This document shows positions 1 to 64,000 of a DNA stretch of 64,000 nt, piece by piece. The DNA lies in the NCBI GenBank assembly GCA_030264375.1, contig JASCQW010000122.1, forward strand, positions 28,029,264-28,093,263, read 5' to 3'. Within the stretch, counting starts at the first letter, position 1, and the number at the start of each line of letters is the position of its first letter. Below the pieces are notes generated by a model, which was given only the letters and a program-made list of their open reading frames with translations, ran no database searches and was not told the origin of the DNA. The position numbers and the translations under genes were made by a program. The DNA comes from Carcharhinus longimanus. Taxonomy: Eukaryota.

Positions 1-372
1 AGCTAACTCCTACCATTCCGGGCAACATCCTGGTTAGTCTTTTTTGTACCCTCTCCAAAGCCTCTGAATCCTTCTAGTAGTGTGGTGACCAGAATTGAAC
101 ACTATATTCCAAGTGCGGCCTAACTAAGGTTCTATCAAGCTGCAACATGATTGCCATTTTTTAAACTCAATGCCCTGGCCAATGAAGGCAAGCATGCCAC
201 ATGCCTTCTTGACTACCTTCTCCACTACCTTCTCCACCTGCATTGCCACTTTCAATGACCTGTGTACCTGTATACCTAGATCCATCTGCCTGTCAATATT
301 CTTAAGGATTCTGCCATTTACTATATATTTCCTATCTGTATTAGACCTTCCAAAATGTATTACCTCATGTAA
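1..372 (-). mobile_element. CR1 LINE fragment (RT C-terminal region)
   Basis: Reverse complement resembles the typical CR1 ORF2 end (e.g. ...ccctctccaaag..., gaccagaattgaacactatattccaagtgcggcc); recognised by eye. Confidence 0.8.
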
Positions 373-1776
373 CTAAGGACAATCTCATCTAAGATCCACA
401 ACAATGATAGCAGATAGCTCACACTCAATTGTAAACTGATAAACATGAGCCGTTGTCTCAACGCAGGCCCTTTGGCCAGAATGAGTCCCATTCATTCTGA
501 AAAAGCAGAACATGTTGTTTCCAATTTTGACACCTCTACTGACCTATTTTTCAGTGGGAATAAGGCTATAGTGTGATCAGAGTTACTCCTCTGATCTTAG
601 CTCCTCTTCCCACTGTGTTGGCCTGGTGGGATAACCACAAGACCTTCACAGTGTAGGCCTCCTGTAAAGTCATGGTCAAGTCCTGATGACATAATTAGGG
701 CCTGATTTGCATATTAGGAAATGGCTTCCAGTGGGTGTTGCGCCTGGCTGCTGAGGAAAGCAGATTAAAATTAGAACCTGTGGAAGATAGTGGCATTTGT
801 GAAACCTGAGAGCAATTTTAGCTGCCAACTGACTGGTGCATGCTCAGCATGCAAAAGCAAACTAAAATCATTCCAGAGAAAAAAAATTAGCATTTTTGAT
901 TGTTATACTGAAAGCCTGTTTTAATTTTAAGTGGATTAATCGTTCTAGTGTAGAGGGAAGTCAGCCTAGTTTAACTGCTCTTTCCTGGTCCTTTACAGTC
1001 TAGATTGAAATTTCCAACTGGTTGTAATATTTTCCCTTGCTGTGCGGTTTGTAATGTTGATGAGTTGCTTCTGGATATCTGTTATTTTCATTCCTTCTTG
1101 GTTAATTAGAGTCATACCTTATTATTCAGAAGCTGGAAATTGTGCCATATTTTCCAGCTGAGGACAGTTTAGTTGGCATAATGGAGTTCCAGCTACTGTA
1201 GGAATGCAAAGAATCATTGAGATGAAGAGAGAGAGCATTTCACAGCCCCACGTTTTTATGTAGGATATTGCCTCATAATTCTTTCCAAATCATACAATAA
1301 GCAAGTTACCAAATCTTTGTCATTTATCTTAATGTTTTTATTGAGAGTACATTTGGAAATCCAGGAACAATTTTTTGGGGTATAGTTCCTTTATTTGTTA
1401 GAGCTAGTGCATGCACTATGTGAGTACAGCACTTAGTGAGCGTTAATATATAGTGCTTTAATGCAATATTGCTAGTGGTTTGATTGCTCATACCTGTTTC
1501 TTCAATTGCAGTGACACAGACATCAACAATTGTTTCCCATGTCTGTGCACATATTTAGCATTAACAGGTTTTTAGCTTGTTAATGAGCAAAAATGGAGAA
1601 AGTAAGGCTTAATTATTTGGAAGTAATTTCATTTACTTATCACATTAATATAATTTTCAACTGAGGATGTTAAAGGACTGGATAGAGCCAAAAAATGTTT
1701 GCGGGTTGAGGGAAAATAAGAAATAACAGACCAGAATGGGGAAGATGTACAATGCAAATAACTTCAATATCACATT

Positions 1777-2225
1777 GAGACTAATAGCACAGCTCTGACA
1801 AAGGATCATTCAGACTTGAAACATTGACTATATTCTCCCTCCACAAATGCTGCCTGACCTACTGAGATTTTCCAGTATTTTCTGTTTTTTGTTTCAGATT
1901 CCAGCATCTGCAGTTTTTTGCCTTTATCTAATAGCACAGTGGTTGCATTACTGGACTGCTAATCCAGAGGTTTAGATGAATGGTCTGGAGACATGAATTC
2001 AAATCCTGCCATGGAAAATTTAAATGCTAGCTAAATAAATATGAAATAAAAGCTAGGATCTGTATTGATGATCATAACTCCTGGATTGTTGTAACAGCCT
2101 CACTAATTTCGTTTTATCAAGGATATCTATCATCCTTAAGTCCACCCTATGTGTAACTCAGGACCCACAGCAATGTGGTTGCCTATTAACTACCCTCTGA
2201 AATAACCTAAACAAGCCATTCAATT
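1777..2225 (+). mobile_element. tRNA-derived head (same as SINE family B), apparently forming the 5' end of the downstream LINE
   Basis: A-box-like tagcacagtgg (1932-1942) and B-box-like gaattcaaatcc. Colinear with SINE copies at 12965 and 13432 up to caagccattca, but lacks their tail. Confidence 0.7.
1793..1927 (+). mobile_element. Short Penelope-derived terminal-repeat unit with decayed hammerhead motif, flanked by 12-bp TSD
   Basis: CTAATAGCACAG occurs at both 1781-1792 and 1928-1939. The body (ctctgacaaaggatcattcagacttgaaacatt...ccacaaatgctgcctgacctactgagattttccag...) recurs at ~4935-5038, 20725-20960, 51270-51345, 53714-53845 and 58855-58955. Confidence 0.75.
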
Positions 2226-2279
2226 GCACTAAAGTGTAATAAGAACAGATCCGAACAAATGACCTAGGCATTGGATTTG

Positions 2280-4830
2280 AAAGCTCTTCTCAGTAACACT
2301 GTGGATTTGTGCCAAAATTGAGGGAACAGCACAGCCTAACATGATCTTACATCTCAGTCAATGTCTCTGACTTATCAATTGCAATCTCTTGTGATACATC
2401 CAGAGGTGTTACACAGTTAGGAGTAAGAGGTCTCAATATTGAATCTGGACACCATGAAGTCTCATGGCATCAAGTCAAACTTAAGGAAGGAAACCTCCTG
2501 TTATTGTCACCTACTGTCCTCTCAGTTCATGAATAAGTACTCCATGTTGAACACCACCTGGAGACATAAGGGAACAGAATGTACTCTGGGTGGGAGACTT
2601 CATTATCTATCATCAAGAATGGTTCAGCAGAACCACTACTGGCTGAGCCCTGAAAAACCTACCAGTCTGGCAGATGTGCATCAATTGTTTGAGAGAATCA
2701 TTACAGAGGAAAAACATAGTTTGTCTTGTTGTCACCAATCCACCTATCTGTCACAGATTCATCTATCTATACTGGTACTGATAGAAGTCACCGTTGCATA
2801 GTCTTTGTGGAGATAAAGTCCTATCTTCATACCAAGGATGCCCTCCCCTGTACTGTGCGGTCCTACCACCATACTAAATGGAACAGATTGATTTAAAGAT
2901 CTAGTAGCTGGAAGCTAAGCATCTGTGCGGTGTTGTGCCATCAGTAGCAGCAGAGATGTATTCCACTACAACCTATAACCTCATGATCCAGCATATTTCT
3001 CACTACCGTTACTGTCAGGCAAGGGGGCTGACGCAGGTTCAATGAGAAGTGTACAAAAAGCATATCGGGAGCAGCATCAGGTGTATCTAAAATTGAGGGG
3101 TCAATATATTGAAGTTGAAATGCAGGCTGCATGCCTAAGAAACAGTGGAATCAGCATTTGATGAACAGGGCTGAACAACCCCATAACCAATGAATCAGAC
3201 TAGAGCTCTGGAGTCCTGCCACAACCAGTTGTGAATGATGATGGACAATTAAACAGCTAACAAAGAAGAAGCGTTCATGAAGATCACCATTATAAATGAT
3301 GGCAGAGCCCAGCATGTTAATATGAATATAAATGACAAGGCTGAAGCATTTGCAACCATATTCAATCTGAAGTTCTGAGCGGATTATAAATCTCAGTATT
3401 CTATTGAGATTGCCACCATTACAGAAGTCAGTCTTCAGCCAATTCCATTAACTCCGTACAATGAAGAAATGGTTACTGAATACAGGAAGAGCTATAAGCC
3501 TGAAAACATCGTTGGGCTCGTTGGGCCGAAGGGCCTGTTTCCCGTGCTGTGTTATTCTTTGTTCTTTGTTCTATCTTGATTGTGATGCTGTTGATGTATG
3601 CTCCACAACTATCTGCAACTTTAGCCAAATTTTTCCAACGTACCGACAACTATGGCATCTACGTGGAAAAGTACTCAGGCTCAGCCGTTCCCCAAAAAGC
3701 AGACCAACCTAATCCACTCAATTACTGTACCATTAGAGTCCTCTCAACCATTAGCAGAGCGATAGAAGATGTTATTGACAGTGTTATGAAGCCACACTTA
3801 TCAAAACTTTGCTTTATACTCAGTTTCCACCAGTGTCATTCAGCTCCCGATCTCATTACAACTTTGGTTCAAACATAGGCAAAAGAGTTAAATTCCAGAG
3901 GTGAAGTCAGAGTGAGTGCCTTTGATTTTTTTTCAAGTTATTCTTTCATGGGATGTGGGCATCACTGGAAAGGCAGTTCTTGTCTATTCCTGCTTGCTGG
4001 GCTATTTTAGAAGACAGTTAAAATTTCACCACATTACTTTGGACTTTGAATCACAGGCCAGATCAGTTAAGGATAGCAGACTTTTTTCCATAGAGGACAT
4101 TATGGTATTTTATGACAATTGATTGTTTCATGATCACTATTATGAGATTAGTTTTTAATCAATATTTTATTAATTCAGTTTAATCCACCAAGTGCCAAAG
4201 TGGGATTTNNNNNNNNNNNNNNNNNNNNNNNNNNNNNNNNNNNNNNNNNNNNNNNNNNNNNNNNNNNNNNNNNNNNNNNNNNNNNNNNNNNNNNNNNNNN
4301 NNNNNNNNCCCCAGAGCAGTAGCATAGTGACATTACCAGCACAGTATCATCTTCTGCAGAGTTGATCTTAATTGGAATTGGGGGAAATTTATCCACTGGC
4401 TGCACAAGTGAAAGTGATTATTGTTGGAAACCAATCCTATGAACCCAGGGCATTGCTTCACAAGTGTAGGCTAGCACCTTAGACCTAATCAACTTCAGCT
4501 GCTTCATCAATAATCTTTCCTCCATCATATGGGTAGAATTGGGGATTTTCACTGTTGATTGCTCTGTATCCAGTGCCATTAGCACTTCGGCAGAAAATAA
4601 AACAGCCCGCAACTGCTTACCACAAGACCTAGACAACATTTCGATTCGGGGTGACAAATTCCAGGCAGAGAAAAGCTTACCACCTCCCCTTCGCATTGAA
4701 TGACATCATTATCATCAAATTTCCCACCATTAACATCCTGGGGAAAGAGATCACCATTGACCAGGGACTTAACTGGAGAAGCCAGAATAATACTGCGGCT
4801 ACAGAAAGTATTAGGTAGGAAATTCCAGAA
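2280..4830 (+). mobile_element. Decayed CR1-superfamily LINE ORF2 (endonuclease + RT), interrupted by a SINE and a gap
   Basis: Fragments such as YAPQLSATLAKFFQ..NYGIY, PNPLNYCTIRVLSTISRAIE and HSAPDLITTLVQ (ORF 3549-3878) are LINE RT motifs; many stops and frameshifts. The same family recurs at 53845-54880. Confidence 0.75.
3925..4208 (-). mobile_element. SINE family B copy (degraded)
   Basis: Reverse complement of the 13432-13790 family (catgggatgtgggcatcactgg..., gttaaggatagcagac, gtgggattt); runs into a gap. Confidence 0.65.
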
Positions 4831-5038
4831 ATCAAGTGCAGCATTGCAGTCTTCTCTTTTGTTCTTTCCTCCCCTCCTCCACTTTCCTGCCTCAGTTCTT
4901 ATTTAAAATCTATTACATCTCTAATTACTTCTAATTCTGAAGTAAGGTAATTAACCTCACCTTAATTTCAGGTAATTAATCTGAAATGTTAACTCTGTTT
5001 CTTTTCCCAGATATGCTGCATATTCTTCTGAATATTAC

Positions 5039-5266
5039 TGTAGTATAATAGAGGATGTTGGACTAAGTCGCATAAAGAGTTAAGTGTAACAGTCTGTGAT
5101 GTCATAGAAAGATGTGACACACACTTATTTGATCTGCAAGACTCTTGGAAAGTCTGGTCAGAAACTAGTGTAAAGGTGTTTTTATAGCTGTAAGTATGTT
5201 GCCATTGTGTTTTTCAGCCTTTGAGAATTTATTCAAACAACTCCAACCCAATAACACAATAGTACA
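5039..5266 (+). repeat. 5' LTR of Gypsy element
   Basis: Starts TGTAGTATAATAGA, ends AGTACA, followed by the PBS-like sequence. Confidence 0.85.
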
Positions 5267-5299
5267 TGGTGGCAAGAGGTGAAGGAAAGGATGACATAG

Positions 5300-5620
5300 A
5301 AAAATCTTTACCTCTCCCGGAGCGATTCAATTGTCAGGCCTAAAACTAGAGGACATAGGTTTAAGGTGAGAGGGGAGAGATACAAAACAGTCCAAAGGGG
5401 CAATTTTTTCACTCAGAGGGTGGTGAGTGTCTGGAACGAGCTGGCAGAGGCAGTAGTAGAGGCGGGTACAATTTTGTCTTTTAAAAAGCATTGACAGTTG
5501 GTAAGATGAGTATAGATAGATATGGGCCAAATGCAGATAGTTGGGACTGGCTTAGTGGTAAAAGCTGGTGTGGACAAGTTGGGTCAAAGGGCTTGTTTCC
5601 ACTCTGTGTACCTCTATAAA
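5300..5620 (+). mobile_element. CR1 LINE 3' end nested in Gypsy leader
   Basis: aaaactagaggacataggtttaaggtgagagggg...actcagagggtggtgagtgtctggaac...gggtcaaagggcttgtttcc: typical CR1 3' terminus. Confidence 0.85.
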
Positions 5621-6658
5621 TCAGGCTGAAGAGTAACCAAGGCAATACAAGTGATTCTCTTGATTTCGTATTGCATTGAATCTTGCAGCGAAACCAGACT
5701 GTCAGTAGGTTAGTGCACGTTTATACATGATTGGAAACTGCAATGACATTTTAATTATCCTGGATGATATAAAGTCACATATGACAAAGTTATTGATGCA
5801 CTGGAGACTTATTTCAATCTCTGCAAGAACACCAATGCAGAATGCACAAAGTTCAAAAAACATACCCAGAGATGGAAGGAAAGCATTGAATCATTTATTA
5901 ATGTTTTGTACTGACTTTGTACTGACTGTGAGTATGGTAAACTGAAAGAGGAGTTAAATTGTGACAGTATAGCTGCCACAGTAATGCATGATGCATTATC
6001 AGCTCGTTTCCAGTCCCAGGAAGATTTGATGCTGGTGAAGGCGATTCAATTAACTAGACAAGCTGAAATCAAGAGGCAGAACTGATCTGTTCTCAGAGGA
6101 GACAGCCCACAACCCAAAGTGACAGATATAGTTGAATTTATCAGACATTTAAAAGAGAAAATAGAGAGAAGGAAACACGTACAGCAGGAAAAGCAATTAA
6201 TGCAGCAGCCTCGACTAAATATTGCTGGTCTGGAAGAGACCGGAATGGATGCAGGAATTATACTTCAAAACTTGCATGTTGCATTGGTACAAGAAAATGA
6301 GGCATTTTCAGAAATATGGTGTAGGACTTAAGAGCAGAAATTGCAGTTATTTGCAGGATTGGGAAGGCTAAAAATCAATGCATCTCATAACCCTAAGCCT
6401 AGAAGTGAACCCAAAATGCTTATGTGCACCCAGAAATGTTCTATCCCCACTATTTTCAAAGGTGAAGAAAGAAATCAACTCAATGATACGACAAGGAGTC
6501 ATTTCACCTGTAGAAGAGTGAATGTGTTGGTGCTCAGGGATGGCATTGGTTCTGAATCTAAATGGTTCCATAAGAATATGTATTGATCTCACACAACTCA
6601 ATAATGCTTTGTGCAGATAAGTCCATCTGATGGTATTTATAGGTGAGAACTTAGTTCA

Positions 6659-6927
6659 GGTGGCACAGTGGTTAGCACCGCTGTCTCACAGCGCCAGAGA
6701 CCCAGGTTCGATTCCTGACTTGGGTCACTGTTTGTGTTTGAATGTTCTCCCCGTGGCTGCGTGGGTTTCCTCTGGGTGCTCTGGTTTCCTCCCACAATCT
6801 GAAAGACATGTTGGTTAGGTGCATTGGCCCAAACAAGCGCTAGACTGTGGCAACTAGGGGATTTTCACAGTAACTTCATTGCTGTGTTAATATAAGCCTT
6901 ACTCGTAACTATTAAGTAAACTTTACT
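6659..6927 (+). mobile_element. HE1-like V-SINE, tail type A
   Basis: tRNA head ggtggcacagtggttagcac...ggttcgattcc, V-domain gtgggtttcctctgggtgctctggtttcctcccac, tail attttcacagtaacttcattg. Confidence 0.9.
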
Positions 6928-8382
6928 TGAAAATCAGGGAGGAGAAATCAGTGGATTCTGACAAACACCACTAGAAAAGAAGTTCAAGCTTCTCGCAATG
7001 CCCATAACACCATTTGGAAGATTACACTTTAATATGTTACTCTTTGGGATAACATCAACACCAGAGATGTTTCAATGAACAATATCAAATCTTTTAGAGA
7101 GTTTACACTGAGTTGTTGCCATATGGCTTACATGTTGATATGTTGGTCCACTCAAGCTGGGTATAACTTGACAGTGAGAAGTCTACAAGAGGCAAGATTG
7201 ACACTTATCAGACAATATGAAATTTCACAGCCAACAATCAAGTTTCTTGGTCACATAGTGAGAGCATCAGCAATAAAGGGTCAGGCACTGAAGACCAGAG
7301 TCATAAAGTAATTTCCAGCTCCAAGTAATTACGTTATTACAAAAGTTAATGAGAATGGTGGATCAAGTAGCAAAACTTAAAAAAAATTAACAGAGTTCAC
7401 TGAGCCACTATGCGAGTTGTTAGTTTAAGACAATGAATGATGTTGACAAAGTACATTAGAAATCATTTGAAAACAAATAAGGGGAGGTTGATGTCATTGA
7501 AGGTATTAACACACTACAATCTGAAGCTACATACAATAATAACAGCAGTTGCATCCTTTAGAGGACTGAGGGCAGTACTTCCTCAGATACAAAGAGATGG
7601 AAAATGCAGACCAATGTTTGCACATCACGATTATCGGCAGATACAGAAGAAATGTGCAGTGATCAAAAAGGACATACTAACAGCCAAATTGACACGTGAG
7701 AAACAGATCATAAACCTTTAGTCACACCATTGAATTCAAAAGTGCTTGCAGCGATGCCATCAAGTGTTCAATGAGTTGAATTAAGATTGATGAGATTTGA
7801 TATTCATATGGTGTATGTTCAGGAGAAACAACAGAGCTCAACAGATGCATTATCAGGCATTGTAACAGAGAAAACTGGAAAAATGCGACATTGAAATTGT
7901 GGCAGAAATCAAGGAGTTTGCTGAAATGACATTCCATACATCACCCACAACTACAAAAAGATTGACTGAAATCAAATTGGCTCAAAAATCAGATGAGAAA
8001 TGCAAACAGGTCAGAGAATTTTGCAACATGTGCCACATAGTCCTACCTTGAGATAATATTTCAAGCAGCGAGTACATCTGACATTGATTGATGATTTACT
8101 GGTATATGATGATAGAATTGTAATCCCAAGAGCATCGAGACTTGAAATCTTACAATGCCTACATCAAAGTCATTTAGGTATTACCAAGTACAGAGCCAGG
8201 GCACCGTATTTTGTTTGGTGGCTGGGTCTCTCAAAGTCATTGGAAGAAATGATATCCAGATGTATCTATCACATATTCAATTCACAGACAGGGCTCAAAG
8301 GAATTATTGTCATCTTTCTGTATGAGGCCATGGGAATATCTAGGAGTGGATTTATTTGTGTATAAAGATAAAATGTTCATTA

Positions 8383-8622
8383 TCATAGAATCCATACAGT
8401 GTAAAAGGAGGCCATTTGGCCCATTGAGTCTGCACCAACTCTCTGACAGAGCTTCTTACCCAAGCCCTAGAGCCATATTTACCCCACTAATCCCCCTAAC
8501 CTTTGGATACTGAGGGGCAATTTAGCATGGCCAATCTACCTAATCTGCACATCTTTGGACTGTGGAAGAAAACCGGAGCATCCAGAGGAAACCCACACAA
8601 ACATGGGGGCAACATGCAAATG
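8383..8622 (-). mobile_element. HE1 V-SINE, CR1-type tail, 5'-truncated, inside Gypsy integrase
   Basis: tcatagaatccatacagtgtaaaaggaggccatttggccc...gtggaagaaaaccggagcatccagaggaaaccc. Confidence 0.85.
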
Positions 8623-9648
8623 CCCCTCAGTTTGGTAAATTACTATTCATAATGAAATAGTTATGTTGTTACGCATCAAAAGCAGTGCTAATGTCATTGA
8701 AAAAACATTTTCCAGTCCATGGATTCCTAATACTGTGAAATCAGATAATGGTTCACAATTCACGAATATAGAGTTTACAGAATTATTTGGATTTGTTCCT
8801 ATAACAAGTCCACTGAAGTTTCTTCAGGCTAATGGAGAAACAGAGAGAAGTATCAGAGCTGTAAAGGCATTACAGAAAAAGAATGAGGGTTTTCACCTAG
8901 CTTTCTTGAGTTATGGATCCTCAGTCTTGCAGAATGGATCAGCTCCATGTGAGTTACTTGTGGGAAGAAGGTTGTGGATGCAAATTCTTATTCGTCCATT
9001 TCCATTGATGCCACACATCAAGGCACAGACTTGAGAAAGTATGAGAAAAATGAAATATACCAAAGTAAATCGATGAAACGTTATGATAGTGGTCACAGAG
9101 CAAAAAGATGGTCAGATCTTTGACAGGGAGAACAGGTATGGATCAGAGATCAATCAAGATTTGGAGAAATAATGGAGAAGTCAGCAAATCTAAGATCTTA
9201 TGTGTTCCAAATGGAACAGGGCACAGTAAGAAGAAGCAGAAGACCTTTGCTTGCAATTGAGTATCAGAGTAAAAAGCAGATTAGAGAGGTTACAATTGTC
9301 ATAAATGGAAGAAGACACCAAAGCAAGTGATCCCAAACCATCTATTAGTTTTAATTCTGTTCAACAGTGTCCAGAGGACCAATAGCAGAATTAGAATGCC
9401 TTATTCCCTACAAATGAGAGGCAAACAAGGTATGTTGCCTGTCAACAACACTAGAATAAGAGAAGGTGAGAATTTCAAAATAATGGAGGAGGGAGAGAGA
9501 AAATCAACATTTACCTAAGAAACAACAAGAGACCACATTTCCTATAAGATTTTAAGACAATAAAATGCTTAGAAGAATTAGACTAAAGCATTGGGCTTCC
9601 AGGAACATTAGAGAATGTTGAAATCTGGTCAGAAACTTGGGGGACTGA

Positions 9649-9869
9649 TGTAGTATAATAGAATATGTTAAACTATGTCCTATAAAGTGTTAAATGTAAC
9701 AGTCCATGATGTAGAAGAAATTAATATATACTCATGTGAGCTGAGAGAGGAGAGTAAGAATGGGTGTATGTGTAACTGTAAATATGTCACAATAAAGTTA
9801 AAGTGTTTTGCAGCTAGCAGTGTTCGAGAAGTTATTGAAACTGCTTCAACCTAACAGAACAATAATATA
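9649..9869 (+). repeat. 3' LTR of Gypsy element
   Basis: Starts TGTAGTATAATAGA, contains AATAAA, and its end aligns with the 5' LTR end (CA mutated to TA). Confidence 0.85.
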
Positions 9870-10493
9870 ATTACCATCATTTTCTGTTTGTATCCCTGCC
9901 AGCTGCTACATCATTATTAGGCACGTTGCGGATGGAGTTGAGGACTATACAACTAAGAGTGAGCAGCTGGTTTTCTATCTCTACCAGTGTAAGTGCCTTA
10001 TTTGTGGCAAGTGGTATGCTTGTCAGTGATGTCCTTTTCTCTAACCCAGGAAAATCAGCCTCCTATTTCTACAGTAGTTGGGAGTTATTATGGCTCCTTT
10101 TATCTATTATTACTAAATAAGTAAGCATCCTGTCTTCATGAGAGTTTAAAAAAATGTGAATTGCAAATAAAAAGTCACAACAGACCAAAATATAACACCA
10201 TGGAGCAGATTTTCATATAAAATCTTAGAAAGAATGGATACTTTGAACTTTTTAATTTAGACAGATAAGTTAATGGGGAAGTGTTACAATGTGAATCAGT
10301 TTATAATATAACATGAATGTAAGTACAAATGTTGTACAGTTACTCAGGCGACACAGGTTTCACCCAGATTCCCTACTCCACCTCCTCAGCGTCTTGCTAC
10401 TATTTCATATGAACCTGGAGATGAGCATTTCAGAGTTGGGTTCCTGCATGACATATTAGCATTATGGGTCACCTCAGCACAAATCTTAAGGTT

Positions 10494-10774
10494 AAAGTTT
10501 GTTTATTAGTCACAAGTAGGATTACATTAACACTACAATGAAGTTACAATGAAAATCCCCTAGTCACTACACTCTGGCACGTGTTCAGGTGTACTGAGGG
10601 AGAATTTAGCATGGCCAATGCACCTAACCAGCACAGTCTTTGGACTGTGGGAGGAAACCGGAGCACCTGGCGGAAACCCACATGGGGAGAACATGCAAAT
10701 TCTACACAGACAGTGACCCAAGCTTTGAATTGAACCTGGGTCCCTGGCGCTGTGAGGCAGCAGTGCTAATCACT
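10494..10774 (-). mobile_element. HE1-like V-SINE, tail type A
   Basis: Reverse complement of the 6659 family, nearly full length. Confidence 0.9.
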
Positions 10775-12273
10775 CAACAAATCTTTCAACATTTGTTGCA
10801 GCAAAACCATCTAAACCTAACTGGCAAAATCTTTGAGGTAGATGGAAAGGGATATTTTCGAAGAGGTGAGTTGAATCAGCAGTCAAACTGGTTAATTAAT
10901 GTACTCTTCTATTTGGTTAGTTAGTGTGAACATTTATTTCAAGGTAGTTATTCACTGAGATAAAGATAATCAATGTTTGTTTCAACTATATTTAGTAAAT
11001 GTTCATTGTCTCCTACGGATTGAACAAGTGTTAAGTAATGCTATATCAATCTTGTGCACAGAGAATAAAGAAACCTTTTTTTCTAGACTATCCCACAGCA
11101 TGCCATTGTAATTTCCCTGTTGGAATTTCTAGAATTAGTTCATGCTCTAACCAGTTAATTCTGACATCTGTCTCTCCAAGTGTCTATAGGCAGCTGACGA
11201 ATAAACAAAGTAACAATCAGAGAATGATTTGAGGACTTAGGTAGGTCGTGGAACCCTCTAAGAGATTCAATGACAGTGATGACAGAGAACAATGAATACT
11301 GTTGCCTTTACCTTCACCCTTTTCTAAGTTGGCCAGCTACTTCCCACATAATGTTTGATTCAACAGTAATAGGAACTAACAAAAGCTCGCCCAGCTAAGG
11401 CAACCAATCTCCATCAGGTAAATATAAAACTACCAAGCTGGCCTCAAACACCTTTAATTCATGCTTATGTCAACATGTGAGGATCAGGAATTTTTTTTCT
11501 TATTGGCAAAACATGTTTCAGCTAATAATCACAGTTTCAAACATAATTTGTGAAACTGTGTTGGAACTTTGTAGTTTGCTGGAATAAGCTATGCTTAAAT
11601 ATTCAAAGGATAGAGTTGTAGTTTGGTTTTTGGGCATCTGACCAGCTGGATGGCTGTGAAGAGGCAGCTGGATTTTGTGGCCCTGGTCTCATTTAGAATT
11701 TTCATGAAATAGCTGAGTGCCAAACAAGGATCCCAGATATCACTTGCCAGATTGATATCAGGATGGGGTGGCCGACATCATGGTAGATTGCAGAAGTGCT
11801 AATAGTTTTACAATCATAGAATGTGGGAGATCCCAAGGCAGCAGCACCCAGGTTAACTTTGAAGGCTCCAGTTGCCCATCTGAAAGATTTTACTGTGTTC
11901 CCCTTCACCCCCACTCATATTTCACTTACATATGCTACTTACAGTAGTTCCTGCATTCATCGCTGTGACATCCAAATAGTGATCCCTTTTCATGTTTATG
12001 CAACTCCATTCATGATTATACNNNNNNNNNNTTTGCTTTCTCTGGGTTAGATAGTGCTTAGTCCACCTCAATGTATTAACTGAATGTTTCAAACAAACCT
12101 TACCTACTGTCAGGAGAAATACCTTTTCAAAAAATGGAATGGCTGATATTCCTGTTGATGGTGCTGGGGAATTATTAGTTGCAAAGGAAGAAAAACAGGA
12201 TGGTGGTCCATGACGCTCGCTCTGTGCCCCTTTACAAAGCCACAGGATTTCTGGGGTCTTCAGTAGTGGGGAG

Positions 12274-12481
12274 TGTTATGTATTAATAGTGATTCTTGAT
12301 AGCTGCACTAAGCACTGTGTATTATTAAATTCATGTATTCGTTACAAGTGATGTCACAGGTCAACAGCATGGGAGAATGCCGTGTGAAGAAGTCGACATG
12401 TAGTGAACACAACCCTGCAAATAAAGTTCTGCTATTTTTAACCTTCCATGCTTCCTAGCATCAATTCTCCAATGTGCAACA
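12274..12481 (+). repeat. Possible short solo LTR
   Basis: TG...CA ends, internal AATAAA and a gtgatgtcac motif like the Gypsy LTR above; no clear TSD. Confidence 0.35.
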
Positions 12482-12964
12482 AAGGGGATAATGCTTACAC
12501 TTGCAAATACTTATGGCAAGATGTAGCCATGGTAATGAGATAGACTCCTGTCCTGTTGCCTCATTTTCGTGAAGGTTCATTAAAAATAATATGCAGATGC
12601 AGTGAAGACAAAATAAGCTGACAGTAGGTTCTGAGCCTCAATTTTTTTTAGGTCAGAGGACCTGATAGCAGCAGACAGCAAGGCAAGAGATATCCAAAAT
12701 AGTAAGTAAAAACCTTTGTTTTCAATAGCTTCCCTGTATATTCTGCAGGTCTGGATGCCTTTTGGCTGCTGTGTTTGCAGTCAGAAGGGCATAATGTTGG
12801 TGACTGTTCACACTGCTGCAAACCTCCAAAATCTGCAACTGTAATGGCACTGATCACACAATTACTATTTATTATTAAAATCAACAGTTAAAACTTGTAT
12901 TTATATAGCACTGTCAGCAAAGTAAACCCTCCCAACTTGATTCACAGGAGCATTAACAAATTGT

Positions 12965-13330
12965 GGGAAGTGGTGACATAGTGGTACTGTTACTGGATTA
13001 CTAATCCAGAGACCAGGCTTTGAATCCCACTAGGGCATATGCTGAAATTTGAACTCAGTAAGATTCTGGAATTTAAAAGATCTGATGACGACTATGAGCT
13101 CATTGTTCATTGTTGCAAACATCCATCTAGTTCATTAGTGTCTGTAAGGGGAGGAAATCTGCCATCCTTAACTGGTCTCACTTACATTTGATTCCAGAAA
13201 CACAGTAAGGTTATTGACTCCTACACGCTCTCTGGCTTGTAGCAAGCCATTCAGTTCAATGGCAATTAAGTGTGGCAATAAATGCTGGCCCAGCCAGCAG
13301 TGCTCACATCCCATGAATGAATAATGTAAA
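12965..13330 (+). mobile_element. SINE family B (tRNA head + LINE tail), older copy
   Basis: gtggtgacatagtggtactg...tgaatcccac...ggcaataaatgctggcccagccagcagtgctcacatcccatgaatgaat. Confidence 0.85.
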
Positions 13331-13431
13331 ATCAGACATACGGCCACGTAACAAGACTTAGAAAAGGTTAGTCAAAGAGCTATGTTTGAAAGGGGGAGAG
13401 AGAACTTTAGTGGAGGAACCAGAAAACCAGG

Positions 13432-13790
13432 GGAGGCAATGTCCCAGTGGTATTATCGCTAGACTATTAATCCAGAAACTCAGATAACGTTCTGGAGATC
13501 TGGGTTTGAATCCCGCCACAGCAAATGGGGAATTTGAATTCAATTTTAAAAAATCTAGAATTAAAAATCTACTGATGAACATGAAACCATTGTCGATTGT
13601 CGGAAAGACCAATCTGGTTCACTAATGTCCTTTACTGAATGAAATCTGCCATCCTTACCCAGTCTGACCTACATGTGATTCCAGAGCCACAGCAGTGGTT
13701 GAGTCTCAACTGCCCTCGAACAACTAGGAATGGGCAATAAGTGCAGGCCAGTCAGTGACGCCCATGTCCCATGAATGAATTAAAAAAAAA
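13432..13790 (+). mobile_element. SINE family B, younger full-length copy
   Basis: A box tgtcccagtgg (13440-13450), B box ggtttgaatcc (13503-13513), tail ...cccatgaatgaattaaaaaaaaa. Confidence 0.9.
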
Positions 13791-14760
13791 CTGGGGCCTA
13801 GACAACTGAAATCATGGAAGTCAATTCAGAACATTTAAAATGGAAGTTGGGAAAAACCCCAGAAATTGAGGAAAGCTGAGATCTCAGAAGGTTGCAGTGC
13901 CAAAGGAAGTTGCAGGAATAGAGAGAGCAGCAGAGCCTTAAAGATATTTGAAAAGAGGAAAGAGAAGTTATAAGTCATGGTGTCACCAAACCAGGCATCA
14001 ATGAAAGTGAAGAGAGACGGAGCCAACAGATGAATGTGACTTGATGCAAGCTTAGATCTGGTCGGCGGAGTTAGGGATCAATTCAAGCTTATAGAGTTAA
14101 CATGTGGCACAGATTTTTCAGTGTGACTTCTTAATAGATTTTCCAATCTCTCCCAATCCCTTCTGCGCCTGAAGCACTGGCCATAAAATGACTGGCTAAT
14201 CTACCCTCAAATCAGTCCTCCATACAGACATGGTTAAACTTCAAATAATGAAATCACATGTTATGCAAGCTGGGGTAGGTGCACATTTGTTATTAGCCTT
14301 GTTCGAGGAAAGGTCATGAGAGTATTAAATATTCAATTAAATGAAGCCATCCCACAGATAACAGCATTCCCCAGGGCACGTTATAGAATGTCAGTGGCCA
14401 TAGAGATGCAGGATAGAAATCATAAACCAGCATTGGATGGTTGTGTGCTGTACACAGCAATCTAGTTAAATGAGTCGGGTTCAAAATTTAAAATGTCAGT
14501 TTTCATCATAGCATGGAATTTCTAGTTTTATACTTCGATTTACTACATGTGTGAGTGGTTCCTGCACAGGCTTTCAACTAATAGTATTGCAGCCCATGAG
14601 CTACTATGCACATTTTGAAATACTCGCACATTTTGTCATAACATCCTGTCTTTCATTGTTGTGTGGACTAAATTTTTACAACATAAGTCTGTTAATCACC
14701 AGACAGCATTGTGTGACTTTGAACAGCAGTTTGTATTTTAAGATTGGAGTTTATTGTTAT

Positions 14761-14838
14761 TTTTATATGGATTACTTTTTTTCATGGATTCCTTTTTTCA
14801 TGGATCCTTTTCACATGGATCCTTTTTTCATGGATTAC
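14761..14838. repeat. Minisatellite, ~5 copies of a ~15-bp unit (ttttttcatggatcc-like)
   Basis: ATGGAT core repeated five times with T-runs. Confidence 0.85.
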
Positions 14839-15579
14839 TGATTTTTGTTAAAACGAAAGGGCAATTAAACAAAAATGTTTGAAAAGGATAGTGCAAAATA
14901 AGTACAGTTCAGTTGGGAATTCTGAAATTGAAGTATATATACAACTAAACCAATCATTTTTCTCTTCTCGGCTTTGTAACATGGGTAAAATTATCTGATA
15001 GAACCTGACAACTAATAAGTTCAAGCAAACTTAGTATCATAAATGTGATATGTAATTAAGAATCTACGGATTATGCAACCTGCAACTCTTCTCTTGATGC
15101 CATCTATATGACAGGATGCAGAATTCAGTTCCTTCGTGCCTACATTTTGGAGTTAAGAGTTCCATTTCAACTACAAAGTGTCACCCACAATATGCAAGCA
15201 CATTTGTGGTGAGTTGTGCTGAATGCCATGCTGCTGAGGAAGTTAGCATGCTTGTAGTCAACGGCATCCTGCAAATCTGAAGAGGTTGCAAAGTGAAGGA
15301 GAATTGGAATGTCGGAAGGAGCTTTAACTATGAAGAAACCATCACGTTCTACGAGTTCAGTCCAACCACTGGCCACGACCTTGGCAGTGGTACTCCAATG
15401 ATGGCAAGCATCATCTCATCCAATGGGGTGATAATATGTAACAATGCCATCCCCTGTCAATTAAGCTCTGCTTCCTCTGGTTATATATTACTTGTCCTTC
15501 AAGAGAGACAGTAATGTGGCATTGAGCATGGTGCAATGTTCTTGACTGATGTGGCTGTCCGTATGCTCAAGCTGTGAGA

Positions 15580-15990
15580 TGTTACAAAGGCAAATGGGAT
15601 ATTGGCCTTTCGACAAGGTCAAACAAGGGTAAGATATTTTGCTGCAAGCATTCAGGATTTTGGTGAAATTACACTTGATGTATTGTGTGCAGTTTTGGCC
15701 TCAGTTTCTTAGGGAAGCTGTATTTGTCTTAGGGGATGTGGAATGTTGATTTACTAGACTGATGATGAGGTTGTCTTGTGAGGAGAGGTCGAGTAGAATG
15801 GCCTATAGGTGATCTTATTGAAATATGTAAATTTCTGAGAGAATTAGACAGAACAAGTACTGGAGTATACGGATCTAGAAGCATAATCTCAGGATAAAGG
15901 ATCAGTTATTTTGGATAGTGATTAAGAGAAACTTCTTCATTTAAATGATTCTTAATATTTGGTGTTCTCTACCCAAGAAAATAGACTGTG
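15580..15990 (+). mobile_element. Old CR1 RT 3' fragment
   Basis: aaggcaaatgggatattggcc...tattgtgtgcagttttgg...gatcttattgaaatatgtaaa. Confidence 0.7.
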
Positions 15991-17277
15991 ATATCTTTGC
16001 AGAACAGAAAAGAGACTGTGTGTTACTTGTAAAATCAAGTACATGACTAAACAAACTAGTTTATTCCAGTTTGACCAAATAAACGTATGTACGTACAGAA
16101 ATGGCCTTAGTATAAAAGTCATACAAAAGTTCAAATTCTGTACAACCTATATACATTTCTTGTTTTTTCATTTATTTAGAAATACAACTCAATCTCTAGT
16201 TTCCTATTCCTGAGAAGATACCTCCTTACTTGACCCAACCTTCCAGAGTTTAGGAAACGACCCAATCGCTTAACCAGAGTCTTGAGGAGAAGCTTTCAAA
16301 AACAAATACCGATTTCAACCTTGAGCATCAAGAATTTTCCTCTTCATCAGACATGTTTGATTCTCACTTGGATTTCAACCCTTTTAGTCACAATGTGTGT
16401 TGGAATAACTATTGGTATTCATACCCCAACTATCCAATTCATACTCATTTGGATCTTTCCAAATCCCTTCTTATTCATGAACCTCTGAAGGTAAAACATG
16501 ATCTATATGCACAAACGTAACCTTTCTACTACCAAACATCTTTACTGTGAGGACCCCCACATTTTCATGATTTTTTTTCCTGGTAACCACTTGTGATGAT
16601 ATTCTTTCATCTTAAGCTTCTGGTTCAACTTCAGAATTCCTTTTCTTACTCTACTGCTATGGTTCTCTTTCTCTCTCCCTGTCTCTCTGCTTAGTTTGTT
16701 TCTCTTCTGCTGACTCTGCTAAATGTGGCTTCAGCAGTAAAACCCTGTTCTAGACTGTCTCCTAAGAAACAATTCAGTGGGCATTCTGCCAGTACTAACG
16801 TAAGGTATGTTACAATAGAAAAACATTTCAGCAGTTTGTGATTCAATGACAACAGATTCTTCTTCCCATTTGTATCACTTAACAATTTGTACTATGCACT
16901 CTGCTGCAAGCTTGGAAGCAAGATGGTACAATGGAACTCCAGTGCGTTAAATCCCATTCATTCTCATAAACTTTGCAAATCCTTCTAAATAAAAATGAGG
17001 TCTGCTAATTGGATACAATTTCCTCACGGAGTCCACAAGCAGCCAAAAAATGTATGCTAAATATCTGGAATTTTGTTTGTTGTTTTACGATTCATTGGAA
17101 AGCTTTCACCCCATTCTAATTGGTTATTTATCACAATGCATAGTAATTATTCTTAAAATTCAGTAAAATTTATGTGCATCCTCTGCACAGTCTAGCTAGC
17201 CATTTCTATGGTTGGAAAGGTATCTCTGGCAGATCATTAGATAAGGACATGAAAGACACAGTGAAACAGTGTTGAAT

Positions 17278-17320
17278 GACTCACCTGATGAAGGAGCAGT
17301 GCTCTGAAAGCTCATGATTC
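17278..17320 (+). ncRNA. Minimal type-I hammerhead ribozyme motif
   Basis: CTGATGA (17285-91), stem II GGAGC/GCTCT, GAAA (17306-09), palindromic AGCT stem III, putative CUC cleavage triplet, and stem I TCAC/ATGA with one mismatch. Confidence 0.65.
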
Positions 17321-17405
17321 TAAATAAACCTGTTGGACTTTGACCTGGCGTTGTGAGACTTCTTACTGTGCCCACCCCAGCCCAACACTGGCATCTCCAT
17401 CTCAT
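17281..17405 (+). mobile_element. Penelope-like element terminal repeat (second family)
   Basis: tcacctgatgaaggagcagtgctctgaaagctc...aaataaacctgttggactttgacctggcgttgtgagactt; related sequence at 63933-64000. Confidence 0.75.
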
Positions 17406-17639
17406 TATCTAACTCTGGCCCCCAAAGACTGCTTCTCACTCATTCTTATCCGTAAGTCATGATCATGAAGTCCACGTAGCAACTGTGATCTGTATCTTTG
17501 TATCTTGCTCCCAAATTTATACAACCTTTATCAATGGCTTATGATCAGCTATGACCATGAAACTACAACCTTACAAGTTTATGAAATTTTTCTTCCTCCA
17601 AGTCAATTGCTTCACATTGAGTATAATCTTTCTCGTGGG

Positions 17640-19385
17640 CACTGAGGGTGTATGAGGCGAATGGAATCTGTCACACTTTACCAAAATGAGAAAGCACAGC
17701 ATTTGTTCCAAATGGAGAGGGATCACATGCTAGCTTACACATGGCAATGTAGAAGCATTGTACCATCTACCAATTTATTTTTACACACTGGAATGCTTTA
17801 TCACATTCCCTTGTCTAGTTCCAGTTCCCTTCCACAAGGGTTCATTCAGTGAATGCAATAATTTTGCCAAATTTGGTACAAATTTGCCAAAGTAATTCAC
17901 TAAACCTAAATAGATCTGAGCTTAGAGATAATCTGAGGGTGTGGTGCATTTCTTGTTGTTTGAACCTTACTCTTGGTAGGATGCAACCCATTTTGTCTAC
18001 CCTGTGACTCAAAAACTAGACAGGGTTTTGAAACATTTCATATCTGCGTGCCTTTGCCCAAACTCCATGCTTTTCGAAATGTTGGAGCATCTTATTCAAC
18101 CTGTCTTCATGGGCCTGTCTGTTTGGAGCTAAAATAAATATATCATCCAATTAGCACACTATGCCCTGAATTCTTTACAAAACTTGATTCAGTCTGGGGG
18201 CTGAAGAAACCCCAAATGGCAACCTGTGAAACTAAAATAGACCTATCTGCTTTTTCTTTTGGAACATAGGGTACTGGATGAGGCCTACTATAAGCTCATT
18301 TTGCATTCCTTTAAACCCAACATTAGCCTTCTATCTTGCATTGGATTGCTGATTTCAAGAAACATCTGAGGTTACTTGGTGGTCACATCATGTATTGTGA
18401 ATTTTTCTCCGATGCGAAAAGGCTTGTTCCAACTGATCTTCAGTGCTGTTAATCAGTTTCTTCCTAACATGGCTGATTCTTCGCCTTTCACTACAACAGT
18501 GAATCCATCATTTCAGAGCTGAAAAGACTTGAAACTAATAAATATTTGGGCTACTCCCTTAGTGGTAATACCGAAGTGAGATTGTAGTGTAAGAACATAT
18601 GGGAGTTAAAAGGTAACTGTAAATCAGGCCCTGGAATGTAATCCACCTGATACTTTACTAGAGATGGAGAAGTTTTTCACAATGTTGTCAGGAGGCCAAT
18701 TCTTTTTCTCAAAATTAGATCTGACAAAACACCTTTCTGCAACGTGAGTTAGGTGTTAGCCAGAATTTAATGGACCTGCCCATCAGTGGAATTTTCCAGT
18801 CCCATCAAGTCAATGGGTTTCTGGCTGGCTTACAGCATCAACTACAGGCAGGGCTGGAATATCCCACTTGATGGGTAATTTTTGATTACTAATACACACA
18901 CAATAGGTTGCTATTTGATGTTGCTTCAAATACTGAAATGTTTTAAGGGGCAATGAACCAAAAGTTTCCAAGGAATTCAGGGAGTAGTGTAGAACCATCA
19001 AGCAGAGAGTAGAACTGACACACTTATCATTAAGAGGAATTTTCTGTCCCCCGTAACTTTGTAATTCTGTGCATGATTTATCCAGCTGATGCTGACCCAA
19101 TTTTTGACGGTATAGCGATTCAGGAATCACACTAATGAAGGCACCTGTTTCGATATTCATGTTTAATAGAGCTACATCTCGTAGGGTTGAGATGCCTTGT
19201 GACTTTCTATTGGACATCATTGTTCTTCAGATTATATGGGTCTCAAGTGAGCTCTCATTAACCTGGTGCAGTTTGGTAACTTTGTGCAGTGGATGCCATT
19301 TCCTCTTGACATCATTCCCTCTGTTAACGTTCCATTGACATGCCATGGCAAAATGATCTTTTTTCTTACAGATAATATTACATTG
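17640..19385 (-). mobile_element. Decayed, internally rearranged Gypsy gag-pol relic
   Basis: Minus strand: knuckle (CKKKDHFAMAC), protease (IETGAFISVIPE; VVVKGEESAMLGRN), RT (RLPFGVSSAP, LDDI, LGLVNYFGKFVPNLA), RNase H (LACDPSPFG..AVLSH). The RT N-terminal piece is on the plus strand at ~18513-18750. Confidence 0.85.
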
Positions 19386-19390
19386 TTTGA

Positions 19391-19684
19391 AAATTTATTT
19401 ATTAGTGTCACAAGTAGGCTTACATTAACACTGCAATGAAGTTATTGTGAGAATTCCTTCGTTGCCACACTCCCGCACCTGTTTGGGTACATTGAGGGAG
19501 AATTTAGCATGGCCAAAGCACTAACAGCATATCTTTTGGACTGTTGTAGGAAACCAGAGCACCCAGAGGAAACCCATTGCAGACACAGGGAAAACGTGCA
19601 AACTCCACGCAGATAGTGACCCTAGCCAGGAATCGAACCCGGGTCGCTGGTGCTGTGAGGCAGCAGTGCTAACCCCTGTACCAC
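19391..19684 (-). mobile_element. HE1-like V-SINE, tail type A
   Basis: Same family as 10494-10774. Confidence 0.9.
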
Positions 19685-19729
19685 TCTTGATGTTTGGTTT
19701 TGAGCATGTTCAAACCTGAAATTTAGATT

Positions 19730-20430
19730 CTTGGAATCTAAGACTAGAGGGATCAGATGGGAAAGTGGAGTTGAAGTCGATGATCACTCATTACTTTACC
19801 TTAAGGCAAAGCTGGTTCAAAGGGCCTGTCACTGCTCTATTCCTTTATTATTACATTTAAAAAAATGGTATCCTTGGCTTTATTAGTAGAAAAAGCAAGG
19901 AAGATATAGCATATCTTTATAAAAGACTAGTTAGACCTCAGTTGGACTATTGTATTAAAAAGATCAATGTCTTAGAAAGGGAGGAGAAGGAATGTACTAG
20001 AATGGTGCTGAGGATGAGGGACTTCAGTTATTGGGAGAGCCCAGAGAAGCTGAAGTTGTTCTCTTTTGAGCAGAGAAGATGAAGAGGAGATTTGATAGAG
20101 GTGTTTAGAATTATGGATAGTTTTGATAGAGTAAAAGAGGAGAAACTTTTTCCAGTTGTAAAAACATCAGTAACCAATGGATAAATTTAAACAGTTTGGA
20201 AAGGAAACAGAGGCAACAGGAGCAGACCCTTTTTTCATACAGCACATTGTTGTGAGCTGGAATGCACTACCTAGAAAGGGTGCAATTCCCTCTTAATATA
20301 CAAAGACTTGAATGGAATAAAGTTACATGGATGCGGATAAAGCGCAGGGGAGTGGGGTTAATCAGATATCCAGGAACTGGCACATGCAGGCAAAATGGCC
20401 TCCTTTCATGATATATCATTGTTTCTATGA
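19730..20430 (+). mobile_element. CR1 3' fragments (a tail piece followed by an RT C-terminus and tail)
   Basis: gttagacctcagttggactattgt, gagcagagaagatgaagaggagatttgatagaggtgttt, caaaatggcctcc...ctatga. Confidence 0.75.
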
Positions 20431-20802
20431 GAACATTTCATAGTACTAAAGCAGCTGATTAGAAAATAATTTGCAGTCTGTAATTCTGTTTACAATGCAC
20501 ACCATTGCCAATTCTCACAGAAAAAGTCAATAAGAAAATCAATACAGAATTCTGCAGGGTCAAATTAACAGATGACAGGTGCCAATGAATAACACCAGCA
20601 TTTTAAGAAACAAGTGGATGGTGGGTAAACTCTGCTCAACTGCTGTATAAGTATTAAGAAACATGTTAGTTGGCAAGAAAATATATATTCATATTGTAAC
20701 ACCTTAACCTTATATTACAACACATTACTGTAGATGTTGGAAATCTGAAATATAAACAGAAAGTGCTGGATAAACTGAGCAGTTTTGGCAACATCTGTGG
20801 AA

Positions 20803-20918
20803 GGTGGAATTTTCCCACCCATGGGAATCATAACAGAGGAACAAGACCATGCAAATGTCCCGTTGACCTTGGGTGGGATTTTTCGGTCTTGCAGTGAGTG
20901 TGACCGGAAAATCTCACC
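20803..20918. mobile_element. MITE (probably PIF/Harbinger-derived) inserted in a minus-strand Penelope-tail unit (~20725-20960)
   Basis: Imperfect TIRs ggtggaattttcc / ggaaaatctcacc. The host repeat resumes on both sides. Related MITEs lie at ~18757-18870, 25965-26095 and 57892-58025. Confidence 0.65.
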
Positions 20919-21067
20919 AAGTGTTAACATTTTTAGTTGAATATGGCAATTCCTCAGACAGTAAAAAACTTTATAATTGCATGCATTTTTGTCTGCAAAA
21001 CCTCTTCAGAACATGTTACTTTTGTGTCGATTTTTACCATCGTAATTTATTTTAAGCCCTTCTTTTG

Positions 21068-21314
21068 GGACATTGGTTAGCACTGCTGCCTCAGTGCCAG
21101 GGACTCAGGTTTGATCCCTGGCTTGGGTCACTGTTTGGGCGGCGACTGCACGCTCTCCCCTTATCTGTGTGCTTTGGTTTCGTCCCATAGTCCGAAAGAC
21201 GTGCTGATTAGGTGCACTGGCCTTGCTAAAAAAAACTCCCTCAGTGTACCTGAACAGGCACTGGAGTGTGGCGACTGGAGGATTTTCACAGAAACTTCAT
21301 TGCAATGTTAATAT
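21068..21314 (+). mobile_element. HE1-like V-SINE, tail type A (runs into gap)
   Basis: Head ggttagcactgctgcctca; tail gattttcacagaaacttcattgcaatgtta. Confidence 0.85.
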
Positions 21315-21525
21315 NNNNNNNNNNNNNNNNNNNNNNNNNNNNNNNNNNNNNNNNNNNNNNNNNNNNNNNNNNNNNNNNNNNNNNNNNNNNNNNNNNNNNN
21401 NNNNNNNNNNNNNNNNNNNNNNNNNNNNNNNNNNNNNNNNNNNNNNNNNNNNNNNNNNNNNNNNNNNNNNNNNNNNNNNNNNNNNNNNNNNNNNNNNNNN
21501 NNNNNNNNNNNNNNNNNNNNNNNNN

Positions 21526-21812
21526 CCTCCTTCTCATGTCGTAAATTCTCTCAGCACAATGCAGACACAGTTTACACTGAAACTTAAATCTTCTTTACAT
21601 GGAAACACCTTTGCTTAATATAAATCCAACCAACATTTTACCCTTTCTTATCCAGAAACACTAATTTAAACTCACTTAAAATCTATACCTTATTTCTAAT
21701 GTCCAACAGTACAAACATATTTCGCTTAAAACCACCCCTGCTCCCTGACATCAACAGTACAAATATAGATCACTTAAAATTACCTCTGCTTCCTGACACC
21801 TTCACCTTTTAA
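21526..21812 (-). repeat. Probable 3' LTR start with polypurine tract
   Basis: Minus strand reads aaaaggtgaagg immediately followed by TGtcaggaagcag; the terminal ~48 bp are tandemly duplicated. Confidence 0.5.
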
Positions 21813-24169
21813 AGAAATAAATATTCATAACCATGAAGATTTCTTTACAACAGTGTTATATCCAGTTCATACAAACTTAACATCACAAATATCAAACAAC
21901 ATAACTTATTGCATCATTCAAGTAAACTCCTATTTTACAACTACATATGCCATATTGTATAATTAAAATGATTTTAATGAAAATAAAGGCAATAAATATT
22001 AAAGTATTATTAATATCTGTATGTGGCAACATTATCATACTTTATATCTTGTGTTTCTTTTCCTTCTACTTCCAGCTTTTAACTCTGAAAAGAATGTTTC
22101 TTTCAAGTCTACAGCCCAATTGTCCTTTTTGTCACTTATAGGCATATTCCATTCTCAAGCCCACTTTCCAAATATATGTTTGGTAAATTTGCATTTTGAT
22201 TTAACACAATCAAAATATCATTTTTGTGCATTAATATCTCATTTCTTCTCTAGCCAAAATCTCTTTTTAGCTGTTTCAAGTTGATCACTGAAAGTAGCTT
22301 TGTATTCTTGCTCTGTTTATTCTTTGAACTTGCTGTATTTTGTCATTTTTCCCAGTCCCATTTCGTGCGAGTTATTTTCAATTCTGTTTGAACCGTGTCA
22401 ATCTCTTCCTCCTCTGGAGTTTTATAGCCTGTTCTTACCCTTCAACTATTTTGCACAATTTATGAACAATCTTAGTCCAGTTCTTAGTAGATTTTGAATG
22501 CTCTTTGTTGAACTGTTCACTTGTCTTTATTCCAACTGTTACATCTGGTGCGATATCACTGACAGGCTTTTTTGAATCTGTGTCTCTGGTCATGGATTCA
22601 GGTCATTTTTCAATTTCAGTCCTTTTTCTTGACAGTTCTTAATTTGCAGGTAATTCAGTGGTTTTCTTATTGTCCATTTAGTAAAATCACTTAGATCACT
22701 TCTTTGCTCAACACCAACACTCTTCAACAATGAATTTTTATTTTTATTATATTGCTTACATTCAAACCAGGCAAGTCGGTTTTGATTGGTCAAAACATTG
22801 CCATGGGGAGTGAACCAAGGAATGGCTGTTCTACCAAGCTTCTGTTTAATTGAAAAAGGCACAATGAGTGGGCATCATCTTCCATCTGTTTGCAAAGGAC
22901 AGGGTCATCTGTTGAATATATGTAGCTTCTAGCACACAGAAGTGAGTCGCACTGTGAGCCCAACTTTTTTTAAAATTCTGAGCACAATCAGAAATGTTTA
23001 AGTGTTGTCCATATGGCTGAATCACATCTAATATTCAGCACTATGTACTGAGTATTGCAAGCATGGACTGGTTGAGTACTGTCAACATTTTGCCTGTTGT
23101 GAACAGCCGAGGGGACATGCTGTTTGATACGATCCACTAGTCATTGTGACATATGGCCTATATACCTGCCATCATGCTGGCACTAAAATTCATAAACCAC
23201 ATTACTCATTTGTGTGGTAGGCAGAACATCTTTGTTGGCTTGATGGCAGCTTCCTGTTAGTGGAGAATATCATTCATGTTGCTACTGTATAGTAACAGCA
23301 TGAAACAGCTAGCTTCAGCCATTACTCAAATGATGTCTCTTTTTTCAGCAATACTCAAATTCTGTACTACCAAGCAACTATTTGTATACCTGAGACAGAG
23401 GTACAACAAAGACCAAACTTGGGATAGCAACAACATGGTTTGTTAGGTTTTAAACTCAATTAAATCTATACCTTATTTCTAATGTCTAATGATGCTTACC
23501 TCACAGGTAAGTTAAGAACAGTGAGCTATCCATGAAATTTCTCCGAGAGTATATTAGTCCCAAGGCTGTGTCATTGTTCATTTCCAAGCATATTAATGAG
23601 ACACAGTCCATGATTGAGTGAGCATTTATACAAGATGAGATTGAACAGATTGGTAGTAGGGTTACTAATTTATGCAGTGCCCTACACTGTGCTTGGTCTG
23701 AGGTGGGCAAATTTCTTTTACTTTTCCATTTGATTTCTTGGTGCTGCAACATTGTCTCAACAGAAAGCCACACCATAAACAATATCCCGTTTGAATCACA
23801 TCTGCACTGTAAACTCACTTAAACAATTGCTGCCAAACATTAGTAAATCTCGCTGACATGTATTCTCTGAAAGTGAGGAGTTTATTTTCAAGCACAGGTT
23901 CAATTTTGATGCACCTTTTGCCCAGATCAAATGGTGAGAAGTATTTGCTGAGTTCAATCTACTTTATTTCCAACTATACCACCACAAAGAGCATTCAGTG
24001 AAAACTTTTGAAAGTGTGACTAACTGTTCTAGCTTGAGCGTATTGTGGGATACCTAATGACTTGGCTGATTTTGACATGCAAGTGTCTGGTAGCATAGGA
24101 AGGCTCCAAGGCAAACCCAGACATTCGTGTCTGTAAGCCCCAAAAAGGGACTGGAATAGTCATCCCTAA

Positions 24170-25780
24170 CAAATATGGTTGTATCAACAAAATACATGCT
24201 GTTCTTAATTACAGACCAAAATTCATATCCATTGAACCTGTCGACAGCATGATCACCCGGGTTTGCTCAAAATAAGTTACAAAAACATTTGTTGGACTTG
24301 CACAAGAGTAATGACCTGCATGATGGTGTACATGGTAGATTTGTCCTGTTGTGGGGTAGAGTACTAAATGATTTTTGGAAGTCCCTCTGTACCACAATCA
24401 CATTACCCTCATAAACCTTCCCTGGTGTCTCATCAACAAAAGCTGTCAAATTAGTTAAATGCTATTTGCTTTTAACAAGTCCATGCTGGCTTTCCTCAAT
24501 TAATTTACATTTGTCCAAGTGACTGTTAACTTTGTCTTGGATTATCATGTTTAAACGCTTTCCTGCAACCAGGGTTAAACTGACTGGCCTGTAGCTATTG
24601 GGTTTATCTGTGCATCCTTTTTTGAACAAGGATTTAACATTTGAAATTCCCCACTTCTCTGGTACCATCCCTATATCTAAGGAGGATTGGGTGATTCTGG
24701 GAAATCCCTTTGCAATTTCCACCCTTAATTTCCTCAATATCTTAGGATTCAACTGACCCAGTCTTGTTGATTGATCCCCTTTAAAGTGCTGCCAGTTTTT
24801 TGAATACCTCCACTTTATTGATCTTTAGTCCATTCAGTGTCTCAACCACTTCCTCTTGCACTACATCTTCCTCCTTGAATACCTAAGGCATGGCTTCTGT
24901 CTTCACACTTTTTCCTTTTGGATCTCTCATCAGTCCCAATCTTTTACTAGCTTTTTTACTTTTTATATGCGTATACAAGACTTTTGGACTCACGTTTATG
25001 CCCACTGCCAGACTCTAATCATGCCCTCTCTTTCTATTGTTTCTTTTACGTTTCCCCCCCGAACATTGTGCCTTCAGCCTAATTTTTGCTTATATTATCT
25101 GACATTTGTCAAACACACCATTTTGCTGCTTAATATTATTCTCTACTACTTTTATAATTCAGGGAGTTCTGGCTGCGTTCATGTTCGCTTTCTCTCTTGT
25201 GGAAATGTACCTCAATTGTACCTGATCTATCTCATTTACAAAGGCAGCCAATTGTTCCATGACAGTCTTGCCTGGCTATTTTTGACTTCACTTTACCTGG
25301 GTCAGATTTGTTCTTAGCCCATTGAAATTCAATTAATTATTTTTATTTGAGAATGCTCCTTGCCCTTTTCCATAGCTGCCTTGAACCTGATATTGTTATG
25401 ATCAGTCCCATAAATGTTTCCCCACAGACAGCTGATTCACTTGATCTACCTAATTCCCCAGAACTAGATCCAGCAATGCTTCATTGCTCATTGACTGGAG
25501 GCATACTGCTCTAGAAAATTCTCTTGAATGCACTTTAGAAGCTCTTTCCACGCTCCACTCTTTACACTGTAGCTATCCCATTTTACATTAGGTTAATATA
25601 TCCCTCATTATAACAATCCATACTTTTTGACAACTGTGTGATTTCCTTGTACATTTGTTTCTCTAGATCTTTCCAATGAGTTGATGACCTGTAGAACACA
25701 ACCAGTGGTGTAATGGTACCTCTATTGTTTCCTAGCTGTAACCAAATAGATTCTGTCCTTGACCCCTCTGAGATTCTCAG
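24170..25780 (-). mobile_element. CR1 ORF2 fragment (endonuclease to RT)
   Basis: ORF 24462-24752: GMVPEKW..SNV..LFKKG..DKPNSYRPVSLT..SQHG; VYxDFQKxF-like motif in ORF 24267-24449. Confidence 0.9.
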
Positions 25781-26099
25781 AAACAGGATGGCAGAGTGAT
25801 GGAGTTACCAGGGCTTTTAGTCAATGGAATTTTGAAGAATGAACAGGGATCTAATTGAAAGGTTAAAAAANNNNNNNNNNNNNNNNNNNNNNNNNNNNNN
25901 NNNNNNNNNNNNNNNNGTGCTAGGGGGTTGGGGGGTTGGTGTTGGTTCAGAACAAGGGGCTGTCCTGAAACCGTAAAATCCTGCCTGAGGTCAGAGGTCA
26001 ACAGACAGGGGAGGCAATGGATAGATAAGTTTTACTCCATGGTCCGCTCCTTGTCTGCACCGATTCCTGTGGCGGGCGGGACGGTAAAATTCCAATCAA

Positions 26100-26375
26100 G
26101 ATTTCTTAGGATATAACGTTGAGCCATTTAGGACTGAGATGAGATGAAGCTTCTTAACACAGAGAACAATGAACCAATGGAATTCTTCAGCACAGAAGGC
26201 TGTGGAGATCAATTTACTGGATGGATAGATTTCTAGACTTTAAAGCCATCAAGGGATACAGGGAGGGTGCACGAGTGTGGCATTGAGTTAGAGGATGAGC
26301 CATGATCATACTGAATGGCAGAGCCAGCTCAAAGAGCCAAATGCCTACTCATGCTCCTATTTTCTGTGTTTCTTT
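26100..26375 (+). mobile_element. CR1 3' end
   Basis: ccatttaggactgagatgag...gaatggcagagccagctcaaagagccaaatgcctactcatgctcctatttt. Confidence 0.8.
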
Positions 26376-27692
26376 CCAACACTGTAATATTCTCCTTCAT
26401 CGTAATGCCTCTTGAAGTCCATGCACAATACCTGAACTGCATGACTCTCATCATCCCTCTCTGATACCTCAAAAAACTGAATCAGGTCAAAGCTAAACAT
26501 GATTTGCCTTTAACAAACCCATTTTGGTTTTCCATAATTGTTGAAGTTCACCTCCAATTTTTTGAGAGTTCATTACATTTGTTCCAGTGTGGTTTTAAAT
26601 CTCTGTCTAGCTTTCAAAAATGATAACTATTATGAAATTCCAATGATTTCTGCCTTTCATCAGAAACAGAAACATTAAATATATTGTTAATGAAGCATCA
26701 TTAAGAGATCATTAGCAACCAATGTTGTAACTAAGTCTGAAACAAATTTAGATAGAAATGTTGTTAAGATGTTAAGCTGAAAAATTACTTGGGCATCGGT
26801 AAGTTTATGATTTTTTTCTTTGTAAAGAATGAACTTTAATGTGATTTTGTATCAAATATTGGAACTTGAACAATTTTGCAGTGAAACGCTTATCACTGCT
26901 TTCAATTAATGACTTAATGGAAACGCTTATCAATAAATGGCTGAGAGGCAACTAAAGGTTATTAGGTTAACCTGTTTAGAGTTTGGAGAATTAGTCACTT
27001 TTGAATATCTTAAGGATCACATGGCAGCCACACTTAGTTTAGGGGATGCTCCCAAACAGCCTGGGACAATTTTGACCTGGAGTGTGCAATTGGAGGTAGA
27101 TGTGTAACACTGTAAAAATGCTGTTAAAAGTCCTGTCTAGTGAGAATCTTCACAGGAACAATGCTTGAGACATCACTTTTATGATGTCTATGAAATTTAG
27201 GCTATTTAATAGTGATTATGCATTAAGAAAGTATAGTTGCTATCACACAATTAGTATGACATTTTCTGCATTCTTGCATGCTAATTTAGTGTCATCAATA
27301 AATTAAACCATTTAGTCAAACCATGTTTTCAGTAATTAGGCTAATTAGGTGATTTAGTCATTGTGAGTGGCAACACGTGAATACATTTATCATAAAAAAA
27401 AATTTAACCCAAGCAAAGAAAAAAATAAAATTTATGGCTCAGAAATCAAATTTATTGCAGAAAGTGCCTAATTGGATGGTCAAGCATATAGGTGAATTGA
27501 TAAAGCATTTTAGAAATAATAAATGTGATCTTGAAGCCATAAAATAAGCTGGCAGGGAGTTGGATATGATTCAATGATGGCAAGAGCACAGGAATCAAAT
27601 CAATGTTTGATTGCAGTTTGTATAGGAATTGAAGGAGATTCATGCACTCAGAGGCCCTTCAGAAGCTAACCATGGAAGAATGAGATACTTTT

Positions 27693-27985
27693 TACATAAG
27701 AACATAAGAAATAGGAGCAGGAGTAGGCCATCTAGCCCCTCGAGCCTGCCCCGCCATTCAATAAGNNNNNNNNNNNNNNNNNNNNNNNNNNNNNNNNNNN
27801 NNNNNNNNNNNNNNNNNNNNNNNNNNNNNNNNNNNNNNNNNNNNNNNNNNNNNNNNNNNNNNNNNGCCCAGCTTCATAGTTTATCCTTCCTTTCTTTATC
27901 AACTTCTTTGTCATTCTTTGTTGATATTTAAACCTCTCCCAATCCTCTTCTTGCCCACTACTTTTAGCCACTTTTAGCTACTTTT
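27693..27985 (-). mobile_element. CR1 pieces either side of a 100-N gap
   Basis: Tail acataagaacataagaaataggagcaggagtaggcc; linker peptide AKSSGQEEDWERFKYQQRMTKKLIKKG. Confidence 0.8.
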
Positions 27986-28419
27986 TTCCATGGAGTGCTT
28001 GGAAAGAGATGAAATTCAAACATTGCACAGAGCAAAGAGAATTTTAACTTGCTCAGTCTGCATGTTCAAATCCAATGGGTGTACAAATAGCTCTTTTCCT
28101 GTCCCACAAATAACATATTGACTGTATTCGTATATCTAATCACAGCTGGAAGAGACATTTGTATCTCACATTGCTGTATTTAAGGGTTAACTTGTCGCAA
28201 AGACGTTACTTAATTCAAAACAAGGCATTTAGGTTACAAAGGCGAATGATCTTGAACTTGGTTTCAACGTCTCTGGCAATGCCAGTGGGTGCTCAAGATC
28301 AGGCAAAACTCAAAAATCTTTTGGACTTTTGCCACTTCACTGGCGATGTAATCAGGTTCACATCCATTATGGTGTGAACATTCATTTGAATATATTAACA
28401 TATGGTGAAAGACTCCTGG

Positions 28420-29930
28420 CCAGATATTGAGTCTCCACTGTATTTTCAAACCATGCCAATATGACATCATCCAGACATCTCAGATCCCCCGAGAGCATAA
28501 AGGTGAGTGTAGCCCAAGGGTAGTGGGACATGGCCAGACAGTGTCCTGGCAATGCCCCCGGCATTGCTCCTTGGCACAGATTGACACTGCCAGGTTGGCA
28601 CCATGCCCATGCAAACCTGACAGTGCCAAACCCAGTGGGAGCCTGAGGAGGAAGGGGAGTTAATTTATATATGGTGGTGGGCCAGAATGGATGTGGGAGC
28701 TATGGGTGTCGACAATGGTCAATTGCGGCCGGGGGATGGGGGTGGTGGGATGCACCAGCAATGGCTGTATGGATGGGAGATCAGGGGTCTGATGTTTGGG
28801 GTGAGGGGTGCCAGCGCTGGCTGCTGGAGGAGGTGAAGGATCTAATATTGGGGAGAAGGGTGGTGGGTGAGAAAATGCCAGTCCGATTTGGGTGGGGAGG
28901 GTGGAGGGTGAAGTGGAGTGGAGTGGATCGCAGTGGTGGTGAGTGGTGAATGGTAGCTCCAATTGCCGGGGGTGAAGACCAGTTCTGATCAGTGGTGGGG
29001 AGCCCCTGAGACCACATGGTGGGGAGTATTACTTTTTCGTCTTGATTGGGATGCCCTTTAAACATGGCATCCCAATCTCAATGCGGTTGTGGGGCTTTGC
29101 TGCCGTGTTGAGGCCCTGTCCCCCCCCCATGACAGCTTGAAACATGCCTACTGGGTTTTTGGGATAGAGTGTGTTAAGATCTGGAGAGAAAAAGTGTTTT
29201 TCTTGCCGGAACCAACACTCTGCTATTTATTTGGTAAGATTTCCCCATGTTGTTCTATGGGTGACAGATATGTTTCATTTATGTTTGTCTGCTCCCTAAT
29301 CCTTGTAATTGATTGATTAAGCCTGTGGGTGGAGCTAGAGAATTAAGGAAACTGGCAATCTTCTTGAATCGATTTGCAGCTCCCTGCGAAGGGCTGCGGA
29401 GGCGTGGGGTTGTGGACAGACTGTTCTCCTGGAATAAAAATAGTGTGGATCTGACCCACTACATATCAGTCTACCCCACAGCCATAAGACTAAATTAGGG
29501 CAGTGTGAGACTCAATCCAATTGGCCAGCAGATCTACCAGATCAAGCAATTCCAGGAATGCATTAGTGGGTGCTGTCAGGATGGTAACCAGTCACAAGAA
29601 GGCTCATGGATACTGGAACCAGGTCAGTCGAGGGTCTTGGATAGGGAGTGGGGGTTTAGTGCAGTTTAGCAGGGGAGAGGGTCTTGGTGGGAGGTGTGTT
29701 TTATGGAGCAGGTAGGAAAAAAGAAAGGAGAGGTACTACCTTGGAAGAGGGGACTGTCCCTGCTCCGATATACAAAGAGTACCTCCCTATTGCAGGACCC
29801 ACCCGCCCCCCCACTTCCTTCCTGTTCTTTTGAAAACATTTTCTAAAAAGTGGCCTGCCCACTCCCGCCTGCAATTCCATGATGACTGTTTTATAGTGTG
29901 AGTAGTGTGTTATCAGAATCAATTGACCCT
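28420..29930. mobile_element. GC/G-rich degraded non-autonomous DNA-transposon-like sequence
   Basis: Abrupt shift to G-rich low-complexity sequence (ggca/tgcc-rich, GGG runs), similar in character to 49390-49830; no coding motif recognised. Confidence 0.35.
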
Positions 29931-30119
29931 CGATTATTTATATAGACATGGCAGGTGAATTGTCAATTTTGGCACCCATCCATCTTCGTATTATGGGGCC
30001 GAGCTTGAAGGTAGATAGAGATATACATTCCCCCTACCAAAAACACATCCAGTGGGGGCATATAAAATGCAGTTCCATGTGTGTTGGAAATCCTGTAAGA
30101 TCTGAGAATTTTTTTCAAA

Positions 30120-31490
30120 GTACTAGAGCCATACAGCTCAGGAAGAAGCCCTTCAGCCATCATTTCTGCACCTGCCATCAAACATCTATTCTAACTCCAT
30201 TTTTCACCACTTGGTCCATAGCCTTGTATGCAATGTTGCTTCAAATGCTTCTCAAATTTTGTGAACATTCCTGCCTCTGCCACCCTTTCAGATAAATAAA
30301 GATTTAGAACCAGAGTAATCATGCATTGTTCTGAGATAAATTAACGATCTAAAATACACAGCAACCCAGCTCAACCATAGCAGTAATCAGGAGAGCAGTA
30401 CAGTATTTATGTAGACCATATAAGCTCAGTTTTTGATGACCTACATTGACGAGGATTTATTGGCCATGGAATAATTTGCACAGCTATCCATTCAGATGAT
30501 ACCTGGAGAAAGGGGCTGAGCTACAATGAGACATGTAATGACATGGAATTATATTTTCTGGAGTTAAGTAGTTTAAGGGTAATTTGAAGGAACAGAATTA
30601 ATTTGATGAGGAAAATAGGAAAAAAATTCTTCCGTCTCGAAGGGGAACTCAAAACTTTGAGATGAGACCATCAGATACGTAAAAACATTGGAAGAAGATA
30701 GACAGGAAAACGGCCAGCTAGTCCATCAAGTAACCTTTAAGCAATATGCTTTTCAATGTTCCTCATTCACCAGCAGCCAAGACATCTGCTGGAAGAGGCA
30801 AAAATAACACATTTAAAATATCCCTAACATATTTGGAGAAATTCCTCTGTAACTGACAAAGCTTATTAAAAATAAGTTCCAGGAGATACAGCAATCAGGA
30901 AGTAGACTACTCAACAGCTCCTTCATCTTTTGTATGCATTGATAACTGAATCTTCCAGGAACTAATCATCTCATTTTAATCATTTATAACAAATTGTACT
31001 TAGGCATGAGCTGGCAACTTATTCCATTAATAACCCTCTGCATAAAATCCTCCTGATATTTAAACTAGTTCTTTACTTATATAACTTATAGACAAGTCTC
31101 CTCATTCTCTCCAACTTTTTTATTTCAAATTAATGTCTACATAGATGTTCTGATCCCTTCATCATAATAAATACCTCATTCCTCAACCAAAAAACCCATG
31201 AGTTTCAGGAGTAAAAGAGCCCAGCTCTCTCAGTCTATTATGCCAAAGGTTTCTAAACTAGGCATGAATCCACCAGACCATCTCTGAAATCCTTCCAGGG
31301 ATTTTATCACGTAGAGATACAAGAACTGGCTAAGAGCAGTTCAAGAAGGCAGCACAACATCACCTTTTTCAAGGGCAATCAAGGATGGGCATTAATGCTG
31401 GCCTAGCCAACAACACTCACATCCCATAAACAAATACGCAAAAAATGTATTCTAGATAAAGTCTCATGAGTATTTTGTTCAAGTTAATGC
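30120..31490. mobile_element. Cluster of old CR1 3' fragments in both orientations
   Basis: gaagaagcccttcagccatc (minus tail), gtttaagggtaatttgaagg (plus), ccagctctctcagtct (minus). Confidence 0.55.
31335..31445 (+). mobile_element. 3' end of the LINE that shares its tail with SINE family B
   Basis: ttcaagaaggcagcacaacatcacctt (FKKAAQHHL, ORF2-end-like) runs into aagggcaatcaaggatgggcattaatgctggcc...cacatcccat. Confidence 0.7.
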
Positions 31491-31672
31491 TGGTTAAAAG
31501 TTAAACTGGATGTTTGAACACTATGCCATTAGAACCAAGGACAGATATTGCTGGAATATGGATAACTAAACTTAAATAGAGTGCTATTTGATATCCTGGA
31601 CATAAAGAGAGAAATCTTTCTTCATAAGCTCTGCCATTGTAAGTGAGCCTGAATTTATTCTCTTTCCTTCAG

Positions 31673-31730
31673 GAAAGCTGTTTTCCCTCATTCAATGGTG
31701 ATAATGTCGGATAGTAGGACAAAACTGCAA
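31673..31730 (+). CDS. Candidate 58-bp internal exon of an unidentified host gene (open frame KAVFPHSMVIMSDSRTKLQ)
   Basis: Acceptor tttattctctttccttcAG with an upstream ctgaa branch-like motif; donor CAA|GTAAGT; exactly one open frame; non-repetitive flanks. Protein not recognised. Confidence 0.45.
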
Positions 31731-32051
31731 GTAAGTTCCTTTCATTTGCAAAACCCTGAAGTGTTGAGGGGTAGTACTGACAATGCAATAAGTATTGTAT
31801 ATATACAAATATGTAATGGAGTAAAATAGTACATTTGGTTTCTGATTGTAAAAATTATGGTTTAGTAATGCATATATGTATCACCTAAAGGCAATTAGTT
31901 GCAGTTGTGATGTTGTTCAGCCATAGTGAAAAACAATGAGCAGACATGTTTTTTTCAAATTTTTAAGACTTTATAAACTTTTTTGGTCATNNNNNNNNNN
32001 NNNNNNNNNNNNNNNNNNNNNNNNNNNNNNNNNNNNNNNNNNNNNNNNNNN

Positions 32052-32130
32052 ACTGTGGCAACTAGGGGAATTTCACAGTAACTTCATTGCAGTGTTAATG
32101 TAAGCCTTATTTGTGACTAATAAATAAATT
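32052..32130 (+). mobile_element. Tail type A of an HE1-like SINE after a gap
   Basis: gtggcaactaggggaatttcacagtaacttcattgcagtgttaatgtaagcc...taataaataaa. Confidence 0.8.
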
Positions 32131-33041
32131 TTTAACTCTAGAAGGTAAAATTGATAGCAAAGACCTTGCTGGAATTTGAAGTCAAGAGCCTGTGATGCCC
32201 AATTCCGTCCACAGTCAAAGGCTAACCAACTTTCTATTATCAGGCTCAGAAAATCTTTTAGTAACGAATTCTTCATCAGGCACAAACTCCACAGGCAGGA
32301 AAGGAAGGAGTGACCACTAGGCAGAGCGAGAGCTCTGGGCAGGCAGGAATCTCCTATGATTATTCCCCTGTAAAACAGATATATCATGTTAGGTGCCATT
32401 GACGTGAATGGTCTCTCAGGGGATAACAGCTGCTGCAAAATTCATAGCATCATAGTTGTCTCTGTTGCAAGGGGAGGAGCAAGAGGAATAGAAATGCAAT
32501 AGTCATGGAGGACTCAATTGTGAGGGGAATAGATAGATGTTTCTGTGGCCACAAAAATGTTGCCTCTCTGACATTAGGGTCAAGAATGTATCAGAGCAGT
32601 TGCAGGAGGGTGAACAGCTACTTGCTATTGTACACATTGGTACAAAAGACATGGTTAAAAAAAAATGAAATCCCAAAAGCAGAAAACAGGGAGTAAGCTG
32701 AAAAGCCAGACCTCAAAGATAATTATTTTAGGAATACCGTCCTTGTCACATGTGAGTCAGAGTAGAAATGACAGGATATATCGGATAAATACATGGCTGA
32801 AAAGATGGTGCGAGGGTGAGGAGTTCAGAATGTGGGGAACTGGGACCAGTACAAACCAGACAGGTTACACCTGGGCAGGACTGGGACTAATGTTCTTGAG
32901 TGGGTGNNNNNNNNNNNNNNNNNNNNNNNNNNNNNNNNNNNNNNNNNNNNNNNNNNNNNNNNNNNNNNNNNNNNTAATATGGCAGGAGGTTGGGAACCTA
33001 CGTAGGTAGGTTCAAAGCAGGGGGAATCAAGAACAAGTGGA

Positions 33042-33334
33042 AAAGTTTATGTATTAGTGTCATAAGTAGGTTTACATTAACACTGCAATTAAGTTGCTGT
33101 GAAAATCCTCTAGTTGCCACACTCTGGCACTTGTTTGGGTGCACTTAGCATGGTCAATGCACCTAACCAGCACATTTTTCAGACTGTGGGAGGAAACCAG
33201 AGCACCTGAGGGAAATCCACACAGACATGGGGAGAACATGCAGACTCTGCACAGATAGGGACCCATGCTGAGGATTGAACCTGGGTCCTTGATGCTGTGA
33301 GGCTGCAGTGCTAACCATTGTGCTATGATGCTGC
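33042..33334 (-). mobile_element. HE1-like V-SINE, tail type A
   Basis: Same family as 10494-10774. Confidence 0.9.
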
Positions 33335-33492
33335 ACAGCAAGACAGGAAAATAAGAAAAGTGATAGACAGAGATATCAAGAGTTAGAATCAGACAAGAAC
33401 ACAGTAAAAAAAAAAGGGAATGGGACAAGGAAAGTTGGAAGGATAAGCCTTAACGTTTTGTACCTGAACACTCACAGCATTCAAAACAAAAT

Positions 33493-33788
33493 GGGTGGCA
33501 CAGTTGGTAGCACTGCTGCCTCACAGTGCCAGGGAGCAGGTTCAATTCCAGCCTTGGGTTACTGAATCTGTGTGGAGTTTGCACATTCTCCCCATATCTG
33601 TGTGGATTTCCTCCAGGTTTTCTCCACACAATGTGCTTGTGATTGGCCAGGCTAAATTGCTCATTAGTGTTAGAGGGATTAACAGGATAAATATGTTGGG
33701 TTAAGAGGATAGAGCCTGGGTGGGATTGAGGTCAGTGCAGACTCAATGGGGCAAATGGCCTCCTTCTGCACTATAGGGATTCTGTGAT
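33493..33788 (+). mobile_element. HE1 V-SINE, CR1-type tail
   Basis: Head gggtggcacagttggtagcac; tail gtgcagactcaatggggcaaatggcctccttctgcactatagggattct. Confidence 0.9.
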
Positions 33789-34300
33789 AGGATTGAATGA
33801 ATTAGTTGCGCAGATATATGTAAAGGGGTATGATAAAATTGGGATTATGGAACATGATTCCTAGGTGAACTGGGATGGGAACTAAACATTGAGAGCTATG
33901 CAGTGTTTAAGAAAGACGAAAAGGAAAAGGTGGTGGAGTTTCACTGTTGATTAAAGGAGATATTGATACAATATTGAGGAAAGTTATGTGCAGAGATGAT
34001 GTGAAATCTGTGTGGGTCGAGTTGAGAAATGCCAAGCCACAAAAAGCATTGGTGGGCGTAGTATACAGACCACCAAACTGTAGTGGTAATGTTGGGAAAA
34101 GCATTACACAGGAAAGCAGAGATGCACGTGATAAAGGAACACCTATGATTATGGATGACTTTAATCTTCATATAGGTTGGGAGAGTCAAATACAGTACAA
34201 TATAGGAGGAATTTCCAGAGAGTTGGTTTTCTGGACCAACGTGTTGAGGAACCAATAAGAAAAAAGCCATTGTGGAGTGGGGATTGTGCAATGAGAAAGG

Positions 34301-34455
34301 ATGTGTGGATTAGCCATGCTAAATTGTCCCTTTGTGTCAAAGGGACTAGCTAGAGTAAATGCATGGGGTTATATTGGTAGGGCCTGGGTGGGATTGTGGT
34401 TGGTGCAGACTCAGTGGGCCAAATGGCCTCCTTCTGCAGTGTAGGATTGTATGAT
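34301..34455 (+). mobile_element. 5'-truncated HE1 SINE, CR1-type tail
   Basis: ggattagccatgctaaattgtccc...gggccaaatggcctccttctgcagtgtagg. Confidence 0.8.
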
Positions 34456-34766
34456 TTGTTGGTAATCCAGCTGAAAGGGAACCCTTGGGGATGAGTGACC
34501 ATACTGTGATAGAATTCTTTATTAAGGTGGATAGTGAGGTAGTTGATTCTGAGATAAGGGTCCTGAATCTCAAAGGCAACTATGATTGTATGAGTGGGCT
34601 ATGGTGGACTAGGAAACATTATTGAAAGGAAGGATAAGCAATGGATAGGTGAACTCCGAAAGTGATATGTTCCTATTTGGTGGAAGGCAACTTTAGCCTC
34701 ATGCCCAACTTTACCACATTTTCGCACACTAAAATGGGCACAACTTGATCGTAAAATGGGGCCCGG

Positions 34767-35313
34767 AGTCAATGGTTGGGAGGCTGGTTTGCATGGTGGA
34801 TTGGGCTACATTCACGACCCTTTGTAGTTTCTTGTAGTCTTGGGCAGGGCAGGAGCCATACCAAGCTGTAATACAACCAGAAAGAATGCATCTGTAAAAG
34901 TTGGTGAGAGTCATAGTTGACATGCCAGATTTCCTTAGTCTTCTGAGGAAGTAGAGGCATTGGTGGACTTTCTTAACTATAGTGTCATCATGGGGGCACC
35001 AGGACAGGTTGTTGGCGATCAAGACACCTAAAAACTTGAAGTTCCCAACCCTTTCTACTTAGTCCCTATTGATATAGACAGAGGCATGTACTCCTTTTAT
35101 GCTTCCTGAAGTCGATGACAATCTCCTTTGTTTTGTTGACATTGAGGGAGAGATTATTGCCATCGCACCAGTTCATCAGATTCTCTAACTCATTCCTATA
35201 CTCTGTCTCGTCATTGTTTGAAATCCAACCGAAGGGAATTTGGCCACACAGTCATAGACATATCAGAACTTTAGTAGGGGGTTGAGAATACAGCCTTGTA
35301 GAACACTGGTGAG
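34767..35313 (-). mobile_element. Rex1/Babar LINE RT fragment
   Basis: ORF 34729-35022: IVKKVHQCLYFLRRLRK..LTNFYRC.ILSGCITAWYG..KKLQRVV. Confidence 0.85.
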
Positions 35314-38293
35314 TTTTATATTGCATGGGATTGTGAGTAGTATCTCGAGATGGATTGAAAGCTGGTTAGCAGACAGGAAGCAAAGAGTTGGAATAAATGG
35401 GTCTTTTTCTGATTGGCAGGCAGTGACTGGTAGGGTACTACAGGGATCTGTTCGAGGACCCCAACTGTTCACTAATTTTAATGATTTGAATGAGGGAACT
35501 AAGTGTATTATCACCAGACTTGCAGATGATACATAGTTGGGTGGGAGGGTTAGCTGTGAGAAGGATGGAGAGATCCTNNNNNNNNNNNNNNNNNNNNNNN
35601 NNNNNNNNNNNNNNNNNNNNNNNNNNNNNNNNNNNNNNNNNNNNNNNNNNNNNNNNNNNNNNNNNNNNNNNNNNNNNAAGTTGGCCTTCATACCAAGAGG
35701 ATTTGAGTATAGGAATAGAGATGTTTTACTGCAGTTGTATAGGGCATTGGTGAGGCACACGCGGAGTATTGTGTGTAGTTTTGGTGTCCTTATCTGAGGA
35801 CGGATGTAATTGCTATAAAGGACGTACAGAGATTTACCAGGTTGATTCCTAGGACAGCAGGGCTGTTATATGGAGAGAGACTAAGTTGGTTAGGATTGTA
35901 TTTATTTGAGTTTAGAAGAGTGAGAGGGGATCTCGTGGAAACTTATAAAATTTTAACAGGGTTAGACTGGGTAGATTCAGAAAAATGTTCCCAATGATGG
36001 AAGAGTCCAGAACTTGGGGTCAAAGTTTGAGGATAAGGGAGACCTTTTCTGACTGAGGTGAGGAAAAATTTCTCCACCCAGGGGATGGTGATTCTGTGGA
36101 ATTCAGTACCACAAAAGTAGTTGAGGCCAAAATGTTGTGTGATTTCAAGAAGGGATTAGATATAGCTCTTGGGACTAAAGGAATCAAGGGATATGGGGAA
36201 AAAACAGGATCAAGATATTGAATTTGATGATCAGAATGAATGGCAGAGCAGGCTCGAAGGGCAGGATGGCCTAGTCCTGCTCTTATGTTTCTATTTAATC
36301 TTTACCCCTCTCAAATGAGATCAAGTAACTTGTAAATAATCTATTGGAAGAAATAGGGGGCCTGGCTGTCCAGCTGGTGAGACCCTTACATTGCCTCTTT
36401 TTGAGAAGGCCCAGTGCCATATGCATCAGTTGGACACTTGACAGGTCATTGGGGGTGGACGGTCTATTAAATGGCAGTGCCTCTGGGGTAGCAGTGGCTG
36501 CTGCCAATACAACACCCACCACGGGCCTAGAATGCTGTCCTGTCACCAACCTTGCTGTGGGGAATGGCACAAGATTCCGCTTGTTGTTTCTCTGAAGTTA
36601 TACCTCAGTTGGCTAAATAGTCTTGTCCTTCACTTTTTTTGCTTTTGAAGAGGGAGCAGGTTTCAACGTGTAGAGCTGCAGCATGTTCCCCAATTACAGC
36701 CAGGCTTTGTGGAAAGAACTGATCAGTGGGAACGCAATTCTGCTGAGCAATTTAAAGTCCACCTGTTTATACAGGTGCCACTGTTAGAGCTAAGGAGAAG
36801 TTACTGCTGCCAACCTTACTCAGAGACGCATGCTTTGGTTTGAAGGCTAGAAGGAAATGCAGAGGAAATGTAGGCAATTGTTTGAAGGTTTATAATCTCA
36901 CACTTGGCCATATTAATTGTGATAAAACTGGGTGAGTGATGGAAAATTTCAGTTTATAATAGATGCAAGAATGTCTCATAATTTATATGAATTTTCCTAA
37001 AAATATGTTGCTGATAGGTAATTGCAGTCATTTGCAGCAGTCAGAATAAAATACACTAATTGCTGCCTTATAAATGTCCTTTATTACTTCACGAAGTGTA
37101 TTGCTAAGCAAAAGCATGATGAATAAATTGCGACCATAAATCAGTTAATGGTGAATTCAAATTAACCCATTGACTAATTTACAGAATAGCAACACAATTG
37201 CTTATTATTGCCACTATAGGGAATAATCCAGCAACTGTTCTAAAACCCACAGAAGAACCAAAATTGTTAAATATTTAAAAAGTAATCATTCTTGGGATAA
37301 GTACGTGCCTACAAGGCTGGCATTTATTGTCCAACCCGAGCTGTCCTGACAAGGTGATTGTTGGATGTCTTTATGAAACATTAGTGGTTTGGTGCAACCA
37401 ACTTTGCTCAGTCACATCAGAGATTATTTTCTGTTCACCACAGATATCCAATTCTGGATGGCCTGAAGGTTCTTTTTTTGCTTTCTTGCATGAAGGCATA
37501 ACCAGTCACCCTCCTCCTTCAGGCTAAAGTTATCTCACATTCAACAACTTCCCCTTTGCTTCCACGCTGCTTCTAAATAGAAGGTGATGTGATGAGAACC
37601 CATAAGGGTTCTGATCATGTCTGCCTTTTTATGGAATATGTGGAATGTTTTTTATTCCAGTCTCACTTGGGTCTCTTCACTATCTTTCTGGCCTTTTGGT
37701 GACTGTATGAGTGCCATTTTCTGTTCTTGCCCCAAACTTGAAGATTTAATTACTTTGCTTCCAGTTTCCATCCTTTCTTCACCTTCACATAGTCCATCTC
37801 TTACTCTTCCCTTCCTCAATTTCTGGGTATAGGCTATTGACCACTATAATCTACCAACTTCTACAACTACTTTGACTATACGTCATCTTACCCCTAAAAG
37901 GACCCAGTTCCATTCATCCAGTTTCTCTTTATCTGTCACATTTGTTCTGACATGCACCTTCCATGCCAGTGCTTGTGATGCCTTTTCCTTAATAGAGGAT
38001 TCTGGTCACTATTTTTGACCAGAGCTGTGTCAGTTCCATTTTGTGTGCCACTTCTCTGAGCCTTTTTTCTGCATTCCAAGTACATGATAGGGTTCTTCCA
38101 TCAGCCTTTGTATTCAACGGACACCCGCTAGCTACTTCTGTCACATATAGCATGATGTTACCACCAAATATATTGCCACCCCCTTTCCCCTTCCTGTCTT
38201 TGGAAAGGGCTATTCTCTCTACAACAACTGGCCCACTCCTCAACTCCAACATTCCCACCTTCTTCCTATGCCAGCTTCTCATTCAAGCACAGT

Positions 38294-39302
38294 TGTAACA
38301 ATGCTGTGCCTTTTAGAAATGTATTTTAACCATGTTTCTCTGCAGGATTTTGTCAGCACAGTGTTGTCTGTAATTGGTATCCTTTATTGTTGCTAAAGCA
38401 ATATATTGGGGTGGCACAGTGGTTAGCACTGCTGCCTCACAGCACCAGGGACCTGGATTTGATTCTAACCTCGGGTGACTGTCTGTGTGGAGGTTGCACA
38501 TTCTCCCTGTGTCTGCATATGTTTCCTCCAAGAGCTTTGGTTTCCTTCCACACTCCAAAGATATACAAGTTAAGCTGATTGCCCAAGCTAAATTGTCCCT
38601 TAGTGTTGGAGATTAACAAGGTAAATACATGGGGTTATAAGGATAGGGCTTGGGTGAGATGCTTGTAAGTGTAGTCTCAATGGGCTGAATGGCCTCCTTC
38701 TGTAGTATAGGGATTCTATGATGATGGACTGATTTTAATGTAGACTCATGAAATGTTCTGTGGTTTAATGGTCTTTTGGGGATTGCTGAATGGAGCTTGA
38801 TTTGGGGGTGATGGACATGTCAGGTGATGTGTCAAGGGGCAGTTTTTTCCACAGGAAAGTTCAGTTTTAGTTTCATTCCTCAGTTCCTGCTAGAAGCTGG
38901 TGGAAGAAGGCAGTGACTCTGTTTCTCTCTCTAGAGGCTTGCTGGAAGTTCCAGGACTGGGAAGCTTCAGCGATGTGATCTGACATTCAAAGGATCAATT
39001 CATAGCAGTTGCTTAAAAAGCTGGAAGTCCAGCATCATGTGAGCATACTTACTTCTATGCCAAGCCTGGAGAAGGGTTTGTATCTGAGGGATGGTGTTTG
39101 ATTTGGAACAACAGTTATGATAAATCTTTCTATTTTGTTTTAACTGTGTTCTTTAATAACCCTTGTTTGATAAAAGCTTCCTAGTGGGTCACTTGAATCA
39201 TTCCTGGTTTGAAACGCTTTATATTCACCCAAGCCTAAATCAAATTGAGGGTCTAGGCTAACTTCATAAAACATCTTGGAGTTTGTAGCCTGGGCCTTAA
39301 CA
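38294..39302 (+). repeat. Solo LTR (itself interrupted by an HE1 SINE)
   Basis: TGTAAC...TTAACA ends; flanks CAGT/CAGG resemble a 4-bp TSD; the Penelope host resumes across it. Confidence 0.65.
38408..38722 (+). mobile_element. HE1 V-SINE, CR1-type tail
   Basis: Full head, V-domain and tail gggctgaatggcctccttctgtagtatagggattctatga. Confidence 0.9.
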
Positions 39303-40239
39303 CAGGGAATATGACAACTATCCTCCCTTTTCACCATTCAGGGCCCCAAATGTTGTGTCCTAGTAAAATATTGAGTTAGTTCAATTTAGAATACTGGATT
39401 TGCTACAATCTGATTTCCCCTCCACTAGAGAGACTACAGATTTGATAACTGTTTTATGAAATAATGCTATTCCAAAAGTGTAACCCACAGCTTTCAGTCA
39501 TTGTAATTTTAATTCTCTGCCCCACTCCCACTCTGATCCCTCTGTCCTCTGTCTCCTACAGTATTCCAATGAAGTGCAACGCAAACTTGAGGAACATCAC
39601 GTCATCTTTTGATTAGGCACTTTATGGACTTCAGGACACAGCAATCAGTTCAATAATTTTGAATAGCCTCTGTTCCTGTTTTTTTCAGACAGTAGTGTGG
39701 TGATAATTCTGCTCTTCCCATTTTTCCTCTTCCAGAATCTTTTATTTCTTGTCTTATTATCAACCCATCATCCCTTTTGTCATTTAACCTATCCTTCAAT
39801 CTAACCTGTCAAAGGCCTTCTCTTAGTTCTCTTTGCTCCCCATTTTCTCTGCCTCTCCACAGACTTGCTGAGGATATCCAATCCTTTGTATTTTTATTTT
39901 CAAATGCTGACATGTGTAGCAATTGCTTTTGTGTTTGCAAGGTCAATTAAGGGTTAGTCATTTTGGCTGTAGGAAAGGAATTCCATATACACCAAGCTGG
40001 GAAAGTTGGTCTGTTATGCAGAACGTGATGCTGGAGTTGAAGTCATTCGCCCACACAAGGTGCAAGCAGCAGAGTTGGCTGGTGAGGACAGAGGCCATTC
40101 CTGAAGGTGAGAGTTGGCATCTTCCAACAAGCCAGTGAAGGTCCATGCAGTAGCCATGGCCACCCGCAGTCAATGACTGTGAGTGTTCTAGAATGTAGGT
40201 GACTGTCTAGACTAATTATCTGTTCTCTCTCTTACAGCC

Positions 40240-40562
40240 ACCAGCATTTGTTGCCCATCCCTAGTTGCCCTTGGAGACCAGTTGAGAGTCAACCACATTG
40301 CCGTGGTTCTGGAGTCACCTGTAGACCAGGCCAGGTAAGGATGGTAGATTTCCTTCCCTAATGGACATTAGTGAACCAGATAAGTTTTTCCAGCAATCGG
40401 CAATGGTTTCATGGTCATCAATAGATTCTTAATTCCAGATTTCTTTTTATTGAATTCAATTTCCACCATCTGCCACATGGGATTCGAATCCAGGCTCCCA
40501 AAACAATGACTGAGTTTCTGGATTAATAATCTAGCAATAATACCACTAGGCCATTGTGTCCT
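40240..40562 (-). mobile_element. SINE family B
   Basis: Reverse complement of 13432-13790, with B box ggattcgaatcc. Confidence 0.9.
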
Positions 40563-41043
40563 CATTCCCGCTCTCCACCAGCATGAAGGAGAACTATGAA
40601 CTTAGTTTGCACTTAGTGACACTTGAAATGTCTGCTGTGCTGCCACGACTATGTGATGTTATAGGTGTGTGCCTAGCCTAATCATGGCGGCCTATTAGAT
40701 GTGAGAATGATTGTTCACATGTGGAAGTCCAGCTTGTCTGACTTTACAGAATCCCTGTGCTAGTTCATATAAGGTCTATCAACATGATTCCCTGACCATG
40801 ACAGTGCCATCAGTGATCTTAGGCTTCCTCATACATAGTGCAGTCTAGTAGAATTTAAAATGTGGAGGACTATAATGGGATGAGAACAAGTTCCTATACA
40901 TTTCCTGAGTGATCTTTAGGATTAAGGAAGGTACTAAATAATTCTTAAATGCGCTTTCAAGACCAACTTGACCACATCGCTCCCAAATGCCAAAGCAATT
41001 TTGGACGTTAACTTGGGAAGCTCCTGACTAAGTCTGGGTCTTT

Positions 41044-41531
41044 TAGAGATGCATCATAGAAAGCATTCTTTCTGGTTGTATCACAGCTTGGTATGGCTCC
41101 TACTCTGCCCAAGACTGCAAAAACTACAAAAAATCATGAAAATAGCCCAATCCATCACACAAACCAGCCTCCCATCCATTGACTCTAACTATACTTCCTG
41201 CTGCTTCGGAAAAGCAGCCAGCATAATTAAGGACACCCCACATCCCGGGCATACTCTCTTCCACCACCTTCTGTCAGGAAAAAGATATAGAAGCCTGAGG
41301 TCACATACCAACTGATTCAAGAACAGCTTCTTCCCTGCTGCCATCAGTCTTTTGAATGGACCTACATTGCATTAAGTTGATCTTTCTCTACAACCTAGCA
41401 ATGACTCTAACACTATATTCTGCACTGTCTCATTTCCTTCTCTATGAACGGTATGCTTTGTCTCTATAACATGCAATGAACAATAATTTTCACTATATGA
41501 AATACATGTGACAATAATAAACCAAATCAAA
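41044..41531 (+). mobile_element. Rex1/Babar LINE 3' end
   Basis: AQSITQTSLPSIDS..KAASIIKD..HPGH.LF..L.SGKRYRS; terminus ttttcactatatgaaatacatgtgacaataataaaccaaatcaaa. Confidence 0.85.
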
Positions 41532-42149
41532 GTTGAGTGTTTATCATTGATCAGATGATAGTTCTGCTGAAGCACTCTCCGTGCACACAAAAGTAACTTG
41601 ACCCGCAGGCTTACTTCCATGATGTAGAGTGACAGATCACACTGAAGAGCAATATCATTCTGGGGGCTCAGTATCAGGATGAGGTCTGAACAATAATCAT
41701 GCTTGAGAGATGGCCTTTGGAGAGATGCCACCACCTGGATTTAGATCAGTCCTCATAGTCAAGTGATAACCAGTGACTGGTGATTGTCCTCTTTGAGGCA
41801 ACTTGTGAGATTCCAGGCATACTGCCACGCCTACACTGATGTTTGTAGTGACTCTGCTGCCTTTTGAAAGCTATCATAGGCAGTGAAATGTTGGTGGTAT
41901 GCTTGAAAGGACTGTATCATATCCATTTGCTTCATATTGAGCACTAGTGGGGATCTCATTCCATTGCAGAATGACCACATGCTCCATCTGCTGCTTAGCC
42001 TTTCATGGATGAGGCCTCATTGTGTAAGATTGTGACTAGTCATTATGAAATTGATGTCCTTCATAAAGCTGTTATAGATAACAAAGAAGGTACTAATGTC
42101 CACCCAGCATTGAAGGGGCAGTGGAATGTGCTCATATGAGCTAGTCTTA

Positions 42150-42660
42150 ACAAGGTTCCAAGTCAATGAAGGTTGCTATAATGGCCTCACAGGCACATCT
42201 GATGTACGTTGCCCATGTGGGGTATTATGTATCCCTTTCTGCATCCTCCTCATCCAAGGAGATGTGCAGTTCCTCGATCTCTTTGTATGGTAACTCATCC
42301 TCCTTTGGAGCAGCAGGTTGTGTAAAGCACAGTAAATCACAATGGTATGGGATACCCCCTGAGTACTGGAGAGCATTGCCTGATCAGTCCAAATATCTGA
42401 AATGTATCTTCAGCATCATGCGTGGTGGATATTAAGACCTTCTCTATTATCCTCAACATGTCAATGGAGGACATCAATCTCAGAATGAGTAGTCACCATT
42501 GATGAGCTTGTTGCAGAATGAGCTGCAATGTACCTCTCTACTGGTGGACTCTGTGGTTGCTGAACTGCTGTCATTAGTTAGGTCTTTTGAAGATAGCCTT
42601 TATTACTGATGAGCTAACTCTGAATACGCTGATGGCTTGAACCTCTGCAGTCTGTGTGAT
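42150..42660 (-). mobile_element. PIF/Harbinger transposase C-terminal relic
   Basis: Minus-strand peptides LISNKGYLQKT*LMTAVQQPQ, ERYIAAHSAT, MLKIHFRYLD*SGNALQY and IYCALHNL match HARBI1-type DDE motifs. Confidence 0.8.
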
Positions 42661-42687
42661 GTATAAGTCCTGTTGATGATACTATGC

Positions 42688-43412
42688 TGTTAGTATATTT
42701 TATGTGCAATAGGGATTGCTTTAAGAGGCAGTGCTTTGTTAGAAGCAGTCAGTTTGTCTAAGAGGAATGCAACAGATACTGAGAGAGTAGGATAATTAAT
42801 TTTAGCTAGTACTATAGAGTTTATAGACTTAATGTATCTTTGTTTATTTAAGTTCTCCTGCGGACTCAGACAAGGTTGACTGAGTCATGTGATACTACAT
42901 TTATGGGTGGAGCTAGGCTTATAGCAGAGAAAAATGTTTCATTTCCATTTTTAAAATAGTTCATTTTGCTGGAGAGGGTTGTTTAAAAATAGAAGCCAAC
43001 AAGCAGCTTTCTCTCTCTGCAAAATTACTCTAGGAGTTCCAGAGCTGTTAAAACAAATCAACGCAAGTATGCCTGGATTTGCTAACTATTTTTAAAGAGG
43101 GGTTTTAAATCTATAAGATAAATACTGCTTAATTAGAATTGAAAATCATAATAAGTTAGAAGTTAAGTGTTTGTTTTTTTCATGTTTAAAGATTGTTAAA
43201 CAGCTAAGCATTAAAGTGTTACATTTTATTAGAGATATATTTAAAGTGTATTATGAATAATGCTTGTTTTGATAGAAAAAAATCCCTAATTTGTCAGTAT
43301 AATCACTCTTAAATGAAGCACCCTTTCCTCACATTTATGTCAAAATATAAAAATTGTTAGGGTCTAGTCCAGCTTCATAATATTCCCTGGGGTTTCTGAT
43401 TAGCACCCTAAA
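42688..43412 (+). repeat. Probable solo LTR
   Basis: TG start; 3' part (gggtctagtccagcttcataa...) resembles the end of 38294-39302. Confidence 0.5.
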
Positions 43413-45054
43413 GTCCAACAGTGCTGTTCGGCATGAAGTCTAGAATTTTGATCCAGTGATAATGGAGGAACATAGATACATTTCTACGTCAATATTATGT
43501 TTCTAACTGGCTAAGAAACAATTACAAATGCAAGAAATGCACAATGGCTGTTACTTGAATGGGAGACAGAACTATGATAATCAAGTCTTTGTTGTTTCTT
43601 TGGCAATATTGACAAAGCAGTCCAAAAGTCCCAAGCAATTATAGTGCCAAGTGAAGAATGGCCTAAATCACGGACACCATAATTTCCTAGGACTTTTGGT
43701 CTGGGTAATGAAACCAATATCTTGGATGGGCCATTCCAGTAGCACAAGTATGTTGGACATTTTGGGCCAATAACCCAATGAAGATGTTCTCGGTTTAAGT
43801 TAATAGCTGTACTGTAGTCAATTGAAAGTACAGAACTTGAATATTGCTGAAAAGAGACATGTTGCTGAAGCTCTCTTGTCATGCACTCATTGGGACAAAT
43901 GCGAGAATTCCACATTTCAAATTATTATAACAATTTGCATAGAGAAAACAATGGGGTAATATAGGCTTCTCAAGGCCCCATTCCTTTCTCCATGGTAATT
44001 CCTCAGGCAGAGTAGACTTGTCAACCAATCATCCCAAATTTTTCTTGCACTGTAAGTTGTCATGATTGTTTGAAATTTGGCATCTTGTTTTTGTCCTGAT
44101 AAGCGCAATAGAAAAATCTTCAGCAAATTCTCTCGCCAGCAATATAGGAGTGTTTGATGTTGACATCCTGTTGCCAGAAACTTTCACTCTGACAAGTTAA
44201 TAAAATGTACCTATACACTTCATGTCATGTGACATAAAAACTAGTTTCCAGAATGATGGTTAGGGATGATTAAAAATAATTTGCAGCAGTACTGAGAGAT
44301 GTGATGCCCAATTAGAAATGTCAGACAGTTAAAAAGCAATGCATATAAAAATTAACATAAAAATAGTGTTCATGGATGTAGCATACTCTCAGCTGATAAT
44401 ATGAGCATTCTATACTATCCTGCCACCATCCAAAATTATCTGAACAGTTCCTCTTTTGTAAGCCATGCTTTTTTCAGTAACAGCTCATTATAATTTTTAT
44501 CTACATGCTAACTAGGCAAGTGTTGATATGCAACATGCTGTCCTTCAAAATTAAAAATATTCCCAAATTTCAGTACCTCACTTCAGTCATTTTATTCAGA
44601 CTATAAATACAAACTGAAATGTTGCCATTGGCATTATTTATCACATAAATAGATCTAGCTAAAGATCTCCCTTGTTTAAAAAAGAATTGCCATGTGGAAT
44701 TATGTTTCAAGGGAATAGTATGTAAACCATAGTTTTTTTATATCAATTATGTTAACAGCTCTAAATAATATGGATTTTTTGATTTGATTCCAATCAACAA
44801 TACCCTGGAGTACGTAGGAACTGGTTCTTGCTGCAGTGCTTGGTGAGACATCATCAGTTTGCTAAAGTATGAGTCATTCTTTATGTATTTTGTACTTCCA
44901 TTTGGTTGCAGATTTCCCTCTCGGTAGAAGAACCAGGACTTTGACTGCAAAGACAGACACATATGCCACTGAAGGTCTTCATGAAGGCTTTCAGGGATTT
45001 AGGTTCTGAGGAAGTTGCAGGTTAAATATAATTGTGAGAATGATTTAACAATAT

Positions 45055-45270
45055 TAGCTTATTTATTAGTGTCACAAGTGGGCTTACATCAACATGTAAT
45101 GAAGTTACTGTGAAAATCCTCTAATCGCCACACTCCAACACGCCTGTTGGATTCCACTGAGGGAGAATTTAGCATGTCCAATGCACCTAACCAGCATTCC
45201 TTTCAGAGTATGGGAGGACACCGGAGCACCCATAGGAAACCCATGCAGACACGGGGAGAACGTGCACGCA
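45055..45270 (-). mobile_element. HE1-like V-SINE, tail type A, 5'-truncated
   Basis: atttattagtgtcacaagtgggcttacatc...gcagacacggggagaacgtgca. Confidence 0.85.
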
Positions 45271-45529
45271 TGCGCTAAGCCCATTTGTATTAACAACAAC
45301 TTTTGGGTGTTTTAAAGCATGTATTATCCTTTTTGTTTTAACTGGATTTATTGCTTCCCCTAAAATAATGGGCAGTGGAGTGTCACACAGATGCATGTAT
45401 TTATTAATGACATAAATAATGGAATAGAAAACCACAAGACTAGATGAAAACATATTACAAAAAGGCATTACTAGATTGTAAACAAACAAAACATAGATTT
45501 TTGTGCAGGTAAATAGGAGGTCAAACACT

Positions 45530-45760
45530 ATGGACTCAAAATAATTGAACGTGTACTTTTTAACTGGTGTAAAGATGGAAACTGCAGAAATCCAAAGAGA
45601 TTCAAGGGCCCAAGTGCATAGATCATTGAAATATCATGAACAGGTACAGAAAATAACCAAAAAGGCCAATGGAATGCTTGCTTTTGTATTGAAAGAACTA
45701 GATTGTAAAGGGATAGAATTCACCTTTCAATTATGCAACATGTTGCTGAGATCATATTCT
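45530..45760 (+). mobile_element. CR1 RT fragment
   Basis: QVHRSLK..QVQKITKKANGMLAF in ORF 45545-45835. Confidence 0.8.
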
Positions 45761-46944
45761 AGAGAATCAACTAGCCTTTTGAAAACACAAATTTCTAAGT
45801 CAAATGAAAAACACTCAGTGAAGTGCCAGCCATGAATAGCCAATTCCAGTGTACATATTGGATATTCATCCATTTCTAAGGAAATTACAGCAGCCAGGGG
45901 TTAAAAAAATGTGACAAGGCAGCATGAATACAGTTAGCTGAACTGACAGTGTGCATTATGGCATGAGATTGGCAACAGTGGTGGTTCTATCCTGGCACTT
46001 CTAAAAGATTCTTTGCACAAATTTTGATAGTGCACAGTGGCAAGTTGGCAGAGTGTATCACAACACCCCATTAGCTGACAGGATGAAATGCCCAAAAGGA
46101 GCTAATTAGAAGATTCTGACAGTCATATTCTGCAGTACCTACTGCGATACAACTTGCACAGAAATTCTAGAGATTTGGTTCTCTGTATGTCACTAAGGGG
46201 GAACAGCACATTAAAATGATAAAAACCATCGAAGTTGCTCTGCACTAAAGTATATCAACTAACTACATTACTATGCTTTGGTATTTCATATGCTCAATGG
46301 TATCTGATTTTGTGGTTTTTGGTCTGAATAATGATTTAATATTAAACATGCAGCATGACAAAAAAAAAAGCTTTCAGCTCTGAGAATAGGAAAGCCGAAA
46401 CGCAGTTTTAAAAATCCACATGAAGCAGCTCCCCTCTGAAGATACTGATTGATAGAGGCTTTGCTGGTAAATGAAATAGGGTGATTCATCCACCACAATT
46501 CTTCATGTGCACTTTAAGTTATAGTCAAAGGAGTGGTTAGCTTCTCCACTTGGTATCCAGTTGAGTTACCACATGTAATACATTTTCTCACTTAATAGGT
46601 AAGAACAAATATAAATGATACTTTTGATTAAGCAATCTTCAGTGTAAAACATAGGAATTACATTGAATTGATTCTGAAAATAGGCACTGGGATTGCAATG
46701 TGTGATTAACCCAGTATGTTCAATGTAACGTTGCCTGGATGCCAACTTCATGTAGCTTAAGCCAGCACAAAACAGTCTTCTGATTGATGGTATGCATCAA
46801 CCAGTGTCCCAAAATTGTAACTTTCTAGCTTCAGTTAAAGGTAGACTGCATTTCTTAAGGGGAAATGGGCATTATTGCTGGAGTAGGCACTGGTTGTTGT
46901 GTAGGAAGTAAATCTGATTTGGGAAACATTGAAGTATTGCATAA

Positions 46945-47155
46945 CATGTGAGAGCGCTGTCTTAAAGGCTTTTGGATGCTGCTCTGGAGATCTTGATGGA
47001 GGAAGTAGAAAGTGAGAGAGATGTCCTTTATCCTAAGACATGACCAAAAATCAGATGCGACAGATTGGTGTGGCAATCACTGCAGGTGTAAAGCTCTGAG
47101 GACTTCAATATTGTGCCTCAAAAAGTTAATGACTTTAAACAAATGATCAAGGTCA
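46945..47155 (+). mobile_element. Myb/SANT-like (Harbinger accessory protein) relic
   Basis: LDAALEILMEEVESERDVLYP, then W..I...V, then RTSILCLKK-NDF, with frameshifts. Confidence 0.6.
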
Positions 47156-47935
47156 ATCTTCAAATACCTCATCCTACCATCTGCACCACTGCATTCAGAC
47201 ATTCCCCAATTCACCACATCCCCCCCCCATCATTCACCTAACAATAATCTCTATGAAATGGGTTGCTGGAGGATGGGTTCGCTCATGGATTCCATTGCAG
47301 AAAACTCAGATGTGCACTTTGATGGAGCAGCCTATCAAAGAATATTGATGGACCTACCCAGAAAAATGTTTGATACATTGGGAAGCCTGCCAAAAAGCCT
47401 ATAGCAAATTGTTAAGGAGTATGAAGGAATCCAGTATCTGTTTTGCATTAAGGCTTGGTGCAGAATTTGGAGCCAAATCACTTCAGCAAGGGAGTGTAGG
47501 ACAACTCCATTCACACCCTTGTGGAACCAACCATATTGAAGATTCAGGTGGGTCATGCCACAGCTTCCATTGTAGCAAGCAGAAGCCACTTAACATTTGA
47601 ATCCTGCAGTGGAAGCTGAGCCTGTTGTCATCATGTCTGTGGATAACTGTGTGCAAAGGAGTTTCCAGAATGTCACAGCAGTTAACAGATTAATAGGTTT
47701 ACTAGGACAGACACTTAGGGAATGCACAAGGGCGAGTATGAAATGTGGCAATTATTTCATTTGTCAGTTTTGCTTGGGATATTTATTTTGTGGTGCCTTT
47801 TGTTTTGGCTTTGTGGCCAAGTGGACACTGTTATTGTCAGTGAGGAAGGGGATATGGTACGGTTTGGTCTTGGGAAAGTGGAGTTGCAGTTACTGGTTTT
47901 GCACTAGGATGAGCTCTTCATAGACATGAATGATA

Positions 47936-48248
47936 TGGTGGCACAGTGGTTAGCACTGCTGCTTCACAACATCAAGGACCAGTGTTCGATTCCTGGCTTG
48001 GGTCCCTGTCTGTGTGGAGTTTGCACATTCTCTCCATGTCTGCACATTCTTCCCATGTCTGCATGGGTTTCCTCGGGTGCTCTGGTTTCTTCCTACAGTC
48101 CAATGATGTGCAGATTACCTGCACTGGCCGTGCTAAATTGCCCCTTAGTGTTAATACATGGGGTTATGGGGATAGGGCCTGGGTGGGATTGTGGTCGGTG
48201 CAGACTCAATGGGCCAAATGGCCTCCTCCTGCATTGTAGGATTCTATG
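47936..48248 (+). mobile_element. HE1 V-SINE, CR1-type tail (internal 20-bp duplication)
   Basis: Full head and tail; tgcacattct...ccatgtc duplicated at ~48022-48061. Confidence 0.9.
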
Positions 48249-48254
48249 GTTCAA

Positions 48255-48415
48255 TCAACTTAACCCACACATTTTTGGACACTGGGAGGAAACTGGAGCA
48301 CCCGGAAGAAACCCTTGCAGACACGGGGAGAATGTGCAAACTTTGCACAGACAAGCCAGGAATCAAACTCAAGTCCCTGGCGCTGTGAGGTAGCAGTACT
48401 AAACACCATGCTGCC
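48255..48415 (-). mobile_element. HE1 SINE head + V-domain, inverted relative to its neighbour
   Basis: gggaggaaactggagcacccggaagaaaccc...ccctggcgctgtgaggtagcag. Confidence 0.85.
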
Positions 48416-48466
48416 TTATGTTACAGACAGGTATTTTGAATGAAAGCGTTAACACATTTGAGATCA

Positions 48467-48640
48467 ATAAAGTTGCCATAGTCCCAGGTGACCATAGGCT
48501 GCTCTCCCCTTTGAGGGATAGAACTGACTGGTAGTGATTTAACCTCAAGCGAGGGGCAAGGTTGAGAAGGTGGGGCCTTCATAAATAACGTCAGCCAGTC
48601 CAGGAATTGAACCCGCAGTGTTGACCTCACTCTGCTGCTC
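48467..48640 (-). mobile_element. Short tRNA-derived SINE (family C)
   Basis: B-box ggaattgaacccg on the minus strand; body ccataggctgctctcccctttgaggg is distinct from the other two SINE families. Confidence 0.6.
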
Positions 48641-49237
48641 CTGCCCCAAGGCACTGGAGCTTAGTCATTGCTTTCCTACAACACAGTTCTGGGTCAAGGT
48701 TAGTTAAAGCACCACAGAATTGTGCACCTTCCTGCTTTCTATCACTCAGTTCTGCATCATAACTACAAACTGAACCATTGGGGGGAAGTTACCCTTTCCA
48801 AAGCTGCAAATCCTTTGAAAAGGTTCAAGAAAACAGAACAGCCTCTGGCTGAATCCATTGCAATGTGTTGGTTTATTTTCCCATGTAACTAATACTTCCC
48901 CTGCACGTTATTCCAATTTCTGTCTCACATACTTGCTGCCACATACCATGGAGACTGGGAGAGTCTGGTTTATTAATTCCACTCTGAATATCACTGCAGT
49001 GGATTTACTCAGCAGGAGGAACAGAAAATTTAAAAATGTTAGTATTTTCCTCCCTCGGGAGTTATGTGAATTGAGAAACCCAGGCGAAGGGCCTAGTCAT
49101 CAAGCTGTAAAGAATAAAGTAAAATTTATTTATTAGTNNNNNNNNNNNNNNNNNNNNNNNNNNNNNNNNNNNNNNNNNNNNNNNNNNNNNNNNNNNNNNN
49201 NNNNNNNNNNNNNNNNNNNNNNNNNNNNNNNNNNNNN

Positions 49238-49390
49238 TACTTCATTGAATGTTTTTAAGGCAAGGATAGATAGATTTTTGAACAGTAAAGGAATTAAGGA
49301 GAGTGGGCGGGTAAGTGGAGCTGAGTCCATGAAAAGATCAGCCATCGAGGGGCCAGATGGCCCACTCCTGCTCCTAGTTCTTATGTTCAT
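49238..49390 (+). mobile_element. CR1 3' tail
   Basis: tttttaaggcaaggatagatagatttttg...gaggggccagatggcccactcctgctcctagttcttatgtt. Confidence 0.85.
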
Positions 49391-49835
49391 TCCGAAGTTG
49401 GGCAAAGGACTGGGAGTCGACCTTCAAACTCAATGCCCCCTCAAAAGGCCACCTCCCCGTACCATTGGCATGCCACTCAGGGTGAGCCTTGCCAAGGAGA
49501 AGGAGGTGGTGAGGGAAAGATTGGCATGGTAACCACAGGCCGCTGAAGTTGAAATGGGAAAGGGATGAGTGGGATTTGGATTGGGAGGGTAGGGGGGTGG
49601 GGGGGAGCAGAGATTCAGGAGGGTGAGGGGGGCCGGTGGTAGTGAAGGAAGTCCTTTGTCTTGTCTGGGAAATGGGACCAGTGATGACATCAAGGAAGCA
49701 GAGAAAAACAGGAATTAGCAGGGGAAGCATTAATCCACTGTGAGGAACAAACTCCTACTTCCAAATATTAGCCACAAAATGCCTCACCGGCCTGCTGGAA
49801 CACCAATGCAAATGGGCGCGGAGGAAAATATCTCT

Positions 49836-50398
49836 CAGTGGCAGAGTGGGTTAGCACTGCTGCCTCACAGCGCCATGGACCCGGGTTCGATTCTCGGGTC
49901 ACTGTCTGTGTCGAGTTTGCACATTCTCCCTGTGTCTGCATGGGTTTCCTCCGGGTGCCCCAGTTTCCTCCCACAGTCCGAAAGATGTGCGGGTTAGGGT
50001 GGATTGGCCGTGCTAAATTGTCTCTTACTGTCCAGAGATGTGCAGGTTAGGTGGATTGGCCACGCTAAATTGCCCCTTAGTATCCAAAGATGTGCAGGTT
50101 AGGATGGATTGGCCACGCTAAATTGCCCCTTAGTATCCAAAGATATGCAGGTTAAGGGGATTGGCCATGCTAAATTACCCCATGGTGTCCAAAGATGTGT
50201 AGGTTGGGTGGATTGGCCGTGCTAAATTACCCCATGGTGTCCAAAGATGTGTAGGTTGGGTGGATTGGCCGTGCTAAATTGCACCTCAGTGTCAGGGGCT
50301 CCTGGTGAAGGTAAATAATTATGGGGAGAGGACTTGGGTGGGATTGTGGCTGGTGCAGACTCAATGGGCTGAATGGCCTCCTTCTGCGCTGAAGGATT
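49836..50398 (+). mobile_element. HE1 V-SINE with expanded internal tandem array
   Basis: Head with B box ggttcgattc, V-domain, six ~52-bp units and a CR1-type tail. Confidence 0.9.
49978..50292 (+). repeat. Tandem array, 6 x ~52 bp (ccaaagatgtgcaggttaggtggattggccatgctaaattgccccttagtgt-like)
   Basis: Six successive ggattggcc..gctaaatt motifs counted directly. Confidence 0.95.
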
Positions 50399-50399
50399 T

Positions 50400-51530
50400 A
50401 AGACACCCTAGGCAGAAAATGACTGTCTAGGTTGCCTCCTCTCTTCCTCATCCTCATGTCCCTGCTCCTCAGATGTTTTGGTGGCCAGGGTTGTGCCAGG
50501 TTGGATCTGCCCAGTACTGCAGGCCTCCTCCAGGGCAGCCCAGGCAGAGGACATTGTTTAAATATGCCAATGGTCTTCTCTATCACATTTTATGCATCAG
50601 CTTGGTTTTCACTGTCTGCAAGTTGTACATATCTGCATGGGTTATACGCCAGAATCACCAGCCATGTTGTCAGTGGATAGCCCTTGTCACCCACTAGCCA
50701 GCTTTTGCTTTGCCATAGTGGGTCAAATGCAACTGACACAGCAAATTGTCACAGAATGATGGCAAAGTGAGTGTTGCCAGGCTGCTGGGCATTGAATTGA
50801 CATGACACACCCACAAAGTGATAATGTAGTCAATGGCACCCTGCACCATTTGAAGCCTGCAACCACACTAAAGACACATGCTCACTCCAACTGCAAAGCT
50901 CCAGCAACAGAGAATAAAATGCAATTTGTTCTCTTTGAATGGATGTTGTCAGCGATCTTCTCACACAAGTGAATGGCAAACTGAAAGATTTTACAAGTAC
51001 TTCCAGCGCCAGCGTGGAAGGTGCCAGATGTTTCAGGGCTCATTGTCATCTTCACAGCTGCCAACAATGTGGTCCTTACCCTGCTCTGAGGTTGCAGTTG
51101 TGGTTGCAGTAAAAATAAGATCTGTATTTTTTTAATGTTTTTCATAATTTCAGGACATCCCAAAGCACTTTACAGCCAATGAAAGACTTTGAAGCGCGGT
51201 CACTATTATAATGCAGAATGCATTGCTGGTGCCAGATTTAAGTAAGGACGTCTTTCATGAAGCAGAGAGATTTGAAACACTAACAGAGAAAATGCTGGAA
51301 GATCTAAGCAGGTCTGTCAGCATCTGTGGAGAGAGAGTAGAGCTGAGATTTTGCAGTATTTTTTGTTTTTTCCGGTTCCAACGTCCGCTGTAATTTTCTT
51401 TAGATCTGAAGCACTGTTCCTCACTGAGGTTCAGGTAGCAGAATTGATTCCTGAACATCCTGAACAGATCTGCTCTCTGTTTTACATGGTCTTTGCACAT
51501 TCTCATAGCCATGCTGTATTCCAGAGTGAA
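50400..51530 (-). mobile_element. PIF/Harbinger transposase relic (N- to C-terminus), interrupted at ~51110-51395
   Basis: FRNQFCYLNLSEEQC; AVKMT..SGTFH..G..CKIFQFAIH; VQGAIDY; WLVGDKGYPLTTWL; IEKTIGIFKQ. Confidence 0.85.
51110..51220 (-). mobile_element. DeuSINE-type (AmnSINE1/SacSINE1-like) 3' fragment
   Basis: caggacatcccaaagcactttacagccaatgaaagactttgaagcgcggtcact resembles the antisense 3' part of Deu-domain SINEs, compared from memory. Confidence 0.55.
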
Positions 51531-51539
51531 TGCCTACAA

Positions 51540-51737
51540 ATATTTAAATCTTATTTTTACTTATATTAGTTGCAACCACAACAAAACCCCAGAGCAGGGT
51601 AAGGAACACATTCCAATAGCTGTGAAGGTGACTGCGACAATGAACCCTGAAACATCTGGTTTCTTTCACCCTGGCACTGGAGATATTTGCAAAATCTTGC
51701 AATTTGCCATCCACTGTTGTGTGAGAAGGTCACTGAG
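51540..51737 (+). repeat. Inverted duplicate of Harbinger segment ~50945-51130
   Basis: atcttatttttac..tgcaaccacaac..cagagcagggtaagga.cacatt..agctgtgaag..ccctgaaacatctgg..tttgccat present in opposite orientations. Confidence 0.85.
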
Positions 51738-51884
51738 TAAACATGTCTACTTCCGTGTCTGGAATGAAGTGGTTTGTGCAAAAGCCTTGAATTCAGCAAA
51801 CACTGCTTCAGAACCTACCACATCACTCCCTGCAGACTTCTGCAATTTTGAAACAACTGTAGAAAGAACTAAACCCTTACAGAG

Positions 51885-51912
51885 GTGTGTTTGTGTGTGT
51901 GTGTGAGTGTGT
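51885..51912. repeat. Imperfect (GT)n microsatellite
   Basis: gtgtgtttgtgtgtgtgtgtgagtgtgt. Confidence 0.85.
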
Positions 51913-52269
51913 CAGTGTCAGTCAAATGTCATTGTGGCACCTTTTAAGACTATTTGTGGCATCCAAAGAATGGGTGCAACAAACCCAAATTCCCATCATT
52001 GATCTAAATCCCTAAGATAACAAGAGACCAAATTAAACACTAAGCATCCAACACACTTTGCCATTTGTGCTGCAAAGTTCTTTATGATTTTGAAAATCTT
52101 TAAAGGATAGTTTGGAAATGCAAGAATGGTGAAAAGCTGTTACATTTTTCATTAGATTTTATTAACTGCCTTTTATCACTGAAGTATATTAACAAAAGTG
52201 AATTTAGTTGTTGTTTCCTATCAAAAGAGTTTGTGCTAGCTGATAATATTTTGGGAAGCAAATAGTTAT

Positions 52270-52790
52270 GGCGAAATGACTGATAGGACATACACATCAA
52301 GACCAAGACAGTTTACAGGAGGAAAGCATGCTGCTGGTGCTGAACATAAAAGTAAACTGTAAAAGTTTCCATAGGTTTGTAAAGATAAAAAGATTATCAA
52401 AAATGAGTGTAAGCCCCTTACAGTCAGAAACAGGAGAATTCATAATGGGGGATAAAGAAATGGCTAAGGAATTAAATTCACGAAGGAAGACATGAATAAT
52501 GTACTGGAAGGAAGGAAACAAGTTTTATTGAGGAGTTGAAGGAAATCAGCATTAGTAGAGAAATGGTTTTGGGGAAATTGATGGAATTGAAGGTACATAA
52601 ATCTCCAGGTCCTGATAATCTTCATCCCAGAGTACTTAAGGAAATGGCTCTGGAAATAGTAGAACTATTCCAAAATTCCTTGGAATCTGGACTGGTCCTG
52701 AAAGATTGCTGGGTAGCTAATGTAAGTCCGATATTCAAAAAGGGAGACAGAGACGAATGAGACTAACATCAGTTCTGAGGATGTTGCTTA
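52270..52790 (+). mobile_element. CR1 ORF2 fragment (RT N-terminus)
   Basis: KSPGPDNLHPRVLKEMALEIV..FQNSLESG..ANVSPIFKKG. Confidence 0.9.
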
Positions 52791-53009
52791 GAGTCCCTTT
52801 TAGGAATATCACTTTTAGGAATAATTAACTCCTCACACACATCCAAACTCACCTCCCTTTACTGGAATAATGCCAGCCTGGATGTTCATCTTAGGAAAGT
52901 GAATTGTTTTTCCTGGGTATGTACTGAGGCACATTCATACATTGAGCAACAAGCTTTTTGTATGTTTTCTCACCATCGGGTTATTTCATATGTGCAGCAT
53001 GGGCACATA

Positions 53010-53570
53010 GAAATGGTGTGGCCTCTACAATGCCCTATAGAATTTCAGCAAAACATCCTTATTCCTATACTTAATCCTGTTGTTATGAAAGCCAGCATTC
53101 CATTTGCCTTCTTTACTGCCTACTATAGCTGCATGCTTATCTTCAGCGACTGATGTATGAGGATACCAAGGTCTCATTGAATATCCACCTCTCTCAATTT
53201 ACACCCATTCAAATAATAATCTGCCTTCCTATTTCTTCGACCAAAGTGGATAACCTTGCATTAATCCACATTATACTGCATCTGCCATGCATATGGCCAC
53301 ACACTCAGCCTGTCTCAATCATGCTGAAGCATCTCTGCATCCTCCTGACAGCTCACCCACCCACCTAACTTTGTATCATCTACAAATTTGGAAATAATAC
53401 ATTTCTTTCCCGCTTCCAAATCATTAATTTATAATGTGAGCAGTTGGGATCCTAGCATAGATCCCTATGGAACCACACTAGTCACTGACAGCCAATCAGA
53501 AAAATACCCACTTAAGCCAACTCTTTGCTACCTGTCTGCTAACCAGCTTTCTATCCGTCCCAAGTCAATT
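53010..53570 (-). mobile_element. CR1 RT fragment
   Basis: Antisense to the same RT region as 35320-35800. Confidence 0.85.
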
Positions 53571-53844
53571 ATTCCTCCCTCTTCCAGCTCTCCTTAGGTC
53601 AGATTCTAAGGTCAGCGAGGAACGCTTGATCCAGGGGGAAGACCTTTAGGAAATCAGTCAAAATTATTCAAATGGCAATTAAGTAATTATTTTATCCCAC
53701 AGTCTGTCTTGAGAGCTCTAACGAAGGGCCAAGCAAAATGTTAGCCCTATTCTCTCTCCATAGATGCTGTCAGACATGCTGTGATTTTCCAGCATTTTCT
53801 GTTTTAATTTCAGATTCCACCATCTGCAGTAATTTGTTTTTATC

Positions 53845-54880
53845 TTAATGTGGAAGATTTCTCAGTTATGTCCTGTCAGCAAAAAATACAACAAATCCAA
53901 TCTGTCCATTTGCCACCACATCAGTTCATTCTTGATTATCAGCAAAGTAATGGAAGGTGACATTGAAAATACTATGAAGTGGTACTTACACAGTAATAAT
54001 CAGTCATCGATGCTCAGTTTGAGTTTTGCCGGGGTCACTTGGCTCTTGATCTCATCACAGCTTTAGTCCAAACATTGATTTGATTTGGTGAGTGTGGCTG
54101 GCCTTGATATCAAAGCAACAATTGACTGAGTGTGGTATCAAGGAACCCCGGAAAAGTTAAGTCCATTGAAATAAAAAGGAAACATTTCCACTGGTTGGAA
54201 TCAAATCTAGCACAAAGGATGATGATTGTGGTTATTGGAGATCAATCATCCCAGCCTCAGAAAATCACTGGAGGACTTCCTCAAGGTAGTGTTTGAAAGT
54301 GGACCATCTTCAGTTGCTTCATCAATGACCACCTGTTGATCATACAGCCAGAAGTGTTGTTGACTGTGCAGACTTCAGTATCATTCACAACTCTTCAGAT
54401 ACTGAAGCTGTCTAGGTCTTTATGCAGCAAGACTTTAACAATATCTAGACTTGGGGTGGCTGGTGGCAAAGTACTATTGTCACTGAACTAGTAATCCAGA
54501 GACCCAGAGCAGAATCTGGGGATCTGGGTTCAAATCCCACCGTGGTAGATGGTGAAATTTGAATTGAATAAAAATTCTGGAATTATAAGTCTAATGGTGA
54601 CTATGAAACCACTCGCGATTGCCATTAAAACCCATCTTGTTCACTAATATCCTTTAGGGAAGGAAATCTACTGTCCTTACCTGGTCTGACCTACATGTGA
54701 CTCCAGACCCATAACTTTCAAATGCTCTGAAATGGGGGCCAGTGACACCCACATCCTGTGAATGAATAAAAAATGAGTAATATTTGTGCTACATAAGTGC
54801 CAGGCAATGACCATCTTCAAAAGCAGAGAACTCATCCATCACCTATTGGTATTCAAATGGCTTTACCGTTATTGAATTCC
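53845..54880 (+). mobile_element. RT fragment of the 2280-4830 LINE family, with a SINE B copy inserted at 54455-54773
   Basis: MWKISQLCPVSKK..KSN...ISKVMEG; ggaggacttcctcaaggtagtg (GLPQGS). Confidence 0.8.
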
Positions 54881-54883
54881 CCC

Positions 54884-55130
54884 TGTAACAAAAGAGGGTT
54901 ATTCAATGAAGTTTCAGAACACAAAGACTTTATTACTGAAACAATGAATAATGATGTGTACAAATAGGGTTTGACCGAAATAACTATGTGGCTGTCCACC
55001 ACTCCTCCAAGGCTCCCATTGCCGATCCTTCCTGACCCAGCATGCGCATCCACACACTCGATTGGCTCACAATACTTCATAGGGTCTGGCCTGACCACGT
55101 GGCCCTCGGAGGAGAAATAATTAGATAAAC
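54884..55130 (-). repeat. Possible solo LTR
   Basis: TGTAAC boundary and a minus-strand AATAAAG; no TSD seen. Confidence 0.4.
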
Positions 55131-55139
55131 ATATATCAA

Positions 55140-56280
55140 CGTAAGAAATAGGAGCAGGATAAGCCATTCAGCCTATCAATCTCACTCCGCCATTCAATGA
55201 GATTATGGCTGACCTTCTACTTAACACCATTTTCTTGCACTATCCCCATATCCCTTGAAGTTTCTAATATGTAGAAATTGATTCATCTCAGTCTTGAACA
55301 TATTCAATGATTTAAACCTCCACAGCCCTCCCTGAGGTAGAGAATTCCAAAGATTCACCATTCTCCGCGTCAAGAAATTTATCCTCATCTCAGTCCTAAA
55401 TTACCTGCCCCTTATCCAGGGACTGTGTTTCCTGGTTTCAGACACCCTCCCCCCACCTTTTCTCAGATCAGGGAAAACATTCTTTCTGCATCTATCCTAA
55501 TAAGACCTGTAAGAATTGAGCATGTTTGAATGACATCATCTCTCATTCTTCTAAATTCCAGAGAATAAGGCCCAATCTATTTAATCTTTCCTCATAAAGC
55601 AATTCCTCAATCTAGGGATTAATTTAGTGAACCATCACTGCACTCCCTCTATAGCACATGTTAAGAATTTGAGATAGTTTAAGTAATTTATCGCTGTTGT
55701 AGGTATGAGTTTTAAGTTCAGGCTTAATTTGTGTTTCTATATTTAAAGAAAGGGTTAAAACTTTAGGTTAGCTTTATGTTAAACACAGGTGCTGGCAAAT
55801 CTATGGCTTTTAGTTTCACTCTAAAGTTTGCCTGCATTGTAATTAAGCGTTTATGATCTATAAGCAATTATAAGCTTAGCAACCAAAGACTCACACTGAA
55901 AGCAGAAGCATTTGAGTTCAGTTGGAATCAGGGAAGCAAGAAGTTTTCCAAAGAAACTGGCAGGACAATAGAAGACCATATCTGTAAAGACACAGCTGGC
56001 ATGAAGGAATAGTGTATTATTGATAATCTTTTCTTTTTAATAAATGTTTTACTCTTTCATTAAAAGATAATCAGTAGTTCTGTGACTGTTCATCCATAAC
56101 TTTTATTTTTTGTTTAGAGATAAGATCTGTCAATCTGGGTTCCACTTGAGGGACCTGATTGTCCTGTGGTAATATCAGCTGGGATCATAACACAAGTACA
56201 TATTTCCTTAGCTAAGTAGACCAAAACTGCGCACAATATTCCAGGTGCTGCCTCTTTAAGGCTCCATATAATTGTACATA
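55140..56280 (-). mobile_element. CR1 3' end interrupted by a solo LTR at 55659-56192
   Basis: Tail taagaaataggagcaggataagccattcagcc. CR1 text cactccctctatag|caagtacatatttcctta rejoins across the TGTTAAG...ATAACA insert. Confidence 0.8.
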
Positions 56281-58067
56281 CACAATCAAGAGGATTCATT
56301 ACTTTTTAAAATTATTTTTGCCATCTCTGTGTCCCCTCCCAAATAGCCCCTAGGCAGCGCAGTATTCCTTAACTGAAAGGGCCAGCAATTAGCCATTCTG
56401 TAACTGGTGTTGTATAAGAACAGTTTGAATTGATTTACTCATTGATTTTCAGCCCATTCTGTGATGCATCACTTCATCTCCTTTCAGTGTCTCCTGCTAT
56501 CGACTGGTTGTGAAGGTGAACTTTCTTTGGCAATTCTAGATATAAACTGCTTGCTGCTATGTCAATACAATGCTGTGTACATCACTGTCACACTGTCTGA
56601 CTGGTAATTTGTTTCACACAAGTATAAAAAATGAAACTATGCTAATAGTAGAATTGGAGTTACGCAAGCAACTGAAACAGAGTCACAATGTTCATCTCCG
56701 CCCACGCATGACAAATAGGATAACTTTCTCACCTATTAGCATGTGAAGAACTATTTAAAACTAAAACTCCAAGAAATTTATCAGCATTCTTTCTTGTGTT
56801 TAACTTGCTTGTAAAAATAGTGCATCCACATATCCATGAGCCCTGCAGATTTTACCATTACTCTGGACTTTATTGATTATTGATACCTTTGTGTTTGGGC
56901 TGGTCTTGCTTCAGTCAATACTAATTGGAACTCCACACTCAAACATTGATGCTGGACTTTGTGAGAAAATTGAGAAATTAACAGCTTTATCTAAAGTGGT
57001 GCAGGAGACATCAAGATAACGCTGAAAGCTTGTAGCAATTTGATTTGCCAATTTGAAAAAAATGGGTAAGTGTCATCAGTGCTCTGTGTTAAATTTACTA
57101 TTAGATTTGAAAAACTTCTACAATCGTTACCTTTAATGCTTTCTATATTGATGCTGGCTCCCAAAGAACAAATATATTTCATGATTAGAGCCTTTGCTCT
57201 ACTCTGCAATATATCTTCCTATCTCTAAAATGTGGCTCACCACACTGTTTCTGTACATTCTTATATATTGGATCTGTTCATAAATTGCTTTTGATAGATT
57301 TTTTTTCATCTTTGTGAATGTCTGAAGACAACAGAGACACTAGCATTTGTTTTAACGTGAAAAAATAACAATGATAGATGTAAATATATTGAAGGAAATC
57401 AGGTACAGGATCAAAAACTATACTTGAATATATAGAATATATTCTATTTTGGGGAAAAAAGTAACAGCTGATTTGAAGGTAACTATCTGTTTCCATGAGC
57501 TGGAAGCTGAGTTTGGGGTCAGAGCTTTCAGACTTGTTGACTTGTTTTTGATCATAAGGGTGAAGTAGTGGAGGAGTTGACATCAGCTATGTAGCAATAA
57601 TTCATAGCAGTATCCCATTAAATGATTTTCCATACAGGTATATCCCAGCATGTGTCTTTATCTTTGCATACACTGTGAACTGCACTAAATGACATTTTAC
57701 AACTATCAGCCTAAGCTTTGAGATTTTTAATGCTATTTTTATGCTTGTGGTTCTTGTGGAGATTTTAAGTATTTCCAATAAACGTTGATGTTGTGATTTG
57801 TAAGTGTTAGACTATGTTTTGCAAATTGCAAATCTGGACAGTGGATCACAAGCATTGATAAGATAGCACTGTGCAATGCTAGAAAGGTATTGGGTGGGAT
57901 TCTCCGATTACGTTTGCTCTGCCCCACTACCAAGATGAAAGGAGAACTTGACATTCAGCCAAAACTCCATTCACTGCAGCGGGACTGGAGAATTCCAGCT
58001 GTGGGAGAGGTCAGAGGTTTCCAGTGATTGTATCTGCTTCAGAGTGAGCAACACTCAGCAGCCAACA

Positions 58068-58640
58068 AGACTACAAGACCATAAGATATAGGAGCACTAT
58101 TAGCCATTCAGCCCATCGAATCAGCTCCGCCATTCAATCATTGCTGATAAGTTTCTCAACCCCATTTTCCCACCTTTTCCTCATAACCTTTGATCCCCTT
58201 ACCAATCAAGAATCTATCAATCTCTGTCTTAAATACACTCAATGACTTGGCCTCCACAGCCTTCTGTGGCAATGAATTCCATAGATTCACCAACCTCTGT
58301 CTGAAGAAGTTCCTCTTCACCTTGGTTCTAAAGAGTTGTCCCTTTAATCTGAGGCTATGCCCTTGGATCCTAGTCCTATTAATGGAAATATCTGCCTCAC
58401 ATCGACTCTATCCATGCCTTCCAGTATTCTGTACGTTTCAATGAGATCCCCCCTCATTCTTCTAAACTCTATTGAGTACAGACCCTGAGTCCTCAAACTC
58501 TCTTCATATGTCAAGCTTTTCATTCCTGGGGACATTCTTGTGAACTTCCTCTGGACTGTCTCTGGGCCAGCTTTAGATATGGGGCCCAAAATTGCTCAGT
58601 GTTCAAAATGTGGTCTGGCATTATAAGACATTATAAGACA
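58068..58640 (-). mobile_element. CR1 3' end
   Basis: ORF 58344-58589: VQRKFTRM.PGM..L.YEE.L...GLYS.EFRRMRGDLIETYRIL. Confidence 0.9.
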
Positions 58641-58689
58641 TCTTTATATTAGTGTATAATTCATTTTTACTTCTCTTCTGGGAATACCT

Positions 58690-58955
58690 GCCTAGAAGCA
58701 ATACTCCTCTTCTCTCCGACAGGATTTTCATTTGCCTCTTTCACCATGTTCACCTTTATTGCTTCTATTTCCCTGTTGCTTTTTACCTATTTTGGTCCAC
58801 CTGCTCCACCCCTTCTCAAACAATATAAAATCTATCATATTCCCCCCTCTCTTTAGCTCTGAAGGAGAGTTATACAGATTCAAAACGTTTACTCCGCTTC
58901 TCTCTCCACAGATGCTGCCAAACCTGCTAAGCTTTTCCAGCATTTTCTCTTTTTA
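58690..58955 (+). mobile_element. Penelope-derived 3' / terminal-repeat unit
   Basis: agctctgaaggagagttatacagattcaaaacgtttactc..tctctccacagatgctgccaaacctgct; homologous to 1793-1927. Confidence 0.75.
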
Positions 58956-60079
58956 TTGTCTTTGTAATTGAGCTTTTATAGCCCGCAGATGAGGATTGGT
59001 CTGAAAATGTTCCTGATACATGGCAAATGTAAGTTTACTGACCATGAGAAAAAAAGTAGATAAAGCTGCACAATGGACCCAAGGATCACAATACACAGTT
59101 AACCCCTGCAAACTTCACAGAAATCCTTGGTAGATCTATCAGAAAGCCTAATATCATAATCCAGGAGTAGAAAGGAAGGAGAGTCCACTTCCAATTTGGC
59201 ACAAGGCTTTGTGGCACCCAACCTTTCCATCGTGAAAAAGATGGCCAATTACATGAATGTTTGCACGGATCTGATCATGATGCAGCACCTGATGGCCAAT
59301 GTGTTTCACTTTCCACTGCAGCACAAGCAGAAGCAACTAACATCTGAGTGCTGCAGTACAAAATCTGTGTGAGGTCACAAAAATCTCAACTTAGTACCAT
59401 ACAGACTCAGATGGCTGACACCTTGGCTACAAATATCATAGGTCATGCGGGCTTCCACAATAGTCTATAAATCTGTGCCCCAGCAGATTACTAAGATTGT
59501 TGAGATGCCACTCAGAAGGAGCTTTGAGGAGCATGAATCTGCTCTTCTCTCTCAGGATAGAAGCATTCATGTTTCCACCACTGCCACTCTACCCATGGCC
59601 TTGCTTTAGTCTGATAGCCAAACATTCCAGGCAGCCATCAGTGCCTTAATGGTGCAGTCCTTAGCTGGACTTTTTAGGCCTAAAGCTGCTTGAGGACATT
59701 TTGTAAGGCCATTTGCAAAGTCTCCCAGTAAAAGACCGTGGTTCCCCTGCCATGCTGCATCCACTGACATAACACTGAAGGGGTATTGGGACAGCCAAAG
59801 ACATCTGTCAGACAGGCATTTAGGAAATACACAAGGATGAATGGTTGAATACTCTGTGGAATATTGGACAGTTTGTTAGATAAAGTTAATTTCAAATTTT
59901 TATTTTGTTGTGGCTTTTATTTCAACATTATAGTAAAAAGGCACTGTGATGCTCTGCAGTAAAGGGATGGTAAGCTGTGTGTTGTACAATGGTGATTTGG
60001 GCTTATTTTTAGTGGAACTGTAATCATATGGCAATCATAGACAGCCCTACCAGAAAGGGGATGTGCTGGTTTCTAAAAT

Positions 60080-60600
60080 TGTTGCAGCACCGAAGAAGGC
60101 CAAGTGGTCCATCATGTCTACACCAGCTCTCTGAATGAATAATTCAACCAGTGTTATCCCCCTCCCTCTCTCCAGAACCTTACACATTCTTGCTTTTCAG
60201 ATAACAGTCAAAATCCTTTTTGAGTGCCTCCATCAAACTTGCCTCCAGTACACTTTCAGGCAGTGCCTCCCAAACCTTAACCACCACTCTGTGAAAACAT
60301 TTTTCCTCATGTCGCTTCTGGTGCTTTTACCAATTACTTTAAATGTATGCCCTCTCATTCCTGATCTTTTCATGATTGGAAACAATTCCTCCCTATCTAT
60401 TCTGTCCAGACCCCTTCATGATTTTGATTACCTCAATCAAATCTCCTTTCTTCAAAGAAATCAGACTTAATTTCTCCAAACTTCATAACCAAAATTGCAT
60501 ATTCCTGAAATCTTTTCTGCACTCTTTCTAAAGCCTTCACATCTTTCCTAAAGTGCAGTGCCCAGAACTTGATGCAATACCTCAGTTGAAGCTGAACTAG
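60080..60600 (-). mobile_element. Old CR1 3' end
   Basis: gcagcaccgaagaaggccaagtggtcc...ccaccactctgtgaaaaca...gcccagaacttgatgcaatac. Confidence 0.8.
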
Positions 60601-61805
60601 TGGGCACAATCATCTGCATTGGGCCTAAGTTCCGTGATGAGGGCAAGAAGCAAGAGTGTTACCTGCAACATCAGGGTAAGTGAACTCTCTAGTGCTCATG
60701 CTCACTTCACTGACTGGGAACTGACATATGCCTTAGAGGCAAAGCCACCATCTGCTTTAGGGTCCAGAAGCTGTTCCAGCTAAGTCCTGCCATGTTGGTC
60801 TGGATATGTTCTGGACAGGCTTGGAATCCCACTGGGAGAGCGGGTGATTGGATGAGAGTGGATGGGGGAGGGGAAAGACAATTCCATTGGATGTTCATTT
60901 GAATCTCAAAATCAAAATGCTAAATAGCTTCTCAACTGCCTCTGGCAGAAAGGAGACCTGCATTTATCCCGCATGAAGTGCTTGTGTTGTGCTCCTGAAC
61001 CAGGCATAACTCTGAATCTGAAACAATGCTTTTTTTGGGAGGAGCATATCCCCTGGCTTCCATCACAGATCATTGTCAGATCAGGGACAAAGAATAGTTC
61101 TGACAAATCTTGGGATCCTATTGCAACACGGGGAAGAAGGTTACCAGAGGATAAGTAGATTTTGGGTGAAAATCCCTTGGTCCATGCTAGTGGAGCCTGT
61201 TCTCAGAAAGCCCTTGCATAGGACCCCTCTTCCACTGAACATTAGAGGTTCCATACCTAACTTTTGAAAGTACTAGATAACAGTTTGCAAGCTACATTCA
61301 GATTTCAGTCTGGGCAAGTGGTTGGAAACACGGTGGAAGCTGCACTTCTCTCATTTTAATGCATTAGCAAGGGTCCATCCAAGTGGTTAGTGCAATTTAC
61401 ACCATAAAGCATTCCTGCCAGGAAAAATAAGGCAAAATGGGGATATGACATTTGCCCTTCGCCAATCTCTTTGGTCTTGCACCACCAACACTTTTGTCAT
61501 TTGATCTCTCCTGGCTCTCACCATGAAACAGAGTTCTTTACGTCCACAGTCTGCCAGAAAACAATGGGATAGAGCCTGAAAGCCTTGGTCTCTACAATTA
61601 AAATTTATTAGCCATGTCTGTTTTCCTTGCATTCTAAACTCAGCCATAATTGCAGCATGTTACATAGGAAGATTTTTCAATAATCTTTCCAAGTATTCAT
61701 CAGTGATGTTACAGACAGTTGTGGGTTTCTTCACTCTCTGCCTGTCCATAAACAGAAAGGTGCTTTTGATTTCCTTCTTTATAAGTCATGGCATATTTTC
61801 CCCAG

Positions 61806-62483
61806 TGAGGGATCCAAACCTCTATTAATAACTCCAGAGCAAACTTGAGGATGGGTAAAATCAGAGTCTTGATTTATTTTACACGCAAAATTCAGGAAGG
61901 GATTTCACAACACCTACCACATTTTGCATCCTTTAATAAAAGAGGGATAAGGGAGAGAAAACGGTTTATGGCAAAGACCATAATAAAACTAAGAATTATG
62001 GTTTTACGTGAACCCAGAGTCCAGTAAGTCAATGTTTAATGAAGGTGCTTTCAGATAACTTTGTCTGACAGAATTCCTGGTCTTGGTCCTAGGATCTCGG
62101 GTATAGATTGACCCTGTTGAAGATGCATCAATGTATTGCTTTATCCTGGAAATTATTCACTCTGTAGGTGAAATACAAGGTTCTTTTTGACAATCAGACC
62201 TTGAGAGAGATGAAAGTCAAAGCCAAGCTGCTAGCCTGGAATCCAGTTTTTTCTCTTTGGTGGTTAAACCATAACTGAAGATAAAATTCAAAAGATGTAT
62301 CATTAAATCAATTAAAATAGCTGAAGTCTCAGTTAAGTGACAGGGTGGTTCTGGATGCTTAGCTGTTGTTTGCAGCTAAGTTTTATTTTTGCCACCATAT
62401 TATAAAATTATGCTTTTTTTTAGTTTTGGAGTATGTTTTCAGGGCCTTTTGCTTTGATTAATCCCCTCCCCAACATAATACAG
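61806..62483 (-). repeat. Possible solo LTR
   Basis: TG...CA bounded block with minus-strand AATAAA near one end; no TSD confirmed. Confidence 0.35.
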
Positions 62484-63229
62484 ATGCTTCAATTTGTACT
62501 GTTTTCATTTTTAGCGTAATCTGTAAAACTCATTTGGAATTCTGTATCCTGTATCTTTAAAGCAGTGGAGAACATTGATCTCAATTTTTGATAAATTAGT
62601 CACAGAATAAGATTATGTTTAAATTTAGTTAACTAACAAAGTATATTCACAAAAATAACACATTGTTCGCGTTGAAATAGCACCTTTGTGCATGTGAAAA
62701 GTAGATTTGCTAACTAATGTTGAAAGAGAATAATCAATAGACAATGAAATGCTTTTGTAGTGTGTTGTAATATAGATGAGTATAATAATGAGTGTAATAA
62801 TCCTGCAGATGGCATTGAGACAAATGATTATGCATCTGTTTTTTGGTTATTGGTTAAGGCGCAGCCTGTTGACTGGCATACCAGGAGCACATCAGATGGG
62901 GCCTCAGATTAATGCCTTATCCAAAAGACTTCTGACAGTACACCACTCCATCAGACCTTCATTGAAGATCAGGGTTGGAGTTTCCACTGACATTGCTACA
63001 CTAACTCTTTACTTCCCACCCTTTTTCATTAAAAGCAGGAATGCAATTATTCGCCATAGCTGAATAGCCATATAAGAGGAGGATTTTACTGCTAGTAAGT
63101 AAAAAAGTCGATGAACGCTATTACAACTTCACCCAGTGAGTCAGTGATAGAAATTGTTGCTACCATACGGTGTTGTTGACTGGTGTTTTCATGCAGTCTT
63201 TTGAGCTGAATGTACGGGATTTAACTGAA

Positions 63230-63920
63230 TAGTATGGGAGATGGATTCAAGTCAGGGAAGATCTAGAACATTAAAGAGAAAGTTAAGGCAATATTGCAAG
63301 GTACCAATGTGGGTATTGATTACCAGAATCTAACAGGAAGGACTGAATGTCTAAACATAAAACTGTGCCAGCAAATAAAGTCAGAGTAGTGAAAAGAATG
63401 ATCAAAACGTGGAACTAAAGGCACATTGTCTGAGTGCATGTAGGACTTATAACAAGATGAATGAATTGGTAGCATAAATAGAAATAAACAAGTGTGATAT
63501 GATAGCCATTACAGAGACAGGTTGCAAAGAGAGCATAGTTGGTACTTGAATATTAAAGGGAATTGACATTTTTGGAAGAATCGGAAAAAAAAGAGCCAGG
63601 GTAACTCTGTTAATAAAGGGTGAGATCAGTACTGTAGAGAGAAATGATCTTGACTTGTAGGCTCAAATTGAAGAATCAGTTTGGACAGAGGTTAAGAAAT
63701 AGCAATGGAAAGAGGTGGGAATGGCTTATAAACCCCTGAAATTAGGGGTTTATTTTCTAAAACACTGTTGTATAGAATGCAAATCAAGAAATAATGGGGC
63801 TTGTAAGAAAGATGCTGAAATAAGTGTGGGAAAGTGTATTATTCATATAGATTACAAATTGAATTGATAAAAGTAGCCTGGAGGTTAAATTCATAGCATG
63901 TATTCATAGCATGTTCTAAG
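63230..63920 (+). mobile_element. CR1 ORF2 endonuclease fragment
   Basis: NELVA*IEINKCDMIAITET, then ESVWTEVKK-like; decayed. Confidence 0.75.
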
Positions 63921-63938
63921 AAACTGTGTAAAAAGTCT

Positions 63939-64000
63939 GACAACACCAGGTTTTAGTCCAACCTATTACTAAATTACTATTACTAAAACCTGGTGTTGTC
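63939..64000. repeat. Perfect 19-bp inverted repeat built from Penelope terminal-repeat sequence
   Basis: gacaacaccaggttttagt (63939-57) and actaaaacctggtgttgtc (63982-64000); similar to ggactttgacctggcgttgtgagactt near 17335. Confidence 0.85.

Follow-up and report, generated by a model that had tools for sequence, protein, structure and literature searches.

A CR1-Zenon LINE with a tRNA-derived head in Carcharhinus longimanus, its likely transcription by RNA polymerase III and its likely internal-deletion derivative, SINE B

A 64,000-nucleotide stretch of the 2.68-Gb genome of Carcharhinus longimanus, here called the window, contains at positions 1777 to ~4810 a sequence that begins like a tRNA-derived SINE and continues as a LINE. 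The locus raises the question of whether two unrelated repeats lie side by side or whether the LINE carries a tRNA-derived head of its own and, if so, which polymerase transcribes it and how it relates to SINE B, the short element with the same head. We find that the sequence is the degenerate remnant, truncated at its 3' end, of one among many copies of a ~3.3-kb LINE with a single ORF for an endonuclease and a reverse transcriptase (RT). Our main reading, to which we assign a probability of roughly 0.65, is that the family is a CR1-Zenon unit made of a tRNA head, an endonuclease-RT frame and an A-tailed 3' end, that RNA polymerase III (Pol III) likely transcribes it, and that SINE B is likely its internal-deletion derivative.

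The head occupies 1777-2225 on the forward strand and, according to alignments and a comparison with tRNAs, consists of a tRNA-derived part and a conserved 5' body (consensus 1-317), which it has in common with SINE B. A first-pass annotation of the window had recognized a Pol III-type head here. Its start at 1777 and its A box hold good, but a 135-bp foreign insert at 1793-1927 had been overlooked. This later insertion, to which no strand is assigned, is evident from the sequence and the consensus alignment; it interrupts the head within its first bases, is flanked by a 12-bp target duplication (1781-1792 and 1928-1939) and belongs to a separate, putatively Penelope-like repeat family. The same repeat also resembles 53741-53809, 58889-58957 and positions 644-877 of locus L011, where the family is arranged as a head-to-head palindrome. 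Downstream of the insertion, 1928-2226 aligns to family consensus 10-318 (65% identity, E 1e-29) and to four SINE B copies of the window, bearing out the earlier observation that head and SINE are colinear. The A box lies at 1932-1942 (forward strand), with 75-95% conservation per column in the family, and the B box, decayed in this copy, at 1996-2006 (forward strand), with 60-100% per column across 25 copies. A default self-BLAST of the window overlooked the head at 1777-2225, which was recovered by profile and consensus alignments.

An A-rich linker, a broken APE endonuclease and the first part of the RT follow at 2226-3925 (forward strand; consensus ~318-2140), identified from relics and from Pfam matches on sister copies. 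The endonuclease relics begin ~60 bp past 2225, RT relics come after them, and the frames are broken. The spacer of ~70 bp previously reported between head and endonuclease describes this copy correctly, but deletions have shortened it, and the consensus has ~110 nt. Consensus 660-2690 could be placed on 2432-4803. Within this part, 3514-3572 (forward strand) is a short insert from another repeat, presumably a CR1-type tail; it is absent from the consensus and has 84-97% matches at many loci on either strand. An inverted SINE B-like copy (reverse strand, 3935-4350, ends approximate and set by eye; consensus 194-308 corresponds to 4102-3992) sits inside the RT relic and extends across an assembly gap of Ns at 4210-4308, which therefore falls within the LINE copy. 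The remaining RT relic, placed by consensus alignment at 4360-4810 (forward strand; consensus ~2330-2690), is where the copy stops; it has no ORF end or tail of its own, the final ~600 nt of the element being absent.

Consensus alignment identifies two further pieces of the family on the forward strand of the window: a 5'-truncated 3' end with ORF end, stop, 3' UTR and short A tail at 31320-31445, and an RT fragment at 53847-54890 (consensus 1862-2628) with a SINE B head inside it at 54453-54711. The window may lie within introns of a host gene. A short exon-like stretch is present at 31674-31735, with a pyrimidine tract and AG on one side and a GTAAGT donor on the other. By eye, 5880-6460 resembles the decayed remains of a gag-like region from an LTR retrotransposon.

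Whether the head belongs to the LINE can be decided from other copies in the genome. When the head and endonuclease were used together as a query, the best 40 places included the query itself, and all 39 of the non-self matches span both parts. Before this, 34 loci had been chosen through endonuclease similarity only; in ten of these, one unbroken alignment links the endonuclease to the head (reaching consensus position 222 or less), and 16 reach the head under a looser chain rule. Sixteen headless loci have no common leader: their flanks gave six pairwise matches, whose distances vary, which is what 5' truncation would produce. The junction is thus multi-copy, as the first-pass annotation had supposed. 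A 5'-truncated LINE that happened to come to rest behind a SINE at this single locus is conceivable given the density of SINE B (five copies in 64 kb), but the junction recurs in dozens of loci and, across five species, in seven consensuses already in print, which refutes chance adjacency and leaves it next to no probability.

We retrieved 36 of the 40 junction-bearing places, with 5.7 kb each, a set that informs on architecture and not on frequency, since it was chosen for having the junction. Twenty-two of the copies begin within 10 nt of the consensus start, and 14 run, by a script rule, from the head through to a tail of the type seen at 31335, although a large gap makes one of these, L091, uncertain. 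Two others of the 14, L093 and L103, give a single alignment over their whole length at 87-89%. That the tail at 31335 belongs to the same LINE had been conjectured; 31335-31445 indeed corresponds to consensus 3187-3286 (ORF end and tail) at 77%, and full-length copies finish in this tail. The expectation of one pair of target site duplications (TSDs) around such copies fared worse: among 41 copies, four reach a score of at least 7, where chance predicts 4%, and none reaches 9, although very short TSDs would escape this search because the copies are 10-15% diverged. Five LINE copies (L010, L046, L107, L120 and L123) have large internal deletions and keep the head together with part of the ORF or the tail; they are intermediates between LINE and SINE.

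The rebuilt consensus is ~3.29 kb long and comprises a 293-nt leader, a frame at 294-3230 (979 codons) with a single internal stop at a CpG site, the terminal stop, a 3' UTR of ~55 nt with a predicted hairpin fold, and a short A tail. The tail contains AATAAA at 3242, and short A runs follow it in LINE and SINE copies alike, indicating a poly-A 3' end. Pfam PF14529 and PF00078 were found on single sister copies. The A and B boxes of the head are conserved across family copies, and the best tRNA fit is tRNA-Thr(AGT), with a z of 8.4 among 35 sampled genomic tRNAs of six isotypes only. An insert of 19-20 nt enlarges the variable region of the tRNA-like head, and ARAGORN folds the consensus head as a tRNA at a relaxed score only. 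An Rfam search of five decayed copies returned no tRNA, IRES or ribozyme and only a sub-threshold snoRNA match. The 5' body (consensus 176-317, window ~2100-2225) is, by eye, near-invariant among the published shark and ray Zenon consensuses and more constant than the tRNA part; it resembles a series of small hairpins, the last of which is flanked by the SINE junctions, and it could be a translation or packaging signal.

No canonical CR1 ORF1 of the esterase type is present upstream, where only 293 nt precede the frame. The lack of room for ORF1 had been noted correctly for this locus, but it is no surprise: judged by its sequence, the family is the elasmobranch CR1-Zenon, which is already published, and in such a family a missing ORF1 is ordinary. 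In the parts of Stuart et al. (2026; PMC13343379) available to us, Zenon is reported from elasmobranchs, coelacanth and hagfish, with ORF1 universally absent and a poly-A tail. By eye, seven shark and ray Zenon consensuses from five species in the supplement open with the LINE head in their first 400 characters; it is not visible in the first 400 characters of the hagfish and coelacanth consensuses. The words 'tRNA' and 'polymerase III' appear nowhere in the main text, nor 'tRNA' in the supplement, and the available parts do not describe the head, its partner SINE, the strand free of terminators or the missing AUG. A search of the literature outside Repbase, Dfam and subscription journals yielded no account of a Zenon with a tRNA head or with transcription by Pol III. 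As far as this literature goes, the family is known and its architecture undescribed, the head being in print as sequence yet unremarked.

The closest full-length proteins are unnamed endonuclease-RT proteins of ~960 aa (37-40%), and gene models of whale shark and horn shark reach 57-85% in the comparison with the LINE protein. In a quick tree that holds no labelled Zenon reference, the RT groups with the whale shark protein P0121 (SH-aLRT 100), apart from the canonical CR1 of the same genome. A homologue search with an endonuclease fragment returned nothing at E 1e-20. In P0134, which is annotated in horn shark as 'FERM domain-containing protein 7-like', the first 127 residues of the gene model are RT of this LINE family, which is likely an annotation artefact or an exonisation.

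If the head is used as a promoter, Pol III would have to read the entire element past any T-rich stop signals on the sense strand. The available parts of Orioli 2011 (PMC3141230) report T4, T3VT2, T2VT3, T3VT, TVT3 and the majority of T2VT2 as terminators for human Pol III, an isolated T3 being almost inactive. Our test motif was any 5-nt window in which at least four bases are T; such a window is contained in every published type of Pol III terminator, the rules themselves deriving from human extracts. The sense strand of the whole consensus has none. Within the ORF, 7.2 such windows are expected and zero observed, a value reached by 0 of 1000 synonymous shuffles; A, C and G windows show no depletion in the same test. 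The antisense strand carries 3, 6, 19, 17 and 17 occurrences of five motif types and one T3V2T3, against zero on the sense strand. An older subfamily consensus, built from other loci with no CpG restoration (2,442 positions, 92.7% identical), also has no T window. The unrestored consensus of the family has two T clusters, which we read as CpG decay; one is visibly a mix of C and T before G.

Five isolated T3 persist in the consensus sense strand, and T4 alone, at zero against 2.1 expected, is not significant under a null that keeps codon usage (P 0.09); with a first-order Markov null, T3 is depleted (P 0.007) and T4 is not (P 0.33). Phenylalanine makes up 1.84% of the protein; in 80 full-length relatives, which are not independent of one another, its lowest share is 2.13% and its average 4.37%. 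Of the 18 Phe codons, 16 are TTC. Assembled contigs from four RNA runs cover all 30 bins of the element, showing neither strand, start nor level, and are given no weight here. Together, 3.3 kb without Pol III stop signals and a tRNA head point to a protein-coding retrotransposon that is likely made by Pol III. From two independent sequence signals, the kept promoter boxes and the terminator-free strand, we infer that Pol III probably transcribes the LINE, a reading tempered by the failure to detect TSDs or an in-frame AUG ahead of the endonuclease.

The tRNA head might instead be a captured 5' UTR, with the LINE using Pol II from internal or host promoters and Pol III serving the SINE only. 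The T-poor strand would then have another cause, such as avoidance of splice acceptors or of U-rich decay signals. LINEs are held to be Pol II units in the available parts of Kojima 2018 (PMC5786205) and Kojima 2024 (PMC10886601), the AATAAA at consensus 3242 fits Pol II too, and a capped RNA would ease translation. Against this, the depletion fits the Pol III motif set and leaves isolated T3 in place, and the LINE copies keep both the A and the B box. Two control families of the same genome are also undepleted: a CR1 consensus has eight T windows against 10.8 expected and a Rex1 consensus eight against 6.0, both being short (1.2 and 0.9 kb). Ordinary scanning would, moreover, have to do without an in-frame AUG. 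We regard transcription by Pol II as unlikely.

The available parts of Kojima 2024 (PMC10886601) describe Pol III RNAs as uncapped and Pol III as thought to be weakly processive; under the Pol III reading, translation of a 3.3-kb product would thus need a special route. The first in-frame ATG lies 295 codons into the frame, beyond the endonuclease, and each in-frame codon upstream of it is ATG in at most 2 of the 36 copies. An out-of-frame ATG at consensus 349 opens a 36-codon frame that overlaps the start of the endonuclease; six of the seven shark and ray consensuses in print show this ATG. Ahead of it, the A-rich linker measures, by eye, 30, 33 or 34 nt across species, a difference in length that suggests a translation start at or after 348. 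Comparison of old and young copies over 348-460 gives three synonymous changes and four that are not, identically in both frames, so that neither frame stands out as the one under selection. We infer from these sequence features that a non-AUG start or an early frameshift may open translation of the ORF. A 2A-like motif was considered and rejected: none is visible in the consensus N-terminus, and a loose pattern occurs in 4 of 63 long relatives.

SINE B consists of consensus 1-317 (or 1-290) fused to the final ~70 nt, with no extra sequence. Junction and consensus alignments place copies at 12965-13330 (forward strand, 317-type junction, older-type head), at about 13430-13790 (forward strand, 290-type, 89% to the young LINE head) and at 40241-40554 (reverse strand, 290-type). 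Sixty-one different junctions of head and tail were recorded, 39 of them at 284-294 and 19 at 315-317, counts that do not give genome proportions because the loci were sampled by query. In 15 of the 61, exactly 317 is joined to the last three ORF codons, 13 of them with zero gap; the 290-type could be derived from the 317-type. SINE B has two features of a tRNA SINE (SINE2), namely a tRNA-derived head with A and B boxes and a tail common to a partner LINE, whereas a third, TSDs, was not detected in the search of 41 copies; at the same time it consists only of the two ends of an autonomous element, as does a bipartite non-autonomous LINE (SIDE). A comparison of the SINE B body with the conserved-domain SINE superfamilies Deu, Meta, CORE and V, limited to short exact motifs, gave no match in the literature supplements covered.

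A second abundant tRNA SINE, presumably HE1-like, lies at 6654-6726, with copies at 33493, 38409, 47936, 49837 and others. ARAGORN labels the copy at 6654 tRNA-Cys. A tandem array of about six 52-bp units at 49981-50296 comes from the body of this SINE.

SINE B had been proposed to be an internal-deletion derivative of the LINE. Exactly two LINE ends are joined, as proposed, but the direction from LINE to SINE is not proven. Three single copies retain more of both LINE ends, positions 323, 330 and 315 being fused to points farther upstream within the ORF end, and so indicate that internal deletion does occur. Young LINE heads and young SINE heads have diagnostic bases in common. Old heads as well as young ones carry the 317 junction, the junction classes by age being noisy, which calls for exchange between SINE and LINE beyond one-way deletion. 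These old and young heads are also what would be expected if SINE B came first, as a tRNA SINE with a Zenon tail behind whose body the Zenon ORF was joined through template switching, heads having been traded since. The hagfish and coelacanth Zenons, with no head visible in their first 400 characters, suggest likewise that the head was acquired, and module exchange is common among SINEs according to the available part of Luchetti 2017. Such a switch would, however, have to hit the boundary of body and tail exactly, as the LINE has no tail bases beyond 317 and the SINE has no extra ones, and the three copies that retain more of both ends show internal deletion. We therefore judge a SINE-first origin improbable and SINE B likely an internal-deletion derivative of the LINE. 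The direction from LINE to SINE, with continued exchange, is the simplest and most economical reading. The source of the head itself was probably an earlier SINE or a tRNA, and an older SINE is possible as its first donor.

In the model that we propose, Pol III would start at the first G of the head through the internal A and B boxes and would read 3.3 kb because selection has removed every T-rich stop; the transcript would end, like that of a SINE, at whichever T-run comes next in the genome. Translation would do without an in-frame AUG, from a non-AUG start or by an early shift from the conserved out-of-frame AUG 349. Target-primed reverse transcription is established for LINEs, and the LINE protein, binding the 3' hairpin, would insert copies in this way. 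Deletion of the ORF would keep promoter and tail and yield a ready-made SINE. For the full claim, an autonomous coding LINE that switched to Pol III through a tRNA promoter, purged 3.3 kb of stops at a cost in Phe, relies on uncapped, AUG-less translation and sheds SINEs, we see slightly better than even chances.

The working rule is that LINEs are transcribed by Pol II and SINEs by Pol III, which is restricted to short non-coding RNA. If the model is true, a natural 3.3-kb coding Pol III unit breaks this rule, and cap-independent, AUG-less translation of a host Pol III RNA becomes directly testable. The birth of a SINE would then take one step, loss of the ORF from a LINE already bearing a tRNA head. 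As the family is abundant across sharks and rays, these results bear on their repeat annotation.

The known systems that we compared each share part of this architecture, as described in the available parts of the respective papers. The elasmobranch CR1-Zenon consensuses (RhiTyp, CarCar, ScyCan, SquAca and HypSab; PMC13343379) are, like the window LINE, ~3.3 kb long, ORF1-less and A-tailed, and have, by eye in their first 400 characters, the same 5' head and body. In Lepidoptera, Zenon elements of 3.0-3.7 kb yield a short two-end element, Persaeus (Wang et al. 2019, PMC6740152), as here, but Persaeus has no tRNA homology or Pol III promoter, whereas the long and short shark forms both have one. 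Bov-tA, Mar-1 and AfroSINE (RTE, Vingi, Ingi, R2; Kojima 2018, PMC5786205) combine 5' and 3' parts of a LINE, like SINE B; their tRNA head was added after the deletion, whereas the shark CR1-Zenon LINE is already headed. RTE-1_DAn and related elements (PMC5786205), compared by description only, are LINEs that contain a tRNA-like stretch and so provide a precedent for a tRNA piece in a LINE, but they belong to the RTE clade. Finally, the TRIMp3 elements Cassandra, Helenus and Ajax (Kojima 2024, PMC10886601) have a small-RNA-derived Pol III promoter, as does the shark LINE; unlike the coding shark LINE, they are non-autonomous, non-coding LTR elements of 311-1263 bp.
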